The notes beneath the pieces are model-generated. The model was not told where the DNA came from, did no database searches, and saw nothing but the letters and a program-made list of their open reading frames with translations. A program made the position numbers and the translations under genes. Source: Paraglomus brasilianum (lineage: Eukaryota). From it: DNA of 54,212 nt. This document shows, in pieces, positions 1 to 54,212 of the stretch (the first letter of the stretch is position 1; each line of letters starts with the position of its first letter). The DNA lies in contig CAJVPI010000100.1 of the NCBI GenBank assembly GCA_910592345.1, forward strand, positions 1 through 54,212. The letters are read 5' to 3'.

Positions 1-362
1 ACCACGAATTAGTAACATTGTAGATCATTTCAGTTGCTTGAAGAGACATTTTTTCAAACTAATAAGTAGGATGCGAAAAAGAAATAAAAAACTTTTTATT
101 ATAGAAGTGTGTGGCAAAAAAGCGGTTGATATGTAATTTTTATAATTATATACGGGAATGTAAAGTGAGGAAGGGACATTTTTTTGAACAGCATATAATA
201 ATAAACATGGTTTGCTCATGAGTCATATCCTTTTTATTTCTCACACGCATAAACTAATAATAGGGCTGTGCAACAAAGACCGACGATTCAACATGTGACA
301 CACAACGCTGATAAAAAATGACGGATTATTAGACCATTACAACTCGGGTGGTGGGTGGGTAA

Positions 363-403
363 AGTATCGAGTATCAAGTATCAAGTATCAATTATCAAGT
401 ATT
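363..403. repeat. Short tandem repeat of a 7-mer (AGTATCA), about 5-6 copies
   Basis: agtatcg agtatca agtatca agtatca attatca agtatt. Confidence 0.8.
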
Positions 404-599
404 ATGATATAAACTCCCCGAAAGATCTGCACAGAAAATTACTATTTGTTGATTAATCGGAAATTGGTTTAGGAAATGGAATGATATCAAAACTATGTGA
501 AAAAAGGTAAGCTCATGCAAATGATGGCGATGGAAATGTACTTTATGTTAACAAGGTTTAGTGAAGATCAGCTGCTAAAATGGGTAGCTCCTTCAGGTT

Positions 600-838
600 A
601 TCGTTATTATTATTACTATTCACTATTTTCTATTCGCTATTTACCATCCACCGTTTGTTATTACTACAACGCAGTACACTATTCGGCTATTCCTACTCAC
701 TATTTGCCATTCACTATCCAGTTCATTATTCATTATTCACTTTTCATTATTTCATTATTTCACTATTCAGTTCATTATTCATTATTCACTTTTCATTATT
801 TCATTATTTAACTATTCACTATTCACTATTCGTTATTT
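600..838. repeat. Degenerate tandem array of ATTCACT/ATTCATT/TTCATTAT-like units
   Basis: Recurrent tattcactatt/ttcattatt units. The overlapping ORFs 497..811 and 580..1038 are low-complexity products of this array. Confidence 0.75.
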
Positions 839-1879
839 TTTGTGTTCGAAAACTAAACTTTTTTAGTGAAGTATTTGTACATCCAAAAATTGCTGCGGTA
901 TCGACAATCTTTTTTTTCTCTATAAATGCACGCAGACTGCTTAGGGTGGAGGGTGGGCGCGGCCACACCAATCCGTTATGCAGTATGCATAACGGTATTA
1001 TAAAAACGGTCGTATATGGTCTCCACGAAAGTTACTAGAAAAGGTAATTGAAGGTTAGTGGCGAAATTGCTTATGGAAAAAGATATGAATGAAAACGCAT
1101 CAACAACAGATATCGGGTTTAGATTTTGGATCAAATGATGAAGGCAGAAATTTACTATACGGTAACGAAACGTCGTTATTATAAAACTTCATTAGCTTGT
1201 GGCAAGCGATTCAATGGTAAAACCGATCTATTTGAATAATAATGCAAATTCACTCTTAAGTCTTCTGAAGTGACTATCGTGAAGAGGGAGCATATCGTTT
1301 ATAAACTTAACGATATGGAAGCTGGTTTTACTGCAAGACTTTCGCTACGATAAAGAAAGCTTTAATTAAATGCAACTTTATAACGAACACATTAGTTCGT
1401 GGAACAATTACCGTTCGTTAAGATGATTATGTCCAAGTATTAAGTGAAAGCGTTCGTAAATGAGTACTTTCGCTAAGAACAAGAATTAAAGATGTTATGT
1501 TAATATTATCATTTGTATCAAAACGAGTGAGTCTTTCTGTCGGTTCGTATCATAGTGGTTTCACTGTGCATTCCTCGGTGGCGAACATTTAATAACTTCC
1601 TTAACCAACATAAGGCTAAGTGTCGATGGTGTTAAGTGAATGAGAGTTACAAAAAGAAATTGGACAAATTAACTGCACAGCCAGTATTTCAAATGGTATT
1701 GAAGATGTTTTTTTATTAAACCCAAAGAAATTTTATTTACTTAAAGTAATGTCAATAGTTAGTACTTACACGTACTATCAAATTACGATATACTTTTTGC
1801 GGAAGCACATTACACTCTTCTTTGCTGCCTTCTCAAGTTTGTGAATATTTGAAGGCTGAAGATTGCGTTTTTTCAGTGC

Positions 1880-2591
1880 CACCGCAACTGAGAGAAAGTA
1901 GATTCATCTGACCATGTGACTTTCTTCCAGTCTGCAACAGTCCAATTCCTTCCTTTCCATTGCCCACTCGAGTCAAATTTTCCGATTTTTTTTCTAAAAT
2001 GAGAGGCTTTTTTAAAGGAATACACAAGCATACATTTTCTTCATGAAGTGCACGGTGAACTGTTCTTGTGGAAATCTGTCGGTTTTTAGCTTTAGAAATT
2101 GCTTTAGTAATTTCTCAGACTTTTGTCTCGTGTTTTTTGTTCGCAGTAACAGCGGTTTTCAATTTTTGCAATCCCCAGGATACAGTCGAACCTGGTTATA
2201 ATGAATCCTACGGGACCAGAGAAAATATTCCTTATAACCAAGTTTCTTAATGAAATTCGCTATAGCCAGCCAGATACTCAAAAACGATTGGCTTGGAGAA
2301 AATTTATCTTCATTATAAACAGATCTTCGTTATAACCAAACTTCGTTATAACCAGGTTCGACTGTACGCAGTCGTTTTTTCCTGATTAGGCTATAAAAAA
2401 CCGTTGAATTGTTGTGCAATGGCATTCTATCATTATTACGACTGTTGCATCGTTGTAACCTAGTTTGTTGCAATTATACCACCTTTTTGAGAATGACAAA
2501 TGGTACTGTACAAAAGTTAGTTTTTTATTACATATAAATTTTTTTTTCAATATCATAAATATAAAAGTGTGCAATATTTTTGTCCCCCCTG
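1880..2591 (-). mobile_element. Degenerate Tc1/mariner element: 5' half of the transposase plus one terminal repeat, interrupted by a MITE
   Basis: Across frameshifts the minus strand reads ISTRTVHRALHE...IPLKKPLILEK...LEWA...WTVADWKKVTWSDESTFSQ, covering the Tc1 HTH linker and the first catalytic D motif (WSDES). The minus-strand terminus TA-CAGGGGGGACAAAAATATTGCAC at about 2569-2593 looks like a Tc1-type TIR. Confidence 0.8.
2183..2364. mobile_element. 182-bp MITE (Tc1/mariner-pogo type) with TA target-site duplication
   Basis: TIR CAGTCGAACCTGGTTATAA is 19 bp perfect (23 bp with one mismatch). TA lies at 2181-2182 and 2365-2366. Internal TTCGTTATAACC subterminal repeats are present. Confidence 0.92.
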
Positions 2592-4597
2592 TATATACAT
2601 TCTATTGATAATGGCATAGTTACGAACTTACGTCGAGAAGATACATGTCTTGGCCACAATCTTGTTCCAACATGTTCTGTAGCATAGATTTTCGTATTGA
2701 TAACGTATAACATTCTAACAAACATTACTTTCAACCTCATGGCCAACCAATAAACTACTAGAAAAGTCTTATATAATAGAGAGGAGTTCAATAAAACAAC
2801 ATATAAAACGGTATTGAAGAAGAGATAACACCTACCATGGAAGTACTTTTACTCTTACAGTTTATTCACTATCGGTAAGTTTTGGTTTTACCCTTGGAAA
2901 AGGACTATTTACATAAGCGTGTTACATCAGCATTCTACTTATTACTTTTGTCAGATATTTTGCATCAAATAGCACCTCTTAATATTTCGATTAATTAGAT
3001 AATTTGGTGTCTAGAATAATTTTCTAACAAGTTTGAGTAATAGTAAAAACGACTGGTATAGATTATATATTTGTACGTAACAATAATTAATACTAACAAG
3101 AATACATAGTATGAAATGTGTACACTACTTGCAAATTTTAGTGCTCTTACATTATTATTACACGTATATAATATACCGAGTTGAAAATTTTTTTAAGGCT
3201 GCTGCAGAAAGTTTCTCGCATTGTAAAGAGATGCCACACGTGGGAGAGCGTTCGTGTAACGACCTTGGGATTTAGTCGTCTTCCGGCGGAACTCTTAGGC
3301 TCGTGCTAAATCGCTATCCAATTAGTGACCTTATAGGATTTATCAATATTCACAAACTTAATCCGACTATCTGTCTACGCTTGCTCTGGATATTATTCAA
3401 CATCTGAGTCACACACTCGATTGTGATTCGCTAGGGATAATTAACGAAAATCTATCGGTTGGGGAAGTCTTCAATAATAGTAACGCATTAAACACGATTG
3501 AATAATAATCCTGATGCCTAAGTTTTGATAAGTTCGATGGCAAGATCAAACTTATTAGCCGCCAATCGAGAAAGCGTTTTATCCTTAATCAGCGATTCGA
3601 TAAAACTCACCAGGGAATGAACGAAAATACAACTTATATTAAGAGCTATTCTAATTACAAGGATTATAAGGACAAATAGATCAAATATGCTGAAGATGCT
3701 GAAGATTCTGAAGACGGTTCACTATTTTGATGCGTAGTAATTTGACACCGCTATTACTATGTTACATTTGACATCATATTTCGGTATATCGGGTCATCTA
3801 TATTTCTATTTATATCTGCACAAATCTGGTGTCGCTTGTGTACCAAATATTTGCTGCACAGACGGTACCACTGAGAGAGGAATATGTCACCTTTTAGACA
3901 GAGAACAACTACAGTTAGTGATGGGCAATAATAATTTACACTGTAAAATCAAATGACATGCAACAGTACAAGTAATGATAGATTAGGGATCTGGTTAAAG
4001 GATTGGTATTATCAAATTATTATTATCATCTGTGTTTGACGCAATTAATTAAAACCGTATAAGTTTAAGGAATTTTTTGCATTAATTAAACTTATCACCA
4101 ATCCGCCTTTCAACATGGCTAACAAGCAAATAAAAGGAAACAACTCCCAGGCATTGTTTGTATCATTTACCAACACAGCAATAAATAACTTGCAAAAAAA
4201 GTTAGCGCATAGTTACCCTTCCCTAGAAGAAATATTAATATAAATTGGAAAGGTAAATAAAAGACGTCTACTCAAGATGCAATGTGTTAGTCCGATTTTA
4301 TGTCTATACCACTGAATAATAAAATACATTAATATGTACTCTGTGTGTATGATAATATTTGATTTGTCAAATTTCTCTAAGCAAAATTCTATAATTTAAA
4401 TTAAACGTGTTGCTAATTGAAAAAAAAACTTTATGGAAAAAAGTAATAAAGTTTATTATAATTTACACGCATAAGATTAATTTTGCCAGCTTGAACAAAA
4501 AAAAAGACTCATAACCGGATTTTTTTCTGGGTTAAGAGGTCTAACAAATGTATCTGCTGCTCTAAAGTAACTTGCTCTTGTTGTTGTTGTTGTGTTA

Positions 4598-4699
4598 GTG
4601 TCCGAGTTCGGGACCTGTCTCAGTTCAGATCAGTCCAGAACCCAGTTGTCTCAGTTCCGAACCCAGACACTCAGTCCAGGTCCAACTGAGGTACAACAT
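4598..4699. repeat. Relic of a small dispersed repeat or MITE family (second copy at about 25547-25612)
   Basis: GGGACCTGTCTCAGTTC (4610-4626) recurs as its reverse complement at 25590-25606. CAGAACCCAGT and CTCAGT sub-repeats occur in both copies. Confidence 0.6.
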
Positions 4700-5050
4700 T
4701 GTTGTAATTAACTATGCAACAACAAAAGTTTAGGTTAGTACAGTTTTTATTTCTATAATTAACATTTGTTAAGCGTTATTCGTATATTAATATAGCGGTT
4801 AATTTATTTTTGAATATATTTTAACCACGCATTTACAAAACCAAGGAGATTTTTGAGAGCTACTTATGCCAGTTATTTGCTCGCATAGTTGTAGGCTATC
4901 AACTAGATAACAATACTTTTATCATACTACAGTTGTAAAAGCAAAAGAACAAGAAAACTTATAAATTATTCAAAATTTGTAAACTACTGTAACTTGCATA
5001 AAACTATGATGCTGTAAAAAAACCAGAATTTTTTATAATTTATTTGTTTA

Positions 5051-5975
5051 CACATCCCTGCCAAAAAGTATTTGTCACTTTATCAAACATTCAAATCAAG
5101 TTTCCTCGGAAACTGTATTAACAACTTTTATATTTTCGAAATCCTCCTGTTATGAACTTTTTACCAATACATTGTGGGATTGCCTTCACTATTAATTACA
5201 GCTTTAACTTTTTGAGGCATGCTATTTACTAAACTCTCTAAACACTTCCAACCACTCCCCTTCCAAAACTGAAGCTAATTCTCTCTTATTTCTTGGTATG
5301 GGTTTGCTTTTCTTCCAAGATGATCCCACAAATGCTTAATTGGATTGAGATCTGGACTCTGAGCATGGAAGAGAAGATATCGAATTTTCCTCTCTCCAGG
5401 CAAGTACAGAGCTAGCCCCACGAACAGGAGCATTATCATCTTAAAAGACACAAGTTTTTTCATCATCTTAATCTAAGCTTTCAATAAAAGGAATTAAATA
5501 ATCTTCTAAAAGTTTTTTTACAGACTTGGCCTGTAATGAGAAGAGAAACCCCCTTTATTTCTGAGAATAACAGGATAAAACGCTTAAGATGGTGTCGCGA
5601 ACGTAGAGGTGGGATAACCAATGGGATACAATCATTTGGAGTGGTTTCTTTTATTCGAAAATGATGGTTAACAATGGGTTTGGCGTAGGCCTCATGAGAA
5701 ATATGATGCAGACTGTCTAGTACCCAATACGGCCAAAGAAGTTATGGTTATAAAGTACACGTTTAGCAGTACAAGTACTAATCTGGTAAGGCCTAGGCTG
5801 TTGAACAGCTCAGTAATCTCTTCAAGCGACTCTTTCCTATTATCTTTGGTTACTCGCACAAGAGTTTGCCCTTCACGCTCAGTCAAAAGAGGAGGTCTTC
5901 CTGAACGAGGAAGAGGTTCAGTGAACCTATCGTTTTCAAATTTGTTAATGACAGCAATGCTAGTAATTCTGGGTA
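5051..5975 (-). mobile_element. Degenerate Tc1-family element with an internally inverted segment
   Basis: Minus strand N-terminal part: PRSGRPPLLTERE...RVLYNHNFFGRIG. Minus strand C-terminal part: DDNAP...AQSPDLNPIKHLWDHLGRK...SMPQKVKAVINSEGNPT, stop at 5161-5163. The middle part lies on the plus strand at about 5537-5727. A TIR-like end TA-CACATCCCTGCCAAAAAGTATTTGTCAC starts at 5049. Confidence 0.88.
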
Positions 5976-8900
5976 TTCCGAGTATTTTTTATGTGAAGTC
6001 CAACAATTATTCCAAGTGTAGGATCGGAGATATAGTTATAATTAAAATACTGTCGTAATCGTTTTGACAAATCGACAGCGCTTCCTATATAAATATCCTC
6101 TGTAATTAAATTTACCCACATGTAAATACCTGATAGAGACCGATTATCTTCATTTTTTGTTTCATGATATCAGCATTCTCATATAAATGGGTAGGTTTTA
6201 GATTCATCTTTACCAGAATAGTTCGAAAACGGTGAGTTCACGAGTTTTAGGCAATTTTTATAAATATAGTAAGTAAAGCTAAAATGTGACTTTATGATTT
6301 TTGAAAGCTACGGTCTTTGTCTGTTTGAGAAAAAAATTTTTTGAATGTAGGCTAGCTACGAGGCACAATTTTATATGCCGGTCACAAAGTGACGCAAGCG
6401 TCATGTTTTTTTGCAAACTTCACCATAATCTTTCTGAAAGCAAAAATCTCCGGTCTAATATATTATTAAATTTACTTTTACCTTCTCTACTAATGGTGTC
6501 AAACCTTGATTACGCAAGTCAAAAGGCCTTGCGTATACCTGGTATGCTATCTACCGAATATACAGCAATGTATATAATCTATTCTATGCTATAGACAAGT
6601 TTGGTTATTCGTTAACAAATTAAAAAGATAAATGCAAACATCTCAATTCCGAAAAGCTAGGACATAATACAGCAAGCGATAAACAAACTTTTTGCCAAGT
6701 GCGTCTGTGTGCATGTAGCATAGACAACGAAAAGTATCTTTGGCTAAGCTTTCTAGAATAATTGCTGACAATACCTCATTAAAACTAATAAGTAATTAAA
6801 TTATTTCTAATAAGTAAGCTCTTTGCTATTTGTGAGTTTAAATTAAAATTTTAGTTTAAGCGTAAGTCTTTGCCTCAATTTGGAATCTAACGCTGGTTCT
6901 AACACGACGCATAGCGGTTAAACGAGCCTATATGTTTAATTCTGCAATAAACAGACAAAGCGTTTGTTCAATAGTCAAATAGTTTGATGCGATAATACGC
7001 CAATAAGAAGTGGAAAATTAAGCAGTTGGTTATTCGATGAGCACAATTTAAGAATTCTTACGGAATCATGAATATTAATGTCAGATGATAAGTGACGACC
7101 TATCCTTAGTTTTACAACACATTCAGTATCGTAACCTTATCTTGTCCCTATTATAATAATATGAATTCTTAACTTTCCGGTCAATGATCGCTTTAATATC
7201 AATACATTAGACCTTTCCCTTTTTAATTTTCTGTAACCAACTGCCGGAATATCGGAAAAAGAATTGGAAGAAGGGATGACTTTCCCCTTTTAGCATGTTG
7301 CATCATGCAAGATATGGTGTACGTGTCGCTGCCCCATCGTCTCTTACCGAACCTTTCCAGAAATTTGATCGAAGACTGATGTAATCGAAGCATATTAGGA
7401 GCAAAAATTGTCATTTGAGTATTGTTGCTGTCATATGTTCTTGTGCGCACTTGTATAATATCGCCTGATTAAAGGTAATCCGGCATTTGCTTAATAAGCA
7501 TCATCTGCAGCCTGGCAATGGCAAGGTTTGCGCTAAAATAAACAAAAATGTTCAAGATAAGAATGAAAAGATTACAGCAAGTTGCAAATGATCGGATACA
7601 ATGATGAGTATCGTATATAATCTATTTATTTTCGATATAAACTTAAACTAACACAAAATTTTATTCATTATATTCCTATGATAACAGTCTTACAGATTCC
7701 CGCATGGCTGATAATAATAAGAAGATTTACTAAGAGATTATCAGATCTGGTTCTCAAAGCATTGGTGTATATCTCACCCTTTGTTGTCTATTATTAATTC
7801 TTAATTCAGTAAACAGCATATCCAATTAGTCTTAATTAAGCTGACCGTTATGTTCATCGATTGTTGTTAAAGATCAAAGGAAAGAAAAGATAACAACCTA
7901 TCTCTTACCGACAACCGATACTTTGTTTACGGCTTGCGAGTTTCGAATCGTAAAGCCGGGACAGGTCAAGCTTACTAGCGAAAACCCAATATAACGTACG
8001 TCAAGCAAACTACGTTTAATATATACAATGTAATATTAAAAAGCGTATTTTTATATATTATATTTGCAATTATAATTATAAGTAATTTTAAACAAGGCTT
8101 ATGTAAGACAATTGAAGATAACGATTGAGCGGCAAATATGAGGTTACTTTCTGTAATAAGGAAACACCATTTAGGGAACTTTATTTGGTTAGTATGTCTA
8201 CTTTAATAATAAAATCTAATACTGTCTCTACTTTTTCTGCTTAATCTTGTTTGCGTAAGTTTCAACAAGATTATTAAATTTAGATAGAATCTTCTATTCA
8301 GCGAGTGCCAGTAAAAGTTTTTATATGGTTTAAAATGACCACTTTATATGCAAGTTTATTTATCGTGTGCCTGAAGAACTACTGTAGACAATGGCAATCG
8401 AATTCAATAGATAATTGAATGAAAAGAAGAACAAGATGGTGGGCGCAATTATTAAAAATAATAATAAGCAGATAGGCACGCGCTATTCTTCATAAACCTT
8501 TTATTAATTAATCTCACAATTTCAGTAACGCATTCCAATAGAAAACCTGATTCTATTGGTCAAGAAAAAAGAAGCATTGTTTAACCTGCTTATTGTTACA
8601 TCGAAACTGAAAATTGCACCAATGTATAAAATTATTTTAACAAACCGTCCAAGGCAAACGTGTACGCTCATTTAAACTGTTGCCGTCCTGCCTATCACAA
8701 AACGTCTTAATAGATCAAGCATCTGATAATACATTGCTCTAATAATCTATAGTTGCATGCTGCCTGGCACAAACATCGTAAGTCATTGACCGTCATACAC
8801 TTGATTTAATTATGATGGCTGCTGTATTCTTGTTAATATTAAACACAGGTCATCAAGCATGTATCAGCGTAAGATCTATCAACCTAAGAAATAAGTATAA

Positions 8901-11900
8901 AGAAAACCGATACTTTGAATGTTATCCGCATCCGCTGTCGTCACCGGTCTGTTGTTGTTATTGTCATATGAGATGTAAATATTTATTGAAGCATTAATAG
9001 TTGTTCTTCCCTGTAATTGGTTCATTCGGATCGCGATCTAAGATTAAATTTGTGTAACCGTGTATCCATGCGGTGCATTATAAATTCGTTAATGATATTT
9101 AACGTTTTCATTTGGATTTGAAGCCATTTAATACATGTACATGTTCTGATCAAGATCACTATCGACCAATTTGGATAAAAAAAAAAGCTCGAATAAATAT
9201 TTACCTCCAATAATTTATGTATAGTCGGACACAACGAGTGTATGGTTATGATGGAAAACTTATAAGCGGTTGCCACAGGTTATTATTTAACTTATATTTG
9301 ATGACGTTTCCATTAATACTGTATGTGAATAAATTAACCAATATTCTCACTGTGTTTTTTTTTTTTTTTTCAAATTTGTCTCATGTCATCATAAATTCAA
9401 CTTTCGAGATTCTCTAAACATCTCAAACATAAAGCCTTAGTTTCTATGCCAAGACAGAAAAACATGTCTGGAAAATTTATACTTTATGGTATGCGTATGG
9501 GAAAGCTAGCAAGATCAGTGTAGTAGAGATTAAGGTCAAAAGTGTACGATTTCGTCGTAGGTGATCGGCAATGTCAGTAGATCAAAAAACCGTCGCTTTT
9601 CAAAGCTAAAGTCTTTATTTATTACATTAGTAAAAATTTCCAAGTCTCGTAAACCGACGTGTCTCAATTCGAAAACAATTGGCTACATCGCTCAGAGATA
9701 CCAGTCTTTTGACTGAGAGCATGAGCAAACTCATGTACAATTAGAAAAGTTGTTTGAACAGTTACGGAAAGTTCAACAGCCCTAGTCATTACTCAGAATA
9801 GTGCGGATTGAGGTACATGTTATTTAGGAATTTAGTAAATAGCTGCCAAGACGAAGTTTATCATGTTGGTAGTGGTAGAAAACAGACATGAACGTCAGTC
9901 TTGCGTGAATAATGTTTGCCATCCCAACATTCTAACTTAATCATTAGGAGAATCTTTATTCTCTGTTAGTAAGCATGTATGTATAAATTATAAGTTTGTT
10001 TTTTTTTCCACTTTATGCAACATAAAAAGTGAAGCAGGAGTGAGTCTTGTTAAAATAATAACTGTCGCATAGTAGGTTGCTTAATCAAGAAAGAAATTTA
10101 AATATCTTAAACGAATGCAATTGTGAAAATAACCAATTAGCCTTGGTAAAACTAGTTTACTTCAAGTTCAAGCAGAAAAGTTCAACTCAATCTTCATAGT
10201 GGGGGAAAGAAAATTAGTTAGCAAGAATAATCAAATAGTTACTTACGGTACTCAACCATTTTCGTTGTGTTACAATTGAAATGATCATCATTGCGAACAT
10301 GAAACTGACAAATCATTTCAGTGTACAAGTTCCCTAAGAAAAGACGGCATATCTTTTATTAGGATAATCTGCGGATCATTATTTAGGTGCATGCTATAAA
10401 AAGGGATAAATAACTCTTATTAATAATTCGTAATCAACATTGCGAACTATCATTTGACGTCATAGCCAAGACATACGGAAAGTATTCGTCAACCGCCGAA
10501 ATGTACTCGTTAACTGCATGACGTTATTCTCGTACTCATCTTTCTGACGCAACGAATGAACAATATTTGTTTGAGATGACTAATAGAATTGTAATCTCGA
10601 ACTCGAGCAAAAAGTTAATTTATTATAATGGAAGAACCGCTCATCCGAAAACAACGTGACCAAACATAATAATTTTTATTACTCTTTTGTTTAACAGCAA
10701 GTGAGCAAGATATTGTATTACACGTAAATTTGACCATAACACACGCAAAATGTAAAGTTAAAAGATTCCCTGACTATGCAATAACCACCACATTCATTAT
10801 ATAGTGCTATTTGACTACCTTTTTGTTTCGCAAATTTATTTGTCACGCATACCCTATTTAATTAAAGACATGAAATTTTATAAAATGAAAAAGAAAGAGA
10901 GAGAAGAGAAGAATAATAGGAGTACCCAAGGAAATACAAACTGATTAAGCAAAAAGAAACCCCTTTCCTGTGATTTTACTAGAAAATGTGACGTTTTTGG
11001 TAGGCGTGAAAGCGATAACACTTTTGTGATACCCCTTATACTACAAACGTCACCCACATGTACGAGATAAATTTAAAACAAGTTAATGCCTGCTTTATAA
11101 TCATTGTTAAGAAAGACTAATTGGGATACGTGAACCAAACGTTTTTCTAATATCATGGCTAGCCAAAGCAGTAATTGTTCAAGGAACGGTATCATCTAAA
11201 AGTAATAAGCTGCACATTAATAAATCAGATACCGTTGAATAACGCCAACTTTGTTGTCTCCGCGAGTACAGAGTGTGACAAACATGTATACTTACCGTGG
11301 ATTACAAAAAAAAATTGCAGATCTTTTTATCCTCGGATATTCGCCATGTATTAGTCGCTTATAAACTGTATTTGTCCCTTCGTAATGCAACCGCTGTGGA
11401 CAAACGCATACACAGTTACGTAAGCGATATATAAATGTCGTGCGTATTATTTCTGCAAGATGAAAGAAACTATAGTTGATTTCTAAAATTACGCGAGTAG
11501 AGATCAGATTTCCTATTTGGCTTATAAACTCCTGATATGAACAAATGGGATTCAAACCCTTTAATGAGCAATCGATGCGTAAGGTAAGCGAAAGCACAAT
11601 GAGTATTTTTTTATCCGACATGAAAGTATTATGTAATCAGCATCACATATGATATTAATAATGATAACGTGGGATACATATTCTGCTCCTTTTTTTGGAT
11701 ATTACTAACAACCATTCCAGTAATATGGAAGTCTATCTGTCAACTATCAAGCGTTTGCTTTATCTTTCTGCTCTGGACCATATCTGCTGGAACAAAACAT
11801 CGGATCACAAGTCCTAATCAAATTTTGCCAAAAAACAATATGAACGTACACGTGCGATTGTCCATTGATAACAAACTACGATCAATGACCATTGATTGGC

Positions 11901-14695
11901 ACATGTCGTAACGATAAATGACCGATTCTAATACCAGACGTTATTTCTATAATCCAGCCGATTGTGTATCTATCAATCAAAATATAGCGGTTTAAAACAA
12001 ACGGGGCTTAAAATCAAAATCTTCACGCCCCAAGTCCCATATGGTTACGGTAATTGGCATTGTACATTAAATCCTGGTTGATTAAACACAATGTATCACT
12101 GATATGCTTTCCTAAACGATAGCGTCGAATATTCGATGTGCATAAAGCATACATCGCTCTATCGATAATTATTCTGTGTAACGTGTTTACACGCATTATT
12201 CTAGATGTCAATACTATTCTTTTCCGTCATTCACTCAGCCGACGATCCCTACTTCTATATAAAAACCCGCAGTCAATCAAAACGTCTTGGAAAAAAGCCA
12301 ATTATAGTATAGTACGCCGTCTGTCCATATTCCGTAATTCCGATTTCTTACCCTGTTGAGCTTCAGGGGTCATTTGCTGTGTCGAGATCGACAAATGATC
12401 CGCCAATAAGAAGGATGTTTATTAAAATCTTCTCTGAGAGACGAGAGGCTGTCAAGGGTCAATCCTGGAATAGATTGTACCGGCTTTTTTTTTTTTTTTT
12501 TAAGAAAAAATAATGATTAACTACATCGGAAAATTGCAGACCAGTCATGTAAAAACAAATTGATAACGTAAGCATCCAATACTAATATAGCTCATTGAAG
12601 AACCCCCGCTTGTCCCGTTCGGAAAATGCCGTTTCGGATATGTCCACAGTTCACAATCTCCATTCTGTTCTTTTTCTTTCACCAAAAAGTTTTAGAATAT
12701 TATTATATCTATAATTGGTTGTCGTTGACGGTTCATCCCGCCGTTTATGTGACATCAATCATGATCTTTTGTATTTGTCGATTTGAGGGGTGGCAATGTT
12801 GTAAGGTTGTGTAATTTGCAAAAAACGGGGCGGATATTTTCGATCGATTGTGTATGGACATGAATTCAAGAACAGGGGCTACTCGTTCGTTATTTGTTTT
12901 GCCTCTAAATTAGCATGCGAATTCTCCCGTCGATGGTACAAATAAGATGCCAGAATGGCAACACAGAAGCAAAGAGAAACGGCATTATTTGATTCGGGAT
13001 TGGAAATCAAGATTTGACAGTACAATGAGAACAATGTGTTATACCAACTCTAATTCGTTCCTATCCGTATTTTTGACAATGATCTTCATTTGACAAAAGT
13101 ACTGCATGTGCAGTTCTGTCCTTTAAAACCTACCCTTTGTGTCGATTGACACAATCATGTATTACAATATCAAATTTATCGGTTATCAGTAAAGTTCCGT
13201 AAATCACGTAACTTATTTTGGCTATGCTCTTTTTTGAAAATTGGAACAGGTGAGGCATGCGCATGTGCAACATGTAGAGTAAACATTGCGCAAGTATTAT
13301 CAAGAACGTACTGTATAGCATCTTTGGGTAACGATTTTAATTTCTGATTTTCACGAGGAAATACATATACTTGCCCAGTTTGACTTTTTGAATGTTCTGG
13401 ATGCTCTGGATGCTCTGGACGTTCTAGATTGTCTGTTTCATAAATTCGGGTTGCTTTTTTGTGAGACTTGCATTCTATGTGATTAATTTGTAACAATGCA
13501 GGAACACCCAAAAGCCTGCATTTTTTGCGAATAAGATGGTGTGTTACTAAAAACTTTTCCTACCACAGGAGATTATCTTGTGTATCGATTGTATAGAGAT
13601 ATATATAAATAAATATATATAAATATAAGAACTCATTTATTCCGTAATGACAACGAACTTTCACTTGTATATTGTGTTAGCTGGCTGACAAATAAATGTT
13701 GGGCTGCAGTATTAATAATCAATTGAATGCATCTGGAACTGGTGTTTTCGTACACGCATGTACTGTATCTCCTGAGTGCAATTGACTTCCTTGTTCACTT
13801 GATCTTGTATAAGCATAAAGGGATTATGCGGCTTCAGTAAATCAGCATATCAACTATATCTTGCTAGTTACAGAATGGATTGTCTTTTTGCCTATTCATA
13901 AAGTGGGATGCTTTTTGCACTAACGACTACTTTACTGTCTGTTATTATTTACTATCAATTATCTACTTTTATTTTTATTGGTTACGCCGTCACTTAATAA
14001 TACGGAACATTGTTTTTCCATTGACGAAACTTAATATACTACACAGGAAGTCTGGTTTAACAAAGACTCACTATGGTTTTATATACTAAATTCTCCTTTT
14101 GAAGTATTTGTAATGTTATTTAATGGTTTTGGGCGGGATTGGGCGTTAGCTTGCAAATTTATCTCTGAATGCGATTGGCCCGAGGCATTCACTTTTTGAT
14201 GGATATATCAATTACGGGTTTTTGAACGTGTTCACTATACAAATTTGACTATTTTCAACACAATGTTTACAAGTTGCACAAATATGTGCTGCGCTATGTG
14301 GTCAGTGCACTGATAAGAGATAATGATAATGATAAAATAGAGTCGTATGCAAGATTTGTACTATGACTATTAGTTGCCTGTTGTTGATATGAGAATTTGG
14401 CAAGAAACAATCCTCGACTTTTATAGTAGCTTGTTTGGATTGACACCTGCTGTTGATATAATGCGCCGGCCAATTTATATAGTACTAATTTATATGCTTT
14501 ACGTCATGATACCAAATCTGTAATCTGTAGAGAAAAAAACGATCTTTTTTGATGGTGATGCAAAAGAGAATTAAGAATTGAACGTTTATGGATTTATATC
14601 GGCTATAAATATGGAAGAAAATAAACCCTTTACTCTTTAGAATACATACAGACATTGATCGCCATATAAATACATGAAATGCACACTATGACATA

Positions 14696-14802
14696 TACAA
14701 TACAATACACTACACTACACTACACTACACTACACTACACTACAATACAATACACTACAATATACAATATACAATACACTACAGTATACAATAACAATAT
14801 AC
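14696..14802. repeat. Pentanucleotide microsatellite (TACAC/TACAA)n
   Basis: Directly visible tandem units. Confidence 0.95.
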
Positions 14803-17346
14803 TAGCTTGTTGGTTTTTCAATTCTTTTTAAACCTTCCTTTGTTGGTTCGGGGATTTTTAATATACGGTTCAGGAAATTCAAAGTATTAGCTTAACTATT
14901 TAAAGAACGGCATCACATCTGTCACAATATCAAGTGAGCGATCAGCTGAATAAGTGCATGTGGTTCTCGTTAACGTGATATTATTTGTCACATGTGCATG
15001 TGCATAGAGTGTGGAGAGAGAAATAGTGACCGATTGTGTATCATGACAAGGAATCTTCACAACGACTTATAACAAGTGTGTGTTTTGCGTCACCTGCATC
15101 CAATCGCCAGTTTGCCATATTACCAATGCTCACATTGATATCTTTTATCTTTCGTCAATATCTCTCTCGTTTTGCTTTTCCCATGTGTTGTGATTGGTGA
15201 TGATGTTGTGCAAGGCAACATTAGTAACATTTGCTATATTACGGATAAAAAAAAATATTCATCCTGAGAACGGCTATAAGCCCTTACTGGCCAATTATTT
15301 CACTGGCTAATCGAACCATCTATTTCTCCAATCACAAAGATCGTTGTTATTATATTTGGAGTTTGTTGTGGTTTTGTTTTGTTTTTTGTTCTTTTTTTTT
15401 GTGTGTATAGATAAATATTTGATAAATACTTAATTTAATGCGCACAAACAAAGTGTTATTGGCAGTCCATTATATTGTTACTATTGGTATACGCCACCTC
15501 TCAATGACTATGATTCTAGTACCAAATTCCTTGTTCTAACGTCCTTATCATGTTCTTATTGTCGCACTTATGTCTCGATTTACATGAACTATCTACTAGT
15601 TTACTGTTTTGGGCGACAAAACTCGTGCGATTTACTGTAATTATCAACACTATAGTTGAATAGCTACTGAATCATATGTAAATACTGGTCAACAAGAGTT
15701 GGGTTTCTCGTACGATAACCAAACCATTATACAACCATTCCCGCTTAAATACGCTGTGCTCCCACCTTATCTAATCTCGATTATGTATCAATTTCTCGCA
15801 CAAATAACACATTCAATCAACGCGTATATTGATGCACAAATGGACATAGGCTCATTCGGGGTCATCTTTTCAATTACAGCCAATAAGATACGGTCTCTAG
15901 TATTTAACCAGCAGTAGCACCGTCGCTGTGTAAGCAAGTCCCACCAACGTTCTAGATGGAGAATAAAGAAATCAATAAAAATCAAACAACAATGACGGGA
16001 AAATCTGACATATAGTGCGATTCCGGTAATATACAATGATAATGATAATGATATTTACTTATTTCATTTTCCGTTATCATTGATGAATAATTGAATATCA
16101 TCGTATACAAGGGTATTGACCACGTGGGATAACCTTACATTAAATGCTTGATTGGTCAGTTTAGAGTATCAGAAATATATGCTAGCTACAATAAATATAA
16201 ATTAGGACGATAACTGGTCATGCCATGAAAGAAAAATTAGAATATCAAATTGCTTCCTTTTCGACTGCGAATTGGTATGATACTAACCATTAGAAAACAT
16301 GCGTCAACAGATACCATGCATTACATAAATATGAATTATTAATAGGGTCATATAATCGATCATTAATTCCAGCAGCAAGTTTGCCGTTGGGACACACACA
16401 TCAACAAAGTTCTATATATGGATTTTTCAATACCAGGCAACAACAATTTGTCTTAAAGAATAGGATCAATTGAACGATCGGGGGAGCGGGGAGGGGGAAG
16501 TGCAGACATTATTAATCGGTATATATGTTAGCGAAGCTCGTTACACATTTTATATTAATATTATAAATTTTGTGTTAGCCTTATTTTGAGTCTAATAGAT
16601 ATTCGGCATTTTATACTGTATGTGTAACTATACAGCGCCACAGAGATGCAAGGTATATAAAATACCTTGGTTCTGCAAATTAAGTAAATTTTAACATTTA
16701 TTAAATTCATTGCTTGCTTGTATTATTGGAGAGCAGCCTCTCTCTCCAAAAAAACAACTCGCATTTATTACAATTAGAGCAAATTAATATGAACAATATT
16801 TCAGTTTATAATCGATACATTCTACTGAACGTAAAGAGTAACCGACAAAAAATTAAGCAGACAACGCAGCTGGGCGATTTATCGACAGAGTCGAGCACCT
16901 TTCTGTGATCGCGGTCTGTATCAATTATACGACATATTATACGCATTTATACGCATTCATACGAATAAAGTATCACTAAATATATACGCGATATACAATT
17001 ATGGAGATTACCGACCTGATCAGGTAATTCAAACTATATTATTATTATATGTGCATGTATATAATGTGCATAGAGAGCAAGGAGAACGAACAATAGAACG
17101 TATCTATGACAAAGAAGAGGAAACTGTGTCCCGTAGTTATAGGTACGGCAAGAATATTTTGTCGGTAATGACTGCAGCAGTAATTAGCCCACCGCACGCT
17201 AACACACTTGGATAATATTACCAATCAACAACGAATATTCCTCTTCTAATTCATTTAATTTCTTCTTTACTTCGAAACACAACACACAAAAACCCAGCCA
17301 AGGCACAGAACAACAGAACCAACCATCTCGACAATATCTGGCACAA

Positions 17347-19497
17347 ATGCATCATTCGTCCTCGTTTTTACAACCTATGTCGTCCTTTAACTCACATTTA
17401 CAATTAGAATCTAATCATATGAACTCTACACCGTTCAGGAAGGACTCTACACGTAGGAAATCACTATCGGAATTATCCACACATATGCAGATGCAGTCTT
17501 ACTATCAACAACAGTATCAACAAACACCCTCATCCCTTTCATCTTCATCACTCCTGTCTCCACAACATATGCCGCCATCATCACCAACCCACTTGCCACC
17601 GATTTATCCACATCTTTCTGCGTCTCCCTCCTCCATAACGCATACTCCCTCACAGCTTCATCATTCACCATCCATTCATACATCAATCCACCACACACAA
17701 GCACCTAGTCGTAGATTAGCGCATATACGCAGCGAACAAAAAAGAAGAGAAAATATCAACAGTGGTTTTGAAGAATTAAAGAATATCGTTCCGACTTGTC
17801 GTGGATGTGCAGATTCGAAAGCGATCATTTTGAAAAAAGGTAAGATGAAGGGGTTGAATAAGGAGAGCAATATATATACACGTGTGTATGCGTGTGTGTG
17901 TGCGTGTGTGTGCGTGTGTGTGCGTGTGTGTGTGTGTGCGTGTGCGTGCATCGAGTATATACAAGTGCATTGATTCAGTGGTATCCGGTAAGCTTTGTTA
18001 TGACAAATACTATCTTCACTATTAGTGATTTCATGATGATATGGTCTGTATCTCTGACAAACGTTATTATCATAAGGATATGGTTACTATTATATTGCTA
18101 CACTATTCTCATATCGCAAATCTCATCTTATCTATGATTACTTTTTTTCCTTGTTTTCCTTACAGGTCTAATGCAATATCTGCGCATCTTATTTCAATCT
18201 TTTCCCGTCTCATTCCTCTCTGATCATCTCGCATGTAATGTGTGTGGGTAAAAAAAAAAAAGGCAAACAACAAATGCGCTGTTTAACAAGCAAAGCATGA
18301 AAAGACAATCGTGCATGTGTGCAGTGAGGAGCTGCTACAAGAATGGTAGGCAAATATTATGTAGTAGTATATATTAACGTATACGATTATAATAACATCA
18401 TAGATTAATTATGTCATTTCACTATTTAGATTTTGTAAAACAGACACGTGGCGTGGGAGTATGGGCTGGGGCTGAACATTTTGTGTTGGGGGGGGGGGTG
18501 AGTCTTCTTCCCACCGTCGGATATTTTTTTTTCTCCATGGAACCTAGATGCATATCAGGAACAAAACAATCGAAAGGGAATGATCAGGGGTAAAAGATGA
18601 AGGAATGAAAATGACAAGATCAATGCTATTGCCACAAAAGGAAACATGACGAAATCGAGGGCTCCGTCAGGATTACGTTGGTTTGCGCACAAAAAAAAAA
18701 CAAACCACACACATACACACATAACACGCATATTTGCACGTTAACCAACCATTGATCCAAAGCTTTTTCTTACTAATTCATTCTTTGATCTCATCTCACT
18801 TCAAATCTTCCATACTCAATTACAAGCCGTACACTACATTCAGGCTTTAGAAACCGAAGTTCGCAAGCTCAAATCACCTTCAGTACACGCAGATCATCCT
18901 TCACTAGAATCGCCTTCGCTTCCACCTGTACCGATCGCATCTGCCAGTAGTCTTCATGAACCGCAATCATCGCACTTATCGTCATCTAGCAGAAGCAATC
19001 CATCGCATTCGACATATGGTGTCAATGACATGAGAGCACGAACGGAAGTGAGGAAACATGATGACGCGCATAATAATTGCATGTACAACGAAGGGCCAAA
19101 CAACTTGGACAAGTACTCTCAAGTACGCTCACCCTTACCGGGGGTGAGACAGTCACTACCTCCGGTTCGTAGTTTCTCCCAACCATCAATAAACGCATTC
19201 AACCTTGAACAGGAAGGAAATTATAACTACAGATTTGAACACTTGAAAAGAACAAGCACCGAATGGAAAAATGATTGGGATGGGTGTCAGGCGTATGGGA
19301 ATGGTTATGCAACAAATGGTTACATGTCAACAGCGTTGGTAGGTTCGAGCAGAAATGAATACGGACTGAATGTAATCGACAATGCAAGGAGAGACAGGGT
19401 CTACGAGGAAGGGAATGAAAGAGATGAAAGAGTAGGAATAGGTGTAGGAAGAGATATCAAGTTTGAGATGGTAGGACATTCGTATAGAATGGATTAA
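17347..19497 (+). CDS. bHLH transcription factor (Max/Mlx/Ino4-like, E-box class), about 387 aa. Exons 17347-17839 and 18827-19497.
   Basis: RRLAHIRSEQKRRENINSGFEELKNIVP...SKAIILKK joins across a phase-1 intron (GTAAGA donor at 17840, TACTAAT branch at about 18771, AAG acceptor at 18826) to AVHYIQALETEVRKLK, completing helix 2. Exon 2 is in frame with ORF 19030..19497. Confidence 0.9.
17881..17948. repeat. (GT/GC)n alternating purine-pyrimidine microsatellite in the bHLH intron
   Basis: cgtgtgtatgcgtgtgtgtgtgcgtgtg...; the source of several spurious ORFs. Confidence 0.95.
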
Positions 19498-22350
19498 AGC
19501 GCGATTTTGGACAAACACTGCTCGGGGACGGAATGTTGAGGCAGAAAAGAATTAATCCGATCAATACGGCCTCATTTCTTGTACTCTTTCTCTCCTGCTA
19601 AGATTTTTTTTTCGTTTTTCAATTTTTTGATCTCTCGTTTCATTCGTTTCTCACTTCTACATGCAATGTTAATGTGTGTGCTTTGGTTGTGCCGCGCGGA
19701 AACAAGATACATTTTAGACTACATTACATTTAACGTTTTTACGAATAATATTACTTGGTGGCATGGAAGAAAAGAGAAAAAAAAACAAACAATGGACGGT
19801 TGGAAAGCCTGCATCGACGAGTACAGTATGAATATTACACAAGATTACGGAACAACATGCATAATTAAGGATAATATAGGCTTATTGTAAGAACGGCTGA
19901 GAACAAAGGGTAAGGGATATAAGAAGTAAAAAAAAAAACGATGACAGGGAATTCTAGCTTCATTTTGGAGCACACTTCTGTATAAAAAAAAGGTATAACT
20001 AAAAAGTATGTACAACAATAATTGTAAGTGAACCGTTCTTTTGTCTAATTATGGGCAAAGAATAAATTTAAAGGGAAAAGTTACATGAATATGAAGAATA
20101 TATAATACGCAGCTCCGCCATCACATGACTACCACAGGGGTTTTTCGATTGGGGCTTTTAAACTAGCAGAGGTTTGGATGCTCTTGCAAAGCGTTAACTG
20201 GATTGAGATCAGAGCCTTGTATTAGCCACAATTGAAATATCGATATTATCAAGACCAGGAAAGCGCACTCGGCTAAAACTGTCATTATACACAAACAACA
20301 TCATTAGGCATATGCAGCTTCTGTTCCTTTCCCAACAAGGAATGAGTCTTTATATCGTATACAATAGCTATATTAATATATACGATTTCGTAGTGATGCA
20401 CGACGAGTACATTCGTCCCATCTAACTTTCTTAAGAAAGCCGTTTCCCGGATAAGTTATCGCATGCAGTCTTATTCCATGGAAAGTTCTGTTTACTGCAA
20501 TTCCTGCAGTAAACAGTACTTGTGATACTGTGCTTTGACTTTTTCGGTTTCGAGGGTTTGTAAATTACTACTAGGGTGCTTACTTGCCCACAAGTCAAGT
20601 TATTGTTCGTTTGTCTTATCAGTTTGAAGTTTTCCTGGTGCAATAAGCCAAGCGAGTCTCCAGCTTGTTTGTTGAACATTGAGAACTTTCTCTGTTGGAA
20701 ATTATAAGCCTGGGCATTAGAAATCATGTAGCGTAAATGGTGCTGTTATATCGTTATACCATCTCAAGCAAATGACCTTATCCTATATCTGCACTCTTGA
20801 TTTAGTCATAGACTGTTGTCAAGCAATTCGGTTAAAGAAATAAATCTTCTTAATTGAGTTTTTTATGATTTGTTAAATAATCTGGTTAACGGATGGGACT
20901 TTCTATGAAAATGAAGTTTAACAACTATAACTGCTGTCTTAGATAATGGTTCGATCAAGTTGAATATCGATAGGTTATTAATTCAACTCATTGGGATTTA
21001 ACAAATTGTTCTGATTGTGCGTATTCCATGTGAGAGAAAAAGAACGATATTCACAATCTTTGCTTACGAAATTTTCTGACATTTAATTTCTCCTATTGAC
21101 TTGTGTTTGGATGTGCTGTGTGCAGCAAACGTATGCAAGGTTAATAATGACGTAAAACGGTTTAATCATCTACAAATATGACAACAAGGCATTATTATTA
21201 TGTAATCAGACATATCAGAAAAATTGAGTCGTAAGTGTAACCTTTTGTCAAAGTACATCAAGCTCTGGCCGCCACGCTTTCTTTAAGGATATGTGATCTG
21301 ATCTGCTTGTTTAATTTGGGTAACCGAAAATTTAAGCTTTCCACGAGAACATTACTTCAGATCACTGTTTCTATAGAATTTATCCGATGTAACCTTACTT
21401 TTATAAAACATCTCCTGATTTGGACGCGTAATTTTACAACAAGTAATAATATGAAACGCCGTTGCCCCCTGTTTCACAAGTTAACCTTATCCCTTAGTAT
21501 TAGTATAGTCTAAAGAAGTTAATTTACATATGTGGAAATGAAAACTACTGTACATTATAGTTTCGGAATCTCCTAACCACTTTCAATCAAAACTGAAACT
21601 AGTTTGCTGACTCTAAACTGACATAGACGGCTATCCAACACCTAAACAACATCGTCACTGTGGATTTCAACTCCAGAACCTTATTCCCACGCACAAACAC
21701 GCCAAGAATTTCTCAACAGTCGTTGTGCGATGATAATGATGATAGATAAGTGTATCACTCACTGGTTTACATAAGTAGCTTATAAAATATAACAGCCGAT
21801 GGAAGATAAGGAATCTTTAATCTACAAGTTTCCTTAAAATAATTAAAAAAAAAAAAAACAAAAAAACTTTGTACTTTCACAGAGGCGTAACAGCAAATGC
21901 AGAAACATACAATCATGCATAATCAGTCTACAATAGTATTGTCTATCGGGATATCTTGCTGAAATTTAATATCTTTACTGCTATAGTTGATAATCTACAA
22001 GATTTAAAGTTGTCTTATTCTCAATCTATTCGAAGACGCTTACTATGGTTGACTATAAATTGTTTGTAGTATTAACCGTGAACTGTTATACGTACGTAAG
22101 CCATCAATAATTTCAAAATTTGCGGCAATTGGGAATGATTGCTGGCATAAATTATGGAATTAGATGGTCGAGCATGTAGTTTTATAACAACATATTTTTA
22201 TGGTTGTAATTGCAACTATACGGTTTGTCGATGCTTAGAGCACGTATGTTGAATATTAAGTAATCAACCTTTATCGTGTATGTTGAATAGATTTTTGGAT
22301 ATATATATTTGCTCAATGAACAATAAAATTCTCGCGAATAACCATCAAGT

Positions 22351-22992
22351 ACATGGGGACGAAGTATTGCACAATTGTAATTTATTCAATTCCATAAACT
22401 TTTTATAGGACCCCTTACTTCATCAGTTGTCTGAATATAACGTGTCATGATGAGCAGAGTAATAGATTAGTAAAAACCCCAATTTTATGCTTTGGCGCAT
22501 AATGAGTCTCGCTAAAGAGCTTATTCCTCATGAGTACGGTAAAAAAACTAGCTGGATGCAAGAACATAATAATCGCAAAAAAGATAAGATACTATCGCGC
22601 AACAGTTTCAACGGGTTTTCACTATAATCATTAAAAACATAATCAGTAAAAGAAGAGTGAAATCCGCGTCAGCGAAAAATATACCATTATCTTGTGCCCA
22701 ACCAAATTCAAGCTGTTGCTGTAATCGGAAGAAATACTGAATGTTGCCATTTATTTAAGTAAATCAAAAAATTTTCATGTTTAAAGCAAATTTTCAATAT
22801 CTTAAAAACAGAACCGTGCAATACTTTTCATACGCACCAAAGCAGAAAATTGGAATTTATTGTTTCGCTCATTATGACACGTTATATTAAATAAACATTA
22901 ACATTTCATTCAGACAACTGATGAAATAAGTGGTCCTAAAGTTAGTTTTTTTATTTCATATAAAAATTTATGGAATAATTTTGTACCCCCTG
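22351..22992. mobile_element. Possible decayed non-autonomous Tc1-like element
   Basis: TTCCATAAA(C)TTTTTATA at about 22391 is the inverted partner of TATAAAAATTTATGGAA at about 22959. The ends resemble the TIR at 2569-2591. Confidence 0.35.
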
Positions 22993-23361
22993 AATAAAGC
23001 CATACACCTCAATAATTAGAGGGTGCAGACATATGAAGCTTTGTTTTTCCAATTACATGTAACGTCGCGTTGAAAACGGTAGACTGTTGCACACAAGGGA
23101 CAAAAACGTTAAAATCACAGGCTTTTCAACCAAATCGGGTGTGAGCGATTGATAGATGCCTTTCTGTTTACTCGCCTGTCATCTTATTGCAACACACGTA
23201 TGCAATGGTTTGGTGCTCTTTTATTAATTTGGCTAATTCGGTTGGGTAAAATAATAATAACGGTAATTTGTTTTCTCGAGCAAAAAACTCTGAAATCTTG
23301 ATACACTATCCGAACGTATCGTTGACTCTACGAATCAAATTGTTTAAAACTTCTCATATTG

Positions 23362-23860
23362 TAGTCCCCGGCGAAAATAATGGCGGCCAGTATTTTTTTA
23401 ATATATCGATTTTGTTTTTATTATTTTTTAAAAAAAATTTTATTTAACAGAAGTTAAAACTAACATTATAACTCGCAAAAAAACCAAGATGAAAAGTGGC
23501 TTCTTTTTAGATCTATATTAATTTAAGCCTAATATTATGAATAAAATTTTGAGTAACTTGACAAAAAGCAAATGTAAAAGCTTTTTTACATCATCAGATT
23601 CGATTATATCAGGCAAACATTGTATTTTTCGACTTGTAATCTTCTAAATTTTAATTAGCAAGTCTAAAAACGCGAACATCTTGTAGTAAATTTGAGACTG
23701 TTAAAGACAAGGGTATTTTTAATCATGCCTGACATATTAAGTAAATAAGAAAAGTAACAATACATTTACATATTTAATAGCAGATAACCGATTTTTGTAT
23801 CGAATTTTTTATAAAAATTTTAAAAACGATTGTCACCGCCATTATTTTCGCCGGGGACTG
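23362..23860. mobile_element. About 500-bp MITE (Tc1/mariner type)
   Basis: 24-bp perfect inverted repeat AGTCCCCGGCGAAAATAATGGCGG. The right end is CTG|TA and the left end is slightly mutated (TG|TAGT). The interior is AT-rich and non-coding. Confidence 0.88.
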
Positions 23861-25546
23861 TAGATTTGTAATAATAATAGTAGAGGAACGATTCAGAAGA
23901 TATGCGTATAATGTCTTCATTTATGCCAACCAAGACAAATTTATTTATATAATTGCGGGCATTTGCAGTAAATTTAGTACCCTGACATAATAATAATATA
24001 TTTACGCAAATAAAAAGGTTTACGGAAGTAAAAAGCCTTTCTCTCAAAAACTACGAAATTAAAAAAAAAAAACATCAACTACATTTTTTATTATTTAATA
24101 ATAAGCTTACAACGTGACATGTTTATTAATTGCGTCAGCTCGGGTGTTTTGCTCCACTACTCAATTATAAAAATGGATTTGTCAATCTTTGGCGGTTGAC
24201 TTTTCTACATTTCTTTAACCATGCTTTACAGATTTTGATAGACTTTTATGCTTCAGATTTTAACATGCTCATATTAATTATTGAAACAGAATGTCGATAC
24301 AAAATTGATGGGGGGGGTTTTTTTCGTGTACAAAAACTACCCGCGCGCGGAGAGATTTAATTGACCGAGTGAGTTTGCAGAAAGATTAAAATAATTGAAA
24401 CTTTGAGAGTTTTTTCCAATACCATATGTTTCAATTACTTCTTTGCCATCTGACATTAGGTAAAAATGAGCTACTGCAATGAGCTGCTATATACGCATAA
24501 GCCATTCTATCTCAATTAGAGCTTAGAGATAAGCAAAAAACACTAGTGTCTTGTCCAGCTATTGTGGCTCAAGCTAAAAAAGCAGCCCTATTACAGTACT
24601 ATTGTTACGCTCATGCTTGTTTCCGCGCTGTTGGCAGTATGCACATTAATGCCTCATCTTAAGCCTTTATCTGTATAATGTCAGAAGAGATATGCGCTTG
24701 AGAATAGTGTTGTCTCGGCACAAATTTCCAAATTTATAATTGCAATAAACTTGCTGTCAATCTTTATTATTAGCTTTCTTGCCTGTGCGTAAACACTTTA
24801 CCGCTATACATACTCTATTAAAGTACAAAACGCGAATTTGGTAAGTTACGCTTACTTTTGTAGTAGACCGCGAATATTATTAGTGACACAAGCCTCAATT
24901 CTACAGTTTACTGACTTTCGAAACCATTGGCCGTAATTCCTCACTCAACTATATTCACTATGGTTATTACTAAGTAAAGGAGATATTTGCTATAGTAATC
25001 GCTCACTATAATTGCTGTTAGCAACAAGGGAGTGTGCTACATGGGTGTATATTAAGCAAATTTACTACTGGATGATTTTATCAATTAATAATATCCAGCC
25101 AAAGGTAACTATTCTAGATTGACCGCAAGTAATACCAGAACTTATTTGCACTTTTCCTTTATTCTATGGTTTGATCGAATATCTGAACATGCCCTATGCT
25201 CCTATTAATTACGGACATTTCCTAGACATGTTGAATCGCCAGGATTTTACCGCTGCTAATATCATGTCAAGATAATATAAATTAATTCTAATTTGCATCG
25301 TATAATTAATAATGGGGTAATAAGTCATTTGGAAAATATTATATCTAATTCTTACTAATCGAGTGTAACATCTTTTAAAGTGAATATTCACTTCATCGCA
25401 TAAATCTTAATGCCGATTATTATGCATCTATAATTATACGGAGACTGCTGCGCTACAGCAGTCATTAAATGATAATTTTCCATTTTACATTAGTTGCGCA
25501 AAATTGGAGCTTTGAGAGACAAACTGCGTAAATAAGACATTAGATA

Positions 25547-25612
25547 TGTTGTGTCTGAGTTTGGAATCAGAACCCAGTCACTCAGTCTAGAACTGAGACA
25601 GGTCCCCAACCC
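25547..25612. repeat. Second relic of the dispersed repeat seen at about 4600-4700
   Basis: GAACTGAGACAGGTCCC at 25590-25606 is the reverse complement of 4610-4626. Confidence 0.55.
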
Positions 25613-26017
25613 ATTATTATATAGCCTTGATCTTGATGGAGAAAAGAAAATTAACACATCAGTAAATCCCGACAAAGTTGTAGCTATTCAAGGCGAGTTT
25701 TGGTGGGCGAGGACAATTTACCAGTCATTTAATTTATATTTTTCTATCCCTTCAAAAAGTGACATTAGCAATCCACTCAAAACTTTTTTTCAGAGTTATC
25801 CTTGTTTCTAACTGGCTATCATTTCTTTAATCTCGTAATAATAGAAAATGTCTGAATAGTTAAACAAAAACTTTTATGTTAATAGAGAAGTAACGGCAAT
25901 ATTTGCAATTAAAAATTAACACTAGTAATATTTATGGCATTGTATTAAGATTGAGCGACACGCAATGTTTAGGTTTAAATTGTTCTAAATAGAATTTTGG
26001 GCAATTTAATATATACA

Positions 26018-26133
26018 TAGTGGCTCCTGTTACAATCCAGGTATACTTGGTAGAAATTTATACGTAAACAGAGATGCCGTTAAACCGAGGCTGACGTCTC
26101 GCACGGACGGCTCCGGTTTAACGGGAGCCACCA
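26018..26133. mobile_element. About 116-bp decayed pogo-like MITE
   Basis: Ends TAGTGGCTCCTGTTA / TAACGGGAGCCACCA form an imperfect inverted repeat. Internal CCGTTAAACCG (26077-26087) pairs perfectly with CGGTTTAACGG (26114-26124). Confidence 0.6.
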
Positions 26134-28194
26134 TATATGGATATGTTTTTTAAAAGGCAGTTATAGATGGAGGAAATTATATTGTAGTAAGTAGATATGC
26201 TCAAGTTGCAAAGTAGATGCAAGAAAATTTTGTAAAAAAACAAAGCTTTGTAATAATAAACTTGTAAAATTTGAATGATAAAGCTTAAGAGAGAACAAAT
26301 GTTGTAATAGTAAAAAAAAATTCGACAGAGCTGCAGGAGTTGTCACTAAAGAAGCATAGTAATTTAAATTAGTTTATCGTCTCAAAGGTTATCAACTTTC
26401 CTTACATTTGCAATATAATAATGTAAAAGTATTGCCAAAGCTCACTAAGCAATAGAAAAAACAAAAACTAAAATTGTTTATAAGCAAATTTTTCAATGGC
26501 TTCGATTACAACCCATTTTACTACATAATGATGAATATGTTGGTTGCATAGCTAGCCTTTAAATCTGCCCTCTATGCTGAGAATAATATTTGAAGCAATT
26601 AGCTAGATTTGTTTTGTTTTGGTGGGTTTCTAATTTCCGCTTCAAAAGAATATCAATAAATGAAATACACAAGAGTATTCTAACTATTTTTTGAATTGAC
26701 TTCGAAAGTCGAGATTATTGAGTTTGAAGAATAAATACTTATTATGTAAGTAGAATTTATCAACGTTATGTCAAAACCTTTAAATGCCTTTTGCCGTAGT
26801 AATTTTGCAATCGGCTATTTGTCTTAAATATGCTTTATGCAGCTTGTGGATCTGGATATGACAAACCTTAAAGGAAATTTAATACTGGATTTAATGAAGC
26901 AAAATGTCTGCAACGTCTCCTTCGATAATCCAGATTTACTGTGTATTAGTGTTGCCTAATACAGAATAGGTTACAACCATCTATACTTTGTCTATGTCCG
27001 GGGCTTTTTTTCTCATTAGCAAACTTATCTGTATACATATACTTGGATCGTTACTTTCTTAAATGAGTATTACTGTGGTTATTCGCGTCAGTCAATTACG
27101 TTACCTTGGATCGCTCACACGATAAAAGTTTGCTTATTAAACAATCTTGAGTACAGTATACAAAACAATAATAAACGGTAGACATAACTACGATATTTTT
27201 ATCTTATTTTGTACAGTTGTCATCATAAAATGGACTCTCGAACAATCGTTGTATGTTGGTAATCGATAATATCGTCAAAGATTTATTGTGCAACATGCCG
27301 TTTATTAAAAGTTTATTGAATATAACGCTTCTTACGGACCAAAAGGCACCTGCCCATAATGCCTATCTTTTTCTGAACTTGCTGTAGATGCTTTGCTTTT
27401 GACTCAAATTAATCTTTAAAGCAATACCGTCATTGATTTTTGTGTTGCATTCATTAACCATGTCAGAAATTAACGGCTGTAATTCTTCTTATCTAACTTT
27501 TTCGATCAAATCCAATGCCTTGCGATAGATATTAATAGAAATACTTCATGAGTACAAATTAACTGATGTCATACAAGAAAGGTTTGATACCAAACTTGAT
27601 ACACCAAGTAAAGCTATACATTCTCTTTGTGTCAATGCCAATGTTAGGCAACAGACGTTCGTAGAGCATTAAACTGACACATTAAAGTGCGAAGTTCCGC
27701 AAATGAACATATGCCAATCAAAGTTCTCCGCCCATGTGAATTTAGAATGGCTGTTCACTTCTCTGTAGTTCGTTTTAGGAGTTGAAAGTTTGTATGAAAG
27801 TCGTGAGTAGCAATAGTTGGTATGGATTATTATTATGTTACGTAGACTTTAAACGCATTTCCTATCTAGCTTCGTGGCATGTGTTATCAGAACATATAGT
27901 GTATTAGATACACATTCGATGAAAGAAATAAGTAAGGCTCATGGCGTTTCCACTCCCTGTGTCTATATCATGACCAAACTTGCAGTTGAAAAGAATTTCA
28001 TCGGTAATGAGATATAATTAGTAGTGATAAATCCGAATACTATACATAGCTGCCAACAAAGTTGGTGATTAAAGACAAACTCGGTAGTAAATTATGTAGC
28101 CTAAAAAGCGTTCATGTTCTCGGTGATTTTTGATACTTACCAAGCGAAACATTGTTTTCTGGATGTCACTCAAAAATGGTAAATTGACCAATGT

Positions 28195-28239
28195 AAATTT
28201 GAATGCAATGATAAATTTGAATGCAATGATAAATTTGAA
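28195..28239. repeat. 18-bp tandem duplication (AAATTTGAATGCAATGAT, 2.5 copies)
   Basis: Directly visible. Confidence 0.85.
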
Positions 28240-31200
28240 ACAATAAAGCTGCAAGAATGAAAGAAAAGGTTCGCCCGAAACTTTATATTTATACATTACA
28301 AAATTTGAGACAATCGTTCTATAATGGGTTGGGTTTAATCACCCGAACGAGTCATATGTTTGGGAGGAGGAACAACGATGAAAGTAATAAAGTTTTATTA
28401 AGTTGATTGGGCGTGCTAACCTGCTTGAGAACAAACATGTGTTTTTTCGTAAGCTCTTAACAACCTTTCCAGCAATATTTGCATCAATGGTAAATTTGTG
28501 TTAATTAACACATAAGACATATAAAGCTTATAGCAACAGACCGCCTAAAAAAGCCTATAGTGACAATAACGATTGGGTATACGATATACTGACTTACCTA
28601 TGCTGTGTTGTGTGGAAGAGCCATTGTCTGATGGATCTATTTAATTAGTTGCATAAAATTTGACTTGCTTGATGAACAAATATGGTTATAAACAAATTTA
28701 TCTGAGTGCGAACGATGGGGTATTGCAGCTAGCCGTGCAGCAGTAGCAGCAGTTCGCTTCGTAATAGACGTACAAAGAAGTTTGTTTCTTTTATGAGCGG
28801 AGACTGCATAATTGGCTGCCAAGAACGAGCCAATGCCATATGCATTTGCATCTCACTCAAACTGCTTAAAACCCCCTTCCCCTTGTCTTCCAAATTGGTA
28901 TAAATGGAATAATGATAAGAATGGAATCACATAATGATAAGAATGGAATCATATATTTTAATACCCAACATTGTCGAGAGATAAATTAGAACGACGTAAT
29001 AATCTTGTGGGATGGATTATTCCGAGAATGAGACATTTTCCTTCTAATTATTATTATTATTTGCCATGTTACGAAATACATATGGCAATCTGCATTTTTG
29101 CATATTTTGCAGTATCGTTGGGACCTGCATTAGCTGTATCTTTTGAGCGTATCGCTACGTGTAACTATAATAAGGACAGCGATCGCCATGTTTTGGTTTT
29201 ATCTTTACTTTTTTAGTCGCAATCCTGTTGAAGGTTTACTTGCTCCCCAAAACCCCTTTGTCTTGTATGGAGTGTTGGGGTCCGTGTGGCAGTTTGGTCC
29301 AACGCGTCAGGCCAGATGGTAATAGGCTAACCTATGCATGAATCATGGTGATAGTATACAGAGTTTGGCTAGGGAAGGGGCAGGGCGTCAAACCTGTTTA
29401 TTATAAATAAACGTTTTCTTATGGTAAAAATAAAAGGTTCAACGCCGAGATTGTGTGAGAAATCTCGAGATTCTATAAAAAGTATCATTATAAACAGGGA
29501 TGTTCGGCCGCAGTCGTTGATAACCAATAGGCAATATAGGAGCATAATTAGGTTTGCCTCAAAACGCAAGTTCATACTGATTGATATCTGGAGCAAGGGT
29601 CGGCCGCGCAGCTTTGTATGAATATACCCGAAGCTTCTTTTTTCCATTTGGGGAATTCGAAGTTGCCGATTCCAAAAAAAAAACCCAAAAAACCATAATG
29701 TGTTACCAGACCAACAATATTAAGCGCACTTTGTGATAGGGATATTCCCATTAACATTAATATACTATTGAACAGTAATATCATTTATATATATATATAT
29801 GATTTTAATATGTACTTTTTAATAACAAGGTAATGGAGCGGGGATATTATATCTTATACTTTTTTACATCTAGTTCCGTCGTCCAATAGACAGACACCTA
29901 CATTCTCCGCCACAGCTGCCGATTACTGACTTACAAGATGTTTAATGTACATCTAAATATCAATTTGTCATCACCAATGCCCACATGTGGTATAACACAT
30001 GCTCACACTCACCTTGTAATTCGATAAATATGGAATATAGCAGCAGGTTCACAATTAGGCATCGGGAAAATCTGGCAAGCGTGAATATCGCACGCCGTTT
30101 GCGTCTTGCAAAAGCAACCTGTCTTTTTGTTTTGCCTAGTCGCAAAGGGTATTGAAATATCGTGGTCTATATTAGCGTCTCATACAATATTGCGTGGTTC
30201 CCATTCGTTCGCAGCCGGGTGCACAAGCAGCCAGGATCTGTCTATGCTATACGTTAATACTATATACACATTGCATGATCTCGCTACTAACTATTGTTCT
30301 TGTTACACAACAAACCCAATGATGATGACAGATCCTAATTGTAAGCCCATATTAATATGTAGTCATTAAAAATGTAGTCATCCAAAACTACATCCAGTGG
30401 GAACAAAGAGTAAGAGTGTGAAATTCCAGGCATCGCCACTAACCATATAATCAATTTGTAATCTCTTTGAAATATTATTCGGCCGGCACCGGCACTAATC
30501 TTGTGTAGAGACGTACTTTTTTTTTTTTTTTTGGCTAAAAGCACTCGAGCATCCTGTCTGTCGTTGTCTTTATCACAATAACAATAATTGTTCATAGACT
30601 CGATCTAGATTCTTATTTGTCGTCCTTGTCCTTGAATTTCTTTGTGATTTCATTCCTTATTTTTCTGATTTGCCTTTTTTCAGACAATGAATAACAATAC
30701 CCTAACCTTTAATATGGCAATAACGGGACGGTATAAAGCGGTAAATTTTTGTAGGCTGTAACATTCAAGGAGCAGAGGCAGTTCTAATTGAAAATTCTTT
30801 CAAATAGTTTCCATCGACCATCACCAACCACAATCAAACAAGGACGGTTTGTGCGAAATACACAACAGAAGATGAATGGCGATGTAACAGTAAATCACCC
30901 TTTGAGGGTGAGACGAAGGAATCGGTATATTTGTCAACATAAATTGGGATGAGACCGATGTGTTGATGTACCGAGGGACGAAACCTCATTTCCAAAAACA
31001 CACAGCCCATCAAGTCGATAGGTTTGCTTGTATCGTATCTGTATCTCACCGGACATCTTGCTATTATTAAATACCCGCATGCAGGCAAGCTTAATTAAAT
31101 AAAATTATCCAATACCAAATGTTTTGATGAAAATAGAGTTAGCAAGTTGTCTAGGAAACCTTGTCTGATACATGAGCAATCATGCAATTTTTTCCCCTGT

Positions 31201-32571
31201 TACATTATATTATTCTCTTTATGGCACACCTTTGCATTCTATTCGCTTGTGGGTGTAATTCTATTTGTTCTATTTGATTCCAAGTTCTTTGGAACGTCGC
31301 GATGCATGAGAAATATGTTGTAATCCTTACGGAAATAGTAAATAAATAAATAGATGGACAGATAGATAGTTTAACTTTTTATTTATATGTGGTATATATA
31401 ACGCGTCTACTAAGAATAATATGCAGAGTCTAAAAGAAAACAAAGAGCTTTCGAATATAGAGTGGGTGGGAAATATCACAAGTATTATGATTGTCTGACT
31501 TTTGCCTAATTGAGTATATTCTATAAGCTTCTGCCATGAAAGCCTGTCAGCTGTCAGTCACGTTCAAGGGTCGATCCGCAAGATCATTTGTTGTTGGGAT
31601 TTCCCTCTTCGTTTTCGACCATTAACAGTTCTTTGATAAGGAGGCAGATTGCCCCCCGCCCCCCTCCCGTCCCCGTTCCGCCCCCCTCCCACTCGCCCTC
31701 CCCTGTTTGGGTAGAGTGTGATTTATTGCGATATATATGAATACGAGCGGTTGATTGGGATGGCCTGCCAATGTGTGCAAGTAGCATTCACTTTTCTCTA
31801 TCTCAAAATTCCCGTATTCAAACATAATGCATGTCTGCTTTCTAAACTCTAATTCTCTTGCTTCATACTGGTACATCACCCTCAACACTTTTCGAACACA
31901 GTCATTATAAATATATTATATAAAGACCAATGAATAGAATAGTATACAAATAATGTAATGTAACATATACTACATATATAATGTAGAACCATAATTATAT
32001 TTTGTGCGTTCTATAAACTGCATCGATTATCAATGTGTTTACCTAGTCTAATGGTTAATATTAATATACATCGATAAAGACGTAACGAAACGCAATTCCC
32101 ACTACAGTTTATTTATTAGCATATGCACATCTATCACGCAGTATTTATATTATTAAACCCATTCAATCATATTACCTATATTCCCTATTACTATATTGCT
32201 ATATTGCCTCACCCCTAATAAACTAATGATTTTTTTGCTGATCAAAATCGGCATATCACAACCGATATAAAATGCTGGGCTCCCCCAGCGTCTTCGAATT
32301 TTTTTGTTGTCGTCAAGTTTATAGTGTCAATCTCATTATATCACCAGTCTCTGATTCTCACCTAATATTCCCCGTACCCAGCTTCCTGCGGTGTCGTTAG
32401 TTCGTTCAGAACGCACCTATACAGGCTAACACTTCTTTGTAGAAGTAATACATCGTACATTCTTTACAACTCTAGGAAATAATTACCCTGCCCTTGAAAA
32501 TTCAAATGCCTGTAGTGGCTATTTACAGCCGGATATCTCTATTCTTAGTTGTATGAAAAACAAAAGGCAAT

Positions 32572-35500
32572 ATGGGGTCAAATCCCATAAACCAGAGTCA
32601 TGGCAGACAGGTAAGAGATAATTAATTAAAGACGATATGAAGATACCCGTCTTATCAATGCCCCCCCCGTATATAAGTGGTGCATATATGCAAAGTGACG
32701 AAACTTGCCCGCATTTATTCACATACATAAACATATCCACTTTCCCCTCCGCGACGTCTTTCTTATTCAACGTCAATGCTTACGCATGCTTTCCTCTATC
32801 CATTAGCTCACCTTCTCCACCCAAACATTGATTTTTGGAGACTGTCTTGGCAGGGGAGCATTTGGCTCTGTCTACAAGGCACTGAATCTGCAGACTGGAC
32901 AAGCAGTTGCTGTAAAGCAGATAAAACTTACAAATATTCCCAACTCGGAGCTTGACGTTATCATGGTGAGTATATCATCGCATTATTTGTAATTTGTCTA
33001 ACTGATATTCATTGTTAATTATTGAGAGAATTTGATTGGTGACTCACATGCATGCATCTTTTGCATTACGGATTAGATGGAAATTGATCTATTGAGTAAT
33101 CTAAATGTAAGTCGAAAAGAGAAAAGTTTGATCTTATCTGGTCATTCATTGCCCCTACTTATCCCATTTCAATAACTTTTCGGTCATTTCTGCCAGCATC
33201 CCAACATTGTCAAATACATTGGTTCGGTCAAAAACGATGACAATTTGTATATTATTCTGGAGTAAGTATTCTCTCCTTTTCCTTCCGTCTTGTTTAGTTG
33301 GGAAAAATACCAAAACACACATGCAAATTACCTACTTTCGGATCATCGTGAGACTTTGCATCGCCCATCATGGTTAGATTTGATTTCAACCAATCGGCGA
33401 AGAGCTATTAAATTTAGTCATGTGATTGTGACTAATATTCACACTAACCATGCGCTGTCACACATTATTCATTATTACATACGTATTAAAAAAAACTCTA
33501 CTCATATTTCACCCCCATATCCACATTCTTTAGATTTTGCGAGAATGGCTCTCTTCATACCATGTGCAAAAAGTTTGGCAAGTTTCCCGAAGACTTGATT
33601 GCACGTTACATCGGTCAAGTGCTTCAAGGCTTAATATATCTTCACGACCAAGGTGTAATCCATCGTGACATCAAAGGAGCAAATATTCTCACCACTACGG
33701 AAGGTACCGTCAAATTAGCCGATTTCGGTGTTGCCACCAAGACCAGCGCGCTCAACGATTATGCTGCAGTTGGCTCACCATATTGGATGGCACCTGAAAT
33801 AATCGAATTATCCGGGGCGACGACTGCATCGGACATATGGAGTGTAGGTTGTGTGGTAATCGAATTGCTCGAAGGAAAGCCACCCTATTATTATCTAGAG
33901 CCATATCCCGCCCTCTTCAGAATGGTACAAGATGAGCATCCTCCACTACCAGAGAGTGCTTCGCCGGCTGTTAAGGACTTTTTAAAGCAATGTTTTCAAA
34001 AGGATGCTAACTTGCGTGTTTCTGCCAAGAAACTACTCAAACATTCATGGATTGCCAATGCGAACAAGAAATACACTGACAGCATGCGCCAGATCATAAC
34101 GCAACCTGGTTACTATGAGGATGTGCAACGTGTGCAGGAATGGAATGAACTCATTCAATCTCCATCCGATTCACATGAACCCGTATTAGTAACGAGACCA
34201 CGAGCCGATTCATTTCCTTCGAAGCTACCATTATCACCTTTTCTAAATCAGCACTACAACAATCAAAACCTCGCTGTTACCGGTTCATCGACTTCTATGC
34301 AATCTTTATCTGACTACGACTCGGATGAATGGGGAACAAGTATACCATCTCGTCGAAATAGGAGAAAAATAATGGAGCCAGAGCCTGAGGGTGAGGAGAA
34401 TTGGGATGATGTCCAATTTGATTCGATGATGATGAATAAAATGTTCGGGAGGAGCGAGCCACTTGACTATGTTGGAACTATTGAGGAAGAAGTTGAGTAC
34501 GAGGATGACAACCGCACTATTCGAGTATCTGGCTTTGCACCACAGCAAGAACAGGTCTTTACAGGGAGTGGATCGAATAAAGGTAAAGAAAGAGCTGACG
34601 ATAGTCAGCCTGAATCATCGTCTATGCAAAGAACGTTGATCGAAGGCCATTCTCGACCAAGAGCACGTTCGCAACAGCACCGCAAGAGGCGATCATGGCT
34701 AGGTAGAAAGCACGAATACGGTAAAAAGTTGTCTGGTAGGCCGACGTCAGCCCCGGTTTCATCGGCTTCCAACGATCTTCCCGCAAACATGAAAGACCCC
34801 TTTTCGCAACCTATCTTCCCGGATGGGCATACAATAATCCTCCTCGAGAAGCCTCTGCCGCCACTCCCACCCATCAAAGTAATTCAACCCCCACCTCAGT
34901 CATCAGATGAGTCTCATTATGTAACACCACCAATATCTCCCCCCATGTCGCCAATTATTGAAAACCAAACGACTGCAATCCCCAATATTACGGCAGAACC
35001 ATCTGGTTCACGAAGTTCACAAAAGCTTCGTTTGTATCAAGAAGTTGATGAAGACTCCTATGACGATGCTTTTCGAGATGATCAAAATCTCAAATTAAAC
35101 ATGCAACATTCGAACAAGAGTTGGTTGAGAGATGATCTTAGTGACGAGGATGATCCTTTTATGGAAATTAGCGAGGAATTTGGAGAAATGGATCTCAAGG
35201 CTAATATCGCAAGAGATAAATACGCGAGGGCGTGTTCTCAACTTGCTGTGTTAATAAATCAGTTGCAACCAATTACCGCAGAGGACAGTTTGCTCAACAG
35301 TTGTATTCAGTTGATGGATCTGTTAACAGAGTATAAAGAACTGAAGAATCACTTGATAATAGTTCATGGAGTAATCCCAATATTAGAGACACTCGAATTA
35401 TGTTCGTCTGAGCGCGTTGTGGTGAGGCTGCTGAAGATTGTTAACTTTATTATCGAAGATAATAAGAACTTGCGAGAGAAGCTGTGTGTAGTTGGAGGTG

Positions 35501-36957
35501 TTCCCGTTATCATGAACTTTGCTTCGAGGCCTTACTCGTACGAAATAAGACGAGAAGCTGCTATATTTATCAAACGAATGTGCTATACATCGACACTGAC
35601 TCTACAAATGTTTATTTCTTGTCGAGGATTAAAAAAGTTGGTGGGCTTTCTAAACGAGGCTTACGAACAACACAAGGAATTAGTATGGATTGGTGTCAAT
35701 TGTGTTTGGAATGTATTCCAGCTGCCGGGGCCAACAACAAAGAACGACTTTTGTAGATTATTCGCCAAGAGTTCGCTGCTCGATCCATTATCGGTGACTC
35801 TAGAACACGCCCTTTATGATTCCAACCCTTCAGTGACGAAATATATTGATCGGATTGTAAATATCTTCCTATTATTCTCACAAACCGAAGCTGAATCAAT
35901 GGTTAATGGCAGAGTGATTTCTCGATTATTCGATATTTTGAATAAACTACCGCCTAATCTACACGTAGTTATGTTAAAGTGTATTAAGAATCTTTCTATG
36001 AATTCTAATACTCTTGAAGCATTGGAGAATGTCGACGCTATCGAAGTGCTTACAGAAATACTGGTTAAAAGCGCTCCCACCTACTCACCGGAAATATCCA
36101 ACCAAGTACTCAATACAATGTACAATTTATGCAGAATAAACAAGACCAGGCAAGAGAAAGGAGCCAGAGCTGGTATAGTGCCTCATCTAATGTATTTCGT
36201 CGAGAAGCGGATGACACTTAAGCAGTTTGCACTTCCAATACTGTTTGATATGGCACATGCAGGCAGAACATGCCGTAACATATTGTGGCAGCACAATGGA
36301 CTTCACTTTTATCTATCATTGTTGACCGATCCATATTGGCAAGTTAATGCAATGGAGTCTATATTGACATGGCTGCAAGAAGAGCCAGCAAGAGTGGAGC
36401 CAATACTACTGGAACGGAAAAGCTACGAGTTTATAATAAGAGCGTTCATCGGTGCCAAGGCTAATTCATTTGAGAATATACTAGAACCATTGTATATGAT
36501 CACACGCCTATCTAATCAATTAACAATTGCATTAGCCAGGCCAAACTTCTTTCGTCATCTTCTTAATCGTTTGAATCATCCGAAAGCCGTTGCACGAGTT
36601 AATTTGCTGAGAATATTAAAGACAATATGTGAAGCTGATCATTCAGTAGTAGCCAAATATGGACTTTTCGACGTGGTAACAAGAGTAAGCCAAGAAGATG
36701 GCTCCATGTTAGTCAGAGAGCTCGCAAGAGAAGTGCTCGAACAAGCGTATTTCGTCCCTTCAGCGACAACCTCTCGTTCGTCCTTGATTCCTACTACGCC
36801 TGCACCCGAAACCATTAAAGAGGAGGATGAACAACAGGGAAATATTGGAATTGGTGGAGCTAGCGTAGGTGATACTGATGATCCACAACTGGATATTCCA
36901 CCTGAACAACGCGACTTGCCAAAATCTGACCATGCAGGAAGCGGAAATGGCAGTTGA
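32572..36957 (+). CDS. CDC15: Cdc15/Cdc7/SepH-family STE-group kinase (mitotic exit / septation network) with a C-terminal ARM-like helical region, about 1238 aa. Exons 32572-32610, 32807-32965, 33077-33106, 33197-33261, 33534-36957.
   Basis: The spliced product reads MGSNPINQSHGRQ|LTFSTQTLIFGDCLGRGAFGSVYKALN...VAVKQI...VIM|MEIDLLSNLN|HPNIVKY...YIILE|FCENGSLH...HRDIKGANIL...DFG...GSPYWMAPE. All four introns are GT-AG and phase-consistent. C-terminal blocks TLTLQMFISCRGL and LKQFALPILFDMAHAG match SepH/Cdc7 as recalled. Confidence 0.92.
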
Positions 36958-37737
36958 CTAGTTGCGGTTCAAGTGGAAAACACGCAGACGGAAAGTCTTT
37001 CTCCTACTGATAACACTCTTCGTCGCCATCGACCATCTACATCTTCACTCTCCCCTCTCCCGCAGCGTCAACAGTTTCCCCGTCGTCCATTATCGTCACC
37101 ATCAACCTTAACGCCAGAGATTACCCGTCTTATATATTCTCCGCGACCACCATCCCCTAGACCACGGCCAACTTCTATGTCATCAAGTCCACATACTCGT
37201 CCAGCATCCACATCATCAACTTATACTCACACCCGACCAGTTTCTACATCCTCATCCTTGACACCTCAAACGAGACCTTCGTCGTCTTCGTCGTCGTACT
37301 CGTTAGGACCTTTGTATCCTTTGCCTCCTAAACAACATGCTAACGTTACGGATTCTCAAGGGAGAACAGCAGCAAGTGGGAATATAGCTACCTCTACAAA
37401 TTCCTCAACGACCTCGGTTGATTTTCCATACGAGAGTATTAGAAAGAGACAAGACAGTCGGACAATTAAAAAATTAACTCTGCAGAAATCCTTTGAACTG
37501 CAGAAGCTCAGTGGTCAAAATAACGATACTGAAATTGAGGCCGAGGGTGACACCGAGGGTGCAGATGTTGTTAATAAGATGAATTCAGCGTCATCGAGCC
37601 ATAGCGGCGAAAGCGATGACGGCCATAAGAATACTACAACAGATGCTAACAACACGAGAGGGAGGAGACGATCGGTACCTCAACGGATTATGGGATGGGT
37701 TAAACATGTGGTGCGACGATCAGACAAAAAGCGGTGA
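36958..37737 (+). CDS. In-frame C-terminal extension of the kinase beyond TGA 36955-36957 (259 codons plus stop), a predicted stop-codon readthrough region
   Basis: ...GGC AGT TGA CTA GTT GCG GTT CAA GTG GAA... stays in the kinase frame with no stop until 37735-37737. The listed ORF at 36973 starts at GTG, not ATG. Confidence 0.7.
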   Translation, partial: LVAVQVENTQTESLSPTDNTLRRHRPSTSSLSPLPQRQQFPRRPLSSPSTLTPEITRLIYSPRPPSPRPRPTSMSSSPHTRPASTSSTYTHTRPVSTSSSLTPQTRPSSSSSSYSLGPLYPLPPKQHANVTDSQGRTAASGNIATSTNSSTTSVDFPYESIRKRQDSRTIKKLTLQKSFELQKLSGQNNDTEIEAEGDTEGADVVNKMNSASSSHSGESDDGHKNTTTDANNTRGRRRSVPQRIMGWVKHVVRRSDKKR

Positions 37738-40170
37738 AGAGAATTGGGATATATATATTTATGGGAGAGCAGTAAATATAATGTAAACTTGGCGATCTTG
37801 ATTTCTTATTCCGACTACGTACTATTGCCGTTATTTCTATGTCGCGTAGTGTCTTTGAGATTAGCATTTGGGAATTAGATGCTATATATTTATTATCATA
37901 TTTCATTTACTTGGCGACTTAAATGCGGACAATGTATAACGATAATCTTACATAAGCGCGCTAATTACACGAGAGTGTTATTCTATTCTGTATTTGTTTT
38001 CCACTTGAACCATTGTAATCATGACAATAATATTCATTTATTCATTCATTATACTCTATTGTAAATACAGTATCATCCGAAAGTCATTTAATTCATCCAT
38101 TCATTCATCCAATCATTCGTGTCCTCCTTCTTTAATTTTTTAATGTACATTTATCCATTTATTTTCAATTAGTTGGATTAGACTAGAACTAGATGGAATA
38201 AAGGAGATATAAAAAAACCCATTAAAGAGAAATTGGGGGTGAGGAACGTTGTGAATTAAAGAGTTGTATGGCACATCAATAACTTGGGTTCTATCGAACG
38301 AAGGCCATAGTTTGTATCACATAATCACTATAACCGCCAAATCGACAAATGGAAGACCAATTTTATCTGTCGAGACCATCATTAGAATATGGTGTATTCC
38401 ATTAAATTATGAACGCGACTACGTCAAACTTTTCGAAAGGTCAAGGATTTGAAAAACGAAACCGAAATAATCTCGCCTTTTACTTTAGCCAAATGGCAAA
38501 GAAACTGTAAATATTAATATAGAAAGTAAAATAAGAGCGATTACGGAGTATGTAGCAAATTTATAGATGAGCTAGTACGTTTATTCGGTAATAAAGACAA
38601 TTATGGTTCAGGATGTTCGATGAATTAAAATCATTAAAATCGAACACGTCTATCTCAATCTGGAAGAATACGATAAAGAATTCTAAAAATCGTTCGTGCT
38701 GAGCAAGCGGTTATTACAAAAAGCATTGAATAGTTCGTGTGGCCCACAAATTCTGTCGCACAACAGGCCTCGATCAACGTTGCATACATTTTATTAAGTG
38801 AATATCGCTTATTATCTTACTTGAAATGGTATTGGAAATAGGATTCTCCGTCATTACTCTTATCAATTTAAATCCCCACATTGCGCAATGCGGTAACCGG
38901 GAAAATTGATAAGTGCGGAAGTACAATATGGGAAAGAAGAAGCTTTGAGGAATTAATTTTAGCCAGAATAATGAGATTGGCCGATATGCTCAAGAAATGT
39001 GAGGGGGGGTGGGATTACTGACGTAAATAACCGGTATTGTATCAGGTAATTTGGCCAGAGATTTCGAGACTAAAATATTTGAACATACTGATAACATACT
39101 GAGAACTCATTCATCCACACGTTGGCTTAAACCTAAAATATTTACTAAGAAAACTTAAAAGTTAGCAAGAGTCACATTATCCGATGACTATGATAAAATT
39201 TAGTTGTAAAAAAATCAGCCAGCAAGATATTCTCACAGTATATTAATATTTTGTATTTAACGTTAAAATTAGTAAAGCAAACTTTTAAGTCTACATGTGT
39301 GATTTAAACACAACTATGCTACATATTATTATTATTGACCAACATTAATAACCATTTGGCTGATGCGTTTGAGTATTGTCTACAATAATAGTTAACAAAT
39401 AACTTGCTACATATGCTCTGTTGTTTCATACACATATGTGGTATTACAATAATATTAATTTTCGAGCAATTTTTTTGGTACATTCCAACTGGCACGCAAA
39501 TCTCAATACTAAATGAAAATAAAGTAGATAGAAAAGTCTCCAGACATTTTTGTAGGTGACATTTACATTCGGTTGGTCGTAAATGCGCGTGTTGATGTAC
39601 CAATTAATATTTAGTAAGCCACCCTTTGCCAATAATGCAAGTTTTGCGCCCTTATTAGTACACGCTCTAAAGAACAATAGCAACTAGCTAATTAGACAGT
39701 GCGTCGGTCTAGAGACATACTATCATCTGACAGTATCTAATTTTAATTAGTAAAATGCTTTAAGTTATTAATCACTTGTTGCATAACATCTCTTATAGAG
39801 TTTATTTATTTACTAACAAGTCAAATTCGTCCCATGACAAAATGCTCTTTATGAGAGATTATTCATTTATAAAGGATTTTTTTATGGAGATTCGGCTGTA
39901 CAGTAAAAGGCGTAGAATCATAATTAACAATATTAATCTAAACAACCATTGCTTTCCAAAATTTGCTATATTGTTAAAAAATAATTATTTGCCAGATACT
40001 CTACCTACGCAAACGTCACCGACTACCCTTAAAAAAAAATTTTTTTTTTCGTATAATGAATAATTCAAATGCCATACAATTTTAGCTGTACTTGCGTTTC
40101 TTTTAACCTGTAAATTTGCAAAATTTTATTGCACATTAATACTAATATTGAGATTATTTATACCCGGTTT

Positions 40171-41993
40171 TACGTAACCGAAAATAGATAAACTAAACGT
40201 TATGGCATACAAAAAAACTTGACTATTTGCGGGAAAAATTAACCATTAGTTAAACGGTTGTCAATTTTTAGCTCAATTTACCAACTGAAAAATGTAAACA
40301 ACAGTCTTTTATTACGCGTCTTGAATAAATAAAAACATAAACAAACTTTTTCAAATTGTGCTGTCAAATGTCAACAAACGCTTACAAACGAAAGATGCAC
40401 GCTTTATTACATTATTGAAACAAAGGTGTCCGTTCTGTGCTGAAACACAATGTTATCAGTCTAAACTGTACGATACAACGTTGAAAAGCTTGTACTTTGA
40501 AGTATAGAGGCGATAATAAAAAAAAATAACGGCCAATGTAGCGAAATCTATCGATCAAGCTGTATGCCATAATACACCAATATCATTAGAGTCTTTAGGC
40601 TATAAAAAAGCCCTTGGCTTTGCTTTAAACAAGCCAATGCTCACAGAGAAATTGTGTCGTTCATACTTACAGACCTTCATAGTCTGGATCATTTTGCGTA
40701 TGCTTGCTGAAGTGCAATATGCAGATTATCGACATGATGGGGAAACTGTCCAATTTTGCACCACATATGAGTTCAAAGTGGGAGTCATGAACTGTACTCT
40801 CTGTACGTGACTACCTTCTCCACTCGAAAGAACATAATCAATTGGTACCGCGATGTTTCATTCCAGAGGAATTGCGCTAACGTCCCAAGAGCGACAGGCT
40901 CCTTCAAACTACAACTCGGACTGCAGAGCAGCCAGAATAGACCTTAACGACAATTGAAAAGACACCTTATTTACCGATGAAACAGCATTTGAGTTGTCCG
41001 GAAACAGTTGGACACTGGCACAAAGGTAAACGTCCAGTTTGACGTGTGCTAAAAGATCGAAGCGCCCGAGTTGATTTTTCCATAAGAGAAAAGATAAGTT
41101 TATTTTGCTTCCTGCGTATAATGGATGATGGCAAGTTTTATGTTAGAATTCTTGAAAAGCCACCTTAGTAAAATTAATAAAATGCTTCCAAGCATATCAA
41201 TAAGGTAGCTAAAGAATTTCTTGCTAACGATGTGTCCAAGGTCATGGACTAGCCTTCTTGTAGTCCTGACCTATAGAAACTTATGGACTATCGTTAAGAG
41301 CAACGTTGACAAACGAATTTGAATGAGTTTATGACAGAGGAATGGAATTCTATTCCGGAATTTGTCTTAAATAATTTAATAAATTCAATGCGACGTTGTT
41401 GTGAGCTAGTTATTGAAAACAACGGTGAGAGAATTAATTTCTGATTCTAATAAAACTTATTTAGTATCTTTCTGGCTTTTAAACAACGTATCAATCATTA
41501 GAGTTGTGTTCTCCCGACAGTTAAACACGGTGATAGAAAAGCAACGGTGTATGATATTTTACATGAAACCTTTTTAAAACGTTTAATCAAACTTGAAGAA
41601 GGGTTAACAGTCAGAAATCTGAATAGCCATTTAGTGCCAATTATGCAAGAACTTGGAGAAGAAATGAGTAGTTATGAATAATGCTTTCATTCATACTAGC
41701 AGACTAACAACAATGTTCTTTGGAATTCAGAAATAAGTGTAATACAGTAAATGGACATCCAAGAGAGAGTCAGCTGTAATTCTTGGGAGAAAATTCCGGA
41801 TGCTATATATTCCAAAACTTATTATGGCGGGTTTAAAAGCTAAGGCCATGCAACAAAATATCGTATACGCTTTATTAATATTTTGCTGTATATTCAACGA
41901 TGAAGGAGCCTAAGCACACTTTATTGATCAAGCTTTCAAGTACCTTTATTATAATTTTAGACATTCATGTCATTATTTATTTTCGGTTACGTA
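40171..41993 (+). mobile_element. Degenerate Tc1/mariner element of about 1.8 kb with pseudogenised transposase and inverted repeats
   Basis: 16-bp perfect inverted repeat TACGTAACCGAAAATA (40171-40186 / 41978-41993). Relic peptides: SLGYKK..KPMLT, N*KDTLFTDETAFEL, MD*PSCSPDL/IENLWTIVK, EEWNSIP...INSMRRCCELVIENNGERINF* (stop 41442-41444). A second Tc1-like C-terminal relic (WEKIP...KAK.HATKY) lies at about 41780-41862. Confidence 0.85.
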
Positions 41994-43776
41994 TGGTTGA
42001 AATTGTGAATTGCAAATCTGCCATCAAGCTATCATGTTCACCTGACTGCTGATCGTCGTCTTGAGCGCCAAACTTTCTAGTTAAACCGTCATATTTCGTC
42101 AATGCAACTTTAATGAGCAACGTTATCGCATAGGGTTAAGTTGAAATATTAAATGAGCGTTGAAACTAAATTAACAGACATCGTTGACGCTAAAGCGTGA
42201 TTGATTTTTTTTATTACGTTCATGCAATACATACTGTTCGAATAAGCGCATTCTCATTAAATAGTCGGCACAACTTCTACCAATTAAAATTAACAAGCAT
42301 ATTAATATGTGTTGGGAAACAAGGTTACAAAGTAATCTATTTGCAATTTGCAATTTGTTGTGTACGATACATTTGTTATGAAGTGTAATGTTTTACTATC
42401 ACATTTATACTGTATATTTATGGACGCTTGAATTAAGTTGTGCTAATAAGGCGGAAGCGCGCGTGAATGGCGTGAGAACGGGGGGAGGGGGAGGGGACTG
42501 GCGATAAGTGTATGCAATCTTTTCGATTAAAGCTTTGTAGACCTTCATAGCCGCTGTTAAAGATGAGATCGAGTAAAAGAATATCTGTATATACGTCATA
42601 TCATGTCTCTGGATTCAGTTGCTGCACTTTCCTGTAATTATCGAGCCTGACAGCTAGCTTTGAACTTTTAGTTAAACCATTTATATAGTTCATGTGAACG
42701 GATACAACTTTGATTTGTTGATGCATGAACATCCTAAGATCACTTGCACGATCCGATTTCCCAAGCGATACTGAACTGAGGCACACTCGATAATGGGGGT
42801 TGTTTGCATATTTTATTGGTTGATGCAGTCGGATCCCACTTACCTTATTTGACATAATGCCTTATCTGATGTAGTCACATAATGACGTCACTTGCTTTAA
42901 CTGGGCTGTCCCACTTTCCACGAAAATCTTTAGTTATGTCCAATATAGTAACATCACATCAGCCACTTGATAGAGTTTAAATCTGAGAACTGTCGAATCC
43001 CGTGCCAAAAATTTACAAGTATCTGGTATTACTGGCATCCAACTCATGAATGGCCATAAATAACTGGTGAGATATATATTAATATCGTCGAATCATTTAC
43101 ATTAGATTTTCGTCCTTTGCTTGCAGCAAACGCACCACCCCCAACTTTGCCTTCCGTGTATATACTGTATATTCACAAACGTATTCATTGACAGAAGTAG
43201 TGCAAACATTGTGTATACATGATAGATGATAAGGTTTACGCAACATCATTCTCCGAGCGTTTGTACATAAAAGTAAGGATAAGATGACAATGACAAATCG
43301 CCATTCTTTGACTTCATTTATTAGCAATCAGGAGTAAATACACTATTGTATTCAAGACAGTTGGCGAGACGTATTGCAATACAATACATACCCCAAGATA
43401 TATTGCCTCTGACAAATCCGCCCACCAATCAGGGCTTTCGAATAGTTTGTTGGAAACAAAGCTTTTGTTATATGAACTATTATAGATCGATCGCCATTTG
43501 TTAAGAAGATTGCAAAATGGGTATCAACAAAATATGTTTGGCGTAACTTGTCACAAAAAAATGGCATGCTTAGTCAAATTAAATATGTATGTTTTTTATG
43601 TTGGGGGAGGGGGACATACAGTATATAAATAGACGAGTCACCATCACCTTATCACATGACTCCGAATAAAGAAAATAAAGAAAGCATTTGTATGTTGACG
43701 TTTGTTGTAATCTGTGTAATTTGGCACTTGTCAAATGCTGATTCGATAATGTCGAATAAACTGATCAATGTGGTGT

Positions 43777-43810
43777 GTGTAGTGTGTAGTGTGTAGTGTG
43801 TAGTGTGTGT
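43777..43810. repeat. (GTGTA)n microsatellite
   Basis: Directly visible. Confidence 0.85.
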
Positions 43811-44328
43811 ATATATTCTTGATAATTTTGGCTATATGGGTCCCGTCTATCGATCGATACATGTGCATTGTCCATACGGACGTTCATGTTGCAATGTTTC
43901 AACTGCTGTCCTGATGATATCCTGTCGTTCACCTTTCAAAGTTTGTTTGTGCACTTTTGTTATTAGGATACATTGTCTACTCCGCTTTTTTGTTTTTTGT
44001 TTATCTCAAATAAAAGCCACATCATTGTTGGGCGATGGGGGTGTGTGCATTGATTAGTTAGCAGCAATGACAGAAATAGTGTAATTATGTGTGATATACA
44101 CTCATTTGCATGTTATCACATCTCTTGATATGTCCCCTTATCTTTCTGTTACTTGATTGGATAATGCCAATTTCGACGCACAATATGCCGAATTTATTTC
44201 CATGCGTCTAGAATAGAATGATCTTGAAGAATATGGCGCTCATAATAGTTTAGTCCTGCATTCTTTGTTGCGGCAGTAGGCTTATATGCCTCATGCAATT
44301 ATCACATTTCATTCCGTATTAAATGATT

Positions 44329-44470
44329 CGCAACCGCAACCGCAACTGCAACTGCAAACGCAACTGCAACCGCAAACACAACCGCAATCACAATCGCAAT
44401 CACAACAGTCGCAACCGCAACTCAACCGCAACTCAACCGCAACTGCAACTGCAACCGCCGCAACCGCAAC
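44329..44470. repeat. Hexanucleotide microsatellite (CAACCG/CAACTG/CAATCA)n
   Basis: Directly visible; explains ORFs 44286, 44309 and 44323. Confidence 0.92.
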
Positions 44471-45683
44471 CCCACTATTTTTCAACAACTTTATCTTTCC
44501 CCGATTTGATTGCGCCCAAACAGCATCTGGAATATAGATTCGATGTTGTACCTGCGTTACATATGCTCGCGTGAGGGTCACACAAGGCTTTCAATAGAAA
44601 GAAAAGTAGTGGGAAATTTGCGTAAAAGTCGGAATGCGGATGCACGGAATAATTAAGAGCTATCTCCTCTGACTCTAAAGATTGGTGTTTGTTCATCTAT
44701 TGTTGATCATACTACTGCCTCACATTGAAATATATTATTCATAGAGGGCTGACGACAATCCCTGTCAAGCACGTTGATCTTTGCCTCTTTCGCATGTTTG
44801 CAACTTTTGGGGAATTATTATTCCCATACATTAATCGAATAAGACGCATACATAAACTGTGGTGTAAAGAAGAAAGAACATTCTTCCAAGACCATCGGTG
44901 ATAATTGGATTGTTTTTGTATTTGTGATTTGATACCCGTATTAGTATGTCCACCACCTATATATCATACAAAGACAACAGCCGCCAAGAAAACAAGACAT
45001 ATATTATTAATAGTAATAGTAATAATAGAATAGAATAGAATAACAACACATACCAAAGTGCCCCGTGCTTCATATTTATTACTGTCCTCCCTCCAATCGC
45101 CTGTGCAACTTTCCTTTACTTAGTAATTATACGGTTGGGGTGTGGAGAAGGGGTAACCTGTCGGACTATGAGTTGCCTTTGGCATAGAATATATTACTGT
45201 ACTTGATGTTATAGAAACTTTGAGTGGTACTTGCTATCACCGTATCACAAATTAAATTGACTTCTGCTATATAAAAAATATTAAGAAACCTACTGTATAC
45301 ATGCGCAGTATATCAAGTATTGCATATAAAAAGAATACCCCCATCTCATCACAGGTGATATTAGGAAATTATTCAGTGACAATAGGAAATTTATTTAACA
45401 GGAAAACTCCGATCACTCGAGCAAAATAGCAATAAAGGAAAAAGTACAAATACAATATATACATAGCATTTGACAGCAATAAAACGCCTTCTCAACGACA
45501 ACCTTTTTATAACCGTCATAAAAAATACAGCCGTTTATACAAGCGTTGTGAACCTTTAGTAACCACTTTACAATACCCACTCCACTTGACAACGCTACTC
45601 ACCACATTGCTCACCAATTGCTCTCCATATTATACCAGCATTACTAACAATACCACCAATACCGACAGCAATACCAAATAGCA

Positions 45684-46982
45684 ATGCCTACAGTTCTTAT
45701 TCCTAAACCACTACCCCACTCTTACCCGCTACATCTCTCTTACTCACTCTCACATTCTCGCCACATACACCAGCCCATAACCTTTCCTCTCGCCTCTCTC
45801 CCCTTTGACGTCCTAACCCACATCCTTTCGTTTGCCGTAAACCCTTCTTCTTCTTCACCAGCCGTATCTTCCTCGCTTGCATTGGTTTCTCGAACATTTT
45901 TCTATGCATCGATTCCTCACATCTGGAATCATATTTATATTCAAGAACCAACCTACAAAATACTGTTCTCGATATTACATACACCAGTAGAAAAGTTAAT
46001 GTACGATTACAGAAAGTTGGTGAAAAGCGTAACTGTGTGTCCGGTATCAATATCACGAATGAAGCCGGGCGGATTGATAGGTGTATTGGAAATGGTCAAC
46101 GAAGTATTGACTGAGGTTAGAGAAATAAATGTAGAGGACAAATTGAGCTTCTGTCATGTGTGCCATGTCGGTGGCGAAGCTACTGCGCAGGAAGTAGGCT
46201 CTTGTTTAATACCAGCGAAACCTCTCTTATCATTGAGGCTTGATTCCGATCATACTTCTTTCAGCGACGATTTATTATGCATGATATCGTCTTCATTAAC
46301 CTCATTGAAGAAACTGTCTTTGAATGGTATAAACTTTACGGACGAAGGAATAATAGAATACGCCATTCCAGCTGTGAGTAGGACGTTGGAAGAAATTAAC
46401 ATTGGAGTCGGAATAAGTGGTAAAGCTATAATCACCGGAAGAAGCGTAGTGGAATTATTGTCGAGTTGCTATAAATTAAGGAGCATGACGCTCGAGGGAT
46501 GTGATTTGACAGATCAAGACTTTTTTATCGATGCTCTTCCGCAATGTAACTTGACATATCTCTACATTGGGAAAACCAAAACTCCCTTCTCGTCATTCTC
46601 GCTCCAGTCTCTACTTTCCACATGCTACTCTTCCCTGCAGACTCTCATACTCGACATTGACCATATTTCTCCAATTGTCCTGCTCGACATTATCATTCCT
46701 CTTTACCGCAAGTCGAATTTACACTCTCTGCATCTCATCTCGGAATCATGGACACATTGGATTGCACACTACCCTAACCCAAAGAACGAACACGAAAGGA
46801 GAGCAAAGGAAGCCATGTGGAGATGGAAATTGAAGGCGTATTGGGGTTTATCGTATGAAATGATTAGAATGGTAGCTGAAGAGGTTAGAACTTTGCGCGT
46901 ATTTAGTATATTGGGCGAAAACCAATTGAAAAGGAACGAGGCAGAAGCAATAGGAGGACGGGCAATCAAGGGAAGCTGGTAA
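45684..46982 (+). CDS. F-box / leucine-rich-repeat (RNI-like) protein, 432 aa, single exon
   Basis: F-box-like LASLPFDVLTHILSF...LALVSRTFFYASIPHIW, followed by LRR-like units (LTSLKKLSLNGINFTDEGI, CYKLRSMTLEGCDLTD, LQTLILD). Confidence 0.82.
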   Translation: MPTVLIPKPLPHSYPLHLSYSLSHSRHIHQPITFPLASLPFDVLTHILSFAVNPSSSSPAVSSSLALVSRTFFYASIPHIWNHIYIQEPTYKILFSILHTPVEKLMYDYRKLVKSVTVCPVSISRMKPGGLIGVLEMVNEVLTEVREINVEDKLSFCHVCHVGGEATAQEVGSCLIPAKPLLSLRLDSDHTSFSDDLLCMISSSLTSLKKLSLNGINFTDEGIIEYAIPAVSRTLEEINIGVGISGKAIITGRSVVELLSSCYKLRSMTLEGCDLTDQDFFIDALPQCNLTYLYIGKTKTPFSSFSLQSLLSTCYSSLQTLILDIDHISPIVLLDIIIPLYRKSNLHSLHLISESWTHWIAHYPNPKNEHERRAKEAMWRWKLKAYWGLSYEMIRMVAEEVRTLRVFSILGENQLKRNEAEAIGGRAIKGSW

Positions 46983-48698
46983 ATGATATTGGGAAAATAA
47001 ATGGAATTGCTTTGGTTGGGGGGAAGGGAAGGGAAGAGGGAAGGGAATGGAAGAGAGGTTGGGGGAGGGGGACATGGGTGGATCGATTGATAATTGAGAT
47101 ATTTTTATAGTGATTTTTTCTTTTATAATTTTGATTGGCTATTGGAATGATGGATTATACGGTTTTGGTTGTCTTCTTCTTATTATTAGTATTATTATTA
47201 TATTTTTTTTACAAATCCACAACTCGTGGGTTTACACTGAACATTTTGGCAGTCAACTTCTGTCACAAAAGTATATTCATTTTCTTTTTTTAATTATTGT
47301 ATTATAAATATTTTATCCATTAGATCTGTAGAAATATCACAAATAAAGCATATCGATCGCACGTGATTATATTGAATGAATATGTGTCATCGACAATTTG
47401 AAAGCGCAAACTTTCAGCTTGGGGTGTTTGCTTTTCCTGATCGTAACTTTTTGCGAATTCCCAGAGTTGAAGATATTGGCTTACTTGAAATGTTACTATT
47501 ACCTGATATTAACTTGTCAACGATCACAAACAACAAAGAACGTCATTCCGATAGCATAAGCAATTCATTCAATTGCTCACAAGGATTGCGTTTTCTCTGT
47601 TTGATATGTGGGATCCGTCTTGGCATTGGAATTTTCGGATATGAATTAGGTATTGGTTTATGTAGGCCTGAGTTTAATTTTTTATTACCGTGTTATTTGA
47701 TCGGCCAGTTAAACCTGTTCTGGTAAGCCTGCTTTTCGCTTTTCTTGTGGATTAAAATTTTCATACTAAACAAATACCTGGCCCAATACAGCTATTATCT
47801 CTTATCATACATATATAGCAAGACCACGTAAATGCATACTCCACGCGGGGAAACGTTTTTAGTCTATCCTTTTATGGTTCTTTGAATGGAATCAAAGAGG
47901 TTGGGATGCTCCTATGGTTATCACCGAGTCTATGGAAGACACCATAGCATGCACTCAGTTACGATGTGTTACAAAAAAACCGTTCATGTCTGGAAAAATT
48001 CAACTTATTTTGAGACAATTCAAAGTATCCTAGTCAATTTATTACACGACTTGAGCCTAGTTAGAATTTTATGAACGAACTTTAAAACGCTAAAAATTTG
48101 GCTCAACAAAACCAGTGATGGTTGAGGAGCGAGAAATTGACCAGAACAGACAATAATTCGATAATGTACGTAGAGAGGGTTCCCCGCCGCGGAGCGGACC
48201 TGTTTACAAAATAAATAAAAGCGTATTTTAAATCGACCTTTATAATAGAATTTACATCTTTTTAGTTTTTAAATGAGTTATCATTTGTGCTATTTGTAAT
48301 AGAGGGTAATATATAACGGACATTCTTGTAACTACGGTTTTCGTAATTGTCTGATAATATCAAAAGGCTAATCTAAACGTGAATGACATGCATAGCTTCT
48401 TCACATTTGTTAAGAACCTTATTTGTTTATATGTCTGCATGTAGTACGCAAAGATAATGGGTGTTAATGCTAGTTATCTGCTATCAACGATTTCATTGAT
48501 TTGATTTAGAACCAGAGAATGAAATACTAATATACTATGAAATACGCGCTGGCGTAACAATATTCTACTCACGTGATTTAATGGTTTCCAAAATTTTAGG
48601 CGCTTATTTTTGTGAGACAATAATAGTTTGCATTGCGTCTGCCGGAGTTTGTTTGCTTACAGCGCAGAATACTCTACTGATCTTGTCGACTCGTAAAA

Positions 48699-49456
48699 AT
48701 GCCAAAGATTAGACACGCTCGTTCGAGAAGGCCACCTGAAGGGTTTGACGAGATCGAGCCAACTCTTCAAGAGTTTGCTCAAAAGATGAAAGATGGTAAA
48801 ACTTTATATAGAGTCAGTTTCTTTACTACCAAAATGATTTCTCAAAATTATACGCAGCATACTGATCAGCCATGTAAATTTAGCCGAAAATGAGCCGCAC
48901 GAAGGGAAGCGTCGTGTAGAATCCCTATGGCCCATATTTCGTCTTCACCACCAGCGATCTCGTTATGTTTACGATCTTTACTATAAACGTCAAGCTATAT
49001 CAAAAGATCTGTATGATTACCTTCTGAGACACGGATATGCTGACGCCAATTTGATTGCAAAGTGGAAGAAGGTATGGAACATGCTTTTTTGTATGGTGTT
49101 TTTTTTTTTTTTTTTTTTTTTTTTGGCTACAAACTTGCCTGTTCTAATACGTTGATATTCGATAAATAGCCTGGATTCGAAAGACTTTGCTGTCTGCGAT
49201 GTATCCAACCCAGAGACACAAACTTCGGCACAACTTGTATTTGTCGTGTTCCAAAATCAAAACTGGAAGAGGGACGCATAGTAGAGTGTGTCTTGTGTGG
49301 TTGCAGGCAAGCAGTTAATTTATGTTGCAGTCTCTTTTGTTTCGGAGAATTTCGTAACGTAACAACTTTTTTCCTTGTAGAGGATGTTCGAGCACAGATT
49401 TCGTATCGTCAAAGAAGGAGGCAAAAGTGAAAGACAATATACCTAGTCAATCTTGA
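48699..49456 (+). CDS. BUD31: BUD31/G10/Cwf14 pre-mRNA splicing factor, about 165 aa. Exons 48699-48795, 48884-49071, 49170-49306, 49381-49456.
   Basis: MPKIR...[12 protein letters not shown]...[10 protein letters not shown]...[14 protein letters not shown]...[25 protein letters not shown]...CICRVPK...[14 protein letters not shown]. The third intron is GC-AG. Confidence 0.96.
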
Positions 49457-50920
49457 AGATTGAAGGATTGTTGTAAATGAACAAGCGATGAAACCGAACT
49501 TTAACGAGTGTGTACAATAAATTAAAAATGACCATACGGCGCGATGTCGACAAGTTAGACTTTCAAAATATTGATATAGCTAATCATTAATGATTTAAGT
49601 TGTATATGGGGCATACCAATATAACAATAAATGGAATACGAAACCGCAAAGAAATGAGTTCTATCTTATGAGCAATATTAACTCTGAGAACTACTCAGGT
49701 TATTGGCATAATTAGGTAAGGTTAACAGGAATATTGATATTCGGGTTATTTTTGATGGATGAGAATTTTTCGTAACTGTGTATCATATTATGTGCGTCAA
49801 GACGTAATTGTCTAATATCAATCTGCTCCACTTGACGCGTCTCCAGAAGCTTGAATGCTGTTTGTGGTAAAGGAATCTTTGATGCCGAGAGCGTGAAAAT
49901 AGTTGCTTGTCCAAATTCGAAACATCTGTCAAAGAAAACAAAAAAACAACACATGTCTTTCCCGTAAAGAGGCCATCTGATAATACAATCCGTCACTACA
50001 TTGAAAGTCTAACCGTACAGTTTTATTGTTATCCATGTTATGTATGTATTCAGAACCGAGACAGACGACTTATAATGCCAGACTTAATGTATACCTTTTA
50101 AAACCAAAGCATGAGACTTTCAATTGGGTCGTAAAGTGCAAATTGAGAAAGTCTTTATTATTTCTGCGGCACAATTAAATCCACGTACGTAAATCGCAAT
50201 AGCTAAAATTATGACATATAGTTTTTTTAAAATAAAATTTACCCTTCTCATTCCTGACATTGACTTCCAAACATAATATAGTGGTTATGCTCGAAAATAC
50301 GTCTCGAGAAAAAATCAAAATAGAATATCAGATCTTAAATCTGTGTTTTAAAAAATGAAATGGTTGCAAAAATACCAGCGTTTTCTATTTGAAGCATCTC
50401 GGCCTGCTCAGAATGATTGCTAATGGTGCTTTGAAGCTAGAAATACTAAAGAATGGGAAGGTCACGGGACTGACAATTTATACATTACTGAAAACATGAT
50501 GCATTGAAATACCCAAAGACAAGCAACTGATTTTCGGGTACCTGTTGATCAGAATGTGGAACGTGAACATTTTGCGTTTCATGAAAGTTCTCTTATTAGT
50601 ACGCGTTTTCTTTTTAAGACGTCGGCTTGTTATTCGCCCACCATTGCGAGTAACATATCTTCAAGAAACGTATTGCTTTTTCATATTCGTAATTGTATAG
50701 GCTTAACTCTCATGAAAAGAAATGCAACAACTAGAGCCAATTTGCAGTTTGTTGGTTCCACGGATTGTAATTTAAGACTTTTTGGTACCATAATAATAAC
50801 ACAAATGTACTGTGCAAGTTTATTATTTACACTTATGGCAAAACTATACTATTTATTCATATTCCTTCTGCAATAACAATAATTTAATGAAAACGCCTAT
50901 GTAATAGGAATTAGGACACG

Positions 50921-52478
50921 TCAACCTGAATCACCACCTAAAAGTGTCAAGATGGCAATAAAAAGATTTACTATATCCAAATACAAGTCAATTGTACCCA
51001 AGATGTATTCTAATCAATTATAACAGTGGTTAATCAGTTTTAATAATGATTGTACTTGTTACTTTCATAAACAAATAACTCTTATACTGACCTTCTGGAC
51101 TCAGTCTGTTGAATATCTCATACGTGTCATAAATTATATAGCCACAAAATAGCAGGGCTGAGAATCCGGCAATGGCAATATCAAATCCTCTATTAAATGG
51201 AAATAACCAGCCAACAATGCCAGCGAGTATTACCACCCAAAGGCCGGCATACAAATATGGGCCCCATGAAGAAAAGTCGATCTTTGACTGAAGCGTGAAT
51301 AACACAAGAGCAGCAAAGACACCGAGTGTGATTAAGAATGCTTGCAACACAACTTTTCCACTGTACACGGACACTGTATAATATTAAAAAAAAAAAAAAT
51401 AAGAAAGTCGCATCCTGGGTGGGATATAAAGATATGTACTACTCACCTATTGTTCCTACTCCATACGATAGTGCTAGCGTGAATAGAGCCAACAAAATGA
51501 TATTCAATGGGAAGCTCTTTCTCTTCCAAATCAAAAATAGGAGCACGATCAAAGAAAGTGCCCAAGATACATAGAATATCCATAAACTATTAATTTTTGG
51601 AGTAAAATTTTCATAGGTTACAAACGACCAAATCAATGTTATCATGTTATCCCATTTTGATACTCAACTGGGTTTTCACAAAATTATGGACTACTGTGTG
51701 ATTCATAAACCATAGAGATATTCCAACTGTCACAGCCAATTGTGCAGCAAGGAGAAAGTATACCTTTCGTACAAAAGCTGACAAAGCAATCATATTCAGT
51801 ACGAACGTAAGTACAAACCAATAACTATAACAAAATTCTCGGGGTAATATCCAGGTCAAAATGTTCGTGCCAATTTCCGGGTAATATCTGTTGTTCTTCC
51901 CAAAATACTTTCATAAACTCACCCATACGGATCTGGCTGTCCGTCTGCAAACTATGAAGTCCCCTGTAAACGATCCCCTCATCTCCAATGTCAATAACAG
52001 TGTCATCTGGCGGATCACTTGGTCTGACTTTTGTCGTGCTTCCAACAATTGCAGGCTTTCTTACGGTCTCTGTTCCACTGCCGCTTCCACTTCCACTTTC
52101 TATGCCACCGTACACTGGAGGCGGTGGCCATTTTTCATACTGCAAATCTGTTACAGAATTTCCGATTCCAGAGCTTTGCGTATCAGCTCGAAATGTGTCC
52201 ATGTGGTAAGCAGAATTGGGTTGCTCGTGTGAAGATGGCGGATAAGGTTGTGGGAATGATGGGTTGGCATCGTCAGTTTCGGCATTTTCCCGATCTACGT
52301 TACTATGTCTCCAAGACGACGCCAGTTGTCTATTGACAGGCTCGGCATTCACAAAAGGATATGTTATAAAGGCCGACGACCATCGTTCATTGTTATTATC
52401 GTTGTCTCCTTTATTCTCATGGTCAGAATTGTGCACTGTTGACCCTTCAGAATCGTTATGTGTTGAACTTTGGCTCAT
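50921..52478 (-). CDS. BXI1: Bax inhibitor-1 / Lifeguard (TMBIM, Bxi1-like) membrane protein, about 391 aa. Exons 52478-51923, 51777-51669, 51586-51447, 51373-51092, 51009-50921.
   Basis: IRMAFVRKVY..L..QL, PLNIILLALFTL, VLQAFLIT, FTLQSKIDF, LFCGYIIYDT, SPEEYI...LYLDIVNLF. Intron phases are consistent and the exons total 1176 nt. Confidence 0.9.
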
Positions 52479-52605
52479 TTATAAAGATACTCGTAAGAGC
52501 AATTTTCCCAGCATAACGCTGCTGTTTGGAACTTTTCAGACTTGTCTTCGGGCCGTTATTACGAGGTAATGTTACACACAATGAACTCCTTCGGGGCGCA
52601 CTCGT

Positions 52606-53809
52606 TGTATATAATCTGCGTCACCATATAATTCCCGGAATTATATATATAATCGACGGCACGCAGATTATAATCTGAAATCACCCAAAACGTGAATTAT
52701 ATATAATTTGCGGCAAGACGATTTACCCAGAATTGCATTAGACAAACGCTTTATTATCCAAACTGACTAGTTACATATCTCTCAATCATACTAACACACA
52801 TTATCGTTTATATGCTTAAGAATTTCGACATTTCTGTTGAGCTTCGTCGACTATCAACGCACGCACCACCTGATCTGTCCACCGGACGATGCTTTGTGTT
52901 CTTGCAGCCTCCCTTAATGGTACTTCCTTGCGTTGTTTCAATAATTTTGCAAGGACGGTCCACAAATGTCAGTCAATACGTGGAATTGAGAGGACCACAG
53001 ATCCAACTTCAAAGTATTTATCGCTCGATTTACTCTTGAGGAGCCGGTCTCGAATTTTCTTTCGCATTTTTTCGGTGTTTCGTATTGCTATTTGTCTTAA
53101 CTCCCTGTGCCGAGTTGGTAAGCTTGCCTCATCTGCTACTTCAGTGTCCTCATCGAAGAGATCATCCACATTCATAACTATCAGATGTACAAAAATTGGT
53201 AGTGTGTTATTCGAATTATTCTATCACTTATGCATACTAACAAAAAAGTAGCAAATAAAACTTTTAGGGTTCGGAAGCCAATGTTGGTTTGTGCTTTGAA
53301 TAATTTAAGTCCATCGTTATTAATATTAATAGGGTTAAAATAATTAAGCATAATAATAATTTATTATAAAAGTGTCGTTGCATGATTATACCGGATTCTT
53401 TCCTTCCATGAGTTTATAAAACGCATGCATTGTCTTAACGCGTTTCTAACTTCTAATATTAACGCCCTGAGGAAATCCTTCTTGTGGTCCGAAATAGGCT
53501 CCTTAATTCATTCCATGGAACTACGTACGTGCTGCGAGTGAAAAATTCCGCTTCTGAAAGTTTGCCTTTGAATTTACAAGCTGGCCCGGGTTTCAGCTGA
53601 TGTCCAGATTTTTGCTGATTCTAATGGACTATTCTCAAAAAGACGTATTTCGATTAATGCATCAAGAATATACTTTCTTGGTACATCTGGCGGTTCTATC
53701 TGTTCTCTGAAGATATTATTCATGAGTTGTTGAAATTCAGTCCACGTATATCTATTGTATATATAATCTGCATCACTATATAATTCCCGGAATTATATGG
53801 GTGTATACA
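52606..53809 (-). mobile_element. Decayed element bounded by about 43-bp palindromic direct repeats, with a disrupted ORF resembling the C-terminus of integrase-type (KRBA2/Ginger-like) transposases
   Basis: TGTATATAATCTGC.TCAC.ATATAATTCCCGGAATTATAT occurs at 52606-52646 and about 53756-53798. Relic peptide FEVGSVVLSIPRID...PCKIIE...VPLREAARTQS. The family assignment is from recall only. Confidence 0.5.
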
Positions 53810-53938
53810 ACAAATACAAAGCCATTTTATACATTGGCCTTTACAATCACCTAACGAAAGTCTTTCTCGCCCAATCATATGATTATCCAATCAGATTAAA
53901 GGTTCTCTATGCTTGCATTAGTACAAAAAGGAACAATT

Positions 53939-54010
53939 TAGCAGCGGAAGGTTTCGATCCTTCGACCTCGGGGTTATGAGCCCCGCGCGCTTCCCCTGCG
54001 CTACGCTGCT
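53939..54010 (-). tRNA. Initiator tRNA-Met (CAT)
   Basis: AGCAGCGTAGCGCAGGGGAAGCGCGCGGGGCTCATAACCCCGAGGTCGAAGGATCGAAACCTTCCGCTGCTA: 72 nt, A1:U72 pair, consecutive G:C pairs in the anticodon stem and GAUCGAAA T-loop, all eukaryotic initiator hallmarks. Confidence 0.97.
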
Positions 54011-54212
54011 TCAACCTTAGACTTTGATTCCAAAAAAAAGTAGAACTATTTACAATTGCTGATTTGGCATGAGAATTTAATAATTAACAAGAGGCAAAAG
54101 AAAACAAGCACAAGACATCTCCGAACAAGGCACGTCAATAAACGAAAACATCAGACTTTGCCTCAACAAAACTTAACATAAAACCGTTTATCCCATAGAA
54201 ATCTACACACAT

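What the first reader, a model, noticed from the sequence alone, without database searches (positions are those of the whole stretch)
36955..37737. Probable programmed stop-codon readthrough (UGA-CUAG) giving the Cdc15/SepH kinase a 260-aa C-terminal extension
Seen: the kinase ORF ends TGA CTA G (36955-36961), and the identical frame stays open for 259 codons to TGA at 37735-37737. That length is far beyond chance for AT-rich DNA, where intergenic ORFs here rarely exceed 100 aa. The region has coding-like composition and no ATG of its own near the start. Known: UGA followed by CUA(G) is the best-characterised leaky termination context in animals and fungi. Inference: the gene makes two isoforms, about 1238 aa and about 1498 aa. 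I know of no described readthrough in a MEN/SIN upstream kinase. Splicing could instead remove the stop in frame, via GTAGGT 36865..CAG 36987 (123 nt) or GTGATA 36869..TAG 36961 (93 nt). A sequencing error or A-to-I editing (UGA to UGG) is also possible.
Basis: partly seen in the sequence, partly recalled or inferred. Interest (0 to 1): 0.92.

Follow-up and report, generated by a model that had tools for sequence, protein, structure and literature searches.

The report
Ancient leaky stop in mycorrhizal kinase
In arbuscular mycorrhizal fungi the gene for the kinase at the top of the cell-division (septation) cascade keeps an in-frame stop codon with a known "leaky" context, followed by a conserved 260-codon reading frame, so ribosomes likely read through it part of the time and make a second, longer kinase that gene catalogues either miss or fake with predicted introns.

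Summary
Confirmed and strengthened. TGA-CTAG (36955-36961) ends a SepH/Cdc7/Cdc15 kinase (1238 aa); 259 sense codons follow (1498 aa if read through). Spliced RNA contigs of 4 of 4 runs (3 studies) cross the stop unspliced and unedited, and a full-length spliced cDNA of a relative keeps it. The extension is under purifying selection (pN/pS 0.25, p 1e-6; 1.2 after the second stop). All 3 true relatives found as DNA carry AGT-TGA-CTAG, one of them Glomeraceae-like, from the other side of the Glomeromycota tree; the 36 nt around the stop are the best-conserved DNA between them (29/36). Fourteen Glomeromycota proteins end at this same serine, while long public models skip it by mutually inconsistent introns. 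Two extension motifs recur in all main Glomeromycota groups and in 0 of 93 other fungal homologues. Best reading: programmed UGA-CU(AG) readthrough, likely older than 400 million years (0.8). Readthrough itself is not measured, and rare splicing is not excluded. No paper found in 10 searches; the scan's notes hold only the known JNK3 case on other DNA.

The parts
32572..36957 (+). SepH/Cdc7/Cdc15-type kinase gene, 5 exons, 1238 aa to the first stop (kinase domain, disordered linker, ARM repeats, 85-residue acidic tail ending GSGNGS)
   Evidence: RNA joints; Pkinase E 1.5e-49; ARM_ARMC5 below cut-off; named SepH/MEN-kinase homologues
36946..36981 (+). Nucleotide block around the first stop, conserved beyond protein need: ..GGY AGT TGA CTA G.. 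GCG GTT C.. GTG .AA AAC
   Evidence: 29 of 36 identical to L007; flanks 15/45 and 7/36; best ungapped 36-mer between window 36701-37800 and L007
36955..36961 (+). UGA-CUAG leaky-stop context
   Evidence: Present in window, L001, L011, L007 and in RNA contigs of X5, X6, X9, X12
36958..37737 (+). 259-codon extension, Ser/Thr/Pro/Arg-rich, predicted disordered, ending at TGA 37735-37737
   Evidence: pN/pS 0.25 vs L011, +9 nt in-frame indel; pLDDT under 50; no Pfam hit
37423..37476 (+). Extension motif 1, FPYxxIR[KR]R..(S)R[KT] (FPYESIRKRQDSRTIKKL)
   Evidence: Found in Glomerales, Diversisporales, Entrophospora, Ambispora and Geosiphon models; 0 of 93 non-Glomeromycota homologues
37684..37734 (+). 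Extension motif 2, terminal basic/hydrophobic helix (QRIMGWVKHVVRR); preceded by CxCxxC in 7 of 15 relatives examined but not in the window
   Evidence: only predicted helix of the extension, pLDDT about 55
37738..38219 (+). True 3' UTR (frameshifting indels, no codon bias), AATAAA at 38197
   Evidence: a contig end cannot fix the poly(A) site

Best explanation
The spliced mRNA of this Glomeromycota SepH/Cdc7-type kinase carries an in-frame UGA-CUAG followed by a conserved 259-codon frame, and ribosomes likely read through that stop part of the time, giving a major 1238-aa kinase and a predicted minor 1498-aa form. Shown: stop and context in mature mRNA, purifying selection on the extension, conservation of stop position, context and two extension motifs across Glomeromycota. 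Inferred from published work on the same context (PMC4207609, PMC4132726): UGA followed by CU weakens termination so that a near-cognate tRNA inserts a residue; no RNA structure is needed and none was found. Inferred, weaker (about 0.45 given readthrough): the disordered tail with its basic FPYxxIRKR motif and terminal basic helix acts as an address tag that moves a fraction of the kinase to another site (membrane/cortex or nucleus), letting a largely non-septate fungus keep two pools of its septation kinase from one gene; a dosage or degron role as in Dbf2 is the next most likely.
For: (1) RNA: 4 of 4 runs laid, 3 studies, have a contig bridging 36955 with no joint; every other letter of those four contigs (2, 10, 1 and 3) is accounted for away from the stop; the same runs show joints at upstream introns, and depth in intron 4 is near zero (X5 0.19 vs 35-85), so these are mature mRNA. 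(2) L011's 5135-nt contig has 3984 nt before the stop and encodes P0002 (1241 aa, 3723 nt) without interruption, so it is a spliced cDNA that keeps TGA-CTAG and the extension. (3) Window vs L011 extension: 29 synonymous, 21 non-synonymous changes, 32 of 50 at third positions, pN/pS 0.25, p 1e-6, like the kinase linker (0.22); after the second stop 1.2 with frameshifting indels. (4) A scan by the extension's protein motif only, blind to the stop, gave 14 stretches: 11 chance matches, 3 true relatives, and 3 of 3 have AGT TGA CTA G in frame 123-158 codons upstream. L007 is 28% GC and its extension is closest to Funneliformis and Rhizophagus (51-62%); the tree puts the window with Ambispora/Geosiphon (98/94) and those genera in the other main branch (100/100). 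(5) An RNA contig of X20 with a Rhizophagus clarus-like upstream end aligns to L007 up to TGA CT and goes on in frame as C ATG GAA GTG CGA AAT CAC: the CU core stays while the TAG that could act as splice acceptor is lost. (6) 14 fetched Glomeromycota-type proteins end in Ser 67-85 residues after the ARM end (P0001, P0002, P0147, P0007, P0014, P0017, P0018, P0022, six Rhizophagus models); of 15 listed members of the R. irregularis cluster (19 in all) 6 stop there and 9 bypass it by 4 different junctions. The public model matching the window (P0145) skips 36869-36973 and a second stop-free stretch, both contradicted by the RNA contigs. Extension-only ORFs are called separately in several datasets (P0122, P0140, P0143, P0149-P0152).
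Against: No ribosome profiling, peptide or reporter data: readthrough is inferred. Contigs drop rare variants, so a minor spliced form would be missed; donor-like GTAGGT/GTGATA sites 90 and 86 nt upstream are kept in L011, and the TAG of TGACTAG is a possible acceptor in window, L011 and L007. Five of 9 long R. irregularis models and one R. clarus model share one junction (KTSV|SR), and I could not see their RNA support. Stop context was read directly in only 4 loci, 3 of them closely related; the X20 context rests on one contig of depth 2.4 whose aligned letters were not printed, and it is UGA-CUC, not CUAG. For Ambispora, Geosiphon and Entrophospora only long models are on hand, so the stop there is unverified. 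One X9 contig (depth 3.5) has a 2-nt deletion at 37502 in the extension. Window vs L001 has too few changes to show selection (p 0.48). The targeting role is weak: the window lacks the CxCxxC seen in 7 of 15 relatives, and the terminal helix is among the two most amphipathic windows in only 3 of 15.
Confidence: 0.8

Rival explanations
1. Regulated alternative splicing: the stop lies in a mostly retained intron, and a minor spliced mRNA makes the long kinase.
For: In-frame GT..AG pairs span the stop (123, 93, 105 nt); donor-like sites kept in L011; TGAC+TAG resembles branch point plus acceptor and is kept in L007; many public models splice here. Fungi use both splicing and readthrough for C-terminal extensions (PMC4207609, passage).
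Against: No joint in 4 of 4 RNA runs or in the L011 cDNA; candidate introns are 47-48% GC against 32-40% for the four real ones; model junctions differ within one species; the acceptor TAG is absent in the X20 contig, which also reads unspliced through the commonest modelled donor; the codons right after the stop (L-x-A-V, V-x-N) are conserved in frame.
Confidence: 0.12
2. Stage-specific A-to-I editing turns UGA into UGI (Trp), as stop-loss editing does for Dbf2 in Sordariomycetes.
For: Precedent in the same signalling cascade (PMC13123824, abstract and passages); an unsampled stage could hide it.
Against: No A>G at 36957 in the four bridging RNA contigs; the published cases use UAG in a hairpin in sexual tissue of Sordariomycetes, whereas here the stop is UGA with no significant structure (z from -1.0 to +0.9); editing would not explain a conserved CU after the stop.
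Confidence: 0.03
3. The extension is a separate small protein, made by reinitiation or from its own transcript.
For: Gene callers list it alone (P0122, P0149, P0143); the X20 contig has an ATG two codons after the stop.
Against: No ATG until codon 74 in the window; none near the stop in L011 or L007; the frame is the kinase's own in every locus; single contigs span both parts.
Confidence: 0.03
4. Sequencing error, a young nonsense allele, selenocysteine or a changed genetic code.
For: A single assembly can carry an error; some early-branching fungi use selenocysteine (10.1101/314781, passages).
Against: Same stop in three independent assemblies and four RNA runs; shared across the deepest Glomeromycota split; TGA ends the extension in window, L001, L011 and L007; no SECIS hit in 36700-38600; the site is in a disordered tail, not a redox centre; none of the five Sec-using species named in that preprint is a Glomeromycota.
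Confidence: 0.02

Closest known systems
UGA-CUAG readthrough in vertebrate MAPK10 (JNK3), AQP4, OPRK1, OPRL1 (PMC4132726)
   Same: Identical 7-nt context, conserved stop and last sense codon, nucleotide conservation over about 12-25 nt after the stop, no conserved RNA structure; MAPK10 is also a kinase.
   Different: Those extensions are about 14-35 residues; this one is 217-262 in the loci read. Different kingdom and gene, so independent origin is likely. Readthrough not yet measured here.
UGA-CU(A) readthrough in fungi: Ustilago Tpi1, Art1, Rpe1 (PMC4207609)
   Same: Same core context shown sufficient in a fungus; two isoforms from one mRNA.
   Different: There the short tail is a peroxisomal PTS1 on a metabolic enzyme; here no PTS1, a long disordered tail, a signalling kinase, and a lineage (Glomeromycota) not named in the passages read.
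Dbf2 stop-loss A-to-I editing in Fusarium and other Sordariomycetes (PMC13123824)
   Same: A MEN/SIN kinase gains a disordered C-terminal extension beyond a conserved stop.
   Different: Terminal kinase, UAG, RNA editing, sexual stage, short destabilising tail; here upstream kinase, UGA-CUAG, no editing seen, long tail with conserved motifs.
SepH / Cdc7 / Cdc15 kinases of the septation initiation and mitotic exit networks
   Same: N-terminal kinase domain plus ARM repeats; 44-52% identity in the ARM region to Dikarya and Mortierella homologues, about 60% to Glomeromycota ones.
   Different: Stop-separated extension with motifs found only in Glomeromycota among the homologues fetched.

Membership tests
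Programmed UGA-CU(AG) stop-codon readthrough | UGA followed by CUA(G) in the mRNA | tested here: met
Programmed UGA-CU(AG) stop-codon readthrough | Stop not removed by splicing or editing | tested here: met
   Met for the dominant form in 4 of 4 RNA runs and the L011 cDNA; rare forms cannot be seen in contigs
Programmed UGA-CU(AG) stop-codon readthrough | In-frame extension with protein-coding evolution up to a second stop | tested here: met
   pN/pS 0.25, p 1e-6, then 1.2 beyond the second stop; conserved motifs
Programmed UGA-CU(AG) stop-codon readthrough | Stop identity and 3' context conserved in orthologues | tested here: met
   3 of 3 loci with CTAG; one low-depth contig likely UGA-CUC; Archaeosporales and Diversisporales DNA not seen
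Programmed UGA-CU(AG) stop-codon readthrough | Measured readthrough (reporter, ribosome profiling or peptides) | not testable with these tools
   No such data available here
Readthrough-derived peroxisomal isoforms | Extension ends in a PTS1 (SKL-like) | tested here: not met
   Ends DKKR (window), DKKH (L001, L011), NKST (L007), DKRQ (P0152)
A-to-I stop-loss editing | A-to-G difference between DNA and RNA at the stop; UAG in a hairpin | tested here: not met
   unsampled stages not excluded
Selenoprotein | SECIS in the 3' UTR; UGA aligned to catalytic Cys | tested here: not met
   Only a sub-threshold snoRNA match, E 0.82; site lies in a disordered tail; Sec machinery not searchable, no genome held
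SepH/Cdc7/Cdc15 kinases | N-terminal Ser/Thr kinase plus C-terminal ARM repeats, grouping with named SepH/MEN kinases | tested here: met
SepH/Cdc7/Cdc15 kinases | Binds Spg1/Tem1 and signals to Sid1 or Dbf2-Mob1 (recalled from general knowledge and the PMC13123824 passage) | not tested
   No binding or functional test made

The most novel reading that the evidence does not exclude
The common ancestor of arbuscular mycorrhizal fungi placed a localisation or control module of its septation kinase behind a leaky UGA, and the switch has been kept for over 400 million years: readthrough level, possibly changed by stage or by host conditions, sets how much kinase carries the tail and so where or whether these multinucleate fungi make septa or divide nuclei. 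It would be the first programmed readthrough described in Glomeromycota, among the oldest and longest in fungi, and a sign that more such genes are hidden behind falsely predicted introns in their annotations.
Probability: 0.4. Interest if true: 0.92.

Novelty: new member of a known kind. Interest (0 to 1): 0.8.

Why it matters
Conserved readthrough in fungi is known mostly as a way to add short peroxisomal tags. A 260-residue, phylum-wide extension on the upstream septation kinase would extend it to cell-cycle signalling in the most widespread plant symbionts, which grow as mostly non-septate multinucleate tubes and whose control of nuclear division and septation is poorly understood. It also shows that public models of this gene in Rhizophagus, Gigaspora, Funneliformis and others are probably wrong at this point, and it gives a cheap genome-wide test: look for TGA-CT inside unsupported in-frame predicted introns in these genomes. 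Existing R. irregularis RNA and proteome data could test the claim directly.

Tried and rejected
No whole genome was held, so genome-wide stop-context statistics and a search for Sec machinery were not possible. RNA structure 3' of the stop: none beyond shuffles in window, L011, L007 at 45-200 nt (z -1.02 to +0.92). Rfam: nothing real. Pfam on the extension: none. phmmer of the extension over 1.84 billion representatives: 2 close relatives and one chance hit, P0153, a repeated unrelated protein with FPYPAIRFK. Profile searches with the extension alignment found 4 short and 3 long proteins, all Glomeromycota-like; they missed known long relatives, so they say little about absence. 11 of 14 pattern matches were chance. 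Laying four metatranscriptomes on L007 gave one contig in 1 of 4 runs; the blanks are no evidence. AlphaFold of ARM plus read-through tail showed no confident docking of the tail; this is no evidence against binding. ESM Atlas did not answer. The X9 joint 33106-33534 probably holds exon 4 between its sides and was not taken as exon skipping. No complex prediction was run. Supplements of the papers were not opened; gene-level splice support in PMC10234402 or lists of stop-loss genes in PMC13123824 could bear on the splicing and editing rivals.

Full report
Observation. The window reads GGC AGT TGA CTA GTT at 36949-36963, and the frame stays open for 259 codons to TGA 37735-37737. Chance is excluded: P about 5e-8 from local non-coding stop frequency, 0 of 20000 shuffles open. 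The gene starts at ATG 32572, has four introns and gives 1238 aa to the first stop and 1498 aa to the second. It has a kinase domain (Pfam E 1.5e-49) and an ARM solenoid. Its best homologues are Glomeromycota proteins at about 60% identity, some named cytokinesis protein sepH. The ARM tree (29 rows chosen by me from the 120 listed hits) places it with Ambispora and Geosiphon (98/94), opposite Glomerales, Diversisporales and Entrophospora (100/100), inside a Glomeromycota clade (100/99).

The stop is in the mRNA. Of 24 runs listed I laid four RNA-type runs on 32700-38300. All four show joints at upstream introns, and depth inside intron 4 is near zero. Each has a contig bridging the stop: X5 35983-37253, X6 36328-37072, X9 36828-37072, X12 36770-37484. 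Their other letters number 2, 10, 1 and 3, and all appear in the variant table away from the stop. No joint lies near the stop. X5 contigs overlap on to 38219, 480 nt past the second stop. The output cut 209 variant rows and 75 contig rows, and contigs hide rare forms. Independently, locus L011 comes from a 5135-nt contig with 3984 nt before the stop that encodes P0002 (1241 aa) uninterrupted from exon 1, so it is spliced cDNA of a relative; it keeps TGA CTAG and a 262-codon extension.

The extension evolves as protein. Window against L011: 29 synonymous and 21 non-synonymous differences (pN/pS 0.25, binomial p 1e-6), one 9-nt insertion; beyond the second stop pN/pS 1.2 and indels of 1, 29, 10, 11, 1, 2, 2 and 4 nt. 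Against L001 there are too few changes to tell (p 0.48). In RNA contigs the extension has indels of +9 and -3, and one of -2 in a contig of depth 3.5. Two motifs recur: FPYxxIR[KR]R and a terminal basic helix (IMGWVKHVV, VLGILKKRV, VFGWLKRRV, VVKWVKSKL), in Rhizophagus, Funneliformis, Gigasporaceae, Entrophospora, Ambispora and Geosiphon, and in 0 of 93 non-Glomeromycota homologues fetched. The rest is predicted disordered.

The stop is old. A metagenome scan with the FPY motif alone returned 14 stretches; 11 were chance and 3 were relatives, all with AGT TGA CTA G in frame upstream. L007 (28% GC) is Glomeraceae-like by its extension and by its DDGS end. Between it and the window the block -9..+26 is 29 of 36 identical, flanks 15 of 45 and 7 of 36, and it is the best ungapped 36-mer in the whole region, better than the DNA of the FPY motif. 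Laying four metatranscriptomes on L007 caught one contig (X20, depth 2.4) whose upstream end reads FKTFDFEKTS as in R. clarus; it aligns up to TGA CT and continues C ATG GAA GTG CGA AAT CAC, in frame with the modelled Rhizophagus extension. The aligned letters were not printed, so UGA-CUC there is inferred. At protein level 14 fetched proteins end at the same Ser, among them models labelled Gigaspora margarita, Glomus cerebriforme, Acaulospora morrowiae and Rhizophagus. The Gigaspora-Rhizophagus split is dated 580-408 Ma (PMC12592215, passage), and the window's lineage splits no later in my tree.

Annotation hides it. Of 15 listed members of the R. irregularis cluster, 6 end at the stop and 9 pass it by 4 different junctions; G. 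margarita and F. geosporum each have two different models. P0145, labelled Paraglomus brasilianum by its source, equals the window's translation except that it skips 36869-36973 and a second, stop-free stretch of the extension; the RNA contigs show neither. Five R. irregularis models share one junction, and at least one annotation of this species used long RNA reads (PMC10234402, passages), so real low-level splicing in Rhizophagus is not excluded; the X20 contig reads unspliced through that donor.

Mechanism. UGA followed by CU is sufficient for readthrough in Ustilago and HeLa cells (PMC4207609, passages); UGA-CUAG with about 12 further nucleotides gives efficient readthrough in four mammalian genes without RNA structure (PMC4132726, passages). 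The pattern here matches: fixed UGA, CU(AG), fixed last sense codon, about 25 conserved nucleotides downstream, no structure. I infer a major short kinase and a minor long one (0.8). For the role of the tail I favour an address tag, because only two short basic motifs are conserved in a disordered chain and 7 of 15 relatives have CxCxxC before the terminal helix (lipid modification of such cysteines is recalled knowledge); the window lacks those cysteines, so this step is weak. A dosage role, as shown for the edited Dbf2 tail (PMC13123824, abstract and passages), is the alternative. Rivals: minor splicing 0.12, editing 0.03, separate protein 0.03, error/Sec/code 0.02.

Novelty. Ten full-text searches (terms pairing readthrough or read-through with Rhizophagus, arbuscular mycorrhizal, Glomeromycota, SepH, Cdc15, UGA CUAG) listed no report of readthrough in this kinase or in Glomeromycota genes; I judged most from listings and abstract starts, and subscription papers are not covered. 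I read passages of PMC4207609, PMC4132726, PMC13123824 (also abstract), PMC10234402, PMC12592215 and 10.1101/314781; no supplements. The scan's own notes hold only vertebrate JNK3 cases. Verdict: a real, conserved, apparently undescribed member of a known recoding class, unusual in age, length and host gene; interest 0.8.

Noticed in passing
P0019, P0020, P0021, P0023 (Gigasporaceae): A second SepH paralogue that ends 15-25 residues after the ARM repeats, with no acidic tail and no extension motif in the model; a gene duplicate may stand in for the short isoform there.
   Followed up: partly
window 37253: One X5 contig leaves the window sequence here with 255 or more unlike letters; chimera, shared word or unknown alternative 3' end.
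   Followed up: no
window 36854: All four RNA runs read A where the window has G (Gly to Asp); allele or assembly difference.
   Followed up: no
window 17203-19497 (+): bHLH transcription-factor gene (HLH E 3.5e-9, INO4-like weakly), at least two exons.
   Followed up: no
window 45648-46982 (+): 444-codon F-box/LRR-like ORF, both Pfam hits below cut-off.
   Followed up: no
window 51825-52478 (-): 217-codon ORF starting with Met, no credible Pfam hit.
   Followed up: no
P0152: Extension-only ORF 64-67% identical to the window's extension, from a further relative whose stop context was not fetched.
   Followed up: no
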